A DNA stretch of 64,000 nucleotides from NCBI GenBank assembly GCA_002305355.1, contig DBQS01000016.1, positions 36,279 to 100,278 of the forward strand, written 5' to 3'. The DNA comes from Patescibacteria group bacterium UBA1388. Lineage in GTDB: Bacteria > Patescibacteriota > Microgenomatia > UBA1400 > PJMF01. Both the position numbers and the translations under genes were made by a program. Shown one piece after another: positions 1 to 64,000 of the stretch. Every line of letters begins with the position of its first letter. Position 1 is the first letter of the stretch. The notes beneath the pieces were generated by a model, which had not been told where the DNA came from, made no database searches, and saw only the letters and a program-made list of their open reading frames with translations.

Positions 1-58
1 CGATCAGTATGCTCCCTTTTTGTTCATCAAATGTGGTTTTTTTACCAATTTTTTTCAT
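1..58 (-). CDS. Partial CDS (5' end only, runs off the window): probable prepilin-type N-terminal domain protein
   Basis: Reverse-strand ATG at 58..56 translates by eye to MKKIGKKTTFDEQKGSILI. That is a basic leader, then Gly, then a hydrophobic stretch, as in the three pseudopilins immediately upstream. It starts 3 nt after the stop of ORF 62..571. Only 19 codons are visible. Confidence 0.3.
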   Translation of the reverse strand, partial: MKKIGKKTTFDEQKGSILI

Positions 59-61
59 TAT

Positions 62-571
62 TTATCTCATGCCGATTGTAGTTTGGAACTCTCTACTTTC
101 AAAACCTGTATTTTGGACAATCGGACTCGTGACGGTGTACGAAATTTTCAATGCATGTTTACCGCCAGGATTTCCGAGTCTTTGAATTGAAAAATTGCTA
201 ATTTGGGTATCGAAATTTAATGGCTGATGTTGATCCTCAACAATCAACACTAACTGGCCATCATCAACTACATAAGTATAATTAACGCCCTCAATGATTA
301 ACTTTGCGGTAGGGGAATTCTCTCCCAATAATAATGGCTGTACGATATTTGCAGATCTTTTGATGTCATAGGCTAAACGAGCAAGTATAAACTGACCGTC
401 ACGTTCAACTGCTGATAAAGCTTGACTTTGGCTTTTCGCTTCCAAGATTGATAGGAAAAGGGAGCTGAGTTGCACGAACATCAGTGACACCAACGCAAAA
501 TATAGCAAGAGCTCGATTAATGTATAACCTTGATTGAATCTCTTAATGATCTTTTGATTTGTTTTTATCAT
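62..571 (-). CDS. Pseudopilin / type IV pilin-like protein (prepilin N-terminal cleavage-methylation motif)
   Basis: The N-terminus KRFNQG|YTLIELLLYFALVSLMF has the class III signal layout: basic leader, Gly, Glu at +5, hydrophobic helix. It lies co-directionally in a pseudopilin run. Confidence 0.75.
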   Translation of the reverse strand: MIKTNQKIIKRFNQGYTLIELLLYFALVSLMFVQLSSLFLSILEAKSQSQALSAVERDGQFILARLAYDIKRSANIVQPLLLGENSPTAKLIIEGVNYTYVVDDGQLVLIVEDQHQPLNFDTQISNFSIQRLGNPGGKHALKISYTVTSPIVQNTGFESREFQTTIGMR

Positions 572-624
572 GACTTAGCTGCTTACTATTCATTTTTTGT
601 TCATTCTCATTATCCGCTCAATTG

Positions 625-2607
625 CTATGGAGAGTAATTGACAGTGACTGAATCAATCACTGGGGTACTGGAGCTATCCGCCGTTTCTAAAAAAACTTTA
701 TACTTAAAACATCTGCCAGGGTTTTCATAACCAGAATCATCATCATTGATAGGAATTGGCCCTTCATCTGTAAAAAATGTGGAGCTGGTTCCATCGGGAC
801 CAACAAAGATATATGATGGCTCAACGCAATTTCCGTTGACCGCATCTGCTACGGCCACTTGAAATTTTGCGCTGGTTTGATTGGGTACCATCTTATTCAT
901 CATCACATAATTAAAGGCGGTGGCATAACCAGCATCAAGATATTGAGATTCATAAGTGCCGGTAGTTGCAAATGAATCTCCGGCCCCACCTTCAATAATC
1001 TTGAACTCTGAAGTACTATCTTTGCTAACAATGTAAGAGTATGCTTCGCCATCTTGCTCTAACACACCATCAACCCCATAAACACCGGTATCTAAGTTGA
1101 GGCTGCCACACATTGTTGGATGTGATTCGTCAGTGATATCTACCACTTGATACTCTTCACCTCCAGTGCCAACAATAATTAGTTTGTTCTCGGTCACGAG
1201 TGCCAAGTCCCTGGGATTCATACCATGAGTGTCATATGTCCCAATGAGCGGAAGTGATCCGGATTTGCTAGTGGTGTCAATGATAAATAATTCCCTCATA
1301 TCCCCTGCCTCATCAGTGATGAGATATGCTCTGGTGCCAGTTTCATTTACTTCCACATCCTTACCACGTCTACTATTGACATTTGCGTATCCAACTCTTG
1401 ACAAACTTCTCGGATTAGAAACATCAATTATTTGCATTTCCCTCAAGCCAAAATCAAGCGCCACATAAGCATAATTTCCCTTCACATCAATTCTATAACC
1501 AGTTGCTGGCCACAACAAATAAGGACTCAAGTTGATTGAGTCAAGTTCGGGCAAATTGCCAGACTTATTAGTCAAGTCTACAGTGTGCAACTTGGGACCA
1601 ATCACCATATATGCCACGTTCCCAGACACATGCACTCCTTGCGCAGATCCCCACCAGTAAGTGTCATTAAAAACTGCTACCTCTTGCCCTGTTTCAAGAT
1701 CAACAACCAATAAATCTTTCGAAACGTCACCAGTCGCAATGTAAGCATAATTTTCATCAATGAAAATGTCATTGGTGTCATATCCTGCGATTTGATTGGC
1801 AATACTCACGCCAGGAGGATCATTTTGATCAATATCCATTTCTACAAATACTCCACCAGTACCATCGGTACCGCTAAAAGCCTTACCCTCAATCGCCCTC
1901 ACCACTTTAGCACGCCCTGTGCCAGGTAGGTCTAACTCGGTTCTAATGTAGTCGCTTGGTTTACACCAATTCCCTTTTCCACCAGAACCCAAAATGATTT
2001 CTCCGCCTTGATTATTTACCACCGCTGTGCCACTAGTGAATCCCTCTAAAAAATCTGCTTCACTCGTTTCGATTAAAGACAGATTGTCCAAATATCTAGT
2101 CATATAAATTACAGATGAGATCTGTGATGAGCTGGGTTGTTCCCAACTAATTTGAATGTCAATTTTTTTGATAGATGGATCAATAGTCCCACCTTCAGCA
2201 ATAATGTTTTCTGTTTCATCACGCATCACATCTGAAATAGTAAGTGCTCTTGTGAAGAGACCAGTTGTTTCTTCACCAGCCATAAGCGTCCAAGTCGATT
2301 CAGTCACTACCGGATGATAAACACCATTCGTGGCAATTGACTCCCAACTAGATTCTCTAATCACACGTAAAGCCTCCACGGTTTCAATGAGCAAACCATG
2401 CGCCTGAATTCTGTTCTGTCTTTGAGCGGAGCCTTGTTGAGAAGTAATAATTGCTCCAATTAAAGCAGGCGTAATAATTGCCATCAGGGCCATCACAACC
2501 AAAATTTCAATCAACAGTTGTCCCGAACTAGCGTTCCAGCTCTTCACAAATATTTGCCTCTGACCAGATAATTTTTGCAGAAACTTTAGATTAATTTTTT
2601 TGCGCAT
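625..2607 (-). CDS. Large pilin-like protein: prepilin-type N-terminus fused to an LVIVD-repeat beta-propeller-like domain
   Basis: The N-terminus NASSG|QLLIEILVVMALMAII has Glu at +5. The body holds at least five LVIVD-type repeats: NYAYIATGDVSKDLLVVDLETG, GNVAYMVIGPKLHTVDLTN, GNYAYVALDFGLREMQIIDVSNP, TRAYLITDEAGDMRELFIIDTT and KLIIVGTGGEEYQVVDITDESHP. Confidence 0.7.
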   Translation of the reverse strand: MRKKINLKFLQKLSGQRQIFVKSWNASSGQLLIEILVVMALMAIITPALIGAIITSQQGSAQRQNRIQAHGLLIETVEALRVIRESSWESIATNGVYHPVVTESTWTLMAGEETTGLFTRALTISDVMRDETENIIAEGGTIDPSIKKIDIQISWEQPSSSQISSVIYMTRYLDNLSLIETSEADFLEGFTSGTAVVNNQGGEIILGSGGKGNWCKPSDYIRTELDLPGTGRAKVVRAIEGKAFSGTDGTGGVFVEMDIDQNDPPGVSIANQIAGYDTNDIFIDENYAYIATGDVSKDLLVVDLETGQEVAVFNDTYWWGSAQGVHVSGNVAYMVIGPKLHTVDLTNKSGNLPELDSINLSPYLLWPATGYRIDVKGNYAYVALDFGLREMQIIDVSNPRSLSRVGYANVNSRRGKDVEVNETGTRAYLITDEAGDMRELFIIDTTSKSGSLPLIGTYDTHGMNPRDLALVTENKLIIVGTGGEEYQVVDITDESHPTMCGSLNLDTGVYGVDGVLEQDGEAYSYIVSKDSTSEFKIIEGGAGDSFATTGTYESQYLDAGYATAFNYVMMNKMVPNQTSAKFQVAVADAVNGNCVEPSYIFVGPDGTSSTFFTDEGPIPINDDDSGYENPGRCFKYKVFLETADSSSTPVIDSVTVNYSP

Positions 2608-3118
2608 GCATCGCTCCTAATTGGTTAATTTCGAAATCAACTCGATCCCCAGTTGTTGAATTTTCCAAACTAAATGTATCTAAATCAGATTGATAGTTCA
2701 TGACTTCACCGCTTAACGGTAAAAATATAATTTGTCTATCAGGTATCGTCACTTCCCTAAATCTGACATCCTGAGGCAATGTCGCCACCACATTGGCGGA
2801 GTCGCTAGCTTGGAAAGTATCACCTTGAAACAAAACATATTGATCATCTCCTAAATAAACACCCTGAGGTAGTGCCTCATCGAGATTTGAATAATTGCCT
2901 TGCATGGCCTGCATTTGTTGTCTTTTCAAGTCGGAAACAAACATTTGTTGATACTCGCTGAGATTTGTTTTCGGGATTAATCCTGACAAAGAAATGCTAG
3001 AAATTGCAAACACTACTGTAAATAAGGCAAGCACAACTAATATTTCAACGAGCGTCATGCCTTTATCTTCATAAAGAATCGATCTGTGCAACCAATCCTT
3101 ACTTTTCCTGTTCATCAT
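2591..3118 (-). CDS. Pseudopilin (prepilin N-terminal motif); start moved to an internal ATG
   Basis: Motif YEDKG|MTLVEILVVLALFTVVF. The ORF-track start (3268) would overlap the kinase gene by 170 nt. The ATG at 3118 (MMNRKSKDW...) gives a normal leader and only a 20 nt overlap with the kinase stop at 3099. Confidence 0.7.
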   Translation of the reverse strand: MMNRKSKDWLHRSILYEDKGMTLVEILVVLALFTVVFAISSISLSGLIPKTNLSEYQQMFVSDLKRQQMQAMQGNYSNLDEALPQGVYLGDDQYVLFQGDTFQASDSANVVATLPQDVRFREVTIPDRQIIFLPLSGEVMNYQSDLDTFSLENSTTGDRVDFEINQLGAMHAQKN

Positions 3119-5339
3119 TTGGGTCTTTCTTAACACTTTTTTCTTCGTGACGTTTGCGTAATTTTTTGAGTCCTTCCTCAGAATACACCGGCACTGTAAA
3201 ACTGAAAGTGGAACCTTTGCCATGACCGTCCGATTCAACCCAAATTTTCCCTCCGTGCAACTCAACAATTGATTTGCTGATGTACAAACCTAATCCAGTG
3301 CCTTGAGCTGAATCTTTGTTCGAAATGTAAGATTCTTTGAGCATACCAAATTTTTTAAACAACTTTGAAATTTGATCCCTCGCCAAACCTACTCCGGTAT
3401 CAATGACGCTGATCGTCACAAATTGTTTGGAAGCAGTTAGACATACTCTGACCTTACCTTGAGGGGGTGTGAATTTGAGTGCATTACCTATTAAATTAGT
3501 CAATACTTCAGCAATTTTATCTCGGTCTGCCATCACATCTGGTAAATCAGACATTTTCTGATGTTTAGCGGTCGGACACTCAATAGTGACCTGCACGTGA
3601 TGCGCTTCAGATCGAGGTTGAAATTCACCGACAATTTGTGACACTAATTCACCAATTTTTAGTTGGGTAATATTCAAAATAATTCTTCCTGATTCAATTC
3701 GCGAAATGTTCAACAAATCATTGATCAATTGTGACATTCTGTTGGCAGAGGCATATGCCCTATCTAAATAAAACTTTTGCTTGCGTTGCAACCTACCACC
3801 CTTGCCCGCCAAAGTCATCCAAATATAATTTTTGATTGAAACCATGGGAGTCCGCAACTCGTGAGAAGCAATTGATACAAATTCATCTTTAAGCTTGTCT
3901 AACTCCTGCAATTTTTTATTGGCAGCCAGTAATTGACTAGTAGCTCGTTCAATTTCATCCTCAAGTGTTATATTGAACCTGCGAATTTCTTCATAAGCTT
4001 TAGCATTTTCAATAGCAACTGCTGCTTGAGAGGCAATGATGTTAACTAACTTGGAGTCTCGGCTTGAAAAAGGATCGCCAGACAATTTCCCTCCCAAAGT
4101 AATTAGGCCTATTGTTTGACCCTCCTTAATCATCTCGATCACTAATTCAAACTCATATTTTTTAAAAATGTTCTGTAATTTGTTGTTGCTCAATGATTCG
4201 TAAATCATTAATTCATTGGGATGTAAAAGTTCTCCAATCTCTTTTTCATCAAGAACAGGTGTTTCGTCATACCCTTCACTAACAACCTGATATATCCCAT
4301 TTTCTTCAATTAAAATAATCATCCCTCTGTGAATTTTCATATTTTGTAACATACGTTGCAACAACTTCCGACATAAATCTTCCAGCAAGAGAGTGGATGC
4401 CATAATTAAAGTTAACTGGTGAAGCAATTCTTCGAAATCATAATAATCCTGATAAAAAATTTGATCCGTTGTTTTCGTAAGGAATTTTTTGAGTGGTTGC
4501 AGCGTAAATCCCACAGCAATAGACAAAAACACGAATATACTTGCTAAACGCAAATCTAACAAACTACCGAAAATCAAATTTGAAAACAAAAATAGAAAAA
4601 TACTTTGGAAAGTTGCAAAAATAATCAAGACTAAAAAATAGGAGACAGTTCTCGCTAGGACTGGCCTGATGTCTAAAAGTTGGTAACGACCAATGGCTGC
4701 GGCAACGGCCCCTCCTCCCAACAATAAAAATAATGGTGACCAATCAACAAACCAGGTAATATGAAAAATGAGCGGCAAAATTACCGTTGATACCAGCATT
4801 AAAATAAAGCTAATTGAAATACCGACTGCAATTAATTGCAGTTGTTGTCGCAAATAACCTTTGCTTAAACGGTATTTCCTGAACAGACTTGCTACTCCTC
4901 CCAAGATTGCACCTATCTGCAGCATCATAAATGACAACACTGCGGAACCAGCTTCGATTTGTAAAGTACCTGCTTCAATCGTAACTCTAGAAAAAATTAA
5001 TCCCGAATAAGCAAGAACAAAATTGAGCAAAACCCACAAAAAAAGAACGATTTGGATTTTCAAATTAAAAAATATTTTTTGTGTGGGAAATACTTTCACA
5101 AAACAAAAAAAGAAGGGACCAGCTGGAATGGCTGAAAATAGTATCATTTTAGAAAAGAAATCAAGGCCCATTTGAGAATTGGTATGTAAAGCTAAATAAT
5201 TAAAAATTGGGTAAAGACTAATGCAAAATAAAAGAAAAGCAAAATAGATATGAGTACCACTTTTCCTATTTTTGAGAATAATAAACAAGCCCAGTACAAA
5301 ACTGATTAAAGCAGTCAAGATGGCGATAAATAATTCCAT
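3099..5339 (-). CDS. Sensor histidine kinase: polytopic N-terminal membrane domain, GAF-like domain, HisKA, HATPase_c
   Basis: About 290 aa of repeated hydrophobic helices are followed by a GAF-like segment ending AAVAIENAKAYEE. The H-box is IASHELRTPM. The ATP-lid is GTGLGLYISKSIVELHGG. Confidence 0.85.
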   Translation of the reverse strand: MELFIAILTALISFVLGLFIILKNRKSGTHIYFAFLLFCISLYPIFNYLALHTNSQMGLDFFSKMILFSAIPAGPFFFCFVKVFPTQKIFFNLKIQIVLFLWVLLNFVLAYSGLIFSRVTIEAGTLQIEAGSAVLSFMMLQIGAILGGVASLFRKYRLSKGYLRQQLQLIAVGISISFILMLVSTVILPLIFHITWFVDWSPLFLLLGGGAVAAAIGRYQLLDIRPVLARTVSYFLVLIIFATFQSIFLFLFSNLIFGSLLDLRLASIFVFLSIAVGFTLQPLKKFLTKTTDQIFYQDYYDFEELLHQLTLIMASTLLLEDLCRKLLQRMLQNMKIHRGMIILIEENGIYQVVSEGYDETPVLDEKEIGELLHPNELMIYESLSNNKLQNIFKKYEFELVIEMIKEGQTIGLITLGGKLSGDPFSSRDSKLVNIIASQAAVAIENAKAYEEIRRFNITLEDEIERATSQLLAANKKLQELDKLKDEFVSIASHELRTPMVSIKNYIWMTLAGKGGRLQRKQKFYLDRAYASANRMSQLINDLLNISRIESGRIILNITQLKIGELVSQIVGEFQPRSEAHHVQVTIECPTAKHQKMSDLPDVMADRDKIAEVLTNLIGNALKFTPPQGKVRVCLTASKQFVTISVIDTGVGLARDQISKLFKKFGMLKESYISNKDSAQGTGLGLYISKSIVELHGGKIWVESDGHGKGSTFSFTVPVYSEEGLKKLRKRHEEKSVKKDPNDEQEK

Positions 5340-5345
5340 GCAGTG

Positions 5346-6482
5346 CTAGGGCAAATTAATCGCCTCCAAAACACTTCTGCGTGGCGTGTGAATTTCCCTA
5401 TTTACACTATACCCTAATCGAAAAAACATGTGAGGAGTAAGTTTGGGAATCCTGAAAAACGATTGCAAAAACGCTGGGTAGTTTTTGTTTTCAACCAAAG
5501 CTGCCATCGGCGTAGTGCTGATTCCAAAGTTTCGACAAACCAAAGCAACTAATTGATAAGCAATACCAGCTTGAATCCATGCCAAAATATTATTCTCAGA
5601 GCTAGCTATTAATCCTAACGCTGGTGCTGACTGTAAATTTTTAGCATCTTTGATCGACTGTATTTTCAATGGAAAAGCAAAAAACCTAATCACTATTGGT
5701 CCTAACCAAGACATCAAAAGTGGTAAACCTGAAACAAAACCGGGCATACCATCCGCTTGCTGAGTGTTGTTCGCTCGCAACCACTGGCTTAATTCTCTTC
5801 TGAAATTCTGATTCGCAGACATTTCATATGCTGCCTTCTTGTAAAGCTGAGCCAGTGTTTTAATTGTATCCCCATTTGATATAATTTTTAACTGAGATTT
5901 CGTAAATAATCTTACATAGTTGTTGATTAAATTTACAACTTGATTGGGAACAGTTTGAGAAAGATATTTCCCCTTATCTGAAAAACGTTTATCAATATTC
6001 TCAAACAGCCTACCGAGTATCATTAGTTTGGATATTTGATGATCATCTGTTGGTTTTTGAAATGAAACTTGAATTAATAATTCAAATCTTTTAACCCATA
6101 GGTCATTAACATTTGAAAAACAATTTTTAGTCTTAGTGATTCCTTGAAAATAGTTATCTTGATTAATATTTGATCTTTTCCGGTGAATTTCATAGTCAAT
6201 TTGATAACCATATGCTGCAGCAGCAACTTGTAAGTTTGTGATCATACAGCCGAGACTTATAAAAACACCCCTGTCAATGGGATCCGCGGCTGGCAGACGC
6301 AACTGATAATTTGGAGAAATTGTTAACCCGCCATCATTGACCTTTAACTTCCAAGGCTGCGTATTATGAGTTGATGGGGCAAGGATGCCCGCTTTCAAAC
6401 TTTCAGACACTACAACTGCTAATGATTTGTTGGATTGCGGTTGACGTAAATGATGCCAAGCTGCGTAATTGTGCTTATGCAT
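5346..6482 (-). CDS. Acg-type (two-lobed) nitroreductase-family FMN oxidoreductase
   Basis: The N-terminal signature GILAPSTHNTQPWKL is followed by AADPIDRGVFISLGCMITNL. The 378 aa length fits a duplicated nitroreductase fold of the Acg/Rv2032 type. The start codon abuts the upstream stop (6482/6483). Confidence 0.6.
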   Translation of the reverse strand: MHKHNYAAWHHLRQPQSNKSLAVVVSESLKAGILAPSTHNTQPWKLKVNDGGLTISPNYQLRLPAADPIDRGVFISLGCMITNLQVAAAAYGYQIDYEIHRKRSNINQDNYFQGITKTKNCFSNVNDLWVKRFELLIQVSFQKPTDDHQISKLMILGRLFENIDKRFSDKGKYLSQTVPNQVVNLINNYVRLFTKSQLKIISNGDTIKTLAQLYKKAAYEMSANQNFRRELSQWLRANNTQQADGMPGFVSGLPLLMSWLGPIVIRFFAFPLKIQSIKDAKNLQSAPALGLIASSENNILAWIQAGIAYQLVALVCRNFGISTTPMAALVENKNYPAFLQSFFRIPKLTPHMFFRLGYSVNREIHTPRRSVLEAINLP

Positions 6483-7586
6483 TTAATTTACCTCCATCAT
6501 ATCTTCAAGATCAAATATACTTGGAAAATGAATTTTCGTTTGCTGACTAACAACCTTTTTGCGCAGGGCAATTTGTCTAACTAAAAAGGCAGTGATACCT
6601 GCGCCAACTGTCACCGAACTATACAGTTGTGGTCTACCAACCAAAGTTATTCCCAACTGGGTAACTGAGCGCTTTGCTCTAAGCGGCACATTATTTTTAC
6701 CAACTAAAGTTACCGCCAACATTTTCCGTTCATCATCGCTTAATTTTTGATTGACTATTTTATTTAATAAGGCTGCTTTCACCCTGCCATGAAAAGGTTG
6801 CAAACTTTCTAAGTCGTAACGTTCAACATCGAACAATACCGAATCACCCAAATTAGTGCACATCAAGAGAGGCAAACGGTACTTTTTCGCCATTTGTCTT
6901 AACAGGACTTTCATCGGAAAGTCATCTATTGCATCAATAAGCAATTGCGGCCGATTCTTTTCCCTCATTAATTTTTCTATTAATGTTTGAGTGGCTCTTT
7001 TCCGAATCACATTTAACTTTAAAAAAGGATCAAGCTGATATAAATCTTGAGCAACCCGCTCTGCTTTTGACTGACCAATAGCAAAGATATCGACCGGTAC
7101 ACGATTTAAATTTGATATCGAAAAATAATCATCATCACAAATTGTCATCCTCTGTGAAAAACCGCACTGGATGATAGTTTTCGCAATCACCCCGCCAATA
7201 GACATCCCAAAAATTGCAATCGGAAAGTCACGGAGTTGCAGCTGTTCTTTTGCTGAAATGAGTTTTTGATTACGGTTGGTGCGCAAAGCAAAAAAATTAT
7301 GCTCTGTAAGTAAGTGTACGATGGCATTTCTCCATGGATAATAGACCCACACGCCAATAATTTGATCTTGTTCTTTATTATCAGCTAAAAATTCTTGCAA
7401 CTTGGCTTGATTGCTTGCCACAGATGGATTAGTTATTTCAAATAATTCCCGTAGTTGGTCTTGGTAGTGATCAATTTTATTAACTTGAGGATGATGAGCT
7501 AACCATCTTGATAAGTCTTTAGGAGAGTGCGAATCAGCAGAAATTATGAAAGGTGAATATTCTGACTTCATTTGCTCATTCATCAA
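6483..7586 (-). CDS. Divergent E1/ThiF/MoeB-like adenylyltransferase-fold protein with a unique ~110 aa N-terminal extension
   Basis: A Rossmann loop IAIFGMSIGGVIA is followed by the E1-family hallmark CDDDYFSISNLNRV (D-x-D..SNL.R). I saw no C-terminal rhodanese domain and no obvious CxxC pairs. Confidence 0.6.
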   Translation of the reverse strand: MMNEQMKSEYSPFIISADSHSPKDLSRWLAHHPQVNKIDHYQDQLRELFEITNPSVASNQAKLQEFLADNKEQDQIIGVWVYYPWRNAIVHLLTEHNFFALRTNRNQKLISAKEQLQLRDFPIAIFGMSIGGVIAKTIIQCGFSQRMTICDDDYFSISNLNRVPVDIFAIGQSKAERVAQDLYQLDPFLKLNVIRKRATQTLIEKLMREKNRPQLLIDAIDDFPMKVLLRQMAKKYRLPLLMCTNLGDSVLFDVERYDLESLQPFHGRVKAALLNKIVNQKLSDDERKMLAVTLVGKNNVPLRAKRSVTQLGITLVGRPQLYSSVTVGAGITAFLVRQIALRKKVVSQQTKIHFPSIFDLEDMMEVN

Positions 7587-7589
7587 ACC

Positions 7590-9116
7590 TTACTTCTTAA
7601 TCCATCGTTGCTTAATAATGGGGTTAAAATATTTGGGATGATGGTGTTCCCAAAAAATCACATTTGGTTCGGCCCTGCCATTAATAGTTTCATAGGTTTT
7701 TCTGTATGGTGAATTTTCAACTTTTAAAATCTCAACCAGTGTTTTCGTTACAGATTTTTTCAGTGATTTTGAACTTTTAATACCACTCTTTAACTCGACG
7801 TTAATATCTAATCTTTGATTCTGATCCCGATCATATCTGACTTCCATAGTAAATCTGCCAGTAACTGCTACCTCTAATTCGGAACGAAGTAATGCCCTTC
7901 TAATTGTTTCCGGATAAATCGTGAAACCATAAAAACTAACCGAAAAATCTCGCCTTTCGTAAACATAAACAAATGGTAGCTGCCAAACGGTATGATCTAT
8001 TTTTTCTTGTTTCGCAAGCTTCAGCAAATCTGTGCCATGTTCTTCAAAATTTTTAATCATCCTTTCAAAGGAAATTACTCTACCCCTATCTTTCAAATCA
8101 TAGCGTGCAAGTGGCAAACCACTATAGGCAGAACAAATTAAATCACCATCATCATCTTCAAAATAAAACATGTCTGGGAAAAATTGGGTTAAGGTAGGAA
8201 CACGATAGATTTTGTTAAAAACTTGATCAAAAATTACTTTGTTCAGATAAGCCTTTCTTCTTGCCAAAATTGAAAGTGGTGTTTCATAAGACATCGTACC
8301 CATATCCACCGTACCATATTGATTTAAAGTGTGCGTGAAAATATTTTCTAAGCCAGTTGCTTTCGCCACATAATCTCGAAAAGACTCACTAAATACTTCC
8401 GCCGCAAAAATAAAACCAAGGTCATATTGTTTCCACTTCAAACCCTCTCGTTTTGCTTCATCTAAAGTATCTTTGAGAAATGGTCCATAACTCCCAATAA
8501 TGATTTGATCAAAATATGGACCCAAGCGTTTGACAGCCTTAATGATTTCTGTCGCACTCACACCGGGTGTAATCACACTTAATGGATACTGTCTACTATC
8601 AGCAATGTATTTAATGGCTTGATAAGTAAACAAGCCTCCAATCCACTGCCCCATCGGAAAACCAACGATGTAGAGCGTAGTTTTCTGATCAATTTGAAAG
8701 TTTGTGAGCAAATATAATTCTGCCATTGCTGCATACTGCCAATCTTGATCCCTTTCCCTCGGAAAATAAAACGGTTCACCAGTTGATCCAGTAGTTGATG
8801 CAATTACAACTGGCTTTGAAGATAACTTACCATCCCACGATAAGGCATCAAGAGGATATTGTCTTAAATATGAGTTCTTACTAACTGGGGGTACCTTTTT
8901 AAAATCGGCAATTGTATTAATTGTGTGCGGCCTAATCTTGTGTTTACGTAAAAAATCTCGATAAGCAGGCACACGTAATGCCATCTGCTGAAATAATTGT
9001 AAAACGCGTTTGTCGCCTCTTTTTTGCCAATAATATTCTGGATTGTGTTGTAATTTGTAAAGTAATTTATTTGGTTGTAAATAGCCAGACGCTATTAATG
9101 TCCTGTTATTCTTCAT
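7590..9116 (-). CDS. Adenylate-forming enzyme of the phenylacetate-CoA ligase / coenzyme F390 synthetase (PaaK/CapK-like) family
   Basis: AMP-binding motif ASTTGSTGEPFYFP, plus FAAEVF and QYGTVDMG motifs. The start is set at ATG 9116 (MKNNRTLIAS), which overlaps the upstream stop as ATGAAGAATAA. The ORF-track start at 9221 would overlap 116 nt. Confidence 0.6.
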   Translation of the reverse strand: MKNNRTLIASGYLQPNKLLYKLQHNPEYYWQKRGDKRVLQLFQQMALRVPAYRDFLRKHKIRPHTINTIADFKKVPPVSKNSYLRQYPLDALSWDGKLSSKPVVIASTTGSTGEPFYFPRERDQDWQYAAMAELYLLTNFQIDQKTTLYIVGFPMGQWIGGLFTYQAIKYIADSRQYPLSVITPGVSATEIIKAVKRLGPYFDQIIIGSYGPFLKDTLDEAKREGLKWKQYDLGFIFAAEVFSESFRDYVAKATGLENIFTHTLNQYGTVDMGTMSYETPLSILARRKAYLNKVIFDQVFNKIYRVPTLTQFFPDMFYFEDDDGDLICSAYSGLPLARYDLKDRGRVISFERMIKNFEEHGTDLLKLAKQEKIDHTVWQLPFVYVYERRDFSVSFYGFTIYPETIRRALLRSELEVAVTGRFTMEVRYDRDQNQRLDINVELKSGIKSSKSLKKSVTKTLVEILKVENSPYRKTYETINGRAEPNVIFWEHHHPKYFNPIIKQRWIKK

Positions 9117-10161
9117 AAGATTCAATCTTTTGCAGATTAATTTCATCGGCAATAATGTGTGGCGAGCGCCTGGTTTTGGCACTAAGCTTAAAAATCTGGT
9201 CAAGCTCAGTGGCAATTGCATCCAGCTTTTTCATCATTCTGCGATGACTACGACGTGGGAACTCATACTCATCAACAACACTCATTAAACCACCGGCATT
9301 GATAATGTAGTCTGGGGTATAAAGAATATGACGCTCAAAAAGTAGATCTCCCATTTCTGAGGATGACAACTGATTGTTGGCGCCACCCGCTACTAATTGA
9401 CACTGCAGTTGCTTAACTGTTTTTTGATTAATACTACCGTACATAGCACATGGCACAAATACATCTACTGGCAAAGTAGCAATCGCTTCAGGTTTTACCA
9501 ATTCCACACGAGGATAAATTTTTTTAATGTTGGAAGTCACACTTTCTAAAACATCAGTCGCATAAATTTTTTCTGCCTCTGAGTAAAGTTGGCTGAGAAC
9601 TCCTGATCCAATTTTTCCCAAACCCTGAATGGCAAAACTCCTCTGATGCATTTCGTCATCACCAAAAACATGTTTCAAGCCCACTTTTAAGCCTTTAATA
9701 ATACCTGCCACAGTGTACTTCACAGGGTCAATTTCTCCGCCCACAACGTGTGAACTCAATTTCTTCAATTGCCGTACTTGCTGCCGACTCATGCCAATAT
9801 CTGCCCCGGTAATGAACATCCCAGCCAATAAATTAATCTGCTCCGCGTATGCTGCGGCCATGCGTGCTGTAAATTCTTCTGGGTGAGCAATAATCACAGC
9901 TTTTGCGCCACCATAAGATAAATTTCCAGCAGCTGATTTAAAAGACATTGTTTTCGATAAACGTAATACATCCCTCAGGGCTTCGACACGACTTGCATAG
10001 GGATAAATTCTAGTTGCCCCAAAAGACTTAAGTTTTTTTGAGCCACGATGAATGGCAATAAATCCTTCTAATTGTTGAGACGGTTGATTAAAGTAATGCA
10101 CGACTCGGTGTTGGTCATATTCCTCAAGATCGAGATTTGCTGTCAAACTGTTTTTTTTCAT
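9106..10161 (-). CDS. Glu/Leu/Phe/Val dehydrogenase family protein (leucine/phenylalanine dehydrogenase-like)
   Basis: FGATRIYPY, a catalytic-lysine box SYGGAKAVI, an NAD-binding loop IQGLGKIGSG, and GGANNQL near the C-terminal lobe. This is the first gene of the long minus-strand operon. Confidence 0.75.
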   Translation of the reverse strand: MKKNSLTANLDLEEYDQHRVVHYFNQPSQQLEGFIAIHRGSKKLKSFGATRIYPYASRVEALRDVLRLSKTMSFKSAAGNLSYGGAKAVIIAHPEEFTARMAAAYAEQINLLAGMFITGADIGMSRQQVRQLKKLSSHVVGGEIDPVKYTVAGIIKGLKVGLKHVFGDDEMHQRSFAIQGLGKIGSGVLSQLYSEAEKIYATDVLESVTSNIKKIYPRVELVKPEAIATLPVDVFVPCAMYGSINQKTVKQLQCQLVAGGANNQLSSSEMGDLLFERHILYTPDYIINAGGLMSVVDEYEFPRRSHRRMMKKLDAIATELDQIFKLSAKTRRSPHIIADEINLQKIESYEE

Positions 10162-10229
10162 AGGTATTGTTAAAAAGTTTGCGACAACGTTTACTTGCTT
10201 TTTCTACCCCTAATCAGTATGCTTGGCTC

Positions 10230-10691
10230 ATGAACACATCTATTGCAACTTCAAACCCAATCGATTCGCCTCAATCTGCCAATAACAGTTATCCTACTAC
10301 AAAAAATGCAAATAGCAAAAATGGGAAGAAAATTTTGATAGCAGATGACGAACAATATATTCGGGAACTTTATGAAGAAGTATTAAGCAGTGAAGGATAC
10401 TCTGTTGAGGGAGTTTCCGATGGTAAAACAGCTCTGGAAAAAATTTCAGAGGGAGGGTGGGATCTAATTACTCTTGATGTAATTATGCCCAAGCTCGATG
10501 GCTTGGGAATCCTTACAAAACTTGAGGAAACTCCACCAAAAAAGAAAAATGGACCAATCATTTTGCTTACTAGTCTTGCCAATGACCCCGCCGTTCTAGA
10601 AGCTCAAAAAAAAGGTGCCACTCAAGTCATCATCAAAACTGATATTACTCCTAAGCAGTTGGTGGATCTGGTTAAAAAACAGATTGGTTAA
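10230..10691 (+). CDS. Single-domain response regulator (receiver only, CheY-like)
   Basis: KKILIADDEQYIRE ... DLITLDVIMPKLDG ... LTSL ... K, with no output domain. The start is set at the first ATG (MNTSIATS); the ORF track begins at a TTG at 10167. It is divergent from the 10161 operon. Confidence 0.8.
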   Translation: MNTSIATSNPIDSPQSANNSYPTTKNANSKNGKKILIADDEQYIRELYEEVLSSEGYSVEGVSDGKTALEKISEGGWDLITLDVIMPKLDGLGILTKLEETPPKKKNGPIILLTSLANDPAVLEAQKKGATQVIIKTDITPKQLVDLVKKQIG

Positions 10692-10771
10692 GTAACACTG
10701 ATTATTTTAAAAATTTTTGCTGGAAATTTGGTACACTCGCTAGCTTGCTATAAATCAAAGACAAACAAATC

Positions 10772-11827
10772 TTATCTCGCGCCTACTGAGCCAATCAAAC
10801 CATAAATTGGAGCGATGATCGCCATCATCATCCCTCCCACCGCCAGTCCCACAAAAACAAGCAAGAGCGGTTCTAGCATAGCTGTCATTTTCTTTACAGA
10901 CTTACTCACCTTATAATCCATATTCTCAGATACATTTTGCATTGCTTCCTCAAGCGTGCCACTCTTCTCACCAACTTCCATTAACTTAATCATAATGCCA
11001 GGAATAATGTTCTGCTTGCTTTGTAAACCATGAGAAAAAGGATGACCAGCAACAGCTTGCTCTCGAGCTTGATCCACCAAATCTCTGACTTCTTTTTTTA
11101 AAATTACCTCCTGAGCAAGTTCTAATGAGGTGGTGATAGGGATACCAGAAGAAAGAAGTAAATGTAAACTCCGACTAAATCTGGTGATATCGATTTCACG
11201 AATTAGCTTAGAAACTCCAGGAAATGAAAATGCTATTTGTAAGATAAACTCACGTTTGGTTTGATACAAAACAAAAATAATCATCACTAACAACGCTACA
11301 ATTCCGAGTACAATTTGCCAATTGCCAGTCAAAGCGTTGGAAGTAAAGATTAATGCTTTCGTCGCCATTGGAAGAGTGACATTCAACCTTGTAAATACAG
11401 TTGAAATACGAGGAATAACAAACAATAACATACCCAACAACACGCCAATAAAAACAATCATCACGACAATCGGATAAAACATGGCTGACTTCACACCGTC
11501 AATGAATTCCATTTCTTTTTTAATATTCCCCTGCAAATCGTACAATGTTTCTTCAAGTGTACCTGCTTCTTCAGCGGCTTTAATCAAACTCACTGTGACT
11601 TTGTCGAAAGTATAAGGATATCTAGAAAAAGAGTCGGAAATTTGTTTGCCTGCAGAAATATCTTCACGCAAGGACAGTAAAATCTTTCTTTGGTTTCCTT
11701 TTGCTTCTGCGAGCAACGAGTCGACTGTTTCTGAAATAGGGATACCAGCCGACAACATCGTTTTTAAATTAGCGATTAAGCTAATTTTTTCCTCTTGCGC
11801 TAATCTAACTCTGCCGAATCCAAACAT
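10772..11827 (-). CDS. pilC: Type IV pilus assembly platform protein PilC / GspF family
   Basis: Two T2SS-F repeats (MLSAGIPISE and LLSSGIPITT) and three TM segments. It starts 3 nt after the pilB stop. Confidence 0.85.
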   Translation of the reverse strand: MFGFGRVRLAQEEKISLIANLKTMLSAGIPISETVDSLLAEAKGNQRKILLSLREDISAGKQISDSFSRYPYTFDKVTVSLIKAAEEAGTLEETLYDLQGNIKKEMEFIDGVKSAMFYPIVVMIVFIGVLLGMLLFVIPRISTVFTRLNVTLPMATKALIFTSNALTGNWQIVLGIVALLVMIIFVLYQTKREFILQIAFSFPGVSKLIREIDITRFSRSLHLLLSSGIPITTSLELAQEVILKKEVRDLVDQAREQAVAGHPFSHGLQSKQNIIPGIMIKLMEVGEKSGTLEEAMQNVSENMDYKVSKSVKKMTAMLEPLLLVFVGLAVGGMMMAIIAPIYGLIGSVGAR

Positions 11828-11830
11828 GCC

Positions 11831-13525
11831 CTACTCCATTTCAGTCTTGGTCACTCTTAATACTTCTTCAATCGTGGTCATGCCCTTAGTAATTTTTTCA
11901 ATTCCATCATCAAACATGCTAGTTAATCCCTCTTTGAGGGCTTGTTCACTTATCGCATCTGCATCTGCTTTTTTGGCAATTAATTCTCGCAAATCCTTGG
12001 AAACTTCCAGAACTTCATAAATTCCAATTCTGCCCTTATAACCAGTGTTATGACACACTCGGCACCCTTGACCTCGATAAACTCTAACTTCTTTTTTATC
12101 ACCTACGGGAATGTAGTGTTTATTAATCGTTTCGAGAGAAAGATATTTTTGCAACTCTGTCACTGGTATTGTTTCTGAAACTCGACAATGTGGGCAGATC
12201 CTTCTCACCAGTCTTTGAGCTACAATCACATGCACCGTACCAGCTACTAAAAATGGCTCAACCTTCATATCAAATAACCGAGGCAACGAGGAAACTGCAT
12301 TGTTCGTGTGCAAGGTTGAGAAAACAAGATGTCCAGTCAAAGCCGCATTGATCGCAATGGCAGCGGTCTCATTGTCCCTAATTTCTCCCACAAATATGTA
12401 ATCAGGATCCTGTCTTAATAGGGACCTCAGACCATTGGCAAAAGTTAAATTTGTTTTTTCATTGACTTGCACCTGATTAGCACCTTTAATCCTATACTCA
12501 ACTGGATCTTCAATACTGGTGAGATTAGTTTCCCGCGTGTTGATCGTTTTTAGAATTGAGTAAATAGTAGTCGTTTTTCCAGATCCAGTTGGGCCGGTCA
12601 CCAAAATCATGCCGTCAGTTCTGGCAGCTGCCTTTTTAATTTTTACCAAATCTGTTTCATTAATACCTAGCTCTTCCAAAGAATAAGACCTAGCTTGAGA
12701 TGTCAACAGTCTCATCACAACTTTTTCGCCTTCTGCAATGGGAATTATTGAAACACGCAAGTCCAGTCGCTCTCCGTTAATATCCATTTTAATTTTACCG
12801 TCTTGTGCCGCTAAGTGCTGATCAGTTCTTAAGCTTGATAAAACTTTAATTCTAGTCACAATTCTACCGAGCAAGTCTTTAGGCAGACTGGCAATGTCAT
12901 GTAAAATCCCGTCAATCCTAAATCTGACCAACACCTCATCTTCATTGGGTTCAATATGAATATCTGATGCATGCTCTAAATAAGCAGCTTTAATCACTTC
13001 ATCGACCAATTTTTTAACGGGTGGATCGTGAGCAACTGTGCGCATCACTCTTCCATCTGCTTCATTCAGTAACTTACTAAATATTTCCTGAAAATCGGTG
13101 TGATAATTTAATAAGGTTTGATTTAAATCTTGTTCAGTAGCAAAAAAGATTTTGACTTGTTTGCCTGTTTTTTGGGCTACTAGTTTGGGTAAAATTTGAT
13201 TCTTAAAATCGGCTGTGGCAATACTGACATACTTTTCATCTTCTGCAAAAGTCACCATTTTATGACGTTTTGCTACCTCCTCAGGCATAATGTTCATCGT
13301 TTCATCAGAAATATTTTGTTTACTCAATTCAACAAATGGCACTTTAATTACTTCGGCAACTAACTTTCCCATAGCCTGATCGGTGGTATATCCTTTTTCA
13401 ACCAAACCATCCCAAAGACTCACATCTGTCTCTTCTGCAAATTTAGCGATTTTTTTGAGATCTGTGCGGCTGATAATTTTTTTAGCCAACAACAAATTGC
13501 TGAGTTGGGCATCAGTGAGTTGCAT
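11831..13525 (-). CDS. pilB: Type IV pilus assembly ATPase PilB / GspE family
   Basis: Walker A is VTGPTGSGKTTT. Asp/His boxes are RQDPDYIFVGEIRD and TGHLVFSTLHTN. The tetracysteine motif is CPHC...CRVC. An N-terminal T2SSE_N-like domain is present. Confidence 0.9.
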   Translation of the reverse strand: MQLTDAQLSNLLLAKKIISRTDLKKIAKFAEETDVSLWDGLVEKGYTTDQAMGKLVAEVIKVPFVELSKQNISDETMNIMPEEVAKRHKMVTFAEDEKYVSIATADFKNQILPKLVAQKTGKQVKIFFATEQDLNQTLLNYHTDFQEIFSKLLNEADGRVMRTVAHDPPVKKLVDEVIKAAYLEHASDIHIEPNEDEVLVRFRIDGILHDIASLPKDLLGRIVTRIKVLSSLRTDQHLAAQDGKIKMDINGERLDLRVSIIPIAEGEKVVMRLLTSQARSYSLEELGINETDLVKIKKAAARTDGMILVTGPTGSGKTTTIYSILKTINTRETNLTSIEDPVEYRIKGANQVQVNEKTNLTFANGLRSLLRQDPDYIFVGEIRDNETAAIAINAALTGHLVFSTLHTNNAVSSLPRLFDMKVEPFLVAGTVHVIVAQRLVRRICPHCRVSETIPVTELQKYLSLETINKHYIPVGDKKEVRVYRGQGCRVCHNTGYKGRIGIYEVLEVSKDLRELIAKKADADAISEQALKEGLTSMFDDGIEKITKGMTTIEEVLRVTKTEME

Positions 13526-13531
13526 ACTTTT

Positions 13532-13537
13532 ATCATA
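13532..13537 (-). promoter_or_regulatory. Candidate -10 box (TATGAT) 6 nt upstream of the pilB ATG
   Basis: The minus strand reads GTATATGATAAAAGTATG. There is no Shine-Dalgarno sequence between the box and the ATG. The -35 position (TTCATT, 13560..13555) abuts the IS boundary. Confidence 0.35.
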
Positions 13538-13559
13538 TACTAAAAATTAACTAAAATGA

Positions 13560-13566
13560 AACTTTT
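13560..13566. repeat. Target-site duplication AACTTTT (left copy) of the IS481-like element
   Basis: An identical 7-mer directly flanks both ends of the element (13560..13566 and 14644..14650). The neighbouring bases differ. Confidence 0.7.
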
Positions 13567-14643
13567 GTTAGTCGCACATACTTTTCGGAAAATTGGTTGT
13601 AATAAATTGCACTGGTGATTGATAATTTAGTGCCATATGTGGTCGCTTGGTGTTGTACCAAGCTAAGTACTTAGTTAGTTTAACTTGGAAAGTGTTTAAG
13701 TCATAGTAGATCTCATCATTTCTGTTAATAAACTCTTCTTGGATGGTTCTGTTAAATCTTTCAACAACACCATTAATTTTGGGTGATCTAGGATAAATAA
13801 ATTGATGTTTAATTTTTTGCTTCTCCAGATACTGGTGAAATGTTTTAAAAAATTCTGACCCGTTGTCTGTTTGGACTGTATAAACTTGATGAGGCAAAAT
13901 ATTTTGGAATTCCTGAAAAGTAATTTTAGCTTGCAAGCTAGAGAGAGTGCTAACTTTCCTGACATGAGCTAGCTTTGTAAAGATATCGATACAACACATG
14001 AAGTTGTGTCGAGTGTTGTCGATATACACCACCACAGAGTCCATTTCGATATATCCTGGTTTAGTAACCTTAGGAGATCTTCTTGATCTATCTTTAGATA
14101 ATTTATTCTTTCTCTTAACTCTTCTTGGTGGATCAAAGAATAAGTTTCTTCTCCTAATCACTTTAGAAATAGTTCGACTGCTAATTGAGGGTATATTAAG
14201 CTCACCAGCATATTCATCTAAAAAGATCTTGAGTTTTCTTTCTCCAATGTTGCCATGCTGCTCTCTAAACTCACGAATAAACTGAACTAATCTCCAATCA
14301 GTCGTCATCTGTCTAACTCTCTTGGGACGAGTCTTCTTAGGTACCAGTGATAACAGAGCTTTTCCAGATTCTTCATACTTTCTTTTCCAGTCATACAAGG
14401 TAGATTTGCCAATCTTGAATGCTTGAATAGCTGATTTGTAGCCATATTTGTAGTAGTGATCTAGCACGTGGAGTCTAAACTTGGCAGGATCTGATTTATC
14501 AAAGTTAAGTGAGTTTTCAAGTGTCTTCATCAACCAATCATACTGATTGTTATATGAAAACAACTCAATATTTCGTCTAATCCCAACTCCTTGTTTAACT
14601 TTCACGACTATCTTTCCATTCCGGAAAGTATCGTGCGACATTC
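13567..14643 (-). mobile_element. IS481-family-like insertion sequence, 1077 bp, single transposase ORF, imperfect ~25 bp terminal inverted repeats, 7 bp TSD
   Basis: The ends read inward as GTTAGTCGCACATACTTTTCGGAA and GAATGTCGCACGATACTTTCCGGAA. It is flanked by AACTTTT direct repeats and encodes one DDE (rve) transposase spanning almost the whole element. Confidence 0.75.
13568..14641 (-). CDS. DDE transposase (integrase core / rve domain), IS481-like
   Basis: An N-terminal HTH (KIGKSTLYDWKRKYEESG), then rve motifs VQTDNGSEF and SPKINGVVERFNRTIQEEF. It is a single unfragmented ORF. The true start may be the internal ATG at 14530 (MKTLENS). Confidence 0.8.
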   Translation of the reverse strand: MSHDTFRNGKIVVKVKQGVGIRRNIELFSYNNQYDWLMKTLENSLNFDKSDPAKFRLHVLDHYYKYGYKSAIQAFKIGKSTLYDWKRKYEESGKALLSLVPKKTRPKRVRQMTTDWRLVQFIREFREQHGNIGERKLKIFLDEYAGELNIPSISSRTISKVIRRRNLFFDPPRRVKRKNKLSKDRSRRSPKVTKPGYIEMDSVVVYIDNTRHNFMCCIDIFTKLAHVRKVSTLSSLQAKITFQEFQNILPHQVYTVQTDNGSEFFKTFHQYLEKQKIKHQFIYPRSPKINGVVERFNRTIQEEFINRNDEIYYDLNTFQVKLTKYLAWYNTKRPHMALNYQSPVQFITTNFPKSMCD

Positions 14644-15881
14644 AACTTTTTATCACCCAAAAATCCAGTTACTTCTGGTCTAATTATTTCTTTTTGAATT
14701 AACAAACCAGACGTCACGGTAAACAATCCATAACGATCATTCAAAGTATCAACTGCCTGAGAGATTTGTTCTTGTTGCCACCAACCCGGAAACCAGCAGT
14801 CTTGAATTTCAGACCATGGTTTGAGCAAAGACACGCCAACGTGCAATCTAATCACTGGAAATTGATTTCGCCAATTGGGGTATAACTGATACTTAATTAA
14901 ATCAAACATTTCGCTGACGTGTCGAACATAATATTTCAGGGTAAGATGATCTGCCCAAAACTGATGATTGCCAGCCAATGAACAAAAAACCAAACGACCC
15001 GCCAACTTCATTTTACGTAATTTATAAATTACTTCCTCTGAAAGATTATAAAGTGTGGACATAATCAAATCTTGGCTGCTGCTCAACCTGTATCCAGTGA
15101 TTGAGCGACTGACACTTTTCATGTAGGGTAAGTCATTTGCCAAGCGTTTTAAAAACAGCGGTTCTTCACCACGACCCATTTTACGCAGTTCATCACTCCA
15201 AAAAGGACCAAACATCGATCTTAAAACTTCAGTGGGAATAAAATTAATTTGATAAGGTACAGTTACTCCAATTCTGCCAAGACGCTTCGCTAAACGTGGA
15301 CCAATTCCGCAAACGTCTTTAAACTGAGTTTGAGCTAATATAAGCGCTTTGTTTGCTGCTGTAACTTGCCGCACGCTACCCTTTGGCGCAGTTTCACCAA
15401 CCATTTTAGCTAAAAATCGATTCTCCGCGATCCCAATATTGCAGGTCACCCACTCTCCTAAAATTGATTTAACTTTATCTTGAATTTTCAAGGCAAAATT
15501 ATATGGTGAATCGTATAATTTTTGAATCTGAGCATAATCAATAAAAACTTCATCTAAAGAAAATACTTCTGTGCTGGGACTAAGCTGATCAAACAACTCC
15601 TTCAAGCGCTTGGTAGCCGAGAAATACATTTCAAAAGCGGCTGGCATCTCAACTAAGTCAGGAGCAAGCTGGTATGCCTCTGCTAAAGAACAACCGGTAC
15701 CAATACCTTTTAATTTTGCCTCTTTGGAAGCAGCAATCACACAACTTCTACCCAATTCTTTTACAACCACCACCGGCTTATTGCGCAAAGCGGGTGTTTC
15801 CTGTTGGAGAAGGGTGGCAAAGTAAGAATTAATATCAATGTGCAGTACAACTTGTTGTTTCAGATGGTTAAGTTCATTCAC
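14595..15881 (-). CDS. dinB: Y-family DNA polymerase IV; C-terminal tail now encoded by IS sequence
   Basis: LHIDINSYFATLLQ, FSLDEVFID, and a little-finger-like C-terminal half. The start is set at GTG 15881, 6 nt after a GGAGG; the ORF-track ATG at 15923 overlaps the upstream ORF by 50 nt. The last 15 sense codons plus the stop (14595..14642, LNVARYFPEWKDSRES, completing the split codon 14645..14643) lie inside the IS. Confidence 0.8.
   Translation of the reverse strand: MNELNHLKQQVVLHIDINSYFATLLQQETPALRNKPVVVVKELGRSCVIAASKEAKLKGIGTGCSLAEAYQLAPDLVEMPAAFEMYFSATKRLKELFDQLSPSTEVFSLDEVFIDYAQIQKLYDSPYNFALKIQDKVKSILGEWVTCNIGIAENRFLAKMVGETAPKGSVRQVTAANKALILAQTQFKDVCGIGPRLAKRLGRIGVTVPYQINFIPTEVLRSMFGPFWSDELRKMGRGEEPLFLKRLANDLPYMKSVSRSITGYRLSSSQDLIMSTLYNLSEEVIYKLRKMKLAGRLVFCSLAGNHQFWADHLTLKYYVRHVSEMFDLIKYQLYPNWRNQFPVIRLHVGVSLLKPWSEIQDCWFPGWWQQEQISQAVDTLNDRYGLFTVTSGLLIQKEIIRPEVTGFLGDKKLNVARYFPEWKDSRES
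14644..14650. repeat. Target-site duplication AACTTTT (right copy)
   Basis: See 13560..13566. Confidence 0.7.
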
Positions 15882-16119
15882 ACCATACCTCCGCCAATTC
15901 CCACACCTCTTCACTCCGGTCAAAAATTAAACGATAATTATTACCCTGTGACATGACCGAGTATTGACGTTTGCTGATTTGGCTATCACGAATTTCCGAA
16001 ATAAAAGTTACCCTATCCACTGCATAAATCCTTCCTTGCCACTCAAATTTTCTAGGAATAAAATGGGCTTTTTTATAGACACCAACCACATTAATCCGCT
16101 CGCCAATAACCTGGTACAT
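15874..16119 (-). CDS. Small hypothetical protein (81 aa) translationally coupled to dinB
   Basis: An intact ORF whose last codons contain the GGAGG preceding the dinB GTG. I recognised no family. Confidence 0.45.
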   Translation of the reverse strand: MYQVIGERINVVGVYKKAHFIPRKFEWQGRIYAVDRVTFISEIRDSQISKRQYSVMSQGNNYRLIFDRSEEVWELAEVWCE

Positions 16120-16386
16120 ATCAATTTTCTTTCTTCAATCTGTTGAACGTATTTGTCAAAAGAGTAGAAAAAAACCCGAATATTAGCAAGAGGTATAAAT
16201 AGATCATTCATAACCAAATGCGTGGGTTTTCTTCGGTAAAAATTAAATAAAATCACGATTCTTTAGCAGATTACTTCCATAGATAGTCGTCCAAAAAATA
16301 ATCCGCTTTTATAAACAATTCCTCTCTTAATATATAAACCTAATCTACAAGTCTAGAGAAGATACCGTAAACAGCGCGTCAATTTC

Positions 16387-16416
16387 TTACAAAACACTTA
16401 CTGAAGCTGATACAAT
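16387..16416 (+). promoter_or_regulatory. Candidate promoter for ccdA: TTACAA-18-TGaTACAAT, with the -10 box 6 nt from the ATG (leaderless type)
   Basis: The sequence reads TTACAAaacacttactgaagcTGATACAATgaagaaATG. There is no Shine-Dalgarno sequence. Confidence 0.45.
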
Positions 16417-16422
16417 GAAGAA

Positions 16423-17175
16423 ATGCTTACTTTCCCACTTGATGGTTCGCACGTTAATTTGAGCATTGCTTTTGTGGCTGGTTTCGTTACTTTTTTCGCA
16501 TCTTGTTTGCTGCCTCTAATACCCACCTATTTAGCTTATTTATCTGGAATTGCAATTAATGACCAATTAGACCAGTCAACTAAACCTAAGCGCTGGCTAA
16601 TAATCAAAGCCGCGGTGTTGTTTGTGTTAGGTTTTGTCACCATTTTCACAATCTTGGGTCTGGCTTTAATCGGCATTCAAACATGTACTAATGGCTATCG
16701 GGCAATAATGCAACGCTTGGCTGGTCTGTTATTCATAATTTTGGGTTTATTTATGTTAGGTATTTTTCGATTACCTTGGTTCAATCAAGATCATCGGTTA
16801 TCAATTCACCAAACTATTACTAAACATAAAAACTTGCATGCGCTAGCAATGGGAGTGGCATTTGGGTTTGGTTGGACACCCTGCATTGGACCAGTATTAG
16901 CAGTAATTTTATTTTGGGCCAGTCAGAGTACTTCACAATGGCAAGGCATCCTTCTTTTGGTTACCTATGGTTTAGGCTTGGGTTTGCCCTTTATTTTGAT
17001 CGCGGCAGCATTTGAAAAAGTATTCCCATTTATTAAAAAATCACGTCAACTGAGCTATTACTTGAACATTGTCGCCGCCATCATCATTGTCCTCGTGGGG
17101 GGATTATTACTCACAAATCAATTTCATGCTTTTTCTGGTTATCTACTAAAAGCCCTCAAATTATCTAGTCTTTAA
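16423..17175 (+). CDS. ccdA: Cytochrome c biogenesis / thiol-disulfide electron transfer membrane protein, CcdA (DsbD-core) family
   Basis: Six TM helices with the two conserved Cys-Pro contexts, FFASCLLPLIP and WTPCIGPVL. Confidence 0.8.
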   Translation: MLTFPLDGSHVNLSIAFVAGFVTFFASCLLPLIPTYLAYLSGIAINDQLDQSTKPKRWLIIKAAVLFVLGFVTIFTILGLALIGIQTCTNGYRAIMQRLAGLLFIILGLFMLGIFRLPWFNQDHRLSIHQTITKHKNLHALAMGVAFGFGWTPCIGPVLAVILFWASQSTSQWQGILLLVTYGLGLGLPFILIAAAFEKVFPFIKKSRQLSYYLNIVAAIIIVLVGGLLLTNQFHAFSGYLLKALKLSSL

Positions 17176-17266
17176 ATCTAAGCAAACAATGTCACTGGGT
17201 AACGAAACAATACGAATCTACCTTTCAAAAGTGTGGTGATAGTAAAAATGTTACATTTAGCACTCG

Positions 17267-17295
17267 TTGACATTATTTGCCAATTTTGCTACTAT
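17267..17295 (+). promoter_or_regulatory. Sigma70-type promoter of hsp20: TTGACA-17-TACTAT
   Basis: TTGACA at 17267-17272, a 17 nt spacer, and TACTAT at 17290-17295. A strong RBS (GGAAAGGAGAGGTC) precedes the ATG at 17344. Confidence 0.55.
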
Positions 17296-17343
17296 TTAGC
17301 CAAGTAGTAAGTTGATCGCTGTCAAAGCGGGAAAGGAGAGGTC

Positions 17344-17766
17344 ATGTCAATCATTCGGTGGAATCCTGCGATTAGCGCGCTCGGTCGTTGGCCCAACATC
17401 TGGGATGAAGAAGATTTTCCAACCTTCAACAGAGCGAATAATCTTGATGTATACGAAACTCAAGACGAAGTTGTAGTGAAAGCAAACGTAGCGGGAGTTC
17501 CAGCAGAGAAAGTAGATGTCACTTATGACAAAGGCGTGCTATGGATTCAAGCCAATGCTGAAGAATCATCTGAAGAAGACAAAAAGCATTACAGTCGTTC
17601 TTCATGGAGCTATTCTTACAAAGTAGCCGTACCAGGTGAAATTGATGAGAATCTTGACCCAGCTGCGGAAGTTGAGGATGGAGTGATTAAAGTCACATTT
17701 AAAAAATCGCCAGCTTCAAAACCCAAAAAGTTGCAGGTCTCACAAAAAGGAAAAAGCAAGTCTTGA
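17344..17766 (+). CDS. Small heat shock protein, Hsp20 / alpha-crystallin family
   Basis: Alpha-crystallin domain: LDVYETQDEVVVKANVAGVPAEKVDVTYDKGVLWIQ ... VEDGVIKVTFKK. Confidence 0.9.
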   Translation: MSIIRWNPAISALGRWPNIWDEEDFPTFNRANNLDVYETQDEVVVKANVAGVPAEKVDVTYDKGVLWIQANAEESSEEDKKHYSRSSWSYSYKVAVPGEIDENLDPAAEVEDGVIKVTFKKSPASKPKKLQVSQKGKSKS

Positions 17767-17785
17767 TATCAAGACTTGCTTTTTT
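17756..17785 (+). terminator. Rho-independent terminator after hsp20
   Basis: A perfect 12+12 palindrome GCAAGTCTTGAT/ATCAAGACTTGC (17756-17779) is followed by TTTTTT. It is preceded by an A-run, so it could also act on the convergent gene. Confidence 0.75.
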
Positions 17786-17831
17786 AAAACCGTTACGCAA
17801 CATGATCAGCTGCTGTAAGTTTGGTTGTGTT

Positions 17832-18341
17832 TTACTCAGTTGCTAAAGTCCCAATTTGATATTTCGGTAAAAATGATCGGGCAATATCGGAATGAGGTTC
17901 ACCGTCCTTTGGTCGTTGATTGAAAATAGAAGTAGCATCTGTGCCACAACCTTCCAGTATTGCTGCTCCACCTGGATGACTTTGTGACTCAATAAAAGGA
18001 GTGACATCATAGACTTGACCCTCTATCACCAACCAACAATCAGTCGCGGTAGCGTGTGCTGCAACTTCTGAATAACTATAAAACTCACCCTCTGTTTCAT
18101 CATTTCCCATCTCCTCACCTGCAATTGTGTTCACATCATCGGTTCGCCCTTCAACTCCCTGACCCAGATCTAAGTTCTCCAGATCAGTCTCACTCTCTTG
18201 TTGATTAAAATTATCAGCAGCTTGTTCCTGAATACTCACATTTTCCGGAGGAGCTAACTGATTAGGTTGACCTTGACAAGCCGTCAACAACAATCCCGCG
18301 CTGAAAAACAGCATGCTTACTCTCAATATCTTGAAATTCAT
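17832..18341 (-). CDS. Lipoprotein with a C-terminal cytochrome b5-like heme/steroid-binding domain
   Basis: A signal peptide with lipobox LLLTAC, an acidic linker, then HATATDCWLVIEGQVYDVTPFIESQSHPGGAAIL (the HPGG motif). Confidence 0.65.
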   Translation of the reverse strand: MNFKILRVSMLFFSAGLLLTACQGQPNQLAPPENVSIQEQAADNFNQQESETDLENLDLGQGVEGRTDDVNTIAGEEMGNDETEGEFYSYSEVAAHATATDCWLVIEGQVYDVTPFIESQSHPGGAAILEGCGTDATSIFNQRPKDGEPHSDIARSFLPKYQIGTLATE

Positions 18342-18485
18342 AACATCTTTCTAAGTGTCTAATTGTTAATAAGACGCACTTTATCAAAAATAAATTTTTT
18401 GACAAGCGGTTTGATGCGATGAAGTATTCTCTTGCATCACCACAAAAATTAGCACTTATAATATGCTTTGACCATTGCTCTGACT

Positions 18486-19616
18486 ATGAACAAAAACCGT
18501 TTTCAAATTTTAATCACCGTCTTAAGCTTGTTCATATTTTTACTGGTTGTCTCAGTATCCGCTTTCTTATGGATCAGTTATCAAAGAACAATTGTCATTG
18601 CCTCTCCCAGCCCGCAACCTTCGCCATTATCGGCAATAAATCTGCCCACCCCTACCCCTGATCCGCTCGCTGCTTTTGGCTTACTGCTACTCGGTTACGG
18701 CGGAAGTGGACACGATGGTGGGAGTCTCACTGACACCATCATGCTCGCTTGGATAAATCCAAAAATTAAAAATGTGCATCTCATCTCAATTCCTAGAGAC
18801 GTGTGGGTCACTTTACCAATCACAGATCAAAGTGGTGAACCACTTTCTGAAAAGATCAATGCCGTCTATGCAATTGGTAATGATCTCAATCAATATCCCT
18901 ACCGTCCACCAGAATACTCAGCAACTGGTGCCGGTGGCCAATTAGTGATGAAGATTGTGCAGGATATTACTGGTCTACCAGTCAAATACTTCATTGCTCT
19001 TGATTTCAAAGGCTTTGAAAAGGCAATTGATCAATTGGGAGGCATCGACGTCGCTTTGCGGACTGGATTTGACGATCCATTTTATCCAATAGCAGGCAAG
19101 GAAAATGATACTTGTGAACACACTGAAGATGATATTGCCGCCCTCACTGCTACTCTAAGTGGGGAAAAATTAGACCAAATGTTTCCATGCCGATACGAAC
19201 ATCTTTACTTTGACGCGGGACAACATCATCTTGATGGTGAAACCGCCTTGAAATTTGTTCGTTCCAGACATTCTAGTCAAGCTGGTAGTGATTTTGCCAG
19301 AGCTGAAAGACAACAACTGGTTTTACAAACTATTAAACAAAAAGTGCTCTCTTTGCGGATAATTCCAAAAATTATTCCCCTCATCAATCAACTCTCATAT
19401 CACCTGCAAACTAATATTGATGCCTCCACCATTTCTCAATATAGTTCAGAGTTAAATGATTTGAATTCTTTTCAGATTCAGACTTTGGTACTTTCTGAAC
19501 AAAATGTATTACAAGCCAGTCGAAATAATCGCGGTCAATACGTACTACTCCCAAAATCTGAAAGCAGCTGGCAAGAAGTCCATACTTTTTTAAAAACCAA
19601 CATTAAAGATAAATAA
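18486..19616 (+). CDS. LytR-CpsA-Psr (LCP) family cell-envelope phosphotransferase
   Basis: An N-terminal TM anchor, then LLLLGYGGSGHDGGSLTDTIMLAWINP ... LISIPRD ... KINAVYA ... LKFVRSRH. The start is set at the first ATG; the ORF track starts at a TTG at 18468. Confidence 0.8.
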   Translation: MNKNRFQILITVLSLFIFLLVVSVSAFLWISYQRTIVIASPSPQPSPLSAINLPTPTPDPLAAFGLLLLGYGGSGHDGGSLTDTIMLAWINPKIKNVHLISIPRDVWVTLPITDQSGEPLSEKINAVYAIGNDLNQYPYRPPEYSATGAGGQLVMKIVQDITGLPVKYFIALDFKGFEKAIDQLGGIDVALRTGFDDPFYPIAGKENDTCEHTEDDIAALTATLSGEKLDQMFPCRYEHLYFDAGQHHLDGETALKFVRSRHSSQAGSDFARAERQQLVLQTIKQKVLSLRIIPKIIPLINQLSYHLQTNIDASTISQYSSELNDLNSFQIQTLVLSEQNVLQASRNNRGQYVLLPKSESSWQEVHTFLKTNIKDK

Positions 19617-19622
19617 CTGAAA

Positions 19623-19641
19623 TCATGAGGATCATCCTCAT
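19623..19641 (+). terminator. Weak hairpin after the LCP gene
   Basis: CATGAGGATCATCCTCATG is a near-perfect palindrome, but only a poor T-tract (CTTATT) follows. Confidence 0.3.
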
Positions 19642-19775
19642 GCTTATTGCTCGTTTGCCCTTGATGAGCGTTAAAAAATTTGCTCATCGTAGTTATCTAT
19701 GATAAACTTCCAACAGCATGATTGATTAATAGCCCCATATATCAAAAAATACACACTAACTTCAGCTATATCTAA

Positions 19776-20486
19776 ATGGCAACATCACGCATTACCCTTT
19801 CACAAAAAAAACGTACTTTAAGATTCATTCACACCATTGGTCACGAGTTGAAACAACCTTTGAGTTTAATTAAGGCATATACTTACTACTTACGCAAATA
19901 CTTACCCAAAGATGAACAAGCTCAGCAGTATCCAATTAAAATCAGTCGTCAAGTGGACTTGCTGACTACAATGCTGAATGACATTGTGGAAACCTCAAAG
20001 CTCTCAATTAAAGAAATGAAGTTGTCTAAACAAAAGATTGAGTTAGGAAAGTTTGTCAAAAACCAAATTGCAGATCTTAGGTCTGCTTACCCCACCCGCA
20101 ATATTCAACTCGTGATAAAACATCATCCCAATTATATTCTGGGAGACAAGATGCGCTTGAGACAAGTAATCATGAATTTATTGACTAATGCACTTTCTTA
20201 TTCGAAGGCAGAGGATTCCATTCTTATTTCAATCAAACCAAGCCGCAAAACGATTCAACTGTCCATTACTGATCACGGCGTGGGAATTCACCAATCACAA
20301 TTAAAACATATTTTCGAACCTTACTACCGAACTGATGAATCTAAAAAAAGAGGAATTAAAGGCTTGGGATTAGGACTCGCAATCGTCAAAGAAATACTAA
20401 GGTTACACCAAGCCAAAATATCTGTCCAAAGTCAATTAAAGCGGGGCACGACATTTACAATCCGTTTTCCAAAAATAAGCATCTAA
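19776..20486 (+). CDS. Cytoplasmic histidine kinase (HisKA + HATPase_c only, no sensor domain)
   Basis: H-box TIGHELKQPLSLI; N-box LTNALSYS; G-boxes DHGVGI and GLGLGLAIVKEIL. Confidence 0.8.
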   Translation: MATSRITLSQKKRTLRFIHTIGHELKQPLSLIKAYTYYLRKYLPKDEQAQQYPIKISRQVDLLTTMLNDIVETSKLSIKEMKLSKQKIELGKFVKNQIADLRSAYPTRNIQLVIKHHPNYILGDKMRLRQVIMNLLTNALSYSKAEDSILISIKPSRKTIQLSITDHGVGIHQSQLKHIFEPYYRTDESKKRGIKGLGLGLAIVKEILRLHQAKISVQSQLKRGTTFTIRFPKISI

Positions 20487-20495
20487 CATCAACGA

Positions 20496-21173
20496 CTAGT
20501 CTGGCGGCGTCTGTATCATGTAACCAAAACCTCTGATTGATTTCAAGTATTTCTTGTGTTCATTTTCAATTTTTTTTCTTAAATATCCAACGTATACATC
20601 AACCACTCTTGTTTCTATATCTGGGTTACTATTCCAGATTCTAGACAAAATCATTTCCCTGCTTAACACCTTGTCGGGATTGGACATAAAATATTCAAGT
20701 AACTTAAATTCTTGAGCGGTCAAACTTATCGCCTTGCCCGCTTGAGTTACCTGATGAGTTGTGAGATTTAAAATTAAATCACCGACACGCAATTGTTGCA
20801 CAATTTTACCCCCTGAACGTAAACGAGCTTTGATGCGAGCGAGCAATACTTCTGGCACAATCGGTTTTGGAATGTAATCGTCTGCGCCCAAGTTTAAACC
20901 TTGGGCAATATCTTGCGGTGAACCCTCCGCAGTAATCATGATAACCTGAATTTGCGGATCATGAGCTTTGATTTTTTGACAAATTGTCCGTCCATCTAAA
21001 TCTGGCAAATTCAAATCTAGTAAGACTATTTCAGGACTGACTTTTTCAACGGAATTTAAGCCACTTAATCCCCGATAATCTACAAAAACCTGAAAACCTT
21101 CATCAACCAAAACATCTTTGATATAGTTGGCCATTTCCTGCTCATCTTCAATCACTTGAATAATACTATTCAT
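20496..21173 (-). CDS. OmpR/PhoB-family response regulator (REC + winged helix)
   Basis: EIVLLDLNLPDLDG, PKP, and a C-terminal LTAQEFKLLEYF ... VDVYVGYLRKKI ... IRGFGYMI. Confidence 0.9.
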   Translation of the reverse strand: MNSIIQVIEDEQEMANYIKDVLVDEGFQVFVDYRGLSGLNSVEKVSPEIVLLDLNLPDLDGRTICQKIKAHDPQIQVIMITAEGSPQDIAQGLNLGADDYIPKPIVPEVLLARIKARLRSGGKIVQQLRVGDLILNLTTHQVTQAGKAISLTAQEFKLLEYFMSNPDKVLSREMILSRIWNSNPDIETRVVDVYVGYLRKKIENEHKKYLKSIRGFGYMIQTPPD

Positions 21174-21205
21174 ACGCCTCTCATCTACCTGCTGCTAGTT
21201 CTGTA

Positions 21206-21240
21206 ATTATGCTTTAGTTCTCTTGATCAAAATTTTGAGG
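21206..21240 (-). promoter_or_regulatory. Candidate regulator box + -10 upstream of the 20496-21173 response regulator
   Basis: The minus strand reads CCTCAAA-ATTT-TGATCAA-N11-CATAAT. It shows 11 bp-phased TCAA-containing heptamers, the same architecture as the boxes at 39924-39957, 41689-41721 and 44194-44227. Confidence 0.3.
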
Positions 21241-21303
21241 ATTAGTATAGCATCTTTCCAGGTACTTATTTCACTAATATAATCAAACTAAATCGCACAC
21301 TAA

Positions 21304-21783
21304 TCATTCGGATCTCACACTAACTCTCTGGACGATCGGTATTGATGCCTCGGTATAACACGCCTTAATTTCAATCAGCTGGGGGTTAATTGCTCGAATC
21401 ACATAACCCGTTCGCTCAATTCCGGGTGCTTCTGTATCAACAGGTAAAGTTATATTTTTATCTAAAATATCAGCCAAGTTTAAACATTGAGTATGACCTA
21501 CCTGACAATGATTAGTATGCAAATTACATCCTTCTTGGCTAGTACCCAGCTGTTGCCACGAATCAGAAATCAGGGTGAGATGATCCTGGTCCAGATAATG
21601 ATTGATCGTGCTCGCTAAACTGGTTACCGCTACTTGCCGAATTTGGTCAGAATTTTGTGCAACTTTCTCGTGAGGATTGACCTTGTCGAGCAATAAAAAA
21701 AATGATCCTCCCACCAAAATGAAGCCTGCCAGCAAAGCTATCACAAGTAATGATAATCCATTAGACACATTAATAACTAACAA
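21304..21783 (-). CDS. Hypothetical membrane-anchored protein
   Basis: An N-terminal hydrophobic helix (LSLLVIALLAGFILVGGSFFLL) with no Glu at +5, so I do not call it a pilin. The body is Cys-containing and presumably extracytoplasmic. The start is a TTG in the ORF track. Confidence 0.4.
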   Translation of the reverse strand: MLVINVSNGLSLLVIALLAGFILVGGSFFLLLDKVNPHEKVAQNSDQIRQVAVTSLASTINHYLDQDHLTLISDSWQQLGTSQEGCNLHTNHCQVGHTQCLNLADILDKNITLPVDTEAPGIERTGYVIRAINPQLIEIKACYTEASIPIVQRVSVRSE

Positions 21784-21841
21784 GTACTACTTCTAGGATA
21801 TCAAGAAATATCAATCAAAACATCTAGAAGATTCGGAAACC

Positions 21842-22159
21842 CTAATCTTCCTGTAGTTTGCCTTGGAAAAAAGAAAACAACTGCTTACCCATATACTCTT
21901 GCCAAGACAAGGCAGGATCGTCAATTGGATACTCTTCGTCGAGATCAAGTAATATTTTTTTTAGTTCGTCTGGTTGGGGTTTAAATCCTAATAACTCTGG
22001 TAAATCAGACACATCGAGTAACCATCTCGTATACCATGTCTGCCAATGGTCACCTTTCCCATCACTGCCCGGATGAATACCTCGATAAGATTCGTAAGTT
22101 TGGGCGAAGAGATGGACAAAATCAGCTTCTGTTGACATTATTCTCCAATCTCCTGACAC
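21842..22159 (-). CDS. Hypothetical cytoplasmic protein (105 aa)
   Basis: Intact ORF; no motif recognised. Confidence 0.4.
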   Translation of the reverse strand: MSGDWRIMSTEADFVHLFAQTYESYRGIHPGSDGKGDHWQTWYTRWLLDVSDLPELLGFKPQPDELKKILLDLDEEYPIDDPALSWQEYMGKQLFSFFQGKLQED

Positions 22160-22433
22160 TTTGAGTCGGATGCTACTGGTAAGTAATTTTACTATAACAT
22201 TAATCTCAAAATTATTTCTATCATCATTTGCTCTATACAGGCATTAAATATTATTAACTAATTTTCTTTGCATCTGAATAATCTTCAACCGGCGTCACTA
22301 CCAGTAAAGTCTGGAACATCAAATTTCCATCGACGTGGTTGCTCTTACAATATTCTTACTCAATCTTACCGCTCCTGTCACTTTTCGGAAGTAGTCTCAA
22401 CCAACAGTAAAAAGTGAACAGTTCAAAAGGAGT

Positions 22434-22616
22434 ATGATGACAAAATCAGCAGGCAGAGATAGTAAAGGCAGATTTGTAACTGGATCAGAAGTGGCCAAAA
22501 TGGCTGGCAGAAAAGGGGGTAAGGCCGCTCAAAAAACCGGCAGAGCTCATCCTTTGACAAATAAAGAAAGAGCAAAAGGTGGTGAAAATTCTCACGTTAT
22601 TCCAAGTATGATGTAG
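22434..22616 (+). CDS. KGG-repeat general stress protein (YciG-like)
   Basis: RKGGKAAQ ... AKGGENSH are KGG stress-induced repeat motifs. A strong RBS AAAGGAGT lies before the ATG. Confidence 0.7.
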   Translation: MMTKSAGRDSKGRFVTGSEVAKMAGRKGGKAAQKTGRAHPLTNKERAKGGENSHVIPSMM

Positions 22617-22635
22617 CGGTTGAAAATCATTCGTT

Positions 22636-23112
22636 CTATGAACTTACAAAAGCTCCCTTTGGGGAGCTTTTTGGTGGAAGATGAGCATAAAGATCTTCAA
22701 TCAGTTGCTCGCTGGTACGAAGAGCATGGTCTAGGTATTTTTGATCTTGGTGATTAATATTAATCGTCACCTTGAAACTACCGATTGGATATTTCCACCA
22801 ATTCCACTCAGTACATCCCTCAAATTCTGCATCATCAGTCTTTGCTTTTAGCTGACATAATTGATCGATGACTAAGTGTTCAAATAAATGACCCATTTCA
22901 GTCTGCTTCACTTCCTCAGAAAATGTAAGGTTTTCATCATTAAAGCAAGTTGTCTCTAACACTGATGGCTGACGAACCTGTAAAAAATGATACATTTCTG
23001 GAAAACATGTCGTCGACCAACATGCTTTGGGAAAATTCATAATCAAGTCTGCATGCTGATGATGTATGAGCGTTTGATATTGAAAATTGGCAGATTGATA
23101 GTTTCTCATCAT
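22636..23112 (-). CDS. Hypothetical protein (158 aa)
   Basis: Intact ORF rich in His, Cys and Trp; no family recognised. Confidence 0.4.
   Translation of the reverse strand: MMRNYQSANFQYQTLIHHQHADLIMNFPKACWSTTCFPEMYHFLQVRQPSVLETTCFNDENLTFSEEVKQTEMGHLFEHLVIDQLCQLKAKTDDAEFEGCTEWNWWKYPIGSFKVTININHQDQKYLDHALRTSEQLIEDLYAHLPPKSSPKGAFVSS
22650..22673 (+). terminator. Rho-independent terminator of the KGG gene, embedded in the 3' end of the convergent ORF
   Basis: AAAGCTCCC-tttg-GGGAGCTTT is followed by TTTTT. It lies inside the last codons (SSPKGAF) of ORF 22636..23112. Confidence 0.55.
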
Positions 23113-23339
23113 ATTTTTACTTAATTTTTACAAATTTCTTACAATGTCTGATACCATGACAGATGCATTTACATACTGCAAGCCGCTAGCATCATTCCTA
23201 ACTGATGCTAGTGAAGCTGTTTGCAACCTTATAGTGCTAGGGAAAACACAAGTCCCATTCGGAATACAATCAGAATGCCATAAGTAATAGTCTGGTAATA
23301 AATGACCTAAATGATGAAAAGCCATATATAATACGGATT

Positions 23340-25376
23340 ATGAGCAGTAATCAATCTTCGTCTGCTCAATTTCGCGGACAACATTTGCTGCCATCTGCCG
23401 TCTCACCAACGACAAAGATGGTATCTTTTTTGAATCTCGTCCATCAGGAATTATCTTCTTCTCTTGATTATGAGAAAACTATTCAAAGACTCGGAAAATT
23501 GGCTGTGCCAGTTTTGGCAGATTTGTTTATGATTGATGCGCTCAACGATGAGGGCCGAATTGAAACGCTTGCCATTTTTAACCAAGATCAAAAATCACTT
23601 CAAATCGCACTTCAGTTGAGGAAAGAGCAACCTATTAGTTTAAAAGCTACTCACGGAATTGGCAAGGTTCTTCGTACTGGTTTGGCAGAATTTTTTCCAA
23701 ACTTAGAACCGGAAGTCATAAAAAAACTTTATCCCAAATCGTCTCATTTTCGGGCAGCCATTGCCACAAAACCACTTTCAATGATCATCACTCCGGTTAA
23801 AACTAGAAATAAGATATTTGGCGCTTTTACGTTTGTCACCAACCAACAATCAAACAGAAAATACTCCCATATCGATTTATCTATTGCTCAGGATTTTGCC
23901 CATAGTGCCGCCCTAGCGCTCCACAACGCATATCTATTTTCCGAAACTCAACAAGTTAGCCTCCGTTATGAGCATTTGTTTCGTGGTATTAATGAAGCAG
24001 TCATAATTTTAAATAACAAAGGCAAGATTATTGATGCGAACCCAACTGCTCAAAAAATGTTGAGTGTCTCCGAACGAGATTTTGGTAATCAGAGCTTAAA
24101 TCAATTTTGTTCACACAAAAATCAACCACATCCCACAATCTTCAGTCAATTGCAAAACCATCGTACTTGGCAAACTGAACTCTATTTAAGATCGAAAAAT
24201 AAACAACTATTTTATGTTGAGCTACGAGCACAAAAAATCTTACTTCCCAAAGAAACAATCTATTCAGTTGTCCTTCATGATTTGACCGAGAGTAAGCGGA
24301 CATTTGAAACCAATGCCCGGTTGGCTGCGATCATTGCTTCGTCAGATGAAGCAATTATTGGTTTGAGCTTGTCTCACACCGTAACAAGCTGGAACAAAGG
24401 CGCTGAAAAAACTTTCGGTTATTTAGCTTCAGAAGTAATCGGGAAACAAATAAATTTTATTTATCCCAAACACCTCCAACATGAACTACTGCATTTTTCA
24501 AAAATCGTTAAAGATGGACAAAGTATCGATCACTTTCAAACGCAAAGACTACATAAGAATGGCAAATTAATTGATATTTCAATTAGTATTTCTCCCATTA
24601 GAGATGCTAATGGCCAAATTATCGGCACATCAACTATTTCTCGCGATATCACCGAAAGACTTAAAATAGAAAAGAGAAAAGATGAATTCTTGAGTGTGGC
24701 AAGCCATGAATTAAAAACACCAATTACTAGTATTAAAGCCTATGCCCAAATTTTGGAAAAATACTTCATCGATCAAGATAAGTCAAAATGTATGGTCATT
24801 AGCAAGAAAATGAACCGCCAAATTGACCGTTTATCCCAGCTAGTCTACGACTTGTTAGACATCTCAAAAATTGAACTTGGTCAAATGCAACTTAATTATG
24901 AAAAAGTATGTTTGTACGATTTACTGAAAGAAGCGGTGGCAGATATGCAAGCCTTTGCAAAACAACGCATCACGTTGGTTGGCCGCAGATATGCTCCTAT
25001 TTGTGCTGACGCTTACCGAGTGGACCAAGTGATGATTAATTTACTCACAAATGCAATCAAGTACTCTCCTTCTTCGAAAGAAATTAAAGTTTCTCAAAAA
25101 AAAATTGGTCGGCAACTCCAAGTTAGCATTCAAGATTTCGGTATTGGCATTGATCCTAAACATTTTGATCAAATATTCAGTAGATTTTATAGGATTGAAG
25201 GTAAAGACTCGGATAGCTACGGTGGTTTGGGATTAGGCTTATATATTTCCCATCAAATTATTCAACGCCATGGCGGTAGTATGTGGGTAGAGAGTAGCCT
25301 GGGCAAAGGTTCAACTTTCTATTTCACACTGCAAATCGATAAAAAATGCGAGGAATTGAAAGACAATCAAAAATGA
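23340..25376 (+). CDS. Cytoplasmic multi-sensor histidine kinase (GAF, two PAS, HisKA, HATPase_c)
   Basis: A GAF-like N-terminus ending AALALHNAYLFSE. Two PAS-like blocks (INEAVIILNNKGKIIDANP and SSDEAIIGLSL...WNKGAEKTFGY). H-box SVASHELKTPITSI and G2 box GGLGLGLYISHQIIQRHGG. Confidence 0.85.
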   Translation: MSSNQSSSAQFRGQHLLPSAVSPTTKMVSFLNLVHQELSSSLDYEKTIQRLGKLAVPVLADLFMIDALNDEGRIETLAIFNQDQKSLQIALQLRKEQPISLKATHGIGKVLRTGLAEFFPNLEPEVIKKLYPKSSHFRAAIATKPLSMIITPVKTRNKIFGAFTFVTNQQSNRKYSHIDLSIAQDFAHSAALALHNAYLFSETQQVSLRYEHLFRGINEAVIILNNKGKIIDANPTAQKMLSVSERDFGNQSLNQFCSHKNQPHPTIFSQLQNHRTWQTELYLRSKNKQLFYVELRAQKILLPKETIYSVVLHDLTESKRTFETNARLAAIIASSDEAIIGLSLSHTVTSWNKGAEKTFGYLASEVIGKQINFIYPKHLQHELLHFSKIVKDGQSIDHFQTQRLHKNGKLIDISISISPIRDANGQIIGTSTISRDITERLKIEKRKDEFLSVASHELKTPITSIKAYAQILEKYFIDQDKSKCMVISKKMNRQIDRLSQLVYDLLDISKIELGQMQLNYEKVCLYDLLKEAVADMQAFAKQRITLVGRRYAPICADAYRVDQVMINLLTNAIKYSPSSKEIKVSQKKIGRQLQVSIQDFGIGIDPKHFDQIFSRFYRIEGKDSDSYGGLGLGLYISHQIIQRHGGSMWVESSLGKGSTFYFTLQIDKKCEELKDNQK

Positions 25377-25792
25377 TCAACAAGAATCGAGAAAATCACC
25401 AGACTGTTTGGGTAGTCGACGATGATCAAGGTATTCTTGACGTGGTGAAAATTATATTTGAACAGGAATGTTTTCCAGGCAAATATTTTAGTGATCCTAA
25501 ACTGATGCAAGCAGAAATATCTCGGGGAAACCGGCCAAGCCTGTTGTTGCTTGATGTGTTTATGCGAGGTGTCAATGGCGTTAATATTGCGCTAAACTTA
25601 AAAAATCAGTGTCAAACGAAGCACATTCCAATTATCTTGCTGACTGCCGATCTCGATGCTGCTGAAAAAGCGAAACAAGCAAAAGTGGAAGGATTCTTAA
25701 CCAAGCCCTTTGACATCGCAGAATTATTAGCTGTCGTAAAAAAGTATGTCGTCATTGATCACCCAGGTCATGATCTACATCCTAACCCATAA
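25373..25792 (+). CDS. Single-domain response regulator (receiver only)
   Basis: VWVVDDDQGIL ... LLLLDVFMRGVNG ... LTAD ... LTKPFD. The ATG at 25373 overlaps the kinase stop as ATGA. Confidence 0.8.
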   Translation: MINKNRENHQTVWVVDDDQGILDVVKIIFEQECFPGKYFSDPKLMQAEISRGNRPSLLLLDVFMRGVNGVNIALNLKNQCQTKHIPIILLTADLDAAEKAKQAKVEGFLTKPFDIAELLAVVKKYVVIDHPGHDLHPNP

Positions 25793-26668
25793 GATAAAAC
25801 TTCTCCACAAAACCAATATCACCATCAATCCCAACATAATTCGCCAATTTGTACAAAAGAAGAGCGCTTCTACCAATAAAGCAGTCCATAAACCACCATA
25901 TTTTTTAAAGTACTCAAACCGACTTTTCCGATAAATTTTATTAAGATCTGATGATACCTGTATGTCTTCTTTTTTTTGATCATGGATCACTATTGCTTCC
26001 GGTAAGATGACCAGCTTTAAACCTGCTCGGCTAATCCTCCTCCCGAAGTCCCACTCCTCAAAATAAAGAAAGAAGCGAGCATCAAAGCGTCCCAGCGTAT
26101 GAAACAATTCCCGGCCAATCATCATGGCACATCCGGGAATAGCTGCCAATTTGGCTGAATCAAACCCGTCAATATTTGCCAGATAATGTCGACGTGCTAC
26201 CGGGTTTTGTGGCCACAAGCGATGTATGCTGGTGTGGCTCATCAAATAAGTCCAGATTGTAAGCGGACCACTACCTTGATAAATATATTCTTGGCCATTT
26301 GTGTGTAAAAGTGTTGGCGCGACTGCTCCCACATGAGAATGCTTGCTTAGATAATTACTCAACTGGCTAACGATGTCCGTTTTTACAATTACGTCTGGGT
26401 TTAAAAATAATAAATACTTGCCTGCTGCATGATCCGCTCCTAAATTATTGCCTCCCCCATAACCCAAATTTTGACCAGCAACCAAATAAGTAATGCTCTT
26501 TCTACCTCTTAATTGATCTGCCAATATCTCGTTGCCTTCATTGTCCACAATGATGATTTCGTAGTTTTCAATTGCGCACTTTTCTCGAATAGAATTCAAA
26601 CAACGATGCAACTGCTGTGCACTGCGATAATTCACGATGATAATTGAAACGAGAGGTAAACCAGACAT
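25775..26668 (-). CDS. Family 2 glycosyltransferase
   Basis: VSIIIVNYRSAQQLHRCLNSI ... IIIVDNEG ... LFLNPDV are the GT-A fold DxD contexts. Confidence 0.8.
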   Translation of the reverse strand: MSGLPLVSIIIVNYRSAQQLHRCLNSIREKCAIENYEIIIVDNEGNEILADQLRGRKSITYLVAGQNLGYGGGNNLGADHAAGKYLLFLNPDVIVKTDIVSQLSNYLSKHSHVGAVAPTLLHTNGQEYIYQGSGPLTIWTYLMSHTSIHRLWPQNPVARRHYLANIDGFDSAKLAAIPGCAMMIGRELFHTLGRFDARFFLYFEEWDFGRRISRAGLKLVILPEAIVIHDQKKEDIQVSSDLNKIYRKSRFEYFKKYGGLWTALLVEALFFCTNWRIMLGLMVILVLWRSFILWVRM

Positions 26669-26739
26669 TTACTTATTCTACTGCAAATCAAAATAGGGTG
26701 CGATCAGCTCATTAAATTGTTATATACTTAACAGCAATC

Positions 26740-28737
26740 ATGTTAAAACAAGGATTGCGAAAATGTTGGATGGTGATGGGGTTTATTTTACTGTCCTCAC
26801 TATCCTTCACATTCTTTACATTCTTTACAACGCAAAGTGTCGCTGCCAAATCATATCAGATCGATCGAGTTGAAATCACGGCACAAATCCGAGCTGATGG
26901 TAGTATGGCAGTTGAAGAAACGCGCACATACTCATTTGACGACAATTTTACTTTTGCCTATATTAAAAAAAATATTGTGCCGGATCAATCGAAATCTCCA
27001 GATAGAACCGAGCCATATCAGTTGAGCAATTTTGAAGTTTGCGATCAAAATACATGTTATCAACAATTAGCAGATGAGCAAATTGCGGCGGCCGATGTCG
27101 ATCGGCCGCCGCAAACCTTTTATGTACAAAACCAAGGCAACCAATACTACATAAAATGGTTTTATCGCTCCAGTCAAACCGAAGAATTTACACTTCGCTA
27201 CATAATCAGCAATGCCGTAACAATCCATCAAGATGTAGCTGAATTGTATTGGCAGTGGATTGGGGACGAGTGGGAAGTACCTCAATCCCATGTCACAGTT
27301 CAAGTTACTCTCCCTCCCAACATTCCCGGAGATGCGATTCAAGCGTGGGCACATGGACCACTAACTGGTATAGTCGCAATTCCTGACAATAATACCGTCA
27401 CCTTTGAAGCTCCGCGAGTAAAGGTGGGTGAGTTTTTTGAAGGCCGCATCATCCTTCCAAAAGATAATTTTACTGCCGGTGTTATTGGTGAGGGTTCCTC
27501 AGATAGCATTAAACAACAAGAAGCAGAATTTATTGCCCAAACTCAGCGAGATTTGGAAAAGAAAAATTTAATTGCAAGTGCGATTTCAATTTTTAGCCTA
27601 GTTGTCTTGGGTGGGATCATATTCAATTTTTATTGGGTAATTAAACGATTTTATCTACTTGGCAAAGATCTGCAGCTGCCGCAAGTTTCACTATCTGGTA
27701 AACTCTGGGAACCACCGAGCGAAATTGATTCTGCCCAGGTAGATCAACTGCTTTCTGGCAGCCAAAGCCTTACTCCCAAAGCATTTACGGCCACGATTTT
27801 ATCACTTATCCACAAACGAGTTTATAAAATGAGGCGGAGTGATCAAAAACAAGGTCTACTATTTAAAAAATTCAATTATTATCTAGAAAAACAAAGTCAT
27901 CAACAACAGAATTTATCGCAAATTGAAAAGGCAGTCTCTTCATTTTTGGAAAAGATAGGCACTAAATCAATCAAGTTTCAGGGACAGGCGGAAGAAGTGT
28001 TGCCACTTGAAGAAATCAGCAAATGGACGAGAACTCACCGTTCAACTGCTTATCATTTCTTTAAAAATTTGGAAAAAATTACTCACCAAAAAAACCTTAA
28101 GGAAGGTTACTTCGATCAAGCTGCAGATAAGTACAGTAAAAATTATTACACGGTGGTGTACTTCTTTTTACTAGGGGCAGCCCAATTTATGATGTTGATG
28201 AAAGTCAGCGATGTAATAGTAAACACCCCACTCTTATCAATCGGTTTGCTGGCAACTCCTATCGGCATAGTGCTTGCTATCATTGGCATCGTAGTCAATA
28301 TGATTTTCTTATCCCAAGGTCAAAAAAGAACAACTTTGGGTGCTAAAGAGGCAGCAAGTTGGAAAGCCTTTAAAAAACATATGGAAGATTACAAAAAAAC
28401 AGCCAACTACCCAATCGATTCAATTATTTTGTGGGAAAAATATTTAGTTTATGGTACTGTGCTGGGAGTTTCAAAAAAAGCACTCTCTCAACTACCAGTG
28501 TCATTTACTCCAGAAGATACACAGGTTGCCACAACTTATTGGGCTGGTAGCACAGATGGAGCTTCAAGCGATTTTTCTAGTTCGATTGCCGACATTTCAA
28601 GTGGGATTTCCGATGCTCTCAGCAGCATATCGTCTGCAGCTAGCTCATCCTATGGTGCCTCTGGCTCTGGCTCATCTGGTGGCGCTTCAGGCGGCGGTGG
28701 AGGCGGCGGTGGAGGCGGAGGCGGTGGAGCAGGCTAA
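26740..28737 (+). CDS. DUF2207-like membrane protein with a Ser/Gly-rich tail ending in a poly-Gly run
   Basis: A signal/anchor helix, a ~250 aa extracytoplasmic domain, a TM cluster and a cytoplasmic segment. The C-terminus is SSYGASGSGSSGGASGGGGGGGGGGGGGAG. The family assignment is from memory of this architecture. Confidence 0.6.
   Translation: MLKQGLRKCWMVMGFILLSSLSFTFFTFFTTQSVAAKSYQIDRVEITAQIRADGSMAVEETRTYSFDDNFTFAYIKKNIVPDQSKSPDRTEPYQLSNFEVCDQNTCYQQLADEQIAAADVDRPPQTFYVQNQGNQYYIKWFYRSSQTEEFTLRYIISNAVTIHQDVAELYWQWIGDEWEVPQSHVTVQVTLPPNIPGDAIQAWAHGPLTGIVAIPDNNTVTFEAPRVKVGEFFEGRIILPKDNFTAGVIGEGSSDSIKQQEAEFIAQTQRDLEKKNLIASAISIFSLVVLGGIIFNFYWVIKRFYLLGKDLQLPQVSLSGKLWEPPSEIDSAQVDQLLSGSQSLTPKAFTATILSLIHKRVYKMRRSDQKQGLLFKKFNYYLEKQSHQQQNLSQIEKAVSSFLEKIGTKSIKFQGQAEEVLPLEEISKWTRTHRSTAYHFFKNLEKITHQKNLKEGYFDQAADKYSKNYYTVVYFFLLGAAQFMMLMKVSDVIVNTPLLSIGLLATPIGIVLAIIGIVVNMIFLSQGQKRTTLGAKEAASWKAFKKHMEDYKKTANYPIDSIILWEKYLVYGTVLGVSKKALSQLPVSFTPEDTQVATTYWAGSTDGASSDFSSSIADISSGISDALSSISSAASSSYGASGSGSSGGASGGGGGGGGGGGGGAG
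27083..27114. repeat. Perfect GC-rich inverted repeat (14 bp arms, 4 nt spacer) inside the DUF2207-like CDS
   Basis: TTGCGGCGGCCGAT-gtcg-ATCGGCCGCCGCAA, read directly. It encodes IAAADVDRPPQ. Confidence 0.9.
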
Positions 28738-28881
28738 AGACTGAAGTGAATTTTCTCCCAATCTTAGGTTGCAAAAATATTTGATATTTATTTCAGTTCT
28801 ATTAGTACATTTATCTATTAGTAAATTTATATTCGCTCTCCAACTCATAACCACTGATTATTGGTTAAAAATAGTCGCGCA

Positions 28882-29598
28882 TCACTCCGACTCACACTTA
28901 AGAATAAAGTCATTATTATTTGGGGTATCTAAATTTGGCATAAGTTGACAAGTTTCAGCAACAACCTGACTTTCCAAAGTTGCTTGAGCTCCATGGGTAT
29001 TGACTGGCTCAGTTTGCTTAGGAATTAGCTGCAAATCCTTTGAAATAAAATCCGCATTAGCATGATTAAACTCTTGCTGAGTTGTTGGCTCCATCGGAAT
29101 TAAATTATCCCCTATCGTCTTTTTATCACTAGTAGAGTTATTAATCTGCAAATTTGAATCTGTAGTATCTGGGAGGCGCTTATTCATTTGGTTTAGAGAA
29201 GGGTTTGAAAAATGAATACGGAGGTCTTGATGAGATGACAATTGACTCCATAGTTCTCGGCTTACATCTCCCAAGTAGTATGCTCCAACTTCGTCATAAT
29301 GGGCGGGATCAAGTACATCAAAAACGCAGTAAGGGCCAAATTTTTGACCATTGCTATCTTCAAGCGTCACCCACTCTCCCACATAATCCATCTTTAACGC
29401 TACATGGGCATGTTGAGCACAATTTTCGTCGATCTGCCCCCATGCCAATCGCTGCTCAATCGTCGCTCTCCGGGGATGTTCATTATAAGGCGTAACATAA
29501 CCATCAAGCGGTTGTGACTCACGCAACTCCGCAGCCGACGCTGGTGTTCCGACAAGCCAAGTCAGTAATGCTACTGCCCAGATGCCACTCTTGATCAT
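28882..29598 (-). CDS. Hypothetical secreted protein
   Basis: The internal ATG at 29598 gives a Sec-type signal, MIKSGIWAVALLTWLVGTPASA|AE. No family recognised. Confidence 0.45.
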   Translation of the reverse strand: MIKSGIWAVALLTWLVGTPASAAELRESQPLDGYVTPYNEHPRRATIEQRLAWGQIDENCAQHAHVALKMDYVGEWVTLEDSNGQKFGPYCVFDVLDPAHYDEVGAYYLGDVSRELWSQLSSHQDLRIHFSNPSLNQMNKRLPDTTDSNLQINNSTSDKKTIGDNLIPMEPTTQQEFNHANADFISKDLQLIPKQTEPVNTHGAQATLESQVVAETCQLMPNLDTPNNNDFILKCESE

Positions 29599-29742
29599 AC
29601 GAATCGCTTTTTCTTGATCAAGTTTGTTCTGATGATTTTCTCTGCCCAGCAGCTCATTAAAAAACATAAAGACAAAGTATACCCAGATAGCAAAAAATGA
29701 CAACCCAAAGGATTATTGTTTCCGTTAAATTATTGCTGTTTT

Positions 29743-31383
29743 CTAATACTCAGAAAGCCGATAAAGACAATCGCTTTCATGACAAGCAACCAGTTGCAAC
29801 TCTGGAGTATTTTTCACAGCTAAGCGAATCAATTCTGGATCATGCGCTCTCACGTCAACATAACTCCATCGATCGTCAAACATTTGTTGATATTCTCCAT
29901 AATGAATCAAGACTAATTCCACTTGATTATTTTTTAATATTTCGACGCTGTGAGCGTTAGGAAAATCTTTGTATAGAGCCTGAATTTCTATGATACGCTG
30001 AGGAGGAACTAAGCCACTAACACCATTAAATAACTTTTTTCCATGCTTTACCTGATAAAGTAATCTTTCATCTGCAACATTGCTATATGGTGTCATATCC
30101 CAAAGATATATCGGCAGTTCAATCAGCACTGCTCCCTCTGCCTCCCTAACGTGGTGATATATATCTGGCACGTCAGTTTGAATCTGAAAAAATGGCATCT
30201 GCTGAGAACTGTAAATCAACATCATCATCGCTCCACCAAACAAACAACACCTCATCCATGCTGTTTTCATACATGAATTATTGACCAATGAACCCAATAT
30301 CAAAGCAGCCCCAAAGTTGAATAGTATACTCCACCTTGTGACCGCCCGAAAAGCATTCGCTCCAGGCAAAATGTAGTACACAATTGCATAAGGCAGTGGG
30401 ATCGGAAAACCTAATGGCTTCCAAGTTTCCTCTCCAATTTTAATGACTGGTCCTAACATAAAAATCAAGCCAAAGACCATCATCCAGATTAAGGATGAGT
30501 GGGAGATCACTAAGCGGTGACGATGATAAGATTCTGTTGCATAAAATGACAATATACCTAGCAAAAAAAATAGCAGTATCAAGTCAAATTTAAACAATCT
30601 TTCCAAACCGTAAGCCGAGTGAGCAGTATCCCTGATGGTTCTGACTAGATTGAGCTCATGTGCGGTAAAAACATATGGCAGATAAAAAATGACTGATACG
30701 AAAATTAGTAGTAGCAGGTGACTCACAAAAATCTTATTCTTCATACACTGCCGCCACCAGCCTTGTCCAATAATTAAAGTTGCAGCAATCGCCACAAGAA
30801 AATATGCCGTCATCGGATCATTCAATGCCTGATAGAGATATGACAAACAAAAACCAATTAAATATCGATATTTATTGTTATTAACATATTTCATCAAAAA
30901 ATATATTCCCAAAGGAATACCAGCTACCAAAAAACTTTGTAAATGAACAGCAAATTCTAGGCGCAGGTACGAAAATGCAAACAAAAAAGCAGTTGCATAT
31001 ACAGCAAGCTTTTTACCATAAAGTTCTCTTGCTAAAATAAACATTGCTAAAAAAGTAAACACAGATCCACTCAACAAATGAATATTAAGATTCAAAATTA
31101 ATTGATCTGACAGTGCCCCTAACGGAAGATCCAGAATTGCTGTCGAGAGGAATGGCACTGAGTAGGTGAGCGTGTTTGCGTATGGGTAAAAAAACGGTAG
31201 ATTATATAAATTTTCATTAGCAACTAAACTTTGACCAACTTGATAAATCAACCAAGCAATTAATGGTCCATCATTGGGGGAGGTGGTGACAGATGAAAAA
31301 TTACCTAGCAGAGGAAAGAAGATCGTTAAAGTGATCATGACGCCAAATAAAGAAGGATAAAATAAACTCTGCCAGAATTTCAT
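29743..31383 (-). CDS. Large polytopic membrane protein with a C-terminal soluble domain (GT-C-like, putative glycosyltransferase)
   Basis: About 12 predicted TM helices over 400 aa, then a ~130 aa hydrophilic tail. The architecture resembles ArnT/PMT/YfhO-type enzymes. No catalytic motif was confirmed. Confidence 0.4.
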   Translation of the reverse strand: MKFWQSLFYPSLFGVMITLTIFFPLLGNFSSVTTSPNDGPLIAWLIYQVGQSLVANENLYNLPFFYPYANTLTYSVPFLSTAILDLPLGALSDQLILNLNIHLLSGSVFTFLAMFILARELYGKKLAVYATAFLFAFSYLRLEFAVHLQSFLVAGIPLGIYFLMKYVNNNKYRYLIGFCLSYLYQALNDPMTAYFLVAIAATLIIGQGWWRQCMKNKIFVSHLLLLIFVSVIFYLPYVFTAHELNLVRTIRDTAHSAYGLERLFKFDLILLFFLLGILSFYATESYHRHRLVISHSSLIWMMVFGLIFMLGPVIKIGEETWKPLGFPIPLPYAIVYYILPGANAFRAVTRWSILFNFGAALILGSLVNNSCMKTAWMRCCLFGGAMMMLIYSSQQMPFFQIQTDVPDIYHHVREAEGAVLIELPIYLWDMTPYSNVADERLLYQVKHGKKLFNGVSGLVPPQRIIEIQALYKDFPNAHSVEILKNNQVELVLIHYGEYQQMFDDRWSYVDVRAHDPELIRLAVKNTPELQLVACHESDCLYRLSEY

Positions 31384-31486
31384 GTCTCCGATTGTAAACT
31401 ACCAATCAAAGCGTCTACCAGAATAGTTGCTTTTCAACCCCACTTCATTTACTATTAGCACATAATATATTGATATATTATTTTTT

Positions 31487-32533
31487 ATGACAAAATGGTT
31501 TAAAGAACACATCCCAACCTTGACAATACTAGGATTGCTCGTTGCAACCGCTCTCACCATGATTATTTTCGGAGATCCTCAACCTCTTGAAAAAGCAGTA
31601 ATTTCAGGATCAATTAACTTAAACGGAATTGATTCAAAAATTGCATTAAACAAAGGTAATCTCGTACTTATGCAAAGGCAGCATGGTCAATCGGATTTTG
31701 TAACAACCAATCTCATAATGCCTTTGGCCGATGAACAAACCTGGAGTTGGACTGAAGCTAAATCTGGCGTGACATATGACCTGCAATCCGACCTCTTTTT
31801 TAATGGGCAGCATGTTGCATCCAGCAATATTCTGACAGTTACCGCCCCGGCAACAGATCAAGTATTTACCTTTAACATTCAGTCGCTCAATTTAGCTGAA
31901 GATGTTATTCCTGAAACAAAGGCAATAATTACAGGCAAAGTTTTCATCGACGGCTTCATACCCGATGCAGCTACGATCTCAATTTTTGCGTCTGGTCAAA
32001 GTTTGCAGGATACTGAACAAGTTATCACCAATCTACCTGCCCAAGCGATCACTGATTTTGCATGGGAAGGTGCTTTGTCCGGTCAAGAATATCAATTGGA
32101 AGCACGGTTAATTGATGCAGATGGCACTCCAATTGGCACTTCACGGAAATATACTTTGGTTGCTCCAGCCAAATCAGAAATCTTACAACTGAGCTCTCAA
32201 GCCACTCCGCTACTGTTAGAAGAGACATCTCAAACAGCCTCAATTTCTGGCGAAGTACACATCTCAGGACCACTCACTGCCAACAGTAGCGTGCTACTGT
32301 TGCAACGAACCATCGGTGATTCCAATTTTACTGCCTTTGACAGATTAAATCCAACGGTTCAGCTTGATTGGACATTGCCAAATTTAACACCTGGACAAAA
32401 GTTGGAAATTACCGCGGTAATGCAAGTTAATGAACAAAATACAGCAACGGGAGAAATTATCACCCCAACAGCTCCCGCCTCAAACCAAATAATTAATCTC
32501 GACACAGGTCTGAACTTGTCTAATCCTCTTTAG
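31487..32533 (+). CDS. Hypothetical membrane-anchored extracytoplasmic protein with repeated beta-rich modules
   Basis: A single N-terminal TM (IPTLTILGLLVATALTMIIF), then Thr/Ser/Gln-rich segments that look internally repetitive. Confidence 0.4.
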   Translation: MTKWFKEHIPTLTILGLLVATALTMIIFGDPQPLEKAVISGSINLNGIDSKIALNKGNLVLMQRQHGQSDFVTTNLIMPLADEQTWSWTEAKSGVTYDLQSDLFFNGQHVASSNILTVTAPATDQVFTFNIQSLNLAEDVIPETKAIITGKVFIDGFIPDAATISIFASGQSLQDTEQVITNLPAQAITDFAWEGALSGQEYQLEARLIDADGTPIGTSRKYTLVAPAKSEILQLSSQATPLLLEETSQTASISGEVHISGPLTANSSVLLLQRTIGDSNFTAFDRLNPTVQLDWTLPNLTPGQKLEITAVMQVNEQNTATGEIITPTAPASNQIINLDTGLNLSNPL

Positions 32534-32805
32534 CAAGCAAAAGACATTTGTGAAAACATGATTCACCATGAGCGTCACTATTTGAAATAGAGATCTCTAA
32601 AAAGCAATCCACGCAATCAACACTGACCGCTCAACAATATCCTGCCTCATCAATGAACCTCCCAAGGGAAACAATCAGCAACTCAATATGAATAACAACC
32701 ACCACTAGTATCTGGCTGTTGACCTTTCACTAATCTAAATCGAAATCCCAATCTTAACCAATGTATGCCTGGCTTTAGGTCATAGCTGTAATATAGTGAG
32801 TTCTC

Positions 32806-33378
32806 TTAACTCAATTTCTTGAGCCGCTTGGGTCGGGGAAAGCTAAAAAGACGTAACAACCGAAAACCTAAGGCAGTTGTAAAAATTCCATGGGTGAGAA
32901 TTATTAATCCCATCATCCCAACAGAAAGTGTAAGTGACAATTGAAAGTGACTGAACAACAAGAATGATAGTAGTAGCAAGACCAGTGCGTGGAATTTTAA
33001 TATTAATTCACCTTCAAATTTTGCGTTACCTGTTTGAAGTGAGATGAAAAGGTTGCAAATTCCCACTGTTAAAATCCAACTCGCCATCACAAAAATTAAT
33101 CCGGCCAATGTAATTTGAGGAAAGAAAACAATTAAGCACCCAGCCATTAAGGCAATCATTCCCTGGCAGAAAAATGTCCACCAAGCATCATCTTTTTGTT
33201 CCTCCACAAGAACCAAAATTGTTAATATTGCCGCTTCCAGTAAAAAGTAAAAACCGAGAATAGTCATTAAAACTCTCATCGCTTTATCAGGGTTTGCCAT
33301 CAAAATCAAACCTGCGAATAGTGTCACCAAGCCTCTCGTCACGATTAGCCATTTTTGATGAACATAGTTGTCCCACAT
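32806..33378 (-). CDS. HdeD / DUF308 family membrane protein
   Basis: Six TM helices. The N-terminus WLIVTRGLVTLFAGLILMANP is typical of DUF308 repeats. Confidence 0.6.
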   Translation of the reverse strand: MWDNYVHQKWLIVTRGLVTLFAGLILMANPDKAMRVLMTILGFYFLLEAAILTILVLVEEQKDDAWWTFFCQGMIALMAGCLIVFFPQITLAGLIFVMASWILTVGICNLFISLQTGNAKFEGELILKFHALVLLLLSFLLFSHFQLSLTLSVGMMGLIILTHGIFTTALGFRLLRLFSFPRPKRLKKLS

Positions 33379-33453
33379 CGTATGAACTCCTCTCTAATTG
33401 TATCTCGCCTTATCACTTGACATGTTTTTCTCTTACCCCATCACTAAATACGA

Positions 33454-34053
33454 TCACACGTGCGGCATTGTTCGCACTCGCAAAGACATAATCACCATTC
33501 CAATACCACCTATCAAGGTTAAAATGGATACTGCAAACACCATCGTGACAAACTTGGCAGCAATGGGCATACCCAATAGCACAATTCCCAAAATTAAATA
33601 CAAAATGCCAGCTAAAAAGTAACTCCAAGACCAATCATAACCAAATTTTTCTGTAGATTGATTGCCAATAAATATCTTTAACACCCCATTTCCCAATAAA
33701 ACCAAAGCAATCAGCCAATTCATGACGGTTGGTGTGAGCATGCCCACAAAAATCGCGTTGTTCATGATTCCCAAACCAGTAATCATACTTAATACTCCAC
33801 CAAATAAACTCATCCCTTTCAACTCTAGAAATAGATTGGAAAAGATGATCACTAAATCAATCAAGCCTACTACCAACCAATAAAATCCTAAGACTGTCAC
33901 CAAGGCAGTCGGAGTTTCCACCGCCCCAAAGATAAGCATTATTCCAGTCAAAACAGTTATGATTCCTTGAATTAATAACAACCACCAACTATTTGAAAGT
34001 GTTTGTAATGCTGCTTGTTTGTTAGTTTTTTTTGACCGAACAGATCTTGGCAT
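33454..34053 (-). CDS. HdeD / DUF308 family membrane protein (paralog)
   Basis: WWLLLIQGIITVLTGIMLIFG ... LGFYWLVVGLIDLV. The start is set at ATG 34053, which is preceded by GGAAAGGA 7 nt upstream; the ORF track starts at 34089. Confidence 0.6.
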   Translation of the reverse strand: MPRSVRSKKTNKQAALQTLSNSWWLLLIQGIITVLTGIMLIFGAVETPTALVTVLGFYWLVVGLIDLVIIFSNLFLELKGMSLFGGVLSMITGLGIMNNAIFVGMLTPTVMNWLIALVLLGNGVLKIFIGNQSTEKFGYDWSWSYFLAGILYLILGIVLLGMPIAAKFVTMVFAVSILTLIGGIGMVIMSLRVRTMPHV

Positions 34054-34245
34054 ATGGAAATCCTTTCCGATTAGTTTTGTGAATATCATGAGTGGTGAGC
34101 GGTTTGATATTAATTGAAGTTAATTATAAACATTAATATCTATTTGTCATTATTATGATATCTTATCAACTGCCTGTCTAAAAACTTGCACAAACTCCAC
34201 ACAATGTCATTAGGAAAAAATAAAAATTTGAGAAAAAAAGAATTA

Positions 34246-35978
34246 TTATTTGCAAAAAATAGCTAACTTATTAGTATCCCTCAAAACCGTTTGCCACTCA
34301 TTCAGATCAATAACTTGAGCCACAACGTGCACCGTAGTCGGATCATAATATTTGATCGCCAACTGGGGTGGGATCTGATCACCAGGACCCGCAATATACA
34401 GCGTTTTTGTATCAGACAGCTGTTGAGTACAAATGATATCCCTTGGTTCTAAATCACCAAATTCATATTTATCAAGCTTGGTCGGATGCTGAAAACCTGC
34501 TTGATCAGGTTCTGGAAATACTACAACTTGTCGATACCATGCGGGATTAAGTTGCCCATACCAGGCAAGAGCAATATGAGCATCAGGAAAATGTTGATGG
34601 AAATAAATTCGTTGATAATTGTCGCTGATTTCCAAGACATCAATGACTGCTTGTTTTGGTAAGGGGTATGATCGCCAACTATACTGTACTGGATAAATTA
34701 CCCAATAACTAACTAAAAATCTGGCAGTTATAATAAGTGTTGCCACGAGAAAGAACGTGGCGACTGATTTATCATGTGTCTTTTTACTGACCCACTTCCA
34801 ACTAGCAAATAATCCCATCCCAATAATAATGGCTGCAAAAGGCATTAAAGCTGCGCCTCTAATCACTTGCGGAGGACCTGCTAAGCTGCTTGGAATTACC
34901 GCTAAAATCCACATAATCATAAACATTAGCCATGTCGGTTGGGCCCTTTTTCGCCATATAAAAACCATGCCTATCACGTAAAACGGGTAGAGAATCCATA
35001 TAAATTCACCCCACCCAGGCATTGAAGTATAAACCAAATCAGATCCTCCTCCATCAAAAAATAAAAATGTGGGTAAAATAAAATGGGCATGATGAGACAC
35101 TATTTTCTCTAGATATGTCAGTGGCTTATTAAATAGCAACTTACACAACAAGCTTAATCGAGGGTCAACAATGAAACAATTAGCTCTTTGTTCATTAACA
35201 GTCATGGTTACTCCCTGGTCTGAGAAGATTGAAACTTGATTAAATCTGGCGGTACCTGCAGGAGATAATACTTGCGTCAAAAGAGGAAGTACAAGTAAAC
35301 AAAAAATAAGAACAGCCAGCAAAAAGCTTTTTCTCGGTAATTTATACTTCCAAATAATTACCCCAACCACTAGTCCAAACAAGGGCACCAACATCCGGAA
35401 CGCTACATAACTGTAAACTGCTCCTGCCAACGACATTCCTAATACCCATACCCAAATTTTTTTAGCATTGGGGTTTTGAATAATTTTGACAGCCGCCAAA
35501 ACCCCAAACAGAAAAAATGCTGTTGCTAAATGAGATTCAATTGCTAATCGAGAAAGATGAATTGGCCATGGAGAAATGGCAACTACTATACTAGCTAATA
35601 AGCTTGCCAATCGTTTGTTAGTTAAAACATACGTCAGCTAATAACTAGCAATGATAATCAATATACCAGCCAAGAGGGAAGGTATTTTGAGTGCCAAATC
35701 ATTCACTCCAAACATAACAAAGCTGATTACTGTCAGATAGATATAAGCCGGCAACTTATAATCACCAAATGCTTTAAATAAACGAGCGGAAATTTTTCTC
35801 CCCATTCATCTTGGCCGGTATTCAAAATCGAAAATGCGTTGTACGCAATGCTCATTTCATCATGCACCAACACCAACTTATCAAGATTAACTATTCTGAA
35901 AAATAAACTAATAGACACAATCAACACTAAAGTTAAAACATGCCAGTTATTCATGATGTATTGATGAAACCGCCGCAT
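34246..35978 (-). pseudogene. GT39 (ArnT/PMT-like) glycosyltransferase gene broken by one frameshift and one in-frame TAG
   Basis: The N-terminal piece (35978..35733) carries the HDEMSIAYNAF...DEWGEKFPL loop. A shifted frame starting at 35778 continues FKAFGDYKLPAYIYLTVISFVMFG...IIIASY and stops at TAG 35640..35638. The same frame then continues into the 454 aa ORF (LTYVLTNKRLASLLASIVV...). Confidence 0.6.
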
Positions 35979-36118
35979 AATATTGCATTCCAAGTAAATT
36001 GAAAAGTATTTCGCTAAAAAAAGTTTACATCGCTTTTCAAAATTTATAATTCGAATAATTATGGTCAGGTGCGATGCTTTGACAGTTGCCACCCTCAAAT
36101 TCGTAGTCTTGATTGTTG

Positions 36119-37924
36119 CTACATCCGCTGCGGCACCTCTATCCCTAATAATTCCAGTCCTAAACGGAGCACCCGTCCAAAAGCAGTCGTCAGAACAAGT
36201 CTGGCAGTGGTTTGAGCCCGATCATCAGTCACGATCTGCACCGAGTGATAAAATCTGGTGAAATTTTTCGCCAAGTCATAGAGATAAATTGCCAATCCTG
36301 AAGGGTTATAATTGGCCGCTGCTTGCTCAATCGATTCCGGAAATTTGGCCAAAGACAGGACCAACTGAAACTCCTCTTCTGTACCTAGCTCCAGGTGATC
36401 AAAATCCGGTTGAAAAATGTGCTCATCAAACTGACCTTTTTGCAGTAGTGATTGAGATCTGGCATAAGCATATTGTAAGTAAGCAGCACTATTTCCTTCT
36501 AAAGAGATAATCTTATCCCAATCAAAAGTAATGGTGCGACCCGGATCACCTGATAAATCTGTCCACTTGATGGCACCAATCGCCACTTGGTGAATTAATC
36601 GCTCTTTATCTTCAACGTTCTCAACCCGAGTTCTTTCTTCAACCAACTTGGTCGCCCGCTTAATGGCTTCATCGATCACCTCATCAAGCATCACCACCCG
36701 TCCTTTTCTAGTAGACATCTTGCCATCGGGCAATCTGATCATGCCAAATGAAACATGTTTCATTTGCGCAGGCTCAGCATAGCCCAACCGATGCATGATC
36801 TCAAAAAGTTGTTTTAAGTATAAGTTTTGGTCATTACCCACTACATAAATTAAATGATCAGCGCGTAATTCGGTGAGACGATATTTAGCAGTCGCGATAT
36901 CCCGCGTCATATAAATTGTGGCACCGTCAGATTTTTGAATAATGCTTGTCCCCAACCCCACATCTTCAAGATTAATCACGACTGCGCCTTCACTTTCCTG
37001 CGCGACACCCTTCTGATATGCCTCGTGAATGATTTCCTGGAGCATAGGTTCGTAAAAACTCTCACCAAGTGCCAAATCAAACTTGACACCAAGCCGGTCA
37101 TAAGTTTTCTGAAAATCAGCTAAAGACCAGTCCACTATCTGTTGCCAGCGTTTGCGAGCTGTTTTATCACCCTCTTCTAATCTTTTAAACCATGCGCGGC
37201 CGGCGGCTTTGATTTTTGCCGCTTGTTTGGTCGCTTCATCTAGGTCTTGATGAACATAATATTCTGACTGCGGATCGCCGGCCGCACTTACTTTGACATA
37301 CAATTTTTGCAACTCTGGAATAGGATCTTTGGCAATCTGCGCCTCATCCCCCCACAGCTCAATCGCCGCTAACAAGTGGCCAAACTGAGTACCCCAATCG
37401 CCAAGATGATTATCCTTGACCACTTCATACCCCAACTTCAAATAAATTTTAGCAAGTGCATCACCAATGATCGTTGATCGCAAATGACCTACACTCATCC
37501 GTTTGGCAATATTGGGCGAAGACATATCGATCACCACTTTGTGAGGCTGCGCTAAACTGTTGGCGCCGTAATCATCAGCCTGTTGCCAAATTTGCTGCAA
37601 AACCCGATTGGTGAACTGGGTTTTTTTTAAACTGACGTTAATATAAGCACCGACTGCAAAATAATGGTCAACCAAACTGCTTGATTCCACCATAAGCTTC
37701 TTCGTTAAACTGTCCGCGATCGCGGCTGGATCAGCGTGCAATTCTTGGCTAAAAATGCCACAATGGAAACCTAAATCTCCCACTTCAGTGGCTGGCACAC
37801 TAATAATCGGCACTTTGTTAGCTAATTCAGGTGAAATCCCACTGCGCTGCAATGCAGCTCGAATCTCGTCTTTAATTTTTGCTAATACTGGCTGATTTGG
37901 TGAATCGTGAGCTATGTTTAACAT
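36119..37924 (-). CDS. argS: Arginine--tRNA ligase
   Basis: SPNIAKRMSVGHLRSTIIGD is the HIGH-type motif. Also HLGDWGTQFG, MSTRKG (KMSK-like), and a DALR anticodon-binding C-terminus ending in Met. Confidence 0.95.
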   Translation of the reverse strand: MLNIAHDSPNQPVLAKIKDEIRAALQRSGISPELANKVPIISVPATEVGDLGFHCGIFSQELHADPAAIADSLTKKLMVESSSLVDHYFAVGAYINVSLKKTQFTNRVLQQIWQQADDYGANSLAQPHKVVIDMSSPNIAKRMSVGHLRSTIIGDALAKIYLKLGYEVVKDNHLGDWGTQFGHLLAAIELWGDEAQIAKDPIPELQKLYVKVSAAGDPQSEYYVHQDLDEATKQAAKIKAAGRAWFKRLEEGDKTARKRWQQIVDWSLADFQKTYDRLGVKFDLALGESFYEPMLQEIIHEAYQKGVAQESEGAVVINLEDVGLGTSIIQKSDGATIYMTRDIATAKYRLTELRADHLIYVVGNDQNLYLKQLFEIMHRLGYAEPAQMKHVSFGMIRLPDGKMSTRKGRVVMLDEVIDEAIKRATKLVEERTRVENVEDKERLIHQVAIGAIKWTDLSGDPGRTITFDWDKIISLEGNSAAYLQYAYARSQSLLQKGQFDEHIFQPDFDHLELGTEEEFQLVLSLAKFPESIEQAAANYNPSGLAIYLYDLAKNFTRFYHSVQIVTDDRAQTTARLVLTTAFGRVLRLGLELLGIEVPQRM

Positions 37925-37931
37925 ACTGGGA

Positions 37932-37937
37932 ATTATA
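37932..37937 (-). promoter_or_regulatory. Candidate -10 box TATAAT 7 nt upstream of the argS ATG (leaderless type)
   Basis: The minus strand reads TTAGTTTATAATTCCCAGTATG. There is no Shine-Dalgarno sequence. Confidence 0.4.
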
Positions 37938-38305
37938 AACTAACAATTATCAGCCTCATTCCTACTGTATAGGTCACCCATATTCCGGAAGATGTTTGAA
38001 CCTAAACACCAGGCAATTGGTTGTCATTAATTATCAGTCCTAACTTGACTAGGTTGTCAACGAATGCTAACCATTGCTGAAAATTTTGACATATACTCAG
38101 TATACCCATGAATCAGTAGAAAAGTGAGTGGGGAGATTGCATGATTAGGATTGCTGTTTTTTTTGATAAATTTTTTATTTCACAATCTAAAAAAGAAGTT
38201 AAATTGTATTGAGAGATGAAATGTTGAAATATGGTGGATGAAATGTAGTAATTAATATGTGTTACACTTCTTCCATAATTTTCATTCTCTAAAGCAAAAC
38301 CAGCT

Positions 38306-38773
38306 ATGACCACAAAAAAAGCATTTACCATTCCGCTCACAAAACAAGCCTTGCGTCAATTTCAAAAGCAACTTTCTAAACTAAAAAATGAAAGAGTTGA
38401 AGTCATGGCACGACTCAAAACTGCCAGAGAAATGGGCGATCTATCAGAAAATGGCGCCTACAAGTATGCCAAGTTTGAGTTGAGTTCGATTGGTAGACAA
38501 ATGAGGGAACTGCAGCACATTCTAGATCAAGCCGTTGTCACCACCAAGCAGATTAATGGTCAGGTTGGTTTTGGCAGCGTGGTTGAGCTGGAACGAAATG
38601 GAGTTAGAACCACCTACCAGATGGTAAGTGGCTATGAATCAGACCTTAGTCAACATAGGTTGTCGATTGAGAGTCCTCTCGGTCAAGCCTTATTAAACAG
38701 ACGAGTTGGTAAAAAGGTGATTGTCAACGCTCCAGTTGGTCAGCTAGAATACACAATTGTTAGTATTGATTGA
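38306..38773 (+). CDS. greA: Transcription elongation factor GreA
   Basis: An N-terminal coiled coil with AREMGDLSENGAYKYAK, and a C-terminal FKBP-like domain (ISIESPLGQALLNRRVGKKV). Confidence 0.9.
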   Translation: MTTKKAFTIPLTKQALRQFQKQLSKLKNERVEVMARLKTAREMGDLSENGAYKYAKFELSSIGRQMRELQHILDQAVVTTKQINGQVGFGSVVELERNGVRTTYQMVSGYESDLSQHRLSIESPLGQALLNRRVGKKVIVNAPVGQLEYTIVSID

Positions 38774-38782
38774 AAATTTATT

Positions 38783-39082
38783 GTGCCAATCCCAAAATAC
38801 CTGCGTTTCCATCAACTGATGATGGAACAAAACGCCACACTTTTCGCCAAATTCAAACCCATTCATGATGGATTTGCAGCTTCACCCGATGAGTGGGCGG
38901 TACAGTTTCATAGTGTGGGAAGAGATGTCACAGACGTGTGCCGAGATTGGGAAAGAAGATTATGCTATGGATCTGAAAAAGGGCAATACGCTAAATTTTC
39001 CTATAAATTATCTGATAAATTTTGGGGAGAAATTAAAAAAGATTTTCCGTTGATTGAACAAGTGGGGTTAATCAAATCTTGA
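38783..39082 (+). CDS. Hypothetical protein (99 aa, GTG start in the ORF track)
   Basis: An intact ORF 9 nt after greA; no family recognised. Confidence 0.4.
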   Translation: MPIPKYLRFHQLMMEQNATLFAKFKPIHDGFAASPDEWAVQFHSVGRDVTDVCRDWERRLCYGSEKGQYAKFSYKLSDKFWGEIKKDFPLIEQVGLIKS

Positions 39083-39240
39083 CCACATCGTGACCAACAG
39101 CAACTCACTAGTAATCAAATAAATACCAAAAAAACTAAACAGAAAGTCAATTCTGAAACTGAACCATTGTAGCTGGCATTGTATAACTTTACCCGATTAT
39201 TCGCGGAAAACAATGGTGCGTATATGACTCGTTTATATAA

Positions 39241-39272
39241 AAAAATAACCCCCCGCTTTCTTGCGGGGGGTT
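39241..39272 (-). terminator. GC-only hairpin terminator downstream of ORF 39334..39897
   Basis: AACCCCCCGC-tttctt-GCGGGGGGTT is a 10 bp stem. On the minus transcript it is followed by ATTTTTTATATA. Confidence 0.6.
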
Positions 39273-39333
39273 TCAAGTTTAGAGCCGAGTCTGTCCTCTC
39301 AGCCCTCTTACTTGATACTCACACCATTATTTC

Positions 39334-39897
39334 TTAATTTGAAAAACCATGCATCCGCAGCATCTCTGCCGGCATTTCACTTCTTAAATCTTCATCATTT
39401 GCACCAGCTATGTCTTTGTGAAAACCACAACCGTACCATTTGCCACCATATTTTCCTGGACCAAAATGCAAAGCTGCTATGTCAATACCATTTTCCTCTG
39501 CCCAGGTCACCATTTCATCATGCTGCGCTTGCATGATAGCAACCCGATCCTCGAAAGACATATCTTTTAATTCTTCCCTCATATCTTGATAAATCTGCTG
39601 ATTTTCCTGATGCTTAGCCAAAATTAATTGTTTTTGATTTTCCGTGATTAGACCAGCGACAACTGCTTCTTGTAATTCATCTTCATAGCGTGCCTGTATT
39701 TGTTGCTGCCTCTCCTCACGCAATTCATCAAATACTACTTGTACCTCTTGTTCGTCTTTGCCAAATTTGTCTGCCAATCTCCTGACTAAAGTATCTTCAT
39801 CAGCTCCAAAACCAAAAGCATCTGCCCGATCAGTTGCTAAAATCATAATTCCAACTAAAAAAATAAATGTAGGAATAAGTAAAATGCGTTTTTTCAT
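39334..39897 (-). CDS. Hypothetical secreted, helix-rich acidic protein
   Basis: Signal peptide MKKRILLIPTFIFLVGIMILATDRADA|FG. The mature part is rich in E/Q/K. It lies directly downstream of the 39975-41679 two-component system, behind its own promoter box. Confidence 0.5.
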   Translation of the reverse strand: MKKRILLIPTFIFLVGIMILATDRADAFGFGADEDTLVRRLADKFGKDEQEVQVVFDELREERQQQIQARYEDELQEAVVAGLITENQKQLILAKHQENQQIYQDMREELKDMSFEDRVAIMQAQHDEMVTWAEENGIDIAALHFGPGKYGGKWYGCGFHKDIAGANDEDLRSEMPAEMLRMHGFSN

Positions 39898-39923
39898 ATA
39901 GAGCAGTAATTGATAATTATTTA

Positions 39924-39957
39924 AATATAACGTACCAAATTGAGAAAATCTTGAAAA
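39924..39957 (-). promoter_or_regulatory. Direct-repeat response-regulator box + -10: TTTTCAA-GATT-TTCTCAA-N10-TATATT
   Basis: The plus strand shows TTGAGAA (39940-39946) and TTGAAAA (39951-39957), 11 bp apart. AATATA (39924-39929) is TATATT on the minus strand. Confidence 0.5.
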
Positions 39958-39974
39958 CTAATTACACTCATCTC

Positions 39975-40997
39975 TCAACCTTTTGATGGTAACCAGACAG
40001 AAAAAGTGCTGCCTTTGCGTACTGCTGACGTGACCATAATTTGACCGCCATGTTGGTCAACGATTTTTTGAGCCACCGATAAACCAAGTCCATACCCATG
40101 GTGTTGATAATTGCCACGAGTTTGATCTGCCCGATAAAACCTTTCAAAAATATGAGGGAGATCTCGGTGGGAGATTCCGCTTCCAAAATCTGTCACTTCT
40201 AACAAAACTTGGTTTTTTCGTTTATTGAGCTTAACTTTGATCACCGACCTTTTCGGGCTATACTTTAATGCATTATCAAGCAAAATTAGCACTAAATCTA
40301 AAAGTGCTCCTTCATCACCCCATACCCAATATTTAGTTTTCCCCTTTTCCAGTTGAATCGTGATCTCTTTTTTTTGGGCAGTGGCTTCCAAATATTCCAT
40401 ACCCCTAGTCACAATCTTTGTTAGGTTAAGCGGTTTTTTAATTAGCTGTTGATCTGTGACTTTTGCCAACCTTAATAAACTCTGACTGAGTGACTCCAGG
40501 CTTGTGACATCCTCTAAATTTTCCTTCAAAATTTTTTTCGTTTTTTTATCAAGTGCCCGATCCATTAAATTGACTTCAAGCGATGTTTTTAAGGCTGTGA
40601 TTGGAGTTTTCAATTCATGAGCTGCGTCGCCAATAAAGCGTTTTTGTTCCTCATGGATTTCTTCAATTGGCTTGAGTGTTTTGCCACTCAGAAAATACCC
40701 CGCTGCAGCAAAAAAAACAATAATAATTAAATTTATAATGATAAGCTGACCAGCAATTTGACTTTGAGCATTTCTTAAATCCTGAGGTGTAATTCTCCTC
40801 CCAAATCCTGGCCTACTTTGCAATCCAACTCCAGGCCATTCTTGCTGCAAGCGTTGTTCTATTCTGATATATTCTTGCTCTAAAACCGATGAAACGCGCA
40901 CATAAATCACGCCACTTAAAGAAGAAGTTATCAAAACGATGATCAGTAAGTACCACAGCGTTAATCTAATGCGAGCTGAAGCGAACATATCCGCCAT
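39975..40997 (-). CDS. Membrane sensor histidine kinase (2 TM, HisKA, HATPase_c)
   Basis: H-box GDAAHELKTPITAL; N-box LDNALKYS; G-boxes DFGSGI and GYGLGLSVAQKIVDQHGG. The gap to the upstream response regulator is 1 nt. Confidence 0.85.
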   Translation of the reverse strand: MADMFASARIRLTLWYLLIIVLITSSLSGVIYVRVSSVLEQEYIRIEQRLQQEWPGVGLQSRPGFGRRITPQDLRNAQSQIAGQLIIINLIIIVFFAAAGYFLSGKTLKPIEEIHEEQKRFIGDAAHELKTPITALKTSLEVNLMDRALDKKTKKILKENLEDVTSLESLSQSLLRLAKVTDQQLIKKPLNLTKIVTRGMEYLEATAQKKEITIQLEKGKTKYWVWGDEGALLDLVLILLDNALKYSPKRSVIKVKLNKRKNQVLLEVTDFGSGISHRDLPHIFERFYRADQTRGNYQHHGYGLGLSVAQKIVDQHGGQIMVTSAVRKGSTFSVWLPSKG

Positions 40998-40998
40998 A

Positions 40999-41679
40999 TT
41001 AATCAGTCACTCCAAACTTGTAACCAAATCCACGAACCGTGTGAATTAAGGGCTTTTCCTTCGGAAAAGCCCGATCTATTTTATTTCTCAAATAACCAAT
41101 GTAAACCTGAGCGGTGTTAGGTAAAACATCACTATCATAACTCCATACCTGCTCTGTGAGCTGATCCTTGGAAAGCACTTGTCCTTCATGCCTCATTAAA
41201 AATTCCAACAGCGCAAATTCTTTACGAGATAAAGAGATCGATTTGCCTGTTCTAGTTACCGCAAAACTTGTAGGATTAAGTTGCAGTGAACCAGACTGTA
41301 AAACTTCATTGACTTGTTTCTGTGGCCTTCTCGAAAGCGCCCGCACTCTGGCTAAGAGCTCGGTAAAAGCAAAAGGTTTGCCCAAATAATCGTCCGCCCC
41401 AGCATCCAAACCTTCTACCCGATCCTCGAGTTGAGTCTTGGCGGTCAACATTAAAATTGGCGTGTGATTACCAGCTGTTCTTAACTGCCGACAGATCTCC
41501 ATACCTGTCATGCTAGGTAACATTCTGTCCAAAATAATCACGTCATACTTTTCACCATCCGCCAAATCAAAACCTGTCGCTCCATCATAGGCCACATCCA
41601 CTATATAAGATTTAACTTCCAAACCTTTTTTGATGTAATTCGCAATTCGGTGTTCATCTTCAATTACCAAAATTTTCAT
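40999..41679 (-). CDS. OmpR/PhoB-family response regulator
   Basis: MKILVIEDE ... DVIILDRMLPSMTG ... LTAK ... KPF, with a winged helix LSRKEFALLEFL ... VYIGYLRNKI ... VRGFGYKF. Confidence 0.9.
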   Translation of the reverse strand: MKILVIEDEHRIANYIKKGLEVKSYIVDVAYDGATGFDLADGEKYDVIILDRMLPSMTGMEICRQLRTAGNHTPILMLTAKTQLEDRVEGLDAGADDYLGKPFAFTELLARVRALSRRPQKQVNEVLQSGSLQLNPTSFAVTRTGKSISLSRKEFALLEFLMRHEGQVLSKDQLTEQVWSYDSDVLPNTAQVYIGYLRNKIDRAFPKEKPLIHTVRGFGYKFGVTD

Positions 41680-41688
41680 TTCTTAGGT

Positions 41689-41721
41689 ATTATAAACTCT
41701 TTCTTGAGAATAAGTTGAAAA
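41689..41721 (-). promoter_or_regulatory. Direct-repeat response-regulator box + -10: TTTTCAA-CTTA-TTCTCAA-N9-TATAAT, with the -10 box 9 nt from the ATG
   Basis: The plus strand shows TTGAGAA (41704-41710) and TTGAAAA (41715-41721), 11 bp apart. ATTATA (41689-41694) is TATAAT on the minus strand. Confidence 0.55.
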
Positions 41722-41907
41722 TTTTCACATATAAATAGTTTTTATTACCGAGGAATATCCTAGTACTATTATTCTACATTTCATCATGAAATCTTTTGAA
41801 AGATATCAAACTAACTTTTTAAATGTGAATTTTTAATTGTTTAAAGCAGTAATTTTTTTCAGCGTGAATCGGAATATAATAATCCAGTAGTTCAGTATTA
41901 TTATATT

Positions 41908-42546
41908 GTGGCCACCACTCAAACAGACCTCCAATTTAAATTTGTTGAGCAATATATCAAACCTGTCACTGATGATACTCGCCTCAGACAAGCATTTCTT
42001 ACAACGCCGCGTACCTTGTTTGTGCCAAAACAATATCGCTCTCAAGCTTACCAGGACCATGCTATCCCACTTGATCACAACCAATCCATCAGTCAACCCA
42101 GTTTAGTTGCGTTGATGATCGACCTTTGTCAGTTAAAATCTGAACACAAAGTGTTGGAAATTGGCACGGGTTCTGGTTATCAAACCGCTCTCCTTTCCAA
42201 GTTAGTGCGAGCAGTTTATTCAATCGAAATTCATCCAAAACTAGCAGCATCCGCCCAAAGAAAATTGCATAGTTTAAAAATTTTGAACGCACATATTATC
42301 GTCGGTAATGGTCAATTTGGGTATTCTGTCCAAGCTCCATACGACGCCATCATTGTGACTGCGAGTGGCAAAAAATTGCCACCTGCATTAGTTGCACAAT
42401 TAGCACCAAACGGCTTGATTGTTTTTCCTCTTAAACATGATGATGGCAAAGAATATTTGTACCGTGGAATTAAGAAAAATGGCTTAGAGTTGCAATTGAT
42501 TGAACCTGTTAGATTCGTGCCGTTAATTAATTCTAAAAGAGACTGA
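41908..42546 (+). CDS. pcm: Protein-L-isoaspartate O-methyltransferase
   Basis: ISQPSLVALMIDL ... KVLEIGTGSGYQTALLS ... YDAIIVTAS. The ORF track uses a GTG start. Confidence 0.85.
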   Translation: MATTQTDLQFKFVEQYIKPVTDDTRLRQAFLTTPRTLFVPKQYRSQAYQDHAIPLDHNQSISQPSLVALMIDLCQLKSEHKVLEIGTGSGYQTALLSKLVRAVYSIEIHPKLAASAQRKLHSLKILNAHIIVGNGQFGYSVQAPYDAIIVTASGKKLPPALVAQLAPNGLIVFPLKHDDGKEYLYRGIKKNGLELQLIEPVRFVPLINSKRD

Positions 42547-42654
42547 CATAGGTTGACGGCGTGATAATTAATCGACAGTTTCTAACCTAAGTAGAACAGG
42601 ATACTCAAAACTTAGCTAAAAAATGGCAAAACAAAGCAAATACTGAGAATTAAC

Positions 42655-43599
42655 TTATATCCTAATCAATTGATATTCCAGCGAACCCAAACCAATTCGA
42701 TTCGCATATGCAAAAATACCGTAATCGTTGAACGGTCTTTTACCTTCTCTTTTTTCCAACAGATCAAAACAGGCTTTGTCAATTGCCACAGGATCTGTTG
42801 AAGCCAACAAACCTAGATCATCATAAATAAGTGGCATTGGTTCACCATCACAATCACAATTAGCAGTAATATTGATCGCAAAATTTAAATAAATATATTT
42901 TTGGCCATGCACTGCTGCTAAAGCATATTCTGCCACTCTCTCAGCAAATGTTTGACCATAATAAACATAATCATCATTCCAAATTTGGGAGCTACCAGTA
43001 GGCACTTGACTCGCTTTTGCCCAGTCAATTCTTTCTGTGACAGGGATTTCTACCTTGGCATGCGCCTCAGTTTTTCCACGACCAGACGCAAAACCAATTC
43101 CCAGTTGTTTGATTGCCCCGCCAAACCCAGTCATGATGTGCCCCTTAAAGTGACTCATCGCCAACACCTGATTTTGATCGGATAAACCTGCGGCAATCTT
43201 GCAGGTCTTGAAATGCTTGCCATTTCTTATCGATACCTCCACGTGGTCAAAACCGTCTTCGCCGTCAGCTATCTTGGCAGGAATATCTGTAAAGCCATGA
43301 TCTTTTAACACTTGCAAGTGTTTGTCTTCGGTTGAACGAATTCCAGCAGCGGTATTAGTTTCAATGTAGTACGGCTTAATTTCTTGATCTAATAAGTGGT
43401 CGATCAGATCTGAGTATGTCTGTGGTCTGGTAAATGTAGTATTTCCTGGTTCTCCTGAATGAATTTTGATGGGTAAATTTTTTTGTAAACTGAGTTGTTC
43501 ACTCTCGACTAGTTTTTTGAAAATTTGCAGCGTACCGGCTGCTAAAGCATCTGGATTAGTGAGCTTCTTGGCTGAAAGAAAGTAAACATTAGTCATCAT
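42655..43599 (-). CDS. DUF362 / COG2768-type uncharacterised protein
   Basis: MMTNVYFLS ... PIKIHSGEPGN ... ETNTA ... IADG ... MSHFKGHIMTGFGGAIKQLGIGFASGRGKTEAH matches my memory of this family. The start is moved to ATG 43599. Confidence 0.6.
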   Translation of the reverse strand: MMTNVYFLSAKKLTNPDALAAGTLQIFKKLVESEQLSLQKNLPIKIHSGEPGNTTFTRPQTYSDLIDHLLDQEIKPYYIETNTAAGIRSTEDKHLQVLKDHGFTDIPAKIADGEDGFDHVEVSIRNGKHFKTCKIAAGLSDQNQVLAMSHFKGHIMTGFGGAIKQLGIGFASGRGKTEAHAKVEIPVTERIDWAKASQVPTGSSQIWNDDYVYYGQTFAERVAEYALAAVHGQKYIYLNFAINITANCDCDGEPMPLIYDDLGLLASTDPVAIDKACFDLLEKREGKRPFNDYGIFAYANRIGLGSLEYQLIRI

Positions 43600-43650
43600 A
43601 GTGGGCAGTCTAACATACTTTATTGACTCAATAAATATAAAATTCAGCAC

Positions 43651-43673
43651 CCCCCCCGCCTTTGGCGGGGGGG
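43651..43673 (-). terminator. GC-only hairpin downstream of ORF 43734..44153 (weak U-tract)
   Basis: CCCCCCCGCC-ttt-GGCGGGGGGG is a 10 bp stem. On the minus transcript the T-rich run starts only about 8 nt later. Confidence 0.35.
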
Positions 43674-43733
43674 TAGGAATCAGTCTTCAGATATGGTCCC
43701 AATAAGGGTTACACTGTTAAGTAAATAGTATTC

Positions 43734-44153
43734 TTATTGTTGCCATCTACCCATACCACTACCCTGATTTTTACCTTGACCAGTGCCATTTTGTCCACTG
43801 TTCTGATCACCAGCTTGACCGGCACCGTTTCTCAAGCCCAAACCGAGCTCAGTGCGAATTTGCTTCGCTCCTTCAACATCACCGGCTGCTGCTAAACGAT
43901 GCGCTTCAGCAAAGCGAGGAAAGTTTTCCTCATTGACCATCTGCGTCACTCGACCCTTACCAGCCATCAATTCTGACCAAGCTTGATAGTCGTTGTTTTC
44001 AAAAGCTGCCAGCATGGCTGCATGTCTTTCTTCAGTATGATTGGGACCCTGTACACTGGGATCTCCCTGATAAGCTGCTGCTGCTCCAGAACCCATAGTC
44101 AAGCCTCCAAGCATTACGGCGGCGGCTATTAAACCGATGTATTGTTTCTTCAT
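43734..44153 (-). CDS. Hypothetical small secreted protein with a Gly/Gln/Asn-rich tail
   Basis: Signal peptide MKKQYIGLIAAAVMLGGLTMGSGAAAA. The RBS is GAAAGGAGGAGCAA. No family recognised. Confidence 0.5.
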   Translation of the reverse strand: MKKQYIGLIAAAVMLGGLTMGSGAAAAYQGDPSVQGPNHTEERHAAMLAAFENNDYQAWSELMAGKGRVTQMVNEENFPRFAEAHRLAAAGDVEGAKQIRTELGLGLRNGAGQAGDQNSGQNGTGQGKNQGSGMGRWQQ

Positions 44154-44193
44154 TTGCTCCTCCTTTCAAAAGGATAAATTGATAACGAGGCAG

Positions 44194-44227
44194 ATCATAA
44201 CGTTAGCTGTTGAAAAGTTAATGAAGA
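44194..44227 (-). promoter_or_regulatory. Related box + -10: TCTTCAT-TAAC-TTTTCAA-N10-TATGAT
   Basis: The plus strand shows TTGAAAA (44210-44216) and ATGAAGA (44221-44227), 11 bp apart. ATCATA is at 44194-44199. It shares the ACGTTAT junction with the box at 39924-39957. Confidence 0.4.
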
Positions 44228-44476
44228 TTTGTTGAGTGAACGATGAGAAATCTGCAATCCTTAACTTAGCTTGATCATTGCTTGACAAAATATTGAACAT
44301 GCATCATCTTTATTCAATCCAACACCGAGCTCAAATATATCTGTCATCGGATGAAAACTATAATTATAGGAAAATTTGACATTATCGTTTAGTGCGCAAT
44401 TTGTGAGCAGGCTAATTGATTCGCTTCCTTGAGATTTTCAGTACAAAATTTATTTTTAACCACCCGCGTTAGATCG

Positions 44477-45274
44477 TCACTCAACCATGCTTTCAAATTT
44501 TTTATTGAAAGTTGTCAATATTTGCGTGAATGTTACTTCAAATTCTTCAGCAGTTAATGAACTTGAAAAATGATGCCCATCTCTTTGTCCATCAGAAAAA
44601 CTCAAATTATCCATCAGATTATTTGGTCCACGGAAAATATCCACGTCAAATGTGATTTCATATCCATGCTCCCAATCTTCACGATCTGTCCTAATTGAAA
44701 CTGAATTATCTGGATTATCTTCTGGAATTAGATCAATTTTCATTCTCGCTTGGGCAGTTTCTGCCACGTTGATTGGCTGTCTATCATTTTTGATTTCAAT
44801 GGGCATTACATATTTTTTAGGTCTAACTAAAATTCTGATCATCCGATATTTACTGCTACCCAAAGTAATATTTTCCGCATAATAAGCACTAATCATATCC
44901 CCAAGTTCTGCGTGTTTCATTTCAAGCTTTTTATTTTTGGTCAAAGGCACTAAATTTTCGGTAAGAGACCTACATACTCCAGCAATCGTCTCAACCCGTC
45001 TTAACACGAATTCGTAGTTCTTAGAATTCAACCGAGCTGGATCTCGTGCAATTTGATAAGAATATTCTGCAATTGAAGACAATGTCAGCATCAATGCATC
45101 CCATACTGTGTTAGCGGCGAGCTTATCTTTTTCAGCAGAATTAAGACCAATGTCTGGAAATAATAAAACTGCATTGTCTTCTTCGCCTGTGTTGCAATAA
45201 CGTTTGATATTTCTCATTACTTTTTCCAATTCTGGAATGTTTTTGGCTATTTCACTGTCGTTTTCTAACATCAC
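44477..45274 (-). CDS. Hypothetical cytoplasmic protein (265 aa)
   Basis: Intact ORF; no family recognised. Confidence 0.4.
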   Translation of the reverse strand: MMLENDSEIAKNIPELEKVMRNIKRYCNTGEEDNAVLLFPDIGLNSAEKDKLAANTVWDALMLTLSSIAEYSYQIARDPARLNSKNYEFVLRRVETIAGVCRSLTENLVPLTKNKKLEMKHAELGDMISAYYAENITLGSSKYRMIRILVRPKKYVMPIEIKNDRQPINVAETAQARMKIDLIPEDNPDNSVSIRTDREDWEHGYEITFDVDIFRGPNNLMDNLSFSDGQRDGHHFSSSLTAEEFEVTFTQILTTFNKKFESMVE

Positions 45275-45404
45275 TTTTATCCGATCTATATATACAACTG
45301 GTGTTAATACTGAAATTAGTTTATCACGACTAATGCAACAACCATCAACAGCAATATGTCATACTGTTAGACACCAGCATCATGAATGAGCGTACTGTAA
45401 AAGA

Positions 45405-45788
45405 CTAATGATGGTGCTCTTCTTCAGCGGCCATAGCTTCATCGCGAGTGGCATGAATCGTGCCAGCGGGATGATTTGGCGGAGAATAAAGCGTGTACAG
45501 CTTCAAGTCATTGCTGCCAGTATTAGTTAGATTGTGCTCACTCCCCGCTGGCACAACTACCGCTGATCCATCTTTGATAGCAAACGTTTCACCATCAATC
45601 AACACTTCTCCCTCACCTTCATCAACTCTAAAAAATTGATCAACATGGTCGTGGACTTCTTTACCAATGTCTTCTCCTGGCTTTAAACTCATCAACACCA
45701 GTTGAGTGTGCTCACCGGTAAAAATCACTTCGCGAAAATTAAAATTTTCTTTAGTCAATTTTTCAATATCATCTACAAAACCTTTCAT
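45405..45788 (-). CDS. Cupin-domain protein with a His-rich C-terminus
   Basis: The two cupin motifs are GEDIGKEVHDHVDQFFRV and VVVPAGSEHNLTNTG. The protein ends EEEHHH. The RBS is GAAAGGAGGATAGG. Confidence 0.8.
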   Translation of the reverse strand: MKGFVDDIEKLTKENFNFREVIFTGEHTQLVLMSLKPGEDIGKEVHDHVDQFFRVDEGEGEVLIDGETFAIKDGSAVVVPAGSEHNLTNTGSNDLKLYTLYSPPNHPAGTIHATRDEAMAAEEEHHH

Positions 45789-45844
45789 CCTATCCTCCTT
45801 TCAAAAGATATTAAATATATATACTGGTTTCATTATATACCCGC

Positions 45845-45888
45845 TTTCACGACTACCTTTCCATTCCGGAATGTATCGTGCCCAATTC
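45845..45888. repeat. Solo copy of the IS481-like element's transposase-proximal end (remnant)
   Basis: TTTCACGACTACCTTTCCATTCCGGAATGTATCGTGC matches 14600..14636 with 2 mismatches by eye. Similarity decays through ...ATTC, where the IS ends. Confidence 0.6.
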
Positions 45889-45935
45889 ATCATCGAAATG
45901 TATTGTGCAATATTTACAACTGCTGAGATCATTTA

Positions 45936-45956
45936 CATTCCGAAAAGTATCGCGCC
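45936..45956. repeat. Second, shorter degenerate copy of the IS terminal repeat
   Basis: CATTCCGAAAAGTATCGCGCC compares with the IS sequence CATTCCGGAAAGTATCGTGCG, in the same orientation as the copy at 45845. A third weaker copy is TCGAAATGTATTGTGC at about 45893. Confidence 0.4.
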
Positions 45957-46060
45957 TCGTACTCAATATGTCCATTCCACCATAACAAAGCATGTCTTTC
46001 CAAGTAAATCTAGTTTCTAATTTTCCCTTTTGCAAAAATTTATTGTAGGATGGATACAAT

Positions 46061-46948
46061 ATGGCAAATCATCATCCCACCCAACCAAATCCTGTCCCAG
46101 ACAATACAACTGTCAATCAGTCAATGCCAACAACTGCTCAGTCAGCTCAAACCAACCCCGTTGCACCACCCAACCAAGCTGCTCAACCCCTACAAACTAC
46201 ACCTAAGCCCAGCCAACCTACCCCCAACCAACCAGCACCCGCCCAATCTCAGACAACAGCAACTCCTACTCTCTCCACAGACAACATCGCACCCGCTGTT
46301 TATGGTCAAAAACCCAGTTCAAAAAATAAACTTGCCATCATGCTAATCATCTTTGTGTTTCTGGCAGCTCTCGCTGCCGGTGTCTATTTTATGTTTGGCG
46401 AACAACTCATCGATCAATTTACCCCAGCCCCTTCTGAACCAGAGCGAGAGGTATTTGTTGATCCTCTGCTCGATATGCCGGGCGCAACTTCTGGTAGTTA
46501 TATGTTAGATAATGATCCTACTGTGATCTATGAAGAGGACCCTGCGATTACCGAACCAACAACTTCTCAAGATGACGGGCAACTTTCCACTACAAAACCT
46601 AGTGCCACTCCAACTTCTCTCTCAGAAGCTAACGAATTGTCATTGCCAAAATACACCAACTCAACATATGGTTTTGAGGTTTCCTACCCAGACTCATATC
46701 AGCTGATGACCGATAGTGAAAATCTTTATGGACACCCGAATGGCGTGGCGCTACTGTATAAAGGCGGCCAAGCCTACGACATTGTCATTGAAGTATGGGA
46801 TACTGAGGCTGAATATCAAGCTGCCTATGTGGGCAGAGCCAACGACCTGAAAGTTATTCAAAATCAAGGCAAATTTATCACCATTCTCAACAACACCCAA
46901 GAACCAGATAATCAGGCAATTATTGATTCATTCAAATTGGTAAATTAA
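46061..46948 (+). CDS. Hypothetical membrane-anchored protein with a Pro/Gln/Thr-rich N-terminal region
   Basis: A low-complexity PTQPNP/QPAPAQ region, one TM (LAIMLIIFVFLAALAAGVYFMF), and a C-terminal globular domain. Confidence 0.45.
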   Translation: MANHHPTQPNPVPDNTTVNQSMPTTAQSAQTNPVAPPNQAAQPLQTTPKPSQPTPNQPAPAQSQTTATPTLSTDNIAPAVYGQKPSSKNKLAIMLIIFVFLAALAAGVYFMFGEQLIDQFTPAPSEPEREVFVDPLLDMPGATSGSYMLDNDPTVIYEEDPAITEPTTSQDDGQLSTTKPSATPTSLSEANELSLPKYTNSTYGFEVSYPDSYQLMTDSENLYGHPNGVALLYKGGQAYDIVIEVWDTEAEYQAAYVGRANDLKVIQNQGKFITILNNTQEPDNQAIIDSFKLVN

Positions 46949-47180
46949 TTTTTTTACTTATTTAACCTTTTGTTGTTTGCCCGATCGATTGGCTCTTAAT
47001 TCAACAACTGCTGATCAACATCATGCTCAATGTTATCATCGTTTAGATAAAATTTTGTTTTCCCCAATTTTGTCAACAAGTTGAATTTTCACACGCCAAA
47101 ACAGCAATGGTTAGGTTTTATCCCTTGCTGGTTTCAGAAACTTAACAACAAGCTCTGGCTCATATGAATAATAACTTGAG

Positions 47181-47849
47181 CTAACTTGAGGTAGTCACGC
47201 TTTTGAAACTGAGTAACTTTGTTTCTTTAATCTTAGTCGATCTCACAAACAATAGACCGGCCATGAAACAATGAATCAAAAATTCTGATACAGGATATAA
47301 AGCTGTCAAAATTGAGTAATTTTCTAAAGAAACAATTATTAAGGCAAACCTCAATATGTTCATCCTAAAAAACAATTGCGTTTCCGTATGTGGCTGCGAC
47401 CAAGATTTTCTTATTGTCGGACCATATGCCAACAAATTAGTCAGTGTGATCAGGATGGCAGACACTATCGGCTGCTTTGCAACTAACCATAATATTAACG
47501 CCAAAATTGTTAATCCAAAAAATAATTTATCCATCAAGGTAGCTGTTTGATTATTCCAATTTTTTAAGCTTAAAAAAAACACTGTGACAATCAACATCGC
47601 CGCTACAAACGTTGCCGTACTTCCAAAACCCGCTCCACCTCGAACCTGGAGTGCAAAAGCAATGAGAGTAATAAAGCCAAATAGAAACCAACTGTAAATG
47701 TGAGGTTTTGTTTTCCCTTTGATAATGTCTAGAATATAGGGAAAATAGCTGACAATTGTTATAAAAACTGCCACAACACCAAGTACTGTCTTGATATTTA
47801 TCACAGATGATATTTTACACCTCGACTGAATGATTTGATACCGCTCCAC
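47181..47849 (-). CDS. Hypothetical polytopic membrane protein
   Basis: Six or seven hydrophobic helices. The motif YFPYILDIIKGKTKPH is reminiscent of PQ-loop-like proteins, but the family is not confirmed. Confidence 0.35.
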   Translation of the reverse strand: MERYQIIQSRCKISSVINIKTVLGVVAVFITIVSYFPYILDIIKGKTKPHIYSWFLFGFITLIAFALQVRGGAGFGSTATFVAAMLIVTVFFLSLKNWNNQTATLMDKLFFGLTILALILWLVAKQPIVSAILITLTNLLAYGPTIRKSWSQPHTETQLFFRMNILRFALIIVSLENYSILTALYPVSEFLIHCFMAGLLFVRSTKIKETKLLSFKSVTTSS

Positions 47850-48070
47850 AGATGACCTGATGGAGAAGTACTCCTAGTACGATATTGACAGTATGTGATA
47901 CTGATCTATCGCAACTTGTTGAATGAATTTGCTTTATCAATGTACTCAATAATTACTATTCCCGCCTGGATTATTATCAAGTTGAGTATGATGATTTTGC
48001 GACATAAAATACCACGCACGTTAAGTATCCACTGATTGTGCAATGTCCCAAATAGTTATATGATCACAAT

Positions 48071-48571
48071 ATGACAGATACATCAGAAACACCTTCTAAA
48101 GAAGATCAAAAAAATTCCCCAAAAGAATCATCAAGGTTTAAAAAAATCAGAGGAAATCACAAATTCCGGATTGGCTTGATCGTTTTCTTGATGGCCATCG
48201 TGGTGATCATGTTTATTTTCTGGCAAAAAGCTAGAATTGCTTTGGTCATCGTTTTCATTACTTTGCTAGCAGCCCTTGGTTTGGAAGTTTCCCAAAATGA
48301 CTGGGATTTGGGTAAGTTGTGGGAAACAGGTTCATTTCAAGAATCAAAAATTGCTCGTGATGAAGCGGGTAATGTCCTTTATGATATGTTTGGTAACATC
48401 ACCACCGATTCCAGCGTAGGCAAAAAAGCTGATGAATACAATTGTAGTGATTTTGAAACGCAACCAGCAGCGCAAGCATTCTTTGAAAAAGTGGGTGGTG
48501 TTGGCAATGATGTCAATCGATTAGACGGTGATAAAGACGGTGAAGCATGCGAATCGCTGCCAAAAAACTAA
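48071..48571 (+). CDS. Membrane protein with a C-terminal Excalibur calcium-binding domain
   Basis: Two TM helices, then [16 protein letters not shown] ... [14 protein letters not shown] (the DxDxDGxxCE motif). Confidence 0.65.
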
Positions 48572-48616
48572 TTTTCAATCAACAATAATTACAGATTGCG
48601 ATGTTTTTAAATTATA

Positions 48617-49021
48617 CTAATTAATGTCGTGCTTCCAAAAAATAGCAGTCAAATTAACTCCACCGTTTGCGGCCTTAATTGCTTTTCTCAGTTCGTATTG
48701 ACTAATGCTACCATCAAGTGGCTCTTGATCTGGAATATTACCAGTATAATAACTTTCTAAAACCGGTAAAGCGCGCTCATCACCCAACTGACTGAGTCCC
48801 CAAATTGCATCATTTCTAGCCTTATATCCCCGTTCCTCGTCCTGTAATTGAGCAATTAAAGCAGTTGTACAATCTCCTTGATATTCCCATTGGGCAGTTT
48901 TGCACAAATTTTTCATGGAATAGCCAATCCAAGTTGCCCCAATCACAAACACGAGCATGATGAGACTTAGACCCACCGCTCCCAACCAGAGCAACAAATT
49001 GATTGATGTCTTAATTTTCAT
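48617..49021 (-). CDS. Membrane-anchored HEAT-repeat-like protein
   Basis: One N-terminal TM, then ARNDAIWGLSQLGDERALPVLESYY (PBS-lyase HEAT-like repeat). It overlaps the upstream stop by 4 nt. Confidence 0.45.
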   Translation of the reverse strand: MKIKTSINLLLWLGAVGLSLIMLVFVIGATWIGYSMKNLCKTAQWEYQGDCTTALIAQLQDEERGYKARNDAIWGLSQLGDERALPVLESYYTGNIPDQEPLDGSISQYELRKAIKAANGGVNLTAIFWKHDIN

Positions 49022-49272
49022 TGATCCCTTTCCTTACTAGTCACAAAAATGTCATCAACTTTTACATCAAAAAAATTTGCCATTTTGAAAGCCAAGCCCA
49101 AAGAAGGCAAATATTTATTGGCTTCAATGGCAATCACTGTCTGGCGAGAAACATCCAGCTTTTCAGCTAGCTGTTCCTGCGTCAGATCATACATGGCGCG
49201 ATAAATTTTTAATTTATTTTTGATCAGATTTTCCTCCAAATTTTTTCTGCAACCAATAATAACTAAGGGCAA
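49018..49272 (-). CDS. XRE-family helix-turn-helix transcriptional regulator (short, YvzC-like)
   Basis: LKIYRAMYDLTQEQLAEKLDVSRQTVIAIEANKYLPSLGLAFKMANFF. The start is uncertain. The ATG at 49272 overlaps the upstream gene by 59 nt. A GGAGG sits before a CTG/ATC at about 49227. Confidence 0.7.
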   Translation of the reverse strand: MPLVIIGCRKNLEENLIKNKLKIYRAMYDLTQEQLAEKLDVSRQTVIAIEANKYLPSLGLAFKMANFFDVKVDDIFVTSKERDQ

Positions 49273-49639
49273 ATATCACAATTAACAAGAGTGTTAGGTA
49301 AGCCAGAATCATACCAATTGATTCAATGTATAAAAATTCTCCTTTGGCAAATACTGGAAAAACGTCTCCGTGAGAAGGAATTAAAAGCAGCAATGCACAG
49401 ATTGCGACAGTTGGGGCAAAGATGGCATAAGTGGTGTGAGCCGCTTTCTCTCTAATACTTTGCTCACGCTCATCAATAGCGAGCTTGGCTTGAGATTGGA
49501 CCGTCATTAAAAAAATGATTGCTGTTAGCACTCCCACAACTGCCAGCAAGTACAATTTTAACCAGAGCGCAACTACTACAATCGTAATAATAAACAAAAG
49601 GGCTGCCGCCCTAAGAAGGTGATAATTTCTTTTATTCAT
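49214..49639 (-). CDS. DUF2178-like small membrane protein (usual partner of short XRE regulators)
   Basis: Four TM helices with a central AIDEREQSIREKAAHTTY segment. The family assignment is from memory. Confidence 0.45.
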   Translation of the reverse strand: MNKRNYHLLRAAALLFIITIVVVALWLKLYLLAVVGVLTAIIFLMTVQSQAKLAIDEREQSIREKAAHTTYAIFAPTVAICALLLLIPSHGDVFPVFAKGEFLYIESIGMILAYLTLLLIVIFALSYYWLQKKFGGKSDQK

Positions 49640-49645
49640 AGCTTC

Positions 49646-49674
49646 ATTGTAAATTATATATTACATAATGTCAA
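49646..49674 (-). promoter_or_regulatory. Sigma70-type promoter TTGACA-17-TACAAT, 6 nt from the ATG, with a palindromic operator candidate in the spacer
   Basis: The minus strand reads TTGACAttatgtaatatataattTACAATgaagctATG. The spacer and -10 region contain TGTAA-N8-TTACA (49648-49665). Confidence 0.55.
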
Positions 49675-49739
49675 GTTTAATTTACATTAGTAGTTTAAAT
49701 CCGCAATACTTGATAGAATGATGAAAGATTAAAACTCAT

Positions 49740-50696
49740 ATGCCTAAAAAAATTCCCGTGACGATATTTACTGGCTTTCTTGGTTCAGGTAAGACCACCA
49801 TCATTCTGAATCTGATTGACTATCTGCAAAGCATTGGCCAACAAGTGGTTTACATCAAGAATGAGATTGGTACGACTGATATTGATGCAGAAATTGTGAG
49901 TGAAAAACAAATCCAGACTAAAAAGCTTCTCAATGGATGCGTTTATCACACTTTGGTTGGTCCGATTACCAATGCTGTGAATGATTTGATCGAGAAATTC
50001 AACCCTGACCGCATAATTATTGAGACCGCAGGTACAGATGAAACCTCCAATCCGATTGTTTTGGGAATTAATATCAGCAGCCATCCCAGGTTGGTCAGAG
50101 ATGGAATCATTACTGTGATTGATGTGGTTAACTTTAATAACTATAAGTACCTGGATGATTATAACCGCGATCAATCAAATTTTATTGATTTAATTGTGTT
50201 TAATAAAGTTGAGTTGGTTGACGAAGATCGAAAAAGGGCAGTTGTTGCATATGTGAGGGAGTTTAACGAACGTTCACCCATTGTAGAAGCACCAGAAGGA
50301 AAACTTAATCCTCATCTTGCATTTGGCATGAATCTTCCAACGGAGGACGATCAAACTCAAGATAAAAACAAAGTAAATCATTTTAAAAAAGATCATATCA
50401 ACACCTTTACTTATACATCCCATCATACTTTTGATGAGAAAAAACTAGAAAATGCATTTCGAAATTTTCCCAAAAATGTAATTCGTTACAAAGGTTATAT
50501 TAAAACCACCCAGGGCATGAAAATAATCAATGGTGTTTATAATAGATTCGATTGGCTGGCGCCGTCCGATCAAACTGAGGTGAACACGACACGACTTGTT
50601 ATTATCGGATATGAAGTTAAAGACAGTCGACTAGATATGATCAATCAATTGGATAGCTGTGCTGTGACAATGCAAGATGAAAGGCAACTGAAATGA
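49740..50696 (+). CDS. COG0523 / CobW-family G3E GTPase (putative metallochaperone) lacking the canonical CxCC motif
   Basis: Walker A is FTGFLGSGKTT; also IIIETAGTDE, FNKVEL, and a CobW_C-like tail with the His-containing segment NHFKKDHINTFTYTSHH. The position of GCxCC reads NGCVYHT. Confidence 0.75.
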   Translation: MPKKIPVTIFTGFLGSGKTTIILNLIDYLQSIGQQVVYIKNEIGTTDIDAEIVSEKQIQTKKLLNGCVYHTLVGPITNAVNDLIEKFNPDRIIIETAGTDETSNPIVLGINISSHPRLVRDGIITVIDVVNFNNYKYLDDYNRDQSNFIDLIVFNKVELVDEDRKRAVVAYVREFNERSPIVEAPEGKLNPHLAFGMNLPTEDDQTQDKNKVNHFKKDHINTFTYTSHHTFDEKKLENAFRNFPKNVIRYKGYIKTTQGMKIINGVYNRFDWLAPSDQTEVNTTRLVIIGYEVKDSRLDMINQLDSCAVTMQDERQLK

Positions 50697-50830
50697 AGTG
50701 GAATCATTAAAAATTTTGTCTAGCCGATTATTTATTTCAGTTGTACCTGAAATTTTAGCTAAGCATGTGAAGTCTGAAAGATCAGGGTTTTCTTGTTATT
50801 TTAAAATTACAAATTATTTGCAAAATAAAT

Positions 50831-51052
50831 ATGGAGATCATTGCTTTAGTCCATCCCCGTTCAAAAAAAGAAAAAGTGGAAAGCCTGGGTAATAATCACT
50901 TTAAAGTCTATGTCACTGCCCCACCTACTGATGGGAAAGCCAACCAGGCAGTGTTGGTTATTTTAGCAAAATATTTAAATATCAAGAAAAGCCAAATTGC
51001 ATTGGTGCGAGGCGAGAAATCCAAGCGAAAAGTTTTTGAGGTTCAACCCTGA
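50831..51052 (+). CDS. DUF167 / YggU family protein
   Basis: VYVTAPPTDGKANQAVLVILAKYLNIKKSQIALVRGEKSKRKVFEV. Confidence 0.7.
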   Translation: MEIIALVHPRSKKEKVESLGNNHFKVYVTAPPTDGKANQAVLVILAKYLNIKKSQIALVRGEKSKRKVFEVQP

Positions 51053-51185
51053 TAATTTTGATTGTGAGTGGTCAATAAAAATTTTGAAGGTGACTTAAAA
51101 ATACTACAAACATATTGCTTAACCAATAGTCAGCAAATGACTCGCAAATATCCATTTCTTGTTTCAGCTGGCTTGAACAAGAAAT

Positions 51186-53660
51186 CTAGATCAAGAGTGT
51201 CCCTCCTGCACCAACTTCAGTACGCAACAACGCATCCGCGACTTTATCAATTACGATTTGATTAATCGCTCTTTCCAGATGCCTCGCGCCAAATTCCTTG
51301 CTATAACCAGCTTGATACACTTGCTGAAATGTCTGATCACTAATCTGTAAAGTGATACCTTTTTCCTGTAACATTTTCTGGGAAAATATTCGGAGTTTAC
51401 GTTTGGCAATTTCTACAACATCTTCATATGAAAGTGGATGATACAACACAACACCATCAAAACGATTGACAAATTCTGGTCGTAAAATATCTTGCTGCAC
51501 CAAATAAGCAATCATCTCCTCAACTGATATCTCATTAGATAAATTTTGATACAGATAGTCACTCCCTGCATTAGAAGTCGCCACTACTACTGTGTGCTTG
51601 AAAGAAATATTTTCTCCTTTGCCATTGGTTAAATACCCTTCATCAAAAATTGTCATCAGTGCTAATTGGACTGAACGATGAGCTTTTTCAATTTCATCAA
51701 GCAACACTACTGAGTAAGGCTGTTTGTGGACTGCTTCTGTCAAAGCGCCTGCTGTGGGGTTGGTAGTTGAGCCAATCAAAGCTTCCAAACTCGCCTCTGT
51801 CACAAACTGCGCGCAATCAATTCTCACCAAGTGGTTGAGGTTGCCAAAAAATACTTTCGCCAGGGTTTTAGCAGTCTCCGTTTTACCCACACCAGTTGCC
51901 CCTAAAAAAAGAAAGGCGCCCATCGTCTTTTCTCTACCAGATAATTCCAAATTTGCCCTTTTGAGTGCACTGGATAATTGTTGAATGGCGTGCTTCTGAC
52001 CAACAATGGTTGCCGCTAAAGTTTCTTCTAACCTCGATAATTTGTCCTTTTGCTCGACCGTCAGCTCACCAATCATGCTATTGGTCTGTTTGGAAAAGAG
52101 AGCGTGCACATCTGCCTCGGTTACCACTTGATTTTGACTATACTTGGCAACCAACTCTAAAGCTCTCACCGAACTAGACGGTTGAGGTAAATTTGGATAT
52201 ACATAACTGGCATATTTTTCAATTTCTTTGATAGCAAAGAAAGTGAAGTATTTTTGCTTTGATTCAAATGAGGTAAGTAGATTGAGCAGCAGTTTGATTG
52301 TCTCTTCTCTACTCGAAGGCAACAGATCAATCGTATGCACCGAGGACAAAAATAAATTATCTTGTCTAATAACGTCCTTAAAATTGGTTTGGGTAGCTGT
52401 CATTAAAATCTTGACTTTATAGCGACCACTGACGCTACTTAAAACTGTGCTCAGGTTAGTTCCTTTTTGAGTGTTTTGTAAATAACGATCAACGTTGGCG
52501 ATCACCAAAATAATATTACCAGCGTGATGAGCTTCCGCTAAAACTTTTTCAAAAATGAAGTTTTTTGATTCTGCACTTTCAGAAGCCGATAAAGCCGCAT
52601 CTACATCCAACAACATCACCCGGTGGTCAGCTAGTTCAGGTGTAGTTTTCCCATCATAAATTCTTTTTGCTAAGAATTGCACCAGAGTCATCTTACCTGT
52701 GCCAGGAGCACCGCTCACCAGCACACTACTCACTGATGAACGTGAAAAAATTTGTTCAACCTGAGTGGTGACCTCTTGATGGATATCAAATTGCAACTGA
52801 TCAATACCCATGCTGGCTACATCGGTTGCGTACCGATCAATGGTTGGTGTATAACCAAATGCCCAATCTTTCCCGATCGATCTGGACTCACTCAATTTAC
52901 GAACCGTCCAAAATTGTTTGTCGTGATATTTTTTGATTTCATCTTCAATCACCCAGTTGCAAAGAAGCTGACAATCATGAATTGATAAACGGTGAGTGAT
53001 CAATAATTGCGAGTGCTCTTCTCGTGCTAACTCCTTAAATAAGATAGCAACCAACAACGATGATTTAGTATAAAACTGTTTGACTTGGGCATCATCCATA
53101 GGCTGCAACAAAGTAGTTGCACCGTTGCCCAACAATGTAAAAATTTTTTCTCGATCAGCAGTCTCAAATCTCAATCTCAAAAAGATTTCTCTGACTCGCG
53201 CATCATTTTGCATCGCGCTCACTAATAATCTTGGAGAACGTTGATATGATTTGTAAAGTTTGGGCAAGTGCGGGTGAGTTGCCGAAAACAAATAATAGTA
53301 CAAAGGAAAGTACACAAAGGTAATCGCCCAGACCGTGACTAACCCTAACCACACCACAATGAACATTGCCATCATCATGAGTCCCCAAAAAATGGTCGCC
53401 GACCGGATAATTGCGCCCATCATCGCGCTAACTGCATTATAAGAAAAGACGTCAAACATATCCTCAAAATCTAGTCCTTTTCTGGTACGCACCCGCATCA
53501 AGCGTTTCCAGGGAGCAAACAAGGTTTTGGCATGACGTGTAATGCCATACAGGTTCCAAAAATAGTAAAGATAATTGCGGAGAATTAACCACAGAAACGC
53601 AAGACCATCAACCAAGTACCACTGGAACGCCCGGGAAATAAACGGCATATCATTCATCAT
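51186..53660 (-). CDS. Membrane-anchored Clp/Hsp100-like double-AAA+ ATPase (D1 Walker B degenerate)
   Basis: The N-terminal ~130 aa carry 3-4 TM helices. D1 has Walker A GAPGTGKMT but ILVIANVD in place of ILFIDE. D2 is canonical (FLFLGATGVGKTE and SVVLLDEIEKAH). There is no long M-domain. Confidence 0.75.
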   Translation of the reverse strand: MMNDMPFISRAFQWYLVDGLAFLWLILRNYLYYFWNLYGITRHAKTLFAPWKRLMRVRTRKGLDFEDMFDVFSYNAVSAMMGAIIRSATIFWGLMMMAMFIVVWLGLVTVWAITFVYFPLYYYLFSATHPHLPKLYKSYQRSPRLLVSAMQNDARVREIFLRLRFETADREKIFTLLGNGATTLLQPMDDAQVKQFYTKSSLLVAILFKELAREEHSQLLITHRLSIHDCQLLCNWVIEDEIKKYHDKQFWTVRKLSESRSIGKDWAFGYTPTIDRYATDVASMGIDQLQFDIHQEVTTQVEQIFSRSSVSSVLVSGAPGTGKMTLVQFLAKRIYDGKTTPELADHRVMLLDVDAALSASESAESKNFIFEKVLAEAHHAGNIILVIANVDRYLQNTQKGTNLSTVLSSVSGRYKVKILMTATQTNFKDVIRQDNLFLSSVHTIDLLPSSREETIKLLLNLLTSFESKQKYFTFFAIKEIEKYASYVYPNLPQPSSSVRALELVAKYSQNQVVTEADVHALFSKQTNSMIGELTVEQKDKLSRLEETLAATIVGQKHAIQQLSSALKRANLELSGREKTMGAFLFLGATGVGKTETAKTLAKVFFGNLNHLVRIDCAQFVTEASLEALIGSTTNPTAGALTEAVHKQPYSVVLLDEIEKAHRSVQLALMTIFDEGYLTNGKGENISFKHTVVVATSNAGSDYLYQNLSNEISVEEMIAYLVQQDILRPEFVNRFDGVVLYHPLSYEDVVEIAKRKLRIFSQKMLQEKGITLQISDQTFQQVYQAGYSKEFGARHLERAINQIVIDKVADALLRTEVGAGGTLLI

Positions 53661-53724
53661 AGCAGATAGGGAACTAGAAATAATCTTCTAAAATTAATCT
53701 CTCAGAGTCCAGTTGCTGTCCAGT

Positions 53725-54210
53725 CTATTGAGGATCAGCTAAATTTTCAAGCAGTGTACTTTTTGGCTGCCCAAGCCGCCGATAAGTCAGGTCGATAGCA
53801 AACTTTCCCGCCAACATCGCCATAATTATGAGTACTAAACCAATAAAACCACTTATTTCTACGTCTTTACCAAAAATAAAGTCCAACACAGCCAGGAAAA
53901 CAAACTTAGAAAAAAACATCACTAGCCAAACGCTCAACACTAGCCACACTTTAGCCGCTTTACCATTTTTACTTTTGAAGTATTTAGCAATTTTTTTCTT
54001 CAACTCTAGGGTTAAGTAAGTCAAGATCTGCATCACCACCGCAACCATAAACGTGGTAGAGTAAGAAGTTGTGTTTAAAATGTCAGTGTAGTCATTAAAA
54101 AATCCCAATACTACTGCATAAACTAGTACTCCTAGCACCATTTGCAGAAATAAATCCTGCTTAGGAGTAGTAACAGATTTTAGAGTGGAAGCAGACTTGG
54201 GTTTGGTCAT
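53725..54210 (-). CDS. Hypothetical four-TM membrane protein
   Basis: An intact ORF between the giant HD protein and the membrane AAA+ gene, on the same strand. Confidence 0.4.
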   Translation of the reverse strand: MTKPKSASTLKSVTTPKQDLFLQMVLGVLVYAVVLGFFNDYTDILNTTSYSTTFMVAVVMQILTYLTLELKKKIAKYFKSKNGKAAKVWLVLSVWLVMFFSKFVFLAVLDFIFGKDVEISGFIGLVLIIMAMLAGKFAIDLTYRRLGQPKSTLLENLADPQ

Positions 54211-54302
54211 AATGAGTGATTATATAGCAAAACTGAAAATTTGGCTGATTTTGTTATCATTGAATCACAATTGTTCAGGCGAGTAGGAGATCTAATTAAT
54301 CA

Positions 54303-57300
54303 TTAAATGCGCTCTATAGCTTCGACCAACTTATCAAATTTTGGCTGGTATTTTTCACTGAAAGTCACCGGCGGCTTTCCTTGTGAGTTGCCAAATTGAA
54401 AAATATAACCCAAATTGTTTTTGTCTTTTCGTCCAGACGCATCGGCGGTATAACTGCCAGCATCACTGCTGTAATAAATCCTAATGAGTTCTAACACTTC
54501 TCTGGGTTGTGTTCGAAGTGTTTTAGCCAAACTTTTAATTTTTCGAACAGCTTTTTCTAGAGAGCCCTCAATTGTGGCAGTCACAAAATACTCACCCAAG
54601 ATATCCTGATCCACTACCGCCATTAATTTTTCCGATTCTTTAGGAGATAAACCGCAGGCCGGAAGAGCAAATTGTAGAATTTTTTTTGAGTACTCGTGTT
54701 GTTCAAATTTTTTGCCATCTTTTGCAGCCAATGATTTACCAATGTCATGGAGTGCCAATAAAATTCGGAAGTTGTCTTTGGTAATTGCACTCAAGTCATA
54801 GTCATTCGCAAAGTACTTTTCAAATTGTGCCATAACCATTAGGGTGTGCTCACGCAATGTGTATTTTTCGCTCACTCCAGAATCAAGCGTATATAGTGCC
54901 TTCATATACGGACAACTTTCAAATGCCTGAATTAATTGGTCTGGCGAAAATTGGCTTACGGTCAAGCAACTGTTAATTAGCTGAGAATCTATTTGGTTGC
55001 TTTGATAATCTTCAATGAAAAATTGCACTCTGCCATTTATGTCACAAACTGGAATATAAAAACCATTGTTGGCAATTTGAAAATAAAGTTGCTGTAGCTG
55101 CAAATCAGTCAAGTTGCCGTTGATCACAATCGCATCGATCTCTGTCGCGGCAATACCTGTCCGCACTCCATAGTGTCTCTGACCCAATAAACGTGACGGA
55201 ATTAATTCGTATCTATCTTTTCTTTTTCTTCTAAAATCTCCTTCTGGTTTAGTGTTATTTTTAAAGGAGAGATAAAACTGTTCCCTATCCCTAATTACAA
55301 AAGATACTCCACCATAATGATTATCTATAATACCCTGCAGATCTACTTCATGCTCATCTCCTTGTAAGTCTGAAGGTAAAATTCTAAAAAAATCTGCGTC
55401 ATAGGGGGTTCTATCTGAGTTAGCGGTATCACCCTCGGAACCAAGAAACTCCCTTGACTTAAAGCCGGTTTGTAATATGGAGTGACAATTATCAATATTG
55501 ACGGCTTTGATCAGATCACCAGCTGCAAAATTTAGTGTCCGATGACGATCGTCTCTGTTTTCAAATTGACTTTCAGCACTTGATCCTTGCTTACTCAACA
55601 GCTGCAAGGAACTAAGATTCCTTTCATGAGCTAATAATTTAACCTCATTCATCCTACTCAGAATCTCCTCAATCGTGCCATATCCGGCAGTAGAAAAGTA
55701 TTTTTCAACCAGATAATCTACTATGTTTGCGTCAGCAGATCCCACTAATTCTATTAATTGACGATATTGATCACTCAAAGGTAAATTTTTTTGAGGTACA
55801 TTATTTTTGGGATTCTTAATATCGTGGGATAGAATTGCTTTGATTTGTTGAAAGAAACTGTCTAATATAGTCGCCTCTTCCTCACTTACACCTTGAAATT
55901 CCGATGCACGAGCGCGATCTAATATGGCTTGATTTTCTCGCATCTCGGTTAGAAAAGACATTAGACTTTGATCCGCTGAATCAATGGCAATGTGTAGTAA
56001 ATCTCTCCAAAAAACCATTTTCACCACGTCAACATTGGATAGACTTTGCTCAGTTACAGTTCCCGATTCAATTAACTGATCAACATTTTCCGCGAGCATT
56101 CTTAAAAATGGGCTTAAATTTGCCTCACTCCCCCTACTCTTCAACTCTTTCCAAAATCTTGTCTCTCTGAAAATTGTGCCAGTCTGGAAATACAATCTCT
56201 CAAACACTAAATATTGCCTCACAAAAAGTGGTACATTATTGGCAATAAATATTTCTCCAATCTCTTTTGCAGCTTGCTTGGCTTGTTCTAAGGACAGCGG
56301 CAATAATTGTGGCAGCAATTCTTTGGAAAATATCTCAAGGTCTGGAATGCCTAATGATGAGATGTAATCATCAATATCCATGGCTTTCATGATATCGTCT
56401 ACACTCTTTAGACCAATACTGCTTAAGGTTAAATAAAGTCCTATTGATCTATTCTTTGATTTGTTAACAAATCTTTCATCAGCTTTGTATATTTTTAGCA
56501 TTTCTATAATCTGAGCAGCATTATTGCCGTCAAATAATTTAACCAATGCCAGTTGGATATAAGCATTAAATTCAAGAAAGTCGCGACTAGTCATCGTGTC
56601 TCTAAGAAAATCAACACACGCAAATGGATCTAGATCATCACACATATGTTCAATCGCGAACTTGACCCTATTAGTGAGTTCTCTATAAGCTGACGAGTTG
56701 ATCAGATTGCACGCAGTTTGTGCAGTTTTGATATCTACACCACGATTTATCAAACTATAAAGTGGTAGTGAATCCTTAAAAAATGATGAATTTCTCAAAA
56801 TAGAATTAATCTGTTTGGCGATAATTACATATTCACCGATTTGACCTGCTTTTTTATCCGGAATGATTGAATTTATCAAGCCTTTCTGGATAATCGTTTC
56901 AAAAGATGCAAATTCCTGGGCGTGTGACAATAGTGCGTCACAGATCTCCTTATTACTTAACAACCCTAAATATTTTTTGTATTCTTCCATGTTAAGCTGA
57001 TCACCCTTAGCAAATAAACTTGGATCAAGAAAATACTGTTCGAAATAATGCTCATCGTTTTCATCCCTGATCAACTCGACATAGAGTGAGAGAATCTCAT
57101 TCAGCTCATCTATTTGAACATGATAAAGAGTAATCAACTTAATCAACGCATCTACACCAAGATAGGAAAGATATTTAAAAGCCTTGTGTTCATAGATTTT
57201 ATCTTCAAACAAAAAGTGGATTAATAAATCCACCTCTTCTTGATAAGGTTTGCTTGTAAAGTAATCCACCAAAAATCTCCGAACATTGGTGCTCAAGCTA

Positions 57301-57533
57301 GCTAGCTGGGGATGAGTTAGTAATCGGACTACAAAATCATAAAGATCAGGATTTTCCAGATTCTTGATTTCCAACATACTCTTAATCTTTGGGTCGAGTT
57401 GTTGCTCCAGCTCTGCCAGTGGTGCATTATTATCTGAGATGGGATCAATAACTTCTTCAAGATCATGCTCTATTGATGTGGGTGGCAACTCAGCAACTGG
57501 TGATGCCAATTTATCTAATTCTGCTTCACTCAT
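54303..57533 (-). CDS. Giant orphan protein (1076 aa) with a C-terminal HD-domain phosphohydrolase-like module
   Basis: The only recognisable motif is LREHTLMVMAQFE ... ILLALHDIGKSLA ... EQHEYSKKIL ... VVDQDILGEY (H..HD..H..D). The first ~850 aa are helical and acidic, with no signal peptide and no family I recognise. Confidence 0.5.
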   Translation of the reverse strand: MSEAELDKLASPVAELPPTSIEHDLEEVIDPISDNNAPLAELEQQLDPKIKSMLEIKNLENPDLYDFVVRLLTHPQLASLSTNVRRFLVDYFTSKPYQEEVDLLIHFLFEDKIYEHKAFKYLSYLGVDALIKLITLYHVQIDELNEILSLYVELIRDENDEHYFEQYFLDPSLFAKGDQLNMEEYKKYLGLLSNKEICDALLSHAQEFASFETIIQKGLINSIIPDKKAGQIGEYVIIAKQINSILRNSSFFKDSLPLYSLINRGVDIKTAQTACNLINSSAYRELTNRVKFAIEHMCDDLDPFACVDFLRDTMTSRDFLEFNAYIQLALVKLFDGNNAAQIIEMLKIYKADERFVNKSKNRSIGLYLTLSSIGLKSVDDIMKAMDIDDYISSLGIPDLEIFSKELLPQLLPLSLEQAKQAAKEIGEIFIANNVPLFVRQYLVFERLYFQTGTIFRETRFWKELKSRGSEANLSPFLRMLAENVDQLIESGTVTEQSLSNVDVVKMVFWRDLLHIAIDSADQSLMSFLTEMRENQAILDRARASEFQGVSEEEATILDSFFQQIKAILSHDIKNPKNNVPQKNLPLSDQYRQLIELVGSADANIVDYLVEKYFSTAGYGTIEEILSRMNEVKLLAHERNLSSLQLLSKQGSSAESQFENRDDRHRTLNFAAGDLIKAVNIDNCHSILQTGFKSREFLGSEGDTANSDRTPYDADFFRILPSDLQGDEHEVDLQGIIDNHYGGVSFVIRDREQFYLSFKNNTKPEGDFRRKRKDRYELIPSRLLGQRHYGVRTGIAATEIDAIVINGNLTDLQLQQLYFQIANNGFYIPVCDINGRVQFFIEDYQSNQIDSQLINSCLTVSQFSPDQLIQAFESCPYMKALYTLDSGVSEKYTLREHTLMVMAQFEKYFANDYDLSAITKDNFRILLALHDIGKSLAAKDGKKFEQHEYSKKILQFALPACGLSPKESEKLMAVVDQDILGEYFVTATIEGSLEKAVRKIKSLAKTLRTQPREVLELIRIYYSSDAGSYTADASGRKDKNNLGYIFQFGNSQGKPPVTFSEKYQPKFDKLVEAIERI

Positions 57534-57801
57534 AGAGTCATCTTAGCAGATACAAGTAGGGGGATTCTAGATCTGCTTGACCAAGATTGGAAGTTTTAAG
57601 TTTTGTCTGGAGTAGTCAATCTAGCACAGAAAAACCTTTGCTCACCAAATTCTCTTAATAAATTATTAACTGCTACTTATTGCTTTTATAATCAATTCTC
57701 AATGATTATCTAGTTGCAGTCATCATAATTTTTTGCAATTGTATTGCAGCCAACTGGTAGTCTATGATTGAAATTGATATTAAGTTAGGTTTTTCATCCA
57801 T

Positions 57802-58785
57802 ATGGCCCAAACAAATGAGACAATACCTTTAGAAATTTTAGCAAGCGAAGAGATTCCATCTATTAATTCTAATGGTCGTCTAAGAAGAGTGGGCATGAGA
57901 ATTTTTCGAAAAGGCGCTGAGATATTAACTAACATGCCCGGTAGTGAAAATTTTGTTCCTTACTTAAGATTGGCTGCTTCTGAAACACTTTGTCGCTTTC
58001 AGTACGGACGGGGAGACATGCCTCTGGTAGTGGGTATAGAAACCACATCCATATGCAATCGAAAATGTTCTTACTGCACGCAAAACAACCCTGAATTTAG
58101 AGATAAACACCCTACTAAATACATGAGTGCAGATTTATATACGAAAATTATTCAAGAATTGGCGGAATTTCAAAGAACATTTGATAAGAAAGGGTTTTGT
58201 GGAACATTGCATTTAAACGGTTTTGGAGAACCTTTGAAAGATCCAAGCATTATCAGCAGAGTTGAGGAGGCAAGAAACGCACTAGCAGAAGCAAGAATTG
58301 GTTTTTATTCAAATGGTGATTTACTCACTGAAGACAAATATCTGCAACTACGCGCCGCTGGCATTGACGAGATTTTAATAACTCCCCATGGTGGTCAACA
58401 TCCAAAAAAATTAGTTTCCCTAGCAACAAAATATAAGCAAGATCGCATCATTACCTTGCTGCCTCCTTTAGTGACATATTCTAACCGTGGGGGCGAGGTT
58501 GAATTAGGCGATAAAACCCAACAATCCCCTGTCCGTCATTGCATTCATCCAACTTATGCATTAGAGATAACCTCGAATGGAGTGGCAATTTATTGTGCAA
58601 ACGACTCAATGTTAAGAAGACCCAGAGGAAATGTGGCAGAGTCTTCAATAATGAGTATTTGGGATGATCCAACTTATGTGAAATTAAGACGCGATTTAAG
58701 ACGCGGCAATATTGACCGGCTGCCGGATGTTTGCCTAGCTTGCAGAACCAATGGTTCTAATCCATCAGCAAACAATAATGCTTAA
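57802..58785 (+). CDS. Radical SAM enzyme with a SPASM/twitch-like C-terminal Cys cluster
   Basis: CxxxCxxC is TSICNRKCSYC (58054-58077). Also LHLNGFGEPLKDP. The C-terminal cysteines are CIHP...YCAND...VCLACR. A ~75 aa N-terminal extension is present. Confidence 0.8.
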   Translation: MAQTNETIPLEILASEEIPSINSNGRLRRVGMRIFRKGAEILTNMPGSENFVPYLRLAASETLCRFQYGRGDMPLVVGIETTSICNRKCSYCTQNNPEFRDKHPTKYMSADLYTKIIQELAEFQRTFDKKGFCGTLHLNGFGEPLKDPSIISRVEEARNALAEARIGFYSNGDLLTEDKYLQLRAAGIDEILITPHGGQHPKKLVSLATKYKQDRIITLLPPLVTYSNRGGEVELGDKTQQSPVRHCIHPTYALEITSNGVAIYCANDSMLRRPRGNVAESSIMSIWDDPTYVKLRRDLRRGNIDRLPDVCLACRTNGSNPSANNNA

Positions 58786-58808
58786 ACCAATTAAAACTTC
58801 TTAGAACG

Positions 58809-59384
58809 TTATCCGCATCTTTTTGAAATGCTGATAAATATATAGAGTAAAGCGAAAAATAAAATCGTCCAACTGAGAATAAACAAAATCAACTTCGGTG
58901 CAAGCAACACAGGAACCAACCAAACCACACTCACGATGGCTAGAGTAAATATTGATAAATAAACTAAGCTAATAAATATTACACTTTGCCTTAATTTAAG
59001 ACGTGATTGATTTTTCCAAATCCTTTTAAATAAAACCTGGGCCAAAAACCCAACCCCGGCCAACACTACCAAGACTATCAGCACCTGGATAAAACTAGTG
59101 TTTGGTACGAGTTGACCAACAATCAACAGCTCTACTGCTTGATATGGTTGTGCCAATAATATTTGTTTTTGATTGATTGTACTAGAAATATTCTCATGAT
59201 TCATACTCAGGGCAATTAGGCCGACCGGCAATGCTGATAAAATCAATAGATTAAAAATCAATAATCCCAGCAAGGTGTGAAGACAGTAATCAAGCAAAAT
59301 TTTGATGATTTGATGTACTATTTTTGGGCAAGAGAGAATTTTTGAATAATTTTTGCTTTTTTTCACTTCTTGATTATAGAACAA
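58809..59384 (-). CDS. Hypothetical membrane protein
   Basis: Five hydrophobic helices; no family recognised. Confidence 0.35.
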   Translation of the reverse strand: MFYNQEVKKSKNYSKILSCPKIVHQIIKILLDYCLHTLLGLLIFNLLILSALPVGLIALSMNHENISSTINQKQILLAQPYQAVELLIVGQLVPNTSFIQVLIVLVVLAGVGFLAQVLFKRIWKNQSRLKLRQSVIFISLVYLSIFTLAIVSVVWLVPVLLAPKLILFILSWTILFFALLYIFISISKRCG

Positions 59385-59493
59385 TTTTTGGGGATTTTTA
59401 AAATGTAAATTTAAATCTCGCTTCTTTATTGCATGCTAAATAATTTGAAATCAAATTTATGATCAGGTTTGAATCCATAAGTTATAATAACAT

Positions 59494-60966
59494 ATGCAAA
59501 AAGAACGACTTTCAAGAAGAGATTTTCTAAAACTGGCAGCAGTCCCAATCGGAGTAGCTATTCTCGGAATTGAAGACTGTCAAAATTTGCATGCAGAAAG
59601 TTCTCCCGATCAACTAATCACCCCCGAATCAACGGATGGCTCCTACTGGCCATCGATGTACGATGTTGGTTATTGGGATGTTGTGAAGAATCAAAGCTAT
59701 TACTACAAAATGGGAGAAGTAATCCAAAAAATTAAGTATAGCCACAACGTCACAGCTGTTGGTTTTGGTTTTGAAACGCATATCCCAATTGGTAAAGACA
59801 AGCGTGTAGGCCCCAACTCAAATACTGTTAGTGAAGACTGGTTTTCATCAACGCCAGAAGGATCATATCAATTTAGATATCAAGATTTTATGACAACTTA
59901 TGGGGAATATATGGAGTATCTATATAATCTCTCTACTAATGAGGGTTTTAATGATTTTAAGATCAATATTGAATATCGAGTAATTCAACATCTTGATCCA
60001 AGTGTCATGATGTGTGTATTAAGCGATTTAACCGACGCAATTACCTGTAATTCAAATAATTATTCACTAACACTCGTTAATATCAATTACCTATTAAATC
60101 CTCTGAACAACTCAAATGAAAATAAGCTGATTGATGGTGAAATACTTCGATTTGCACTTACCCATGAATTTTTGCATTCTACCCGTGACTTGAATGGATA
60201 TGTTAGGTCATATATGGATGAGGCGTTCGCTGATGCATTTGCTATTGATTACTACACCGCCCATCCGCTTACACCACTCTATGACAAACAAAAAGTGATC
60301 TCAATAATCAGGACTAATAGGGCAAAGTTATTCTTTGATCGTCGACAAATCAGCAATAAAGCATCAGAAGGTTACGAACACTCTGCCTTGGTTTCACAAC
60401 TGATGAGAAAATATCAATACAACTGGCAGCAAGTCTTTGCAAATCTTAAAGCCAGCAGATGTCACTTATTTCGATTATCCTATGACGAGATACTGCAAAT
60501 AATTTTCCCCAATATTGATCTTGAAGAAGCCTATGTCCAATATTTGGGGCAAGCCTTGCTAGATCCTGGTGTTGGAGACGCAGATTTGTTTGATCACGTT
60601 AGACAGATGCGGCAAGACAACATTAATTTACTGGAAATAGGTTTCCCAGACCAAACATTCACTCTTCAGCCGGGAGAATTCAAATATATTGCTTTTGATA
60701 CAACAAGTATTAGGGGTGATTTCACACCCCAGTTGAAAGTGACCGATGAATTGCTGGCAGGCATGTTGATAGAAGATGAACAACGCATTGTTAGAGTACA
60801 TAATGGCACACTTTTCCGTGAAAAAGATGAGGGCAGACACGTGGGTTTTGTGATCTATAATCATGGTGAGTCTGACGGCACTGTTGTCATGACGGCATTT
60901 GATTTAAGATCATTAACAGAAAGAACTCATTTGCCAAATATTTTAAATAGCTCCTCTCCATTTTGA
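59494..60966 (+). CDS. Tat-signal exported protein with an HExxH metalloprotease-like motif
   Basis: The N-terminus MQKERLSRRDFLKLAAVPIGVAILG matches the twin-arginine consensus S-R-R-x-F-L-K. HEFLH is at 60163-60177, followed by MDEAFADAF (gluzincin-like third-ligand context). Confidence 0.55.
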   Translation: MQKERLSRRDFLKLAAVPIGVAILGIEDCQNLHAESSPDQLITPESTDGSYWPSMYDVGYWDVVKNQSYYYKMGEVIQKIKYSHNVTAVGFGFETHIPIGKDKRVGPNSNTVSEDWFSSTPEGSYQFRYQDFMTTYGEYMEYLYNLSTNEGFNDFKINIEYRVIQHLDPSVMMCVLSDLTDAITCNSNNYSLTLVNINYLLNPLNNSNENKLIDGEILRFALTHEFLHSTRDLNGYVRSYMDEAFADAFAIDYYTAHPLTPLYDKQKVISIIRTNRAKLFFDRRQISNKASEGYEHSALVSQLMRKYQYNWQQVFANLKASRCHLFRLSYDEILQIIFPNIDLEEAYVQYLGQALLDPGVGDADLFDHVRQMRQDNINLLEIGFPDQTFTLQPGEFKYIAFDTTSIRGDFTPQLKVTDELLAGMLIEDEQRIVRVHNGTLFREKDEGRHVGFVIYNHGESDGTVVMTAFDLRSLTERTHLPNILNSSSPF

Positions 60967-61403
60967 AAATCAATTTGTCGTTTTTCTTGAATTTTTTTTG
61001 CTATCACAGCCGGCAAAATAACCAAAGACAAAAGTACAAAGAACCAAGTATCACCTCGCCAAAAATAGTAAGTTTGCAGCACTTCCGTCAAATTGAGATG
61101 ACGAATAAACACATTCATCCCCGTTTCAAACACTATCGTCATTATCATCCATATCAATCCTACAAAATAAAGATCCCGTGAACGGTAATTTTGATGCACA
61201 TTTTTTAGAAATGCGTATATCGCCAGTGCAAATAATAGTATTGCAGTTAATGAACTAATTTGATGAGCCCAAATGCCAATTATCGGTTCAAGTAGAGGTT
61301 TATAAGTTGTCTCTCTAATAACTGCATTGACCAGTGCCATTGATAGCAATATGAACCAGAAAGCAATTGATTTTAAATAAAAGCGATTCATTTTGATTAT
61401 CAT
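60927..61403 (-). CDS. Hypothetical four- to five-TM membrane protein
   Basis: An intact ORF whose 3' end overlaps the convergent gene by 40 nt. Confidence 0.4.
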   Translation of the reverse strand: MIIKMNRFYLKSIAFWFILLSMALVNAVIRETTYKPLLEPIIGIWAHQISSLTAILLFALAIYAFLKNVHQNYRSRDLYFVGLIWMIMTIVFETGMNVFIRHLNLTEVLQTYYFWRGDTWFFVLLSLVILPAVIAKKIQEKRQIDFQNGEELFKIFGK

Positions 61404-61596
61404 GTCAATGGTATTATCTAGTTTTTAAACAAAAATAAACACTCTCTAATTGTAAGACTGTAAAAATTTAACATACTTTCAATCAGCATAAAATAGTGGT
61501 TGTTATGATTAATGACATAATGCGCCATGTCAGTCACCTTAATGTGACAAAGATCACTTCAACACCTATAATCAGCTTCATCATTCATCTATAGCA

Positions 61597-62259
61597 ATGT
61601 CAAAACAAACTTCTCAACCCGTGATTAAATTTGCAGATGTTTCGCTGCAGTTTAGTCACAAAGAAATTTTTGATCACCTTAATTTGACTATCAATTCAGG
61701 AGAAAAATTGGTGATTTTTGGTAAGTCAGGGATTGGCAAAAGTTCCTTGCTCAAACTAATTTTGGGGTTCGTCAGACCAGACTCTGGCGATGTCTATATC
61801 TTGGATAAGAAAGTTTGTTCCAATCATATTAACTGGGTAAGAACCAAAGTGGCATACGTTGACCAAGATGTGATGATTGGCGAAGGGCAAGTTGAAGATT
61901 TAATCAATGAGTATTTTTCTTTTCAAGCCAATCAGCAGCTAACTGTGAGCCGAAAGAAGGTCCTCTCTCTCATGACTGAGTTTGAATTACCCTCAACCCT
62001 GCTTCAACAAAATATTCAAGAACTGTCTGGAGGAGAAAGACAGCGGCTAGCTTTGGTGATTGCTTTATTGCTAAAAAGACCAATTATTTTACTAGATGAA
62101 GTCACAGCATCACTTGATCCGACTTCCAAAAAAATTGTGATTGCCAATCTATTAAAACAGAAAGACCTGACTGCCATCATCGTCACCCATGATCAAGAAT
62201 GGAAAAAACTGCCCCAAGTAAAATTATTTGATTTTAAGGATCAGAAATGGATACGATAG
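61597..62259 (+). CDS. ABC transporter ATP-binding protein (small, FetA/YbbL-like)
   Basis: Walker A GKSGIGKSSLLK, signature LSGGERQRLAL, and Walker B ILLDEVTASLD. Confidence 0.85.
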   Translation: MSKQTSQPVIKFADVSLQFSHKEIFDHLNLTINSGEKLVIFGKSGIGKSSLLKLILGFVRPDSGDVYILDKKVCSNHINWVRTKVAYVDQDVMIGEGQVEDLINEYFSFQANQQLTVSRKKVLSLMTEFELPSTLLQQNIQELSGGERQRLALVIALLLKRPIILLDEVTASLDPTSKKIVIANLLKQKDLTAIIVTHDQEWKKLPQVKLFDFKDQKWIR

Positions 62260-63029
62260 ATATTTCGGTGCTAGGATTGATTGCTGCCTTTGCACTAATT
62301 ATTCCCACCTTGCTTGCTGATCAATATTTTCAGCTAGGCTTGCGGCGAGACTCGTTGACCTCAATTGCCAAAATGTCACTCCAACTAATGTTGGTTGGCT
62401 TTTTTTTGGAGTATATATTTCAGCAAAACAGCTGGTGGTTAAATTTGACTTGGTTTGCCTTAATGGTAGGTACAGCAGTTTTTTCTACCGTTGATAGAGC
62501 AAAAATTGATTTAAAACCCATCTGGTGGCTAATTTTGATTACATTTGCAATTCCTACTCTGCTAGTCTTGATTTACTTCAATTCTTTCATCATCCGGCTA
62601 GATTACTTATTTGATGCTAGGTATTTAATCGCATTAGGCGGTATGTTGCTTGGCAACGTTTTGAGCACCAACATTGTAGCAATCAATAATTTCTTTCAAA
62701 ATATCAAAGATCAACAGAAATATTATTTATATAGATTGGCGATGGGAGCAACGCGCAAAGAAGCTTTAGCGCCCTTTTTTAAACAGAGCGTGCAACTCGC
62801 CATCTCACCCAGCCTCGCCAAGACCGCCACGATTGGGATTGTGTCGCTTCCTGGCATGATGAGCGGCCAAATAATTGCTGGCTCATCTCCTAGTACTGCG
62901 ATTAAATATCAAATTGCCATCATGATTGCAATTTATGTGGCGAGCATGTTGAGCGTGATTATGACGATTCTATTGACCAGCTGGAAAAGTTTTGACGGCT
63001 GCGGAATGCTAAAACAAAGTCGCACTTAA
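62247..63029 (+). CDS. ABC exporter permease of the UPF0014 / FetB (YbbM) type
   Basis: About seven TM helices over 260 aa, overlapping the ATPase gene by 13 nt. The motif ALGGMLLGNVLS recalls the FetB family. The family assignment is from memory. Confidence 0.6.
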   Translation: MDTIDISVLGLIAAFALIIPTLLADQYFQLGLRRDSLTSIAKMSLQLMLVGFFLEYIFQQNSWWLNLTWFALMVGTAVFSTVDRAKIDLKPIWWLILITFAIPTLLVLIYFNSFIIRLDYLFDARYLIALGGMLLGNVLSTNIVAINNFFQNIKDQQKYYLYRLAMGATRKEALAPFFKQSVQLAISPSLAKTATIGIVSLPGMMSGQIIAGSSPSTAIKYQIAIMIAIYVASMLSVIMTILLTSWKSFDGCGMLKQSRT

Positions 63030-63168
63030 AATTTTAATCCTATTTTTTTCGGGCAGTATTCTTAGATTTTTTTTCTAGTAATATCTCAGGACTCATTTGA
63101 GTAATATGAAGAATGAGGGGTATCAGTACGACCGCTCCCGTTACAATCAAACCAATTATGAGTTGAAA

Positions 63169-63969
63169 TCATAAGCTGATATATTCTTTTGCGGCCGGCA
63201 CACTAAAATCATCTTTCACATCAGTCAATACTGTTGGCCAATTAGGTAAATCTGCTGGTAAATCTCCGTTGGTGTGAGTAATAACATAAACAAATTCATT
63301 ATTACGAGTCAATTCTTCCATCCCCATCATTTCTATTTCGTCAAAATTATCGTAAACATCAGGCGGATATAAATTTATCACCCAAACCATACTTTCTTCA
63401 TCAGCGCAAGCAGCTGGATTCTGTGGCTCAGTCTCAAAGCTGGCACCTTGATCTAAGCTATAACAATAACCATAACTGGGATACTCACCCTCTAGATGCA
63501 ACGGGCGTTGTTTAATTAGTCTAAAAACAGGATCATCCAAATAATAACTAAAACTATTGGCTGTATCCGAAGAATTTGCAACGTAAATTTTTCCTGGTCT
63601 GTCAACGTCATTTGCACCAGCGCTTGGCGCAGTGCTCATCTCTGTATCAGGAGCAGATTTTAATGCTACAGTTTGCAAACCAATAACTTTGTCTTCCCAT
63701 AGAGTAGCGTTGAGCAGATCATCGTAGCTGACAAATAATTGTATATCTTCACTAACATCTTGATCAATTTCTGCTTCAAAAGAAGGTTCTCTACCTAGTA
63801 ATTGATTAAGTTGCTCTAAAGAAGTAGCTGCATAAAAATCCTTAGGTTCCAAATTAAGATAAATCCCATTTTCTAGTTCTACGTCAAAATTAAAGTGTTG
63901 CCGAGCTACAAAGTCACCGTCTTGAAACACAAAAATTTCATCTAAATAGATATATTTCCAATTCTCCAA
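63169..63969 (-). CDS. Hypothetical acidic protein; the reading frame stays open to the window edge
   Basis: The ORF-track start is a TTG. The upstream in-frame codons (FTIAKDNDQI) carry no stop up to 64000, so the gene may continue beyond the window. Confidence 0.4.
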   Translation of the reverse strand: MENWKYIYLDEIFVFQDGDFVARQHFNFDVELENGIYLNLEPKDFYAATSLEQLNQLLGREPSFEAEIDQDVSEDIQLFVSYDDLLNATLWEDKVIGLQTVALKSAPDTEMSTAPSAGANDVDRPGKIYVANSSDTANSFSYYLDDPVFRLIKQRPLHLEGEYPSYGYCYSLDQGASFETEPQNPAACADEESMVWVINLYPPDVYDNFDEIEMMGMEELTRNNEFVYVITHTNGDLPADLPNWPTVLTDVKDDFSVPAAKEYISL

Positions 63970-64000
63970 AATCTGGTCATTATCTTTGGCAATAGTAAAG

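What the first reader, a model, noticed from the sequence alone, without database searches (positions are those of the whole stretch)
39924..44227. Shared 11 bp-phased direct-repeat box at three promoters: predicted regulon of the 39975-41679 two-component system
On the minus strand, three upstream regions share one architecture: a heptamer, 4 nt, a heptamer, 9-10 nt, then a -10 box.

- TTTTCAA-CTTA-TTCTCAA-N9-TATAAT, before the OmpR-type regulator itself (41689-41721)
- TTTTCAA-GATT-TTCTCAA-N10-TATATT, before the secreted protein gene 39334-39897 (39924-39957)
- The more degenerate TCTTCAT-TAAC-TTTTCAA-N10-TATGAT, before the small secreted protein gene 43734-44153 (44194-44227)

The last two also share the ACGTTAT junction.

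Direct repeats with 11 bp phasing that replace the -35 element are the classic PhoB/OmpR class II activator layout. The sequence therefore predicts autoregulation plus control of two exported helix-rich proteins of unknown function.
Basis: partly seen in the sequence, partly recalled or inferred. Interest (0 to 1): 0.6.

Follow-up and report, generated by a model that had tools for sequence, protein, structure and literature searches.

The report
Response-regulator boxes at three promoters
Three promoters around a two-component sensor-regulator gene pair in an uncultivated (Patescibacteria-type) bacterium carry the same pair of 7-base direct repeats in place of a -35 element, and related genomes keep the repeats, so they are very probably the regulator's binding sites; the mechanism is ordinary, but it links two large families of unknown secreted proteins to a signalling system.

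Summary
TTYTCAA-N4-TTYTCAA occurs exactly twice in 64 kb (0.01 expected), both times on the minus strand, 9-10 nt upstream of a TATNNT box. One copy precedes the OmpR-type regulator gene and the other precedes the 187-aa secreted-protein gene.

A weight matrix built only from sites in other genomes ranks these two sites first and second among 128,000 window positions. The box sits at the same place upstream of regulator orthologs (60-67% identity) in six other contigs, and upstream of the 187-aa homolog in two diverged loci.

The third, degenerate site is really four half-sites in strict 11-bp phase (44210-44249). That array is unique in the window. Homologs of the 139-aa gene in two other genomes also carry a box-N10-TATNNT promoter.

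The best reading is PhoB-like class II activation: positive autoregulation of a leaderless regulator-kinase operon plus induction of two exported proteins.

The signal is unknown. Hints point to envelope or metal stress. The regulator and kinase score highest against the heavy-metal and RppAB families, but below their cut-offs. The 187-aa family has ZraP-like features without detectable homology. The 139-aa family has invariant His/Met/His and lies near ECF sigma or copper genes elsewhere.

This is a new member of a known kind, of moderate interest.

The parts
40999..41679 (-). Response regulator gene (226 aa), OmpR/PhoB type
   Evidence: Pfam Response_reg 1.1e-29 and Trans_reg_C 1.6e-26. The closest solved structure is T. 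maritima DrrD, 1kgs. The best NCBIfam scores are the heavy-metal RR subfamily at 232.7 (cut-off 279.2) and RppA at 230.4 (cut-off 250), both below cut-off.
39975..40997 (-). Sensor histidine kinase gene (340 aa): two membrane helices, a short variable outer loop, no HAMP domain
   Evidence: Pfam HisKA and HATPase_c. The ortholog alignment shows an invariant N-terminal MF..AR.KLT.WY motif and a loop with no conserved His, Met or Cys.
41704..41721 (-). Box 1: TTTTCAA-CTTA-TTCTCAA, the predicted regulator dimer site at the regulator-kinase promoter
   Evidence: Exact pattern match. Top score, 22.0 bits, with a matrix built from other genomes. Conserved upstream of six orthologs.
41689..41694 (-). 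-10 hexamer TATAAT of the regulator promoter, 9 nt after box 1 and 9 nt before the ATG (leaderless or near-leaderless mRNA)
   Evidence: Sequence. Orthologs have the same layout, with 6-11 nt between the -10 hexamer and the ATG. No -35 hexamer was found.
39940..39957 (-). Box 2: TTTTCAA-GATT-TTCTCAA, in the 77-nt gap between the kinase stop and the 187-aa gene
   Evidence: Exact pattern match. Second-best score, 20.4 bits. Conserved in L001 and L003.
39924..39929 (-). -10 hexamer TATATT of the 187-aa gene promoter, 10 nt after box 2
   Evidence: Sequence. L001 has N10-TATATT and L003 has N10-TATGCT.
39334..39897 (-). Gene for an exported 187-aa helical protein, member of a large uncharacterised family
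   Evidence: Signal peptide and helices. 2954 representative relatives. Conserved G-K-I-T-E-x-Q-K motif and a Gly/Met/His-rich tail. No Pfam or NCBIfam family.
39247..39272 (-). Intrinsic terminator after the 187-aa gene
   Evidence: 10-pair stem with 8 G-C pairs, followed by a T run.
44210..44249 (-). Box array 3: four half-sites in 11-bp phase (TTCTCAT, CACTCAA, TCTTCAT, TTTTCAA).
   Evidence: Four-half-site score 20.3 against 6.9 for the next best place in the window.
44194..44199 (-). -10 hexamer TATGAT of the 139-aa gene promoter, 10 nt after the array
   Evidence: Sequence. A weak TTAACT lies at -35 distance.
43734..44153 (-). Gene for an exported 139-aa protein, member of a Patescibacteria-wide family with invariant H44, M47 and H85
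43651..43673 (-). G+C-rich hairpin (CCCCCCCGCC-AAA-GGCGGGGGGG) after the 139-aa gene, a probable terminator
   Evidence: Read from the sequence. The consensus scan did not list it because the T run is offset.
44282..44299 (-). Possible extra low-affinity pair TGTTCAA-TATT-TTGTCAA, not in 11-bp phase with the array
   Evidence: A 2-mismatch match only, with a low matrix score. Its status is open.

Best explanation
The 18-bp boxes (consensus TTCTCAR-N4-TTCTCAR) are the DNA sites of the adjacent OmpR/PhoB-type response regulator (40999-41679).

Proposed mechanism:
1. The membrane kinase (39975-40997) phosphorylates the regulator.
2. The regulator binds head-to-tail as a dimer to the two half-sites. 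These occupy the place of the missing -35 element, 9-10 bp upstream of the -10 hexamer.
3. The bound dimer recruits RNA polymerase, as PhoB does at pho boxes (class II activation).

Predicted consequences:
- Positive autoregulation of a leaderless regulator-kinase operon.
- Induction of the 187-aa exported protein from its own promoter just after the kinase gene. Read-through from the operon is also possible, because no terminator lies between them.
- Induction of the 139-aa exported protein, probably through two adjacent dimers on four weaker half-sites.

What is shown: the motif, its spacing, its conservation, and the absence of a -35 element at sites 1 and 2. What is inferred: which protein binds, the direction of regulation, and the signal.

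The most likely physiological role is an extracytoplasmic stress response, to envelope or metal stress, in which the 187-aa protein could act like CpxP or ZraP.
For: Statistics in the window:
- Exact pattern: 2 matches against 0.01 expected.
- A matrix built only from other genomes ranks the two window sites first and second of 128,000 positions.
- Only 2 look-alikes with a -10 hexamer occur in 1.33 Mb of unrelated DNA.

Conservation upstream of regulator orthologs, each followed by a -10 hexamer and then 6-11 nt to the ATG:
- L001: TTCTCAA-CTAA-TTCTCAA-N9-TATAAT
- L003: TTCTCAA-GTTA-ATCTCAA-N9-TAAAAT
- L084: CTCTCAG-CAAA-TCTTCAG-N9-TATAAT
- L085: CTCTCAG-GATA-ATCTCAG-N8-TATAAT
- L086: TTCTCAA-GTTG-TTCTCAA-N9-TAATAT
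- L087: TTTTCAG-CAAA-TTTTAAG-N8-TATAAT

Conservation upstream of 187-aa homologs: L001 (N10-TATATT) and L003 (N10-TATGCT). In the leave-one-locus-out scan the boxes take the top ranks of the window and of every one of these loci: the regulator and 187-aa boxes rank 1-2 in the window, L001 and L003, and the regulator box ranks 1 in L084-L087.

The 139-aa gene: the four-half-site array is unique in the window. Homologs carry TACTCAG-CTTA-TTCTCAA-N10-TATAAT in L166 and TTTTCAG-ATTT-TTTCCAA-N10-TATTAT in L172.

Promoter and protein features: no -35 hexamer at sites 1 and 2; the regulator has REC and winged-helix domains.

Literature:
- Pho boxes are two 7-bp direct repeats with a 4-bp spacer that substitute for the -35 element and act through sigma-70 (PMC4563254, PMC4971064).
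- Tandem PhoP dimers on one to three boxes displace the -35/sigma region 4 contact (PMC11825685).
Against: - There is no experimental binding or expression data.
- Only 64 kb of the genome is visible, so other regulators and the full regulon are unknown.
- Site 3's proximal pair alone is within chance, and in this lineage it is conserved only in the near-identical genome L002.
- Evidence for boxes upstream of 139-aa homologs is marginal in L172 (13.1 against 12.4 for the best non-site).
- Most 139-aa homologs have a different upstream motif.
- The more distant regulator ortholog L004 has only a poor box (rank 38).
- The distant 187-aa homologs in L176 and L178 have no box or a degenerate one.
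Confidence: 0.8

Rival explanations
1. The boxes are real and bound by the adjacent regulator, but it represses transcription by occluding the promoter instead of activating it.
For: The box overlaps the core promoter region. Some OmpR-family regulators repress or activate depending on site position (MtrA, cited in PMC7380067; PhoP repression complex, PMC11825685).
Against: The promoters at sites 1 and 2 have no -35 element and would be weak without an activator. The position and orientation of the box are fixed at 8-10 bp from the -10 hexamer in all 14 cases, the geometry of pho-box activation (PMC4971064).
Confidence: 0.1
2. The boxes are sites of another transcription factor encoded elsewhere in the genome, and their position next to the two-component genes is incidental.
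For: Only 64 kb of the genome can be seen. L166 has a box upstream of a 139-aa homolog with no two-component genes within 6 kb.
Against: The box travels with the regulator gene itself in seven diverged genomes, always directly upstream of its start codon. A 7-4-7 direct repeat is the format bound by OmpR/PhoB-type winged-helix dimers (PMC4563254).
Confidence: 0.07
3. Only the regulator operon and the 187-aa gene are regulated. The array upstream of the 139-aa gene is a chance cluster of T-rich heptamers at a constitutive promoter.
For: The proximal pair has 2 mismatches and such matches are at chance level. A weak -35-like TTAACT with a 16-nt spacer exists. Most homologs of this gene use a different upstream motif.
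Against: Four half-sites in exact 11-bp register score 20.3 against 6.9 for the next best place in 128,000 positions. The N10-TATNNT spacing equals that of the other target promoters. Boxes occur upstream of homologs in L166 and L172.
Confidence: 0.25
4. The repeats are chance products of AT-rich intergenic sequence, or belong to an RNA element, and have no regulatory role.
For: The genome has about 39% GC, and T-rich heptamers are common when mismatches are allowed.
Against: The boxes are conserved across loci with 33-52% GC, rank first in the leave-one-out scans, and have a very low background rate. No Rfam family matches at the sites.
Confidence: 0.03

Closest known systems
PhoB-PhoR and the pho box (E. 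coli); PHO boxes of actinobacterial PhoP
   Same: [quoted passage not shown]
- Autoregulated regulator-kinase operon.
- Arrays of two or more boxes at some promoters (PMC4563254, PMC4971064, PMC11825685).
- The half-site core T-x-T-C-A resembles CTGTCAT. That consensus is recalled from memory.
   Different: - The regulator is not a PhoB ortholog: TIGR02154 scores 197.5 against a cut-off of 296.2.
- The kinase has no PAS domain.
- No phosphate-uptake genes are nearby.
- The targets are two secreted proteins of unknown function.
Heavy-metal two-component systems (CusRS, CopRS, RppAB/NrsRS), in particular CopRS of Corynebacterium glutamicum
   Same: - The heavy-metal and RppAB (RppA/RppB) families give the highest NCBIfam scores for the regulator; for the kinase RppB is first and the heavy-metal sensor family fifth.
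- C. glutamicum CopR binds a direct repeat in 11-bp phase, TGAAGATTTgaTGAAGATTT (PMC3140484). Its reverse complement AAATCTTCA occurs literally in window array 3 and in L084.
- These systems have small regulons that include their own operon.
   Different: - All scores are below the family cut-offs.
- The kinase's outer loop is short and has no conserved His, Met or Cys.
- Proteobacterial members bind inverted repeats, ATKACA-N4-TGTMAT (PMC7380067).
- No efflux pump or multicopper oxidase lies in the locus.
CpxAR-CpxP and ZraSR-ZraP envelope stress systems of E. coli
   Same: - A two-component system controls a small exported helical protein encoded next to it.
- The 187-aa family has an I-T-E-x-Q-K motif like LTXXQ and a Gly/Met/His-rich C-terminal tail like that of ZraP.
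- One family member is named a Spy/CpxP family chaperone by JGI.
   Different: - No detectable homology: Pfam finds nothing; hhalign gives 3.5% probability against ZraP and 2.1% against CpxP; the structure search is uninformative.
- ZraR is a sigma-54 activator, not an OmpR-type regulator.
- The CpxR site format (recalled from memory as GTAAA-N5-GTAAA) differs.

Membership tests
OmpR/PhoB family response regulators | N-terminal receiver domain plus C-terminal winged-helix Trans_reg_C domain | tested here: met
   PF00072 at 1.1e-29 and PF00486 at 1.6e-26, both above their gathering scores. Full-length matches to DrrD, PrrA, PhoP, RegX3 and MtrA structures.
Pho-box-type class II promoter | Two 7-bp direct repeats with a 4-bp spacer (11-bp phase) | tested here: met
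   Present at three window promoters and at 11 sites in other genomes.
Pho-box-type class II promoter | The box replaces the -35 element, about 10 bp upstream of the -10 hexamer | tested here: met
   The spacing is 8-10 nt in all cases. No -35 hexamer at sites 1 and 2, and only a weak one at site 3.
Pho-box-type class II promoter | Activation through contact of the bound dimer with sigma region 4 | not testable with these tools
   Needs in vitro transcription or structural work.
PhoB orthologs (TIGR02154) | Score above the curated equivalog cut-off | tested here: not met
   197.5 against 296.2.
Heavy-metal response regulators and sensors (TIGR01387, TIGR01386) | Score above the curated subfamily cut-offs | tested here: not met
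   Regulator 232.7 against 279.2; kinase 151 against 292.55.
RppA/RppB (NF041734, NF041735) | Score above the curated equivalog cut-offs | tested here: not met
   Regulator 230.4 against 250; kinase 182.3 against 400.
CpxP/Spy/ZraP periplasmic proteins (for the 187-aa protein) | Sequence or profile similarity to family members | tested here: not met
   No Pfam hit even at E = 10. No PDB sequence hit with the family profile. hhalign probability is 3.5% against ZraP and 2.1% against CpxP.
CpxP/Spy/ZraP periplasmic proteins (for the 187-aa protein) | Same fold (bent helical hairpin dimer) | tested here: inconclusive
Autoregulated two-component operon | The regulator's own site lies at its own promoter | tested here: met
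   The box is directly upstream of the regulator gene in the window and in six orthologous loci. Regulation itself was not tested.

The most novel reading that the evidence does not exclude
The system would be a Patescibacteria-specific extracytoplasmic stress response built from parts with no recognisable homologs.

- A kinase without a sensory domain would be controlled by the 187-aa exported protein, a functional analog of CpxP or ZraP with a metal-binding Gly/Met/His tail.
- The 139-aa His/Met/His protein would be a stress effector or metal-binding protein. In different lineages it has been placed under this two-component system, under an ECF sigma/anti-sigma pair, or inside copper-resistance clusters.
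Probability: 0.3. Interest if true: 0.6.

Novelty: new member of a known kind. Interest (0 to 1): 0.4.

Why it matters
Gene regulation in Patescibacteria (candidate phyla radiation) is almost unstudied, because most members cannot be grown. A full-text search for a two-component binding motif or regulon listed no paper that mentions this group.

This finding offers a well-supported cis-element with a defined half-site consensus, a fixed promoter geometry and a cognate regulator. It can be tested with purified protein alone.

It also gives a first functional handle on two large families of secreted proteins that no database names: a stress-inducible extracytoplasmic role, possibly metal-related. 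These families have about 2,950 and more than 380 representative sequences.

The mechanism itself is textbook.

Tried and rejected
- **ECF-sigma promoter reading of the shared ACGTTAT (a CGT -10 motif).** Rejected. Site 2 has no AAC -35 motif. In site 3 the AAC-to-CGT distance is 14 nt, not the 16-17 nt I recall from memory for ECF promoters (sequence).
- **M. tuberculosis MprA box.** I recalled it as TCTCAGGG repeats and considered it as the closest known site. The original paper is not held. The C. glutamicum MprA motif is different, TKTTAAGAAM. The lead is left unverified.
- **Family assignment of the two secreted proteins.**
  - Pfam and NCBIfam: nothing.
  - PDB sequence search with the 187-aa family profile: nothing.
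  - hhalign against E. coli ZraP and CpxP: nothing.
  - The two proteins are not related to each other.
- **Rfam scan of 39000-45500.** No family at the sites.
- **Species-representative genomes.** These gave only distant regulator relatives (56% identity or less). Their upstream regions lack the box or carry different repeats.
- **Other high-scoring window hits** (55655, 5944, 54970, 22589 and others). They are not followed by a -10 hexamer at the 8-10 nt spacing of the boxes and were set aside as chance.

Full report
**What is in the sequence**

Reading the minus strand of 39200-44400 confirms the three strings at the stated coordinates.

- Site 1 is TTTTCAA-CTTA-TTCTCAA (41704-41721), followed by 9 nt, TATAAT (41689-41694), 9 nt, and the ATG of a 226-aa gene (40999-41679).
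- Site 2 is TTTTCAA-GATT-TTCTCAA (39940-39957), followed by 10 nt and TATATT (39924-39929). The ATG of a 187-aa gene (39334-39897) lies 26 nt further on. This site sits in the 77-nt gap after the stop codon of a 340-aa gene (39975-40997).
- Site 3 is TCTTCAT-TAAC-TTTTCAA (44210-44227), followed by 10 nt, TATGAT (44194-44199), and a leader with AGGAGG before a 139-aa gene (43734-44153).

Gene identities:

- The 226-aa product has receiver and Trans_reg_C domains.
- The 340-aa product has HisKA and HATPase_c domains.
- Both small proteins begin with a signal-peptide-like hydrophobic stretch and match no Pfam or NCBIfam family.
- Between the regulator gene and the 139-aa gene lie a PCMT methyltransferase gene on the other strand and a DUF362 gene.

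**Is it more than chance?**

The exact pattern TTYTCAA-N4-TTYTCAA occurs twice in the window, against 0.01 expected from dinucleotide-preserving shuffles. With two mismatches allowed the count is unremarkable: 15 against 10.5. Site 3 taken as a single pair therefore proves nothing, and the pattern itself was chosen after looking at the data.

I therefore built a weight matrix from 11 sites found only in other genomes and scanned the window with it.

- Sites 1 and 2 come first and second of 128,000 positions (22.0 and 20.4 bits). The next score is 13.9.
- The other high scorers are not followed by a -10 hexamer at the 8-10 nt spacing of the boxes.

Site 3 turned out to be larger than reported. 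The TCA cores at 44246, 44235, 44224 and 44213 are exactly 11 bp apart, giving TTCTCAT-CGTT-CACTCAA-CAAA-TCTTCAT-TAAC-TTTTCAA (44210-44249). Summing half-site scores over four phased positions gives 20.3 here and 6.9 at the next best place in the window.

A further pair, TGTTCAA-TATT-TTGTCAA (44282-44299), lies upstream but out of phase and scores poorly. I leave it open.

**Conservation**

The 187-aa protein had few close relatives in the word-indexed search. Their contigs were informative.

- L001 (67% identity) keeps the order regulator, kinase, secreted protein.
- L003 (44% identity, 52% GC) has the two-component genes 3 kb upstream.
- L002 is a near-identical genome with broken reading frames.

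A scan of metagenome contigs with the regulator protein added four orthologs at 60-64% identity, L084 to L087.

Directly upstream of the regulator gene these loci carry the following:

| Locus | Box, spacing and -10 hexamer |
|---|---|
| L001 | TTCTCAA-CTAA-TTCTCAA-N9-TATAAT |
| L003 | TTCTCAA-GTTA-ATCTCAA-N9-TAAAAT |
| L084 | CTCTCAG-CAAA-TCTTCAG-N9-TATAAT |
| L085 | CTCTCAG-GATA-ATCTCAG-N8-TATAAT |
| L086 | TTCTCAA-GTTG-TTCTCAA-N9-TAATAT |
| L087 | TTTTCAG-CAAA-TTTTAAG-N8-TATAAT |

Upstream of the 187-aa homologs:

- L001 has CTTTCAA-TGTT-TTCTCAA-N10-TATATT.
- L003 has TTCTCAG-GGAT-TTCTCAA-N10-TATGCT.
- L003 has a third box, TTTTCAA-GCTG-CTCTCAG-N10-TAGAAT, before a methyltransferase gene.

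In a leave-one-locus-out test these boxes take the top ranks of the window and of each of these loci. The half-site counts give TTCTCAR, with T4 and A6 invariant and C5 in 20 of 22. Regulator promoters use 8-9 nt to the -10 hexamer. All seven target promoters use 10 nt.

The box fades with distance.

- The 56%-identical regulator in L004 has only a poor version (rank 38).
- A 36%-identical homolog of the 187-aa protein (L178) has a degenerate TATTAAG-CGAT-TCTTCAG-N10-TAAAGT.
- L176 has none within the 85 nt available.

**The 139-aa gene**

This protein belongs to a family of more than 380 clusters. All are unnamed and lie in Patescibacteria lineages such as WWE3 and Moranbacteria.

Two homologs carry a box with the target-type spacing:

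- L166 has TACTCAG-CTTA-TTCTCAA-N10-TATAAT.
- L172 has TTTTCAG-ATTT-TTTCCAA-N10-TATTAT.

They rank second and first in their loci, the latter only marginally.

Most other homologs have a different conserved upstream element, TTGAAAGAAAA, about 13 nt, then CTTTCTTGTARTA. They are followed by an ECF sigma factor gene and a probable anti-sigma gene in L164, L165, L167, L168 and L169, but not in L170/L171. One homolog lies inside a copper cluster with an ArsR-YHS regulator, an HMA P-type ATPase, a DsbD-cupredoxin protein and an HMA chaperone (L173). Another lies next to a CsoR-type repressor and an MFP/ABC exporter (L172).

Membership of the 139-aa gene in this regulon is therefore likely but less certain than for the other two units. 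I put it at roughly 0.7.

**Mechanism**

A sigma-70 consensus scan finds no -35 hexamer paired with the TATAAT and TATATT boxes, and only a 4-of-6 TTAACT at site 3. The proximal half-site ends 8-10 bp before the -10 hexamer, so the dimer site covers the -35 position.

This is the geometry described for pho boxes: two 7-bp direct repeats with a 4-bp spacer that substitute for the -35 element, with PhoB acting through sigma-70 (PMC4563254, PMC4971064). Cryo-EM structures of PhoP activation complexes show one to three tandem dimers on adjacent boxes displacing the -35/sigma region 4 contact (PMC11825685). That matches the four half-sites at site 3.

I therefore favour the following chain of events:

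1. The kinase phosphorylates the regulator.
2. The regulator binds head-to-tail to the two half-sites.
3. It recruits RNA polymerase.
4. The operon is positively autoregulated and both secreted proteins are induced.

No terminator separates the kinase gene from the 187-aa gene. A strong terminator follows the 187-aa gene (39247-39272), so read-through transcription is possible as well. Binding, direction of regulation and signal are inferences.

**What does the system respond to?**

The regulator and kinase score best against the heavy-metal subfamily and RppA/RppB models, but below every curated cut-off. The closest solved structure is DrrD of Thermotoga, a regulator of unknown role.

The kinase has two membrane helices, no HAMP domain and a 35-55-residue outer loop that is not conserved and has no conserved His, Met or Cys. 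Its N-terminal MF..AR.KLT.WY segment is invariant. This argues against direct metal binding in the loop and for sensing through the membrane or a partner protein. In L004 and L087 the orthologous pair is followed by MacAB-type exporter genes.

The 187-aa family is large: 2954 representatives at E <= 0.001. Named members come from Roizman-, Levy-, Gottesman- and Moranbacteria. The family shares three features:

- a signal peptide;
- a G-K-I-T-E-x-Q-K-x-L-I motif reminiscent of LTXXQ;
- a Gly/Met/His-rich tail resembling the end of E. coli ZraP.

One member is labelled a Spy/CpxP family chaperone by JGI. Homology could not be shown: hhalign gives 3.5% probability against ZraP and 2.1% against CpxP, the PDB profile search is empty, and the structure model is poor.

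The 139-aa family has invariant H44, M47 and H85 in a confidently predicted small helical core with no structural neighbour.

Together these hints fit an extracytoplasmic stress response, to envelope or metal stress. They do not decide between the two.

**Comparison with known systems**

The system works like PhoB at pho boxes, but the regulator is not a PhoB ortholog (197.5 against 296.2).

It resembles CopRS of Corynebacterium glutamicum in two ways. Both use a direct repeat in 11-bp phase. The CopR repeat TGAAGATTT, read on the other strand as AAATCTTCA, occurs literally in array 3 and in L084 (PMC3140484). Proteobacterial heavy-metal regulators instead use inverted repeats (PMC7380067).

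It resembles Cpx and Zra in coupling a two-component system to an adjacent small exported helical protein.

A full-text search listed no paper that mentions Patescibacteria together with a two-component regulon or binding motif. No Rfam family matches the sites.

**Verdict**

The mechanism is a textbook one, so this is a new member of a known kind. The added value is a testable regulon in a poorly understood group of bacteria and a first functional clue for two large unnamed protein families.

Noticed in passing
window 41677-41694; L001 6258-6275; L003, L084-L087 upstream of the regulator gene: The -10 hexamer of the regulator promoter lies only 6-11 nt before the ATG in the window and in all six orthologs, and there is no Shine-Dalgarno sequence. 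The regulator-kinase mRNA should therefore be leaderless or nearly so. The 139-aa gene has a normal AGGAGG.
   Followed up: partly
L164 5900-6000, L167 2930-3030, L168 4900-5000, L170 4900-5000: Most homologs of the 139-aa gene share a different upstream element: TTGAAAGAAAA, about 13 nt, then CTTTCTTGTARTA. This contains the inverted repeat GAAAGA/TCTTTC. In L164, L165, L167, L168 and L169 the gene is followed by an ECF sigma factor gene and a probable anti-sigma gene; L170/L171 share the upstream element but lack the sigma pair. The same effector gene seems to be wired to different regulators in different lineages.
   Followed up: partly
L173 110-4625; L172 1296-4662: One 139-aa homolog sits at the end of a copper-type cluster: an ArsR-YHS regulator, an HMA P-type ATPase, a DsbD_2-cupredoxin protein and an HMA chaperone. 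Another lies between an MFP/ABC exporter and a CsoR-family metal repressor. The family has invariant H44, M47 and H85.
   Followed up: partly
window 39334-39897 (protein residues 146-187): The 187-aa family ends in a Gly/Met/His-rich tail and has an I-T-E-x-Q-K motif. Both recall E. coli ZraP and the LTXXQ proteins, yet profile comparison finds no homology. With about 2,950 representative sequences the family is large, and it matched no Pfam or NCBIfam model here.
   Followed up: yes
window 39975-40997: The kinase has no HAMP domain and a short, variable outer loop. Its first membrane helix carries an invariant MF..AR.KLT.WY motif across orthologs. In L004 and L087 the orthologous gene pair is followed by MacAB-type exporter genes.
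   Followed up: partly
L037 and L045, upstream of position 5001: Regulator relatives in Chloroflexia (45-47% identity) have their own 11-bp-phased direct repeats just upstream of a -10 hexamer: TTTTCCAATC twice in L037, TTCCAA-N5-TTCCAA in L045. In L037 the ATG follows the hexamer closely, the same promoter design with a different half-site; in L045 it lies about 25 nt downstream.
   Followed up: no
L002 6028-8372: In the near-identical genome GCA_040767465.1 the regulator, kinase and 187-aa genes are each broken into fragments. These are either assembly frameshifts or decay of the whole module.
   Followed up: no
window 43597-43673: The mechanical ORF for the DUF362 gene starts at GTG 43650, inside the G+C-rich hairpin that follows the 139-aa gene. 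The start called in the relative L002 corresponds to ATG 43599.
   Followed up: partly
window 44282-44299: A further pair, TGTTCAA-TATT-TTGTCAA, lies 33 bp upstream of the four-half-site array, out of 11-bp phase and with a G at positions never seen as G in the other sites. It may be a weak auxiliary site or nothing.
   Followed up: partly
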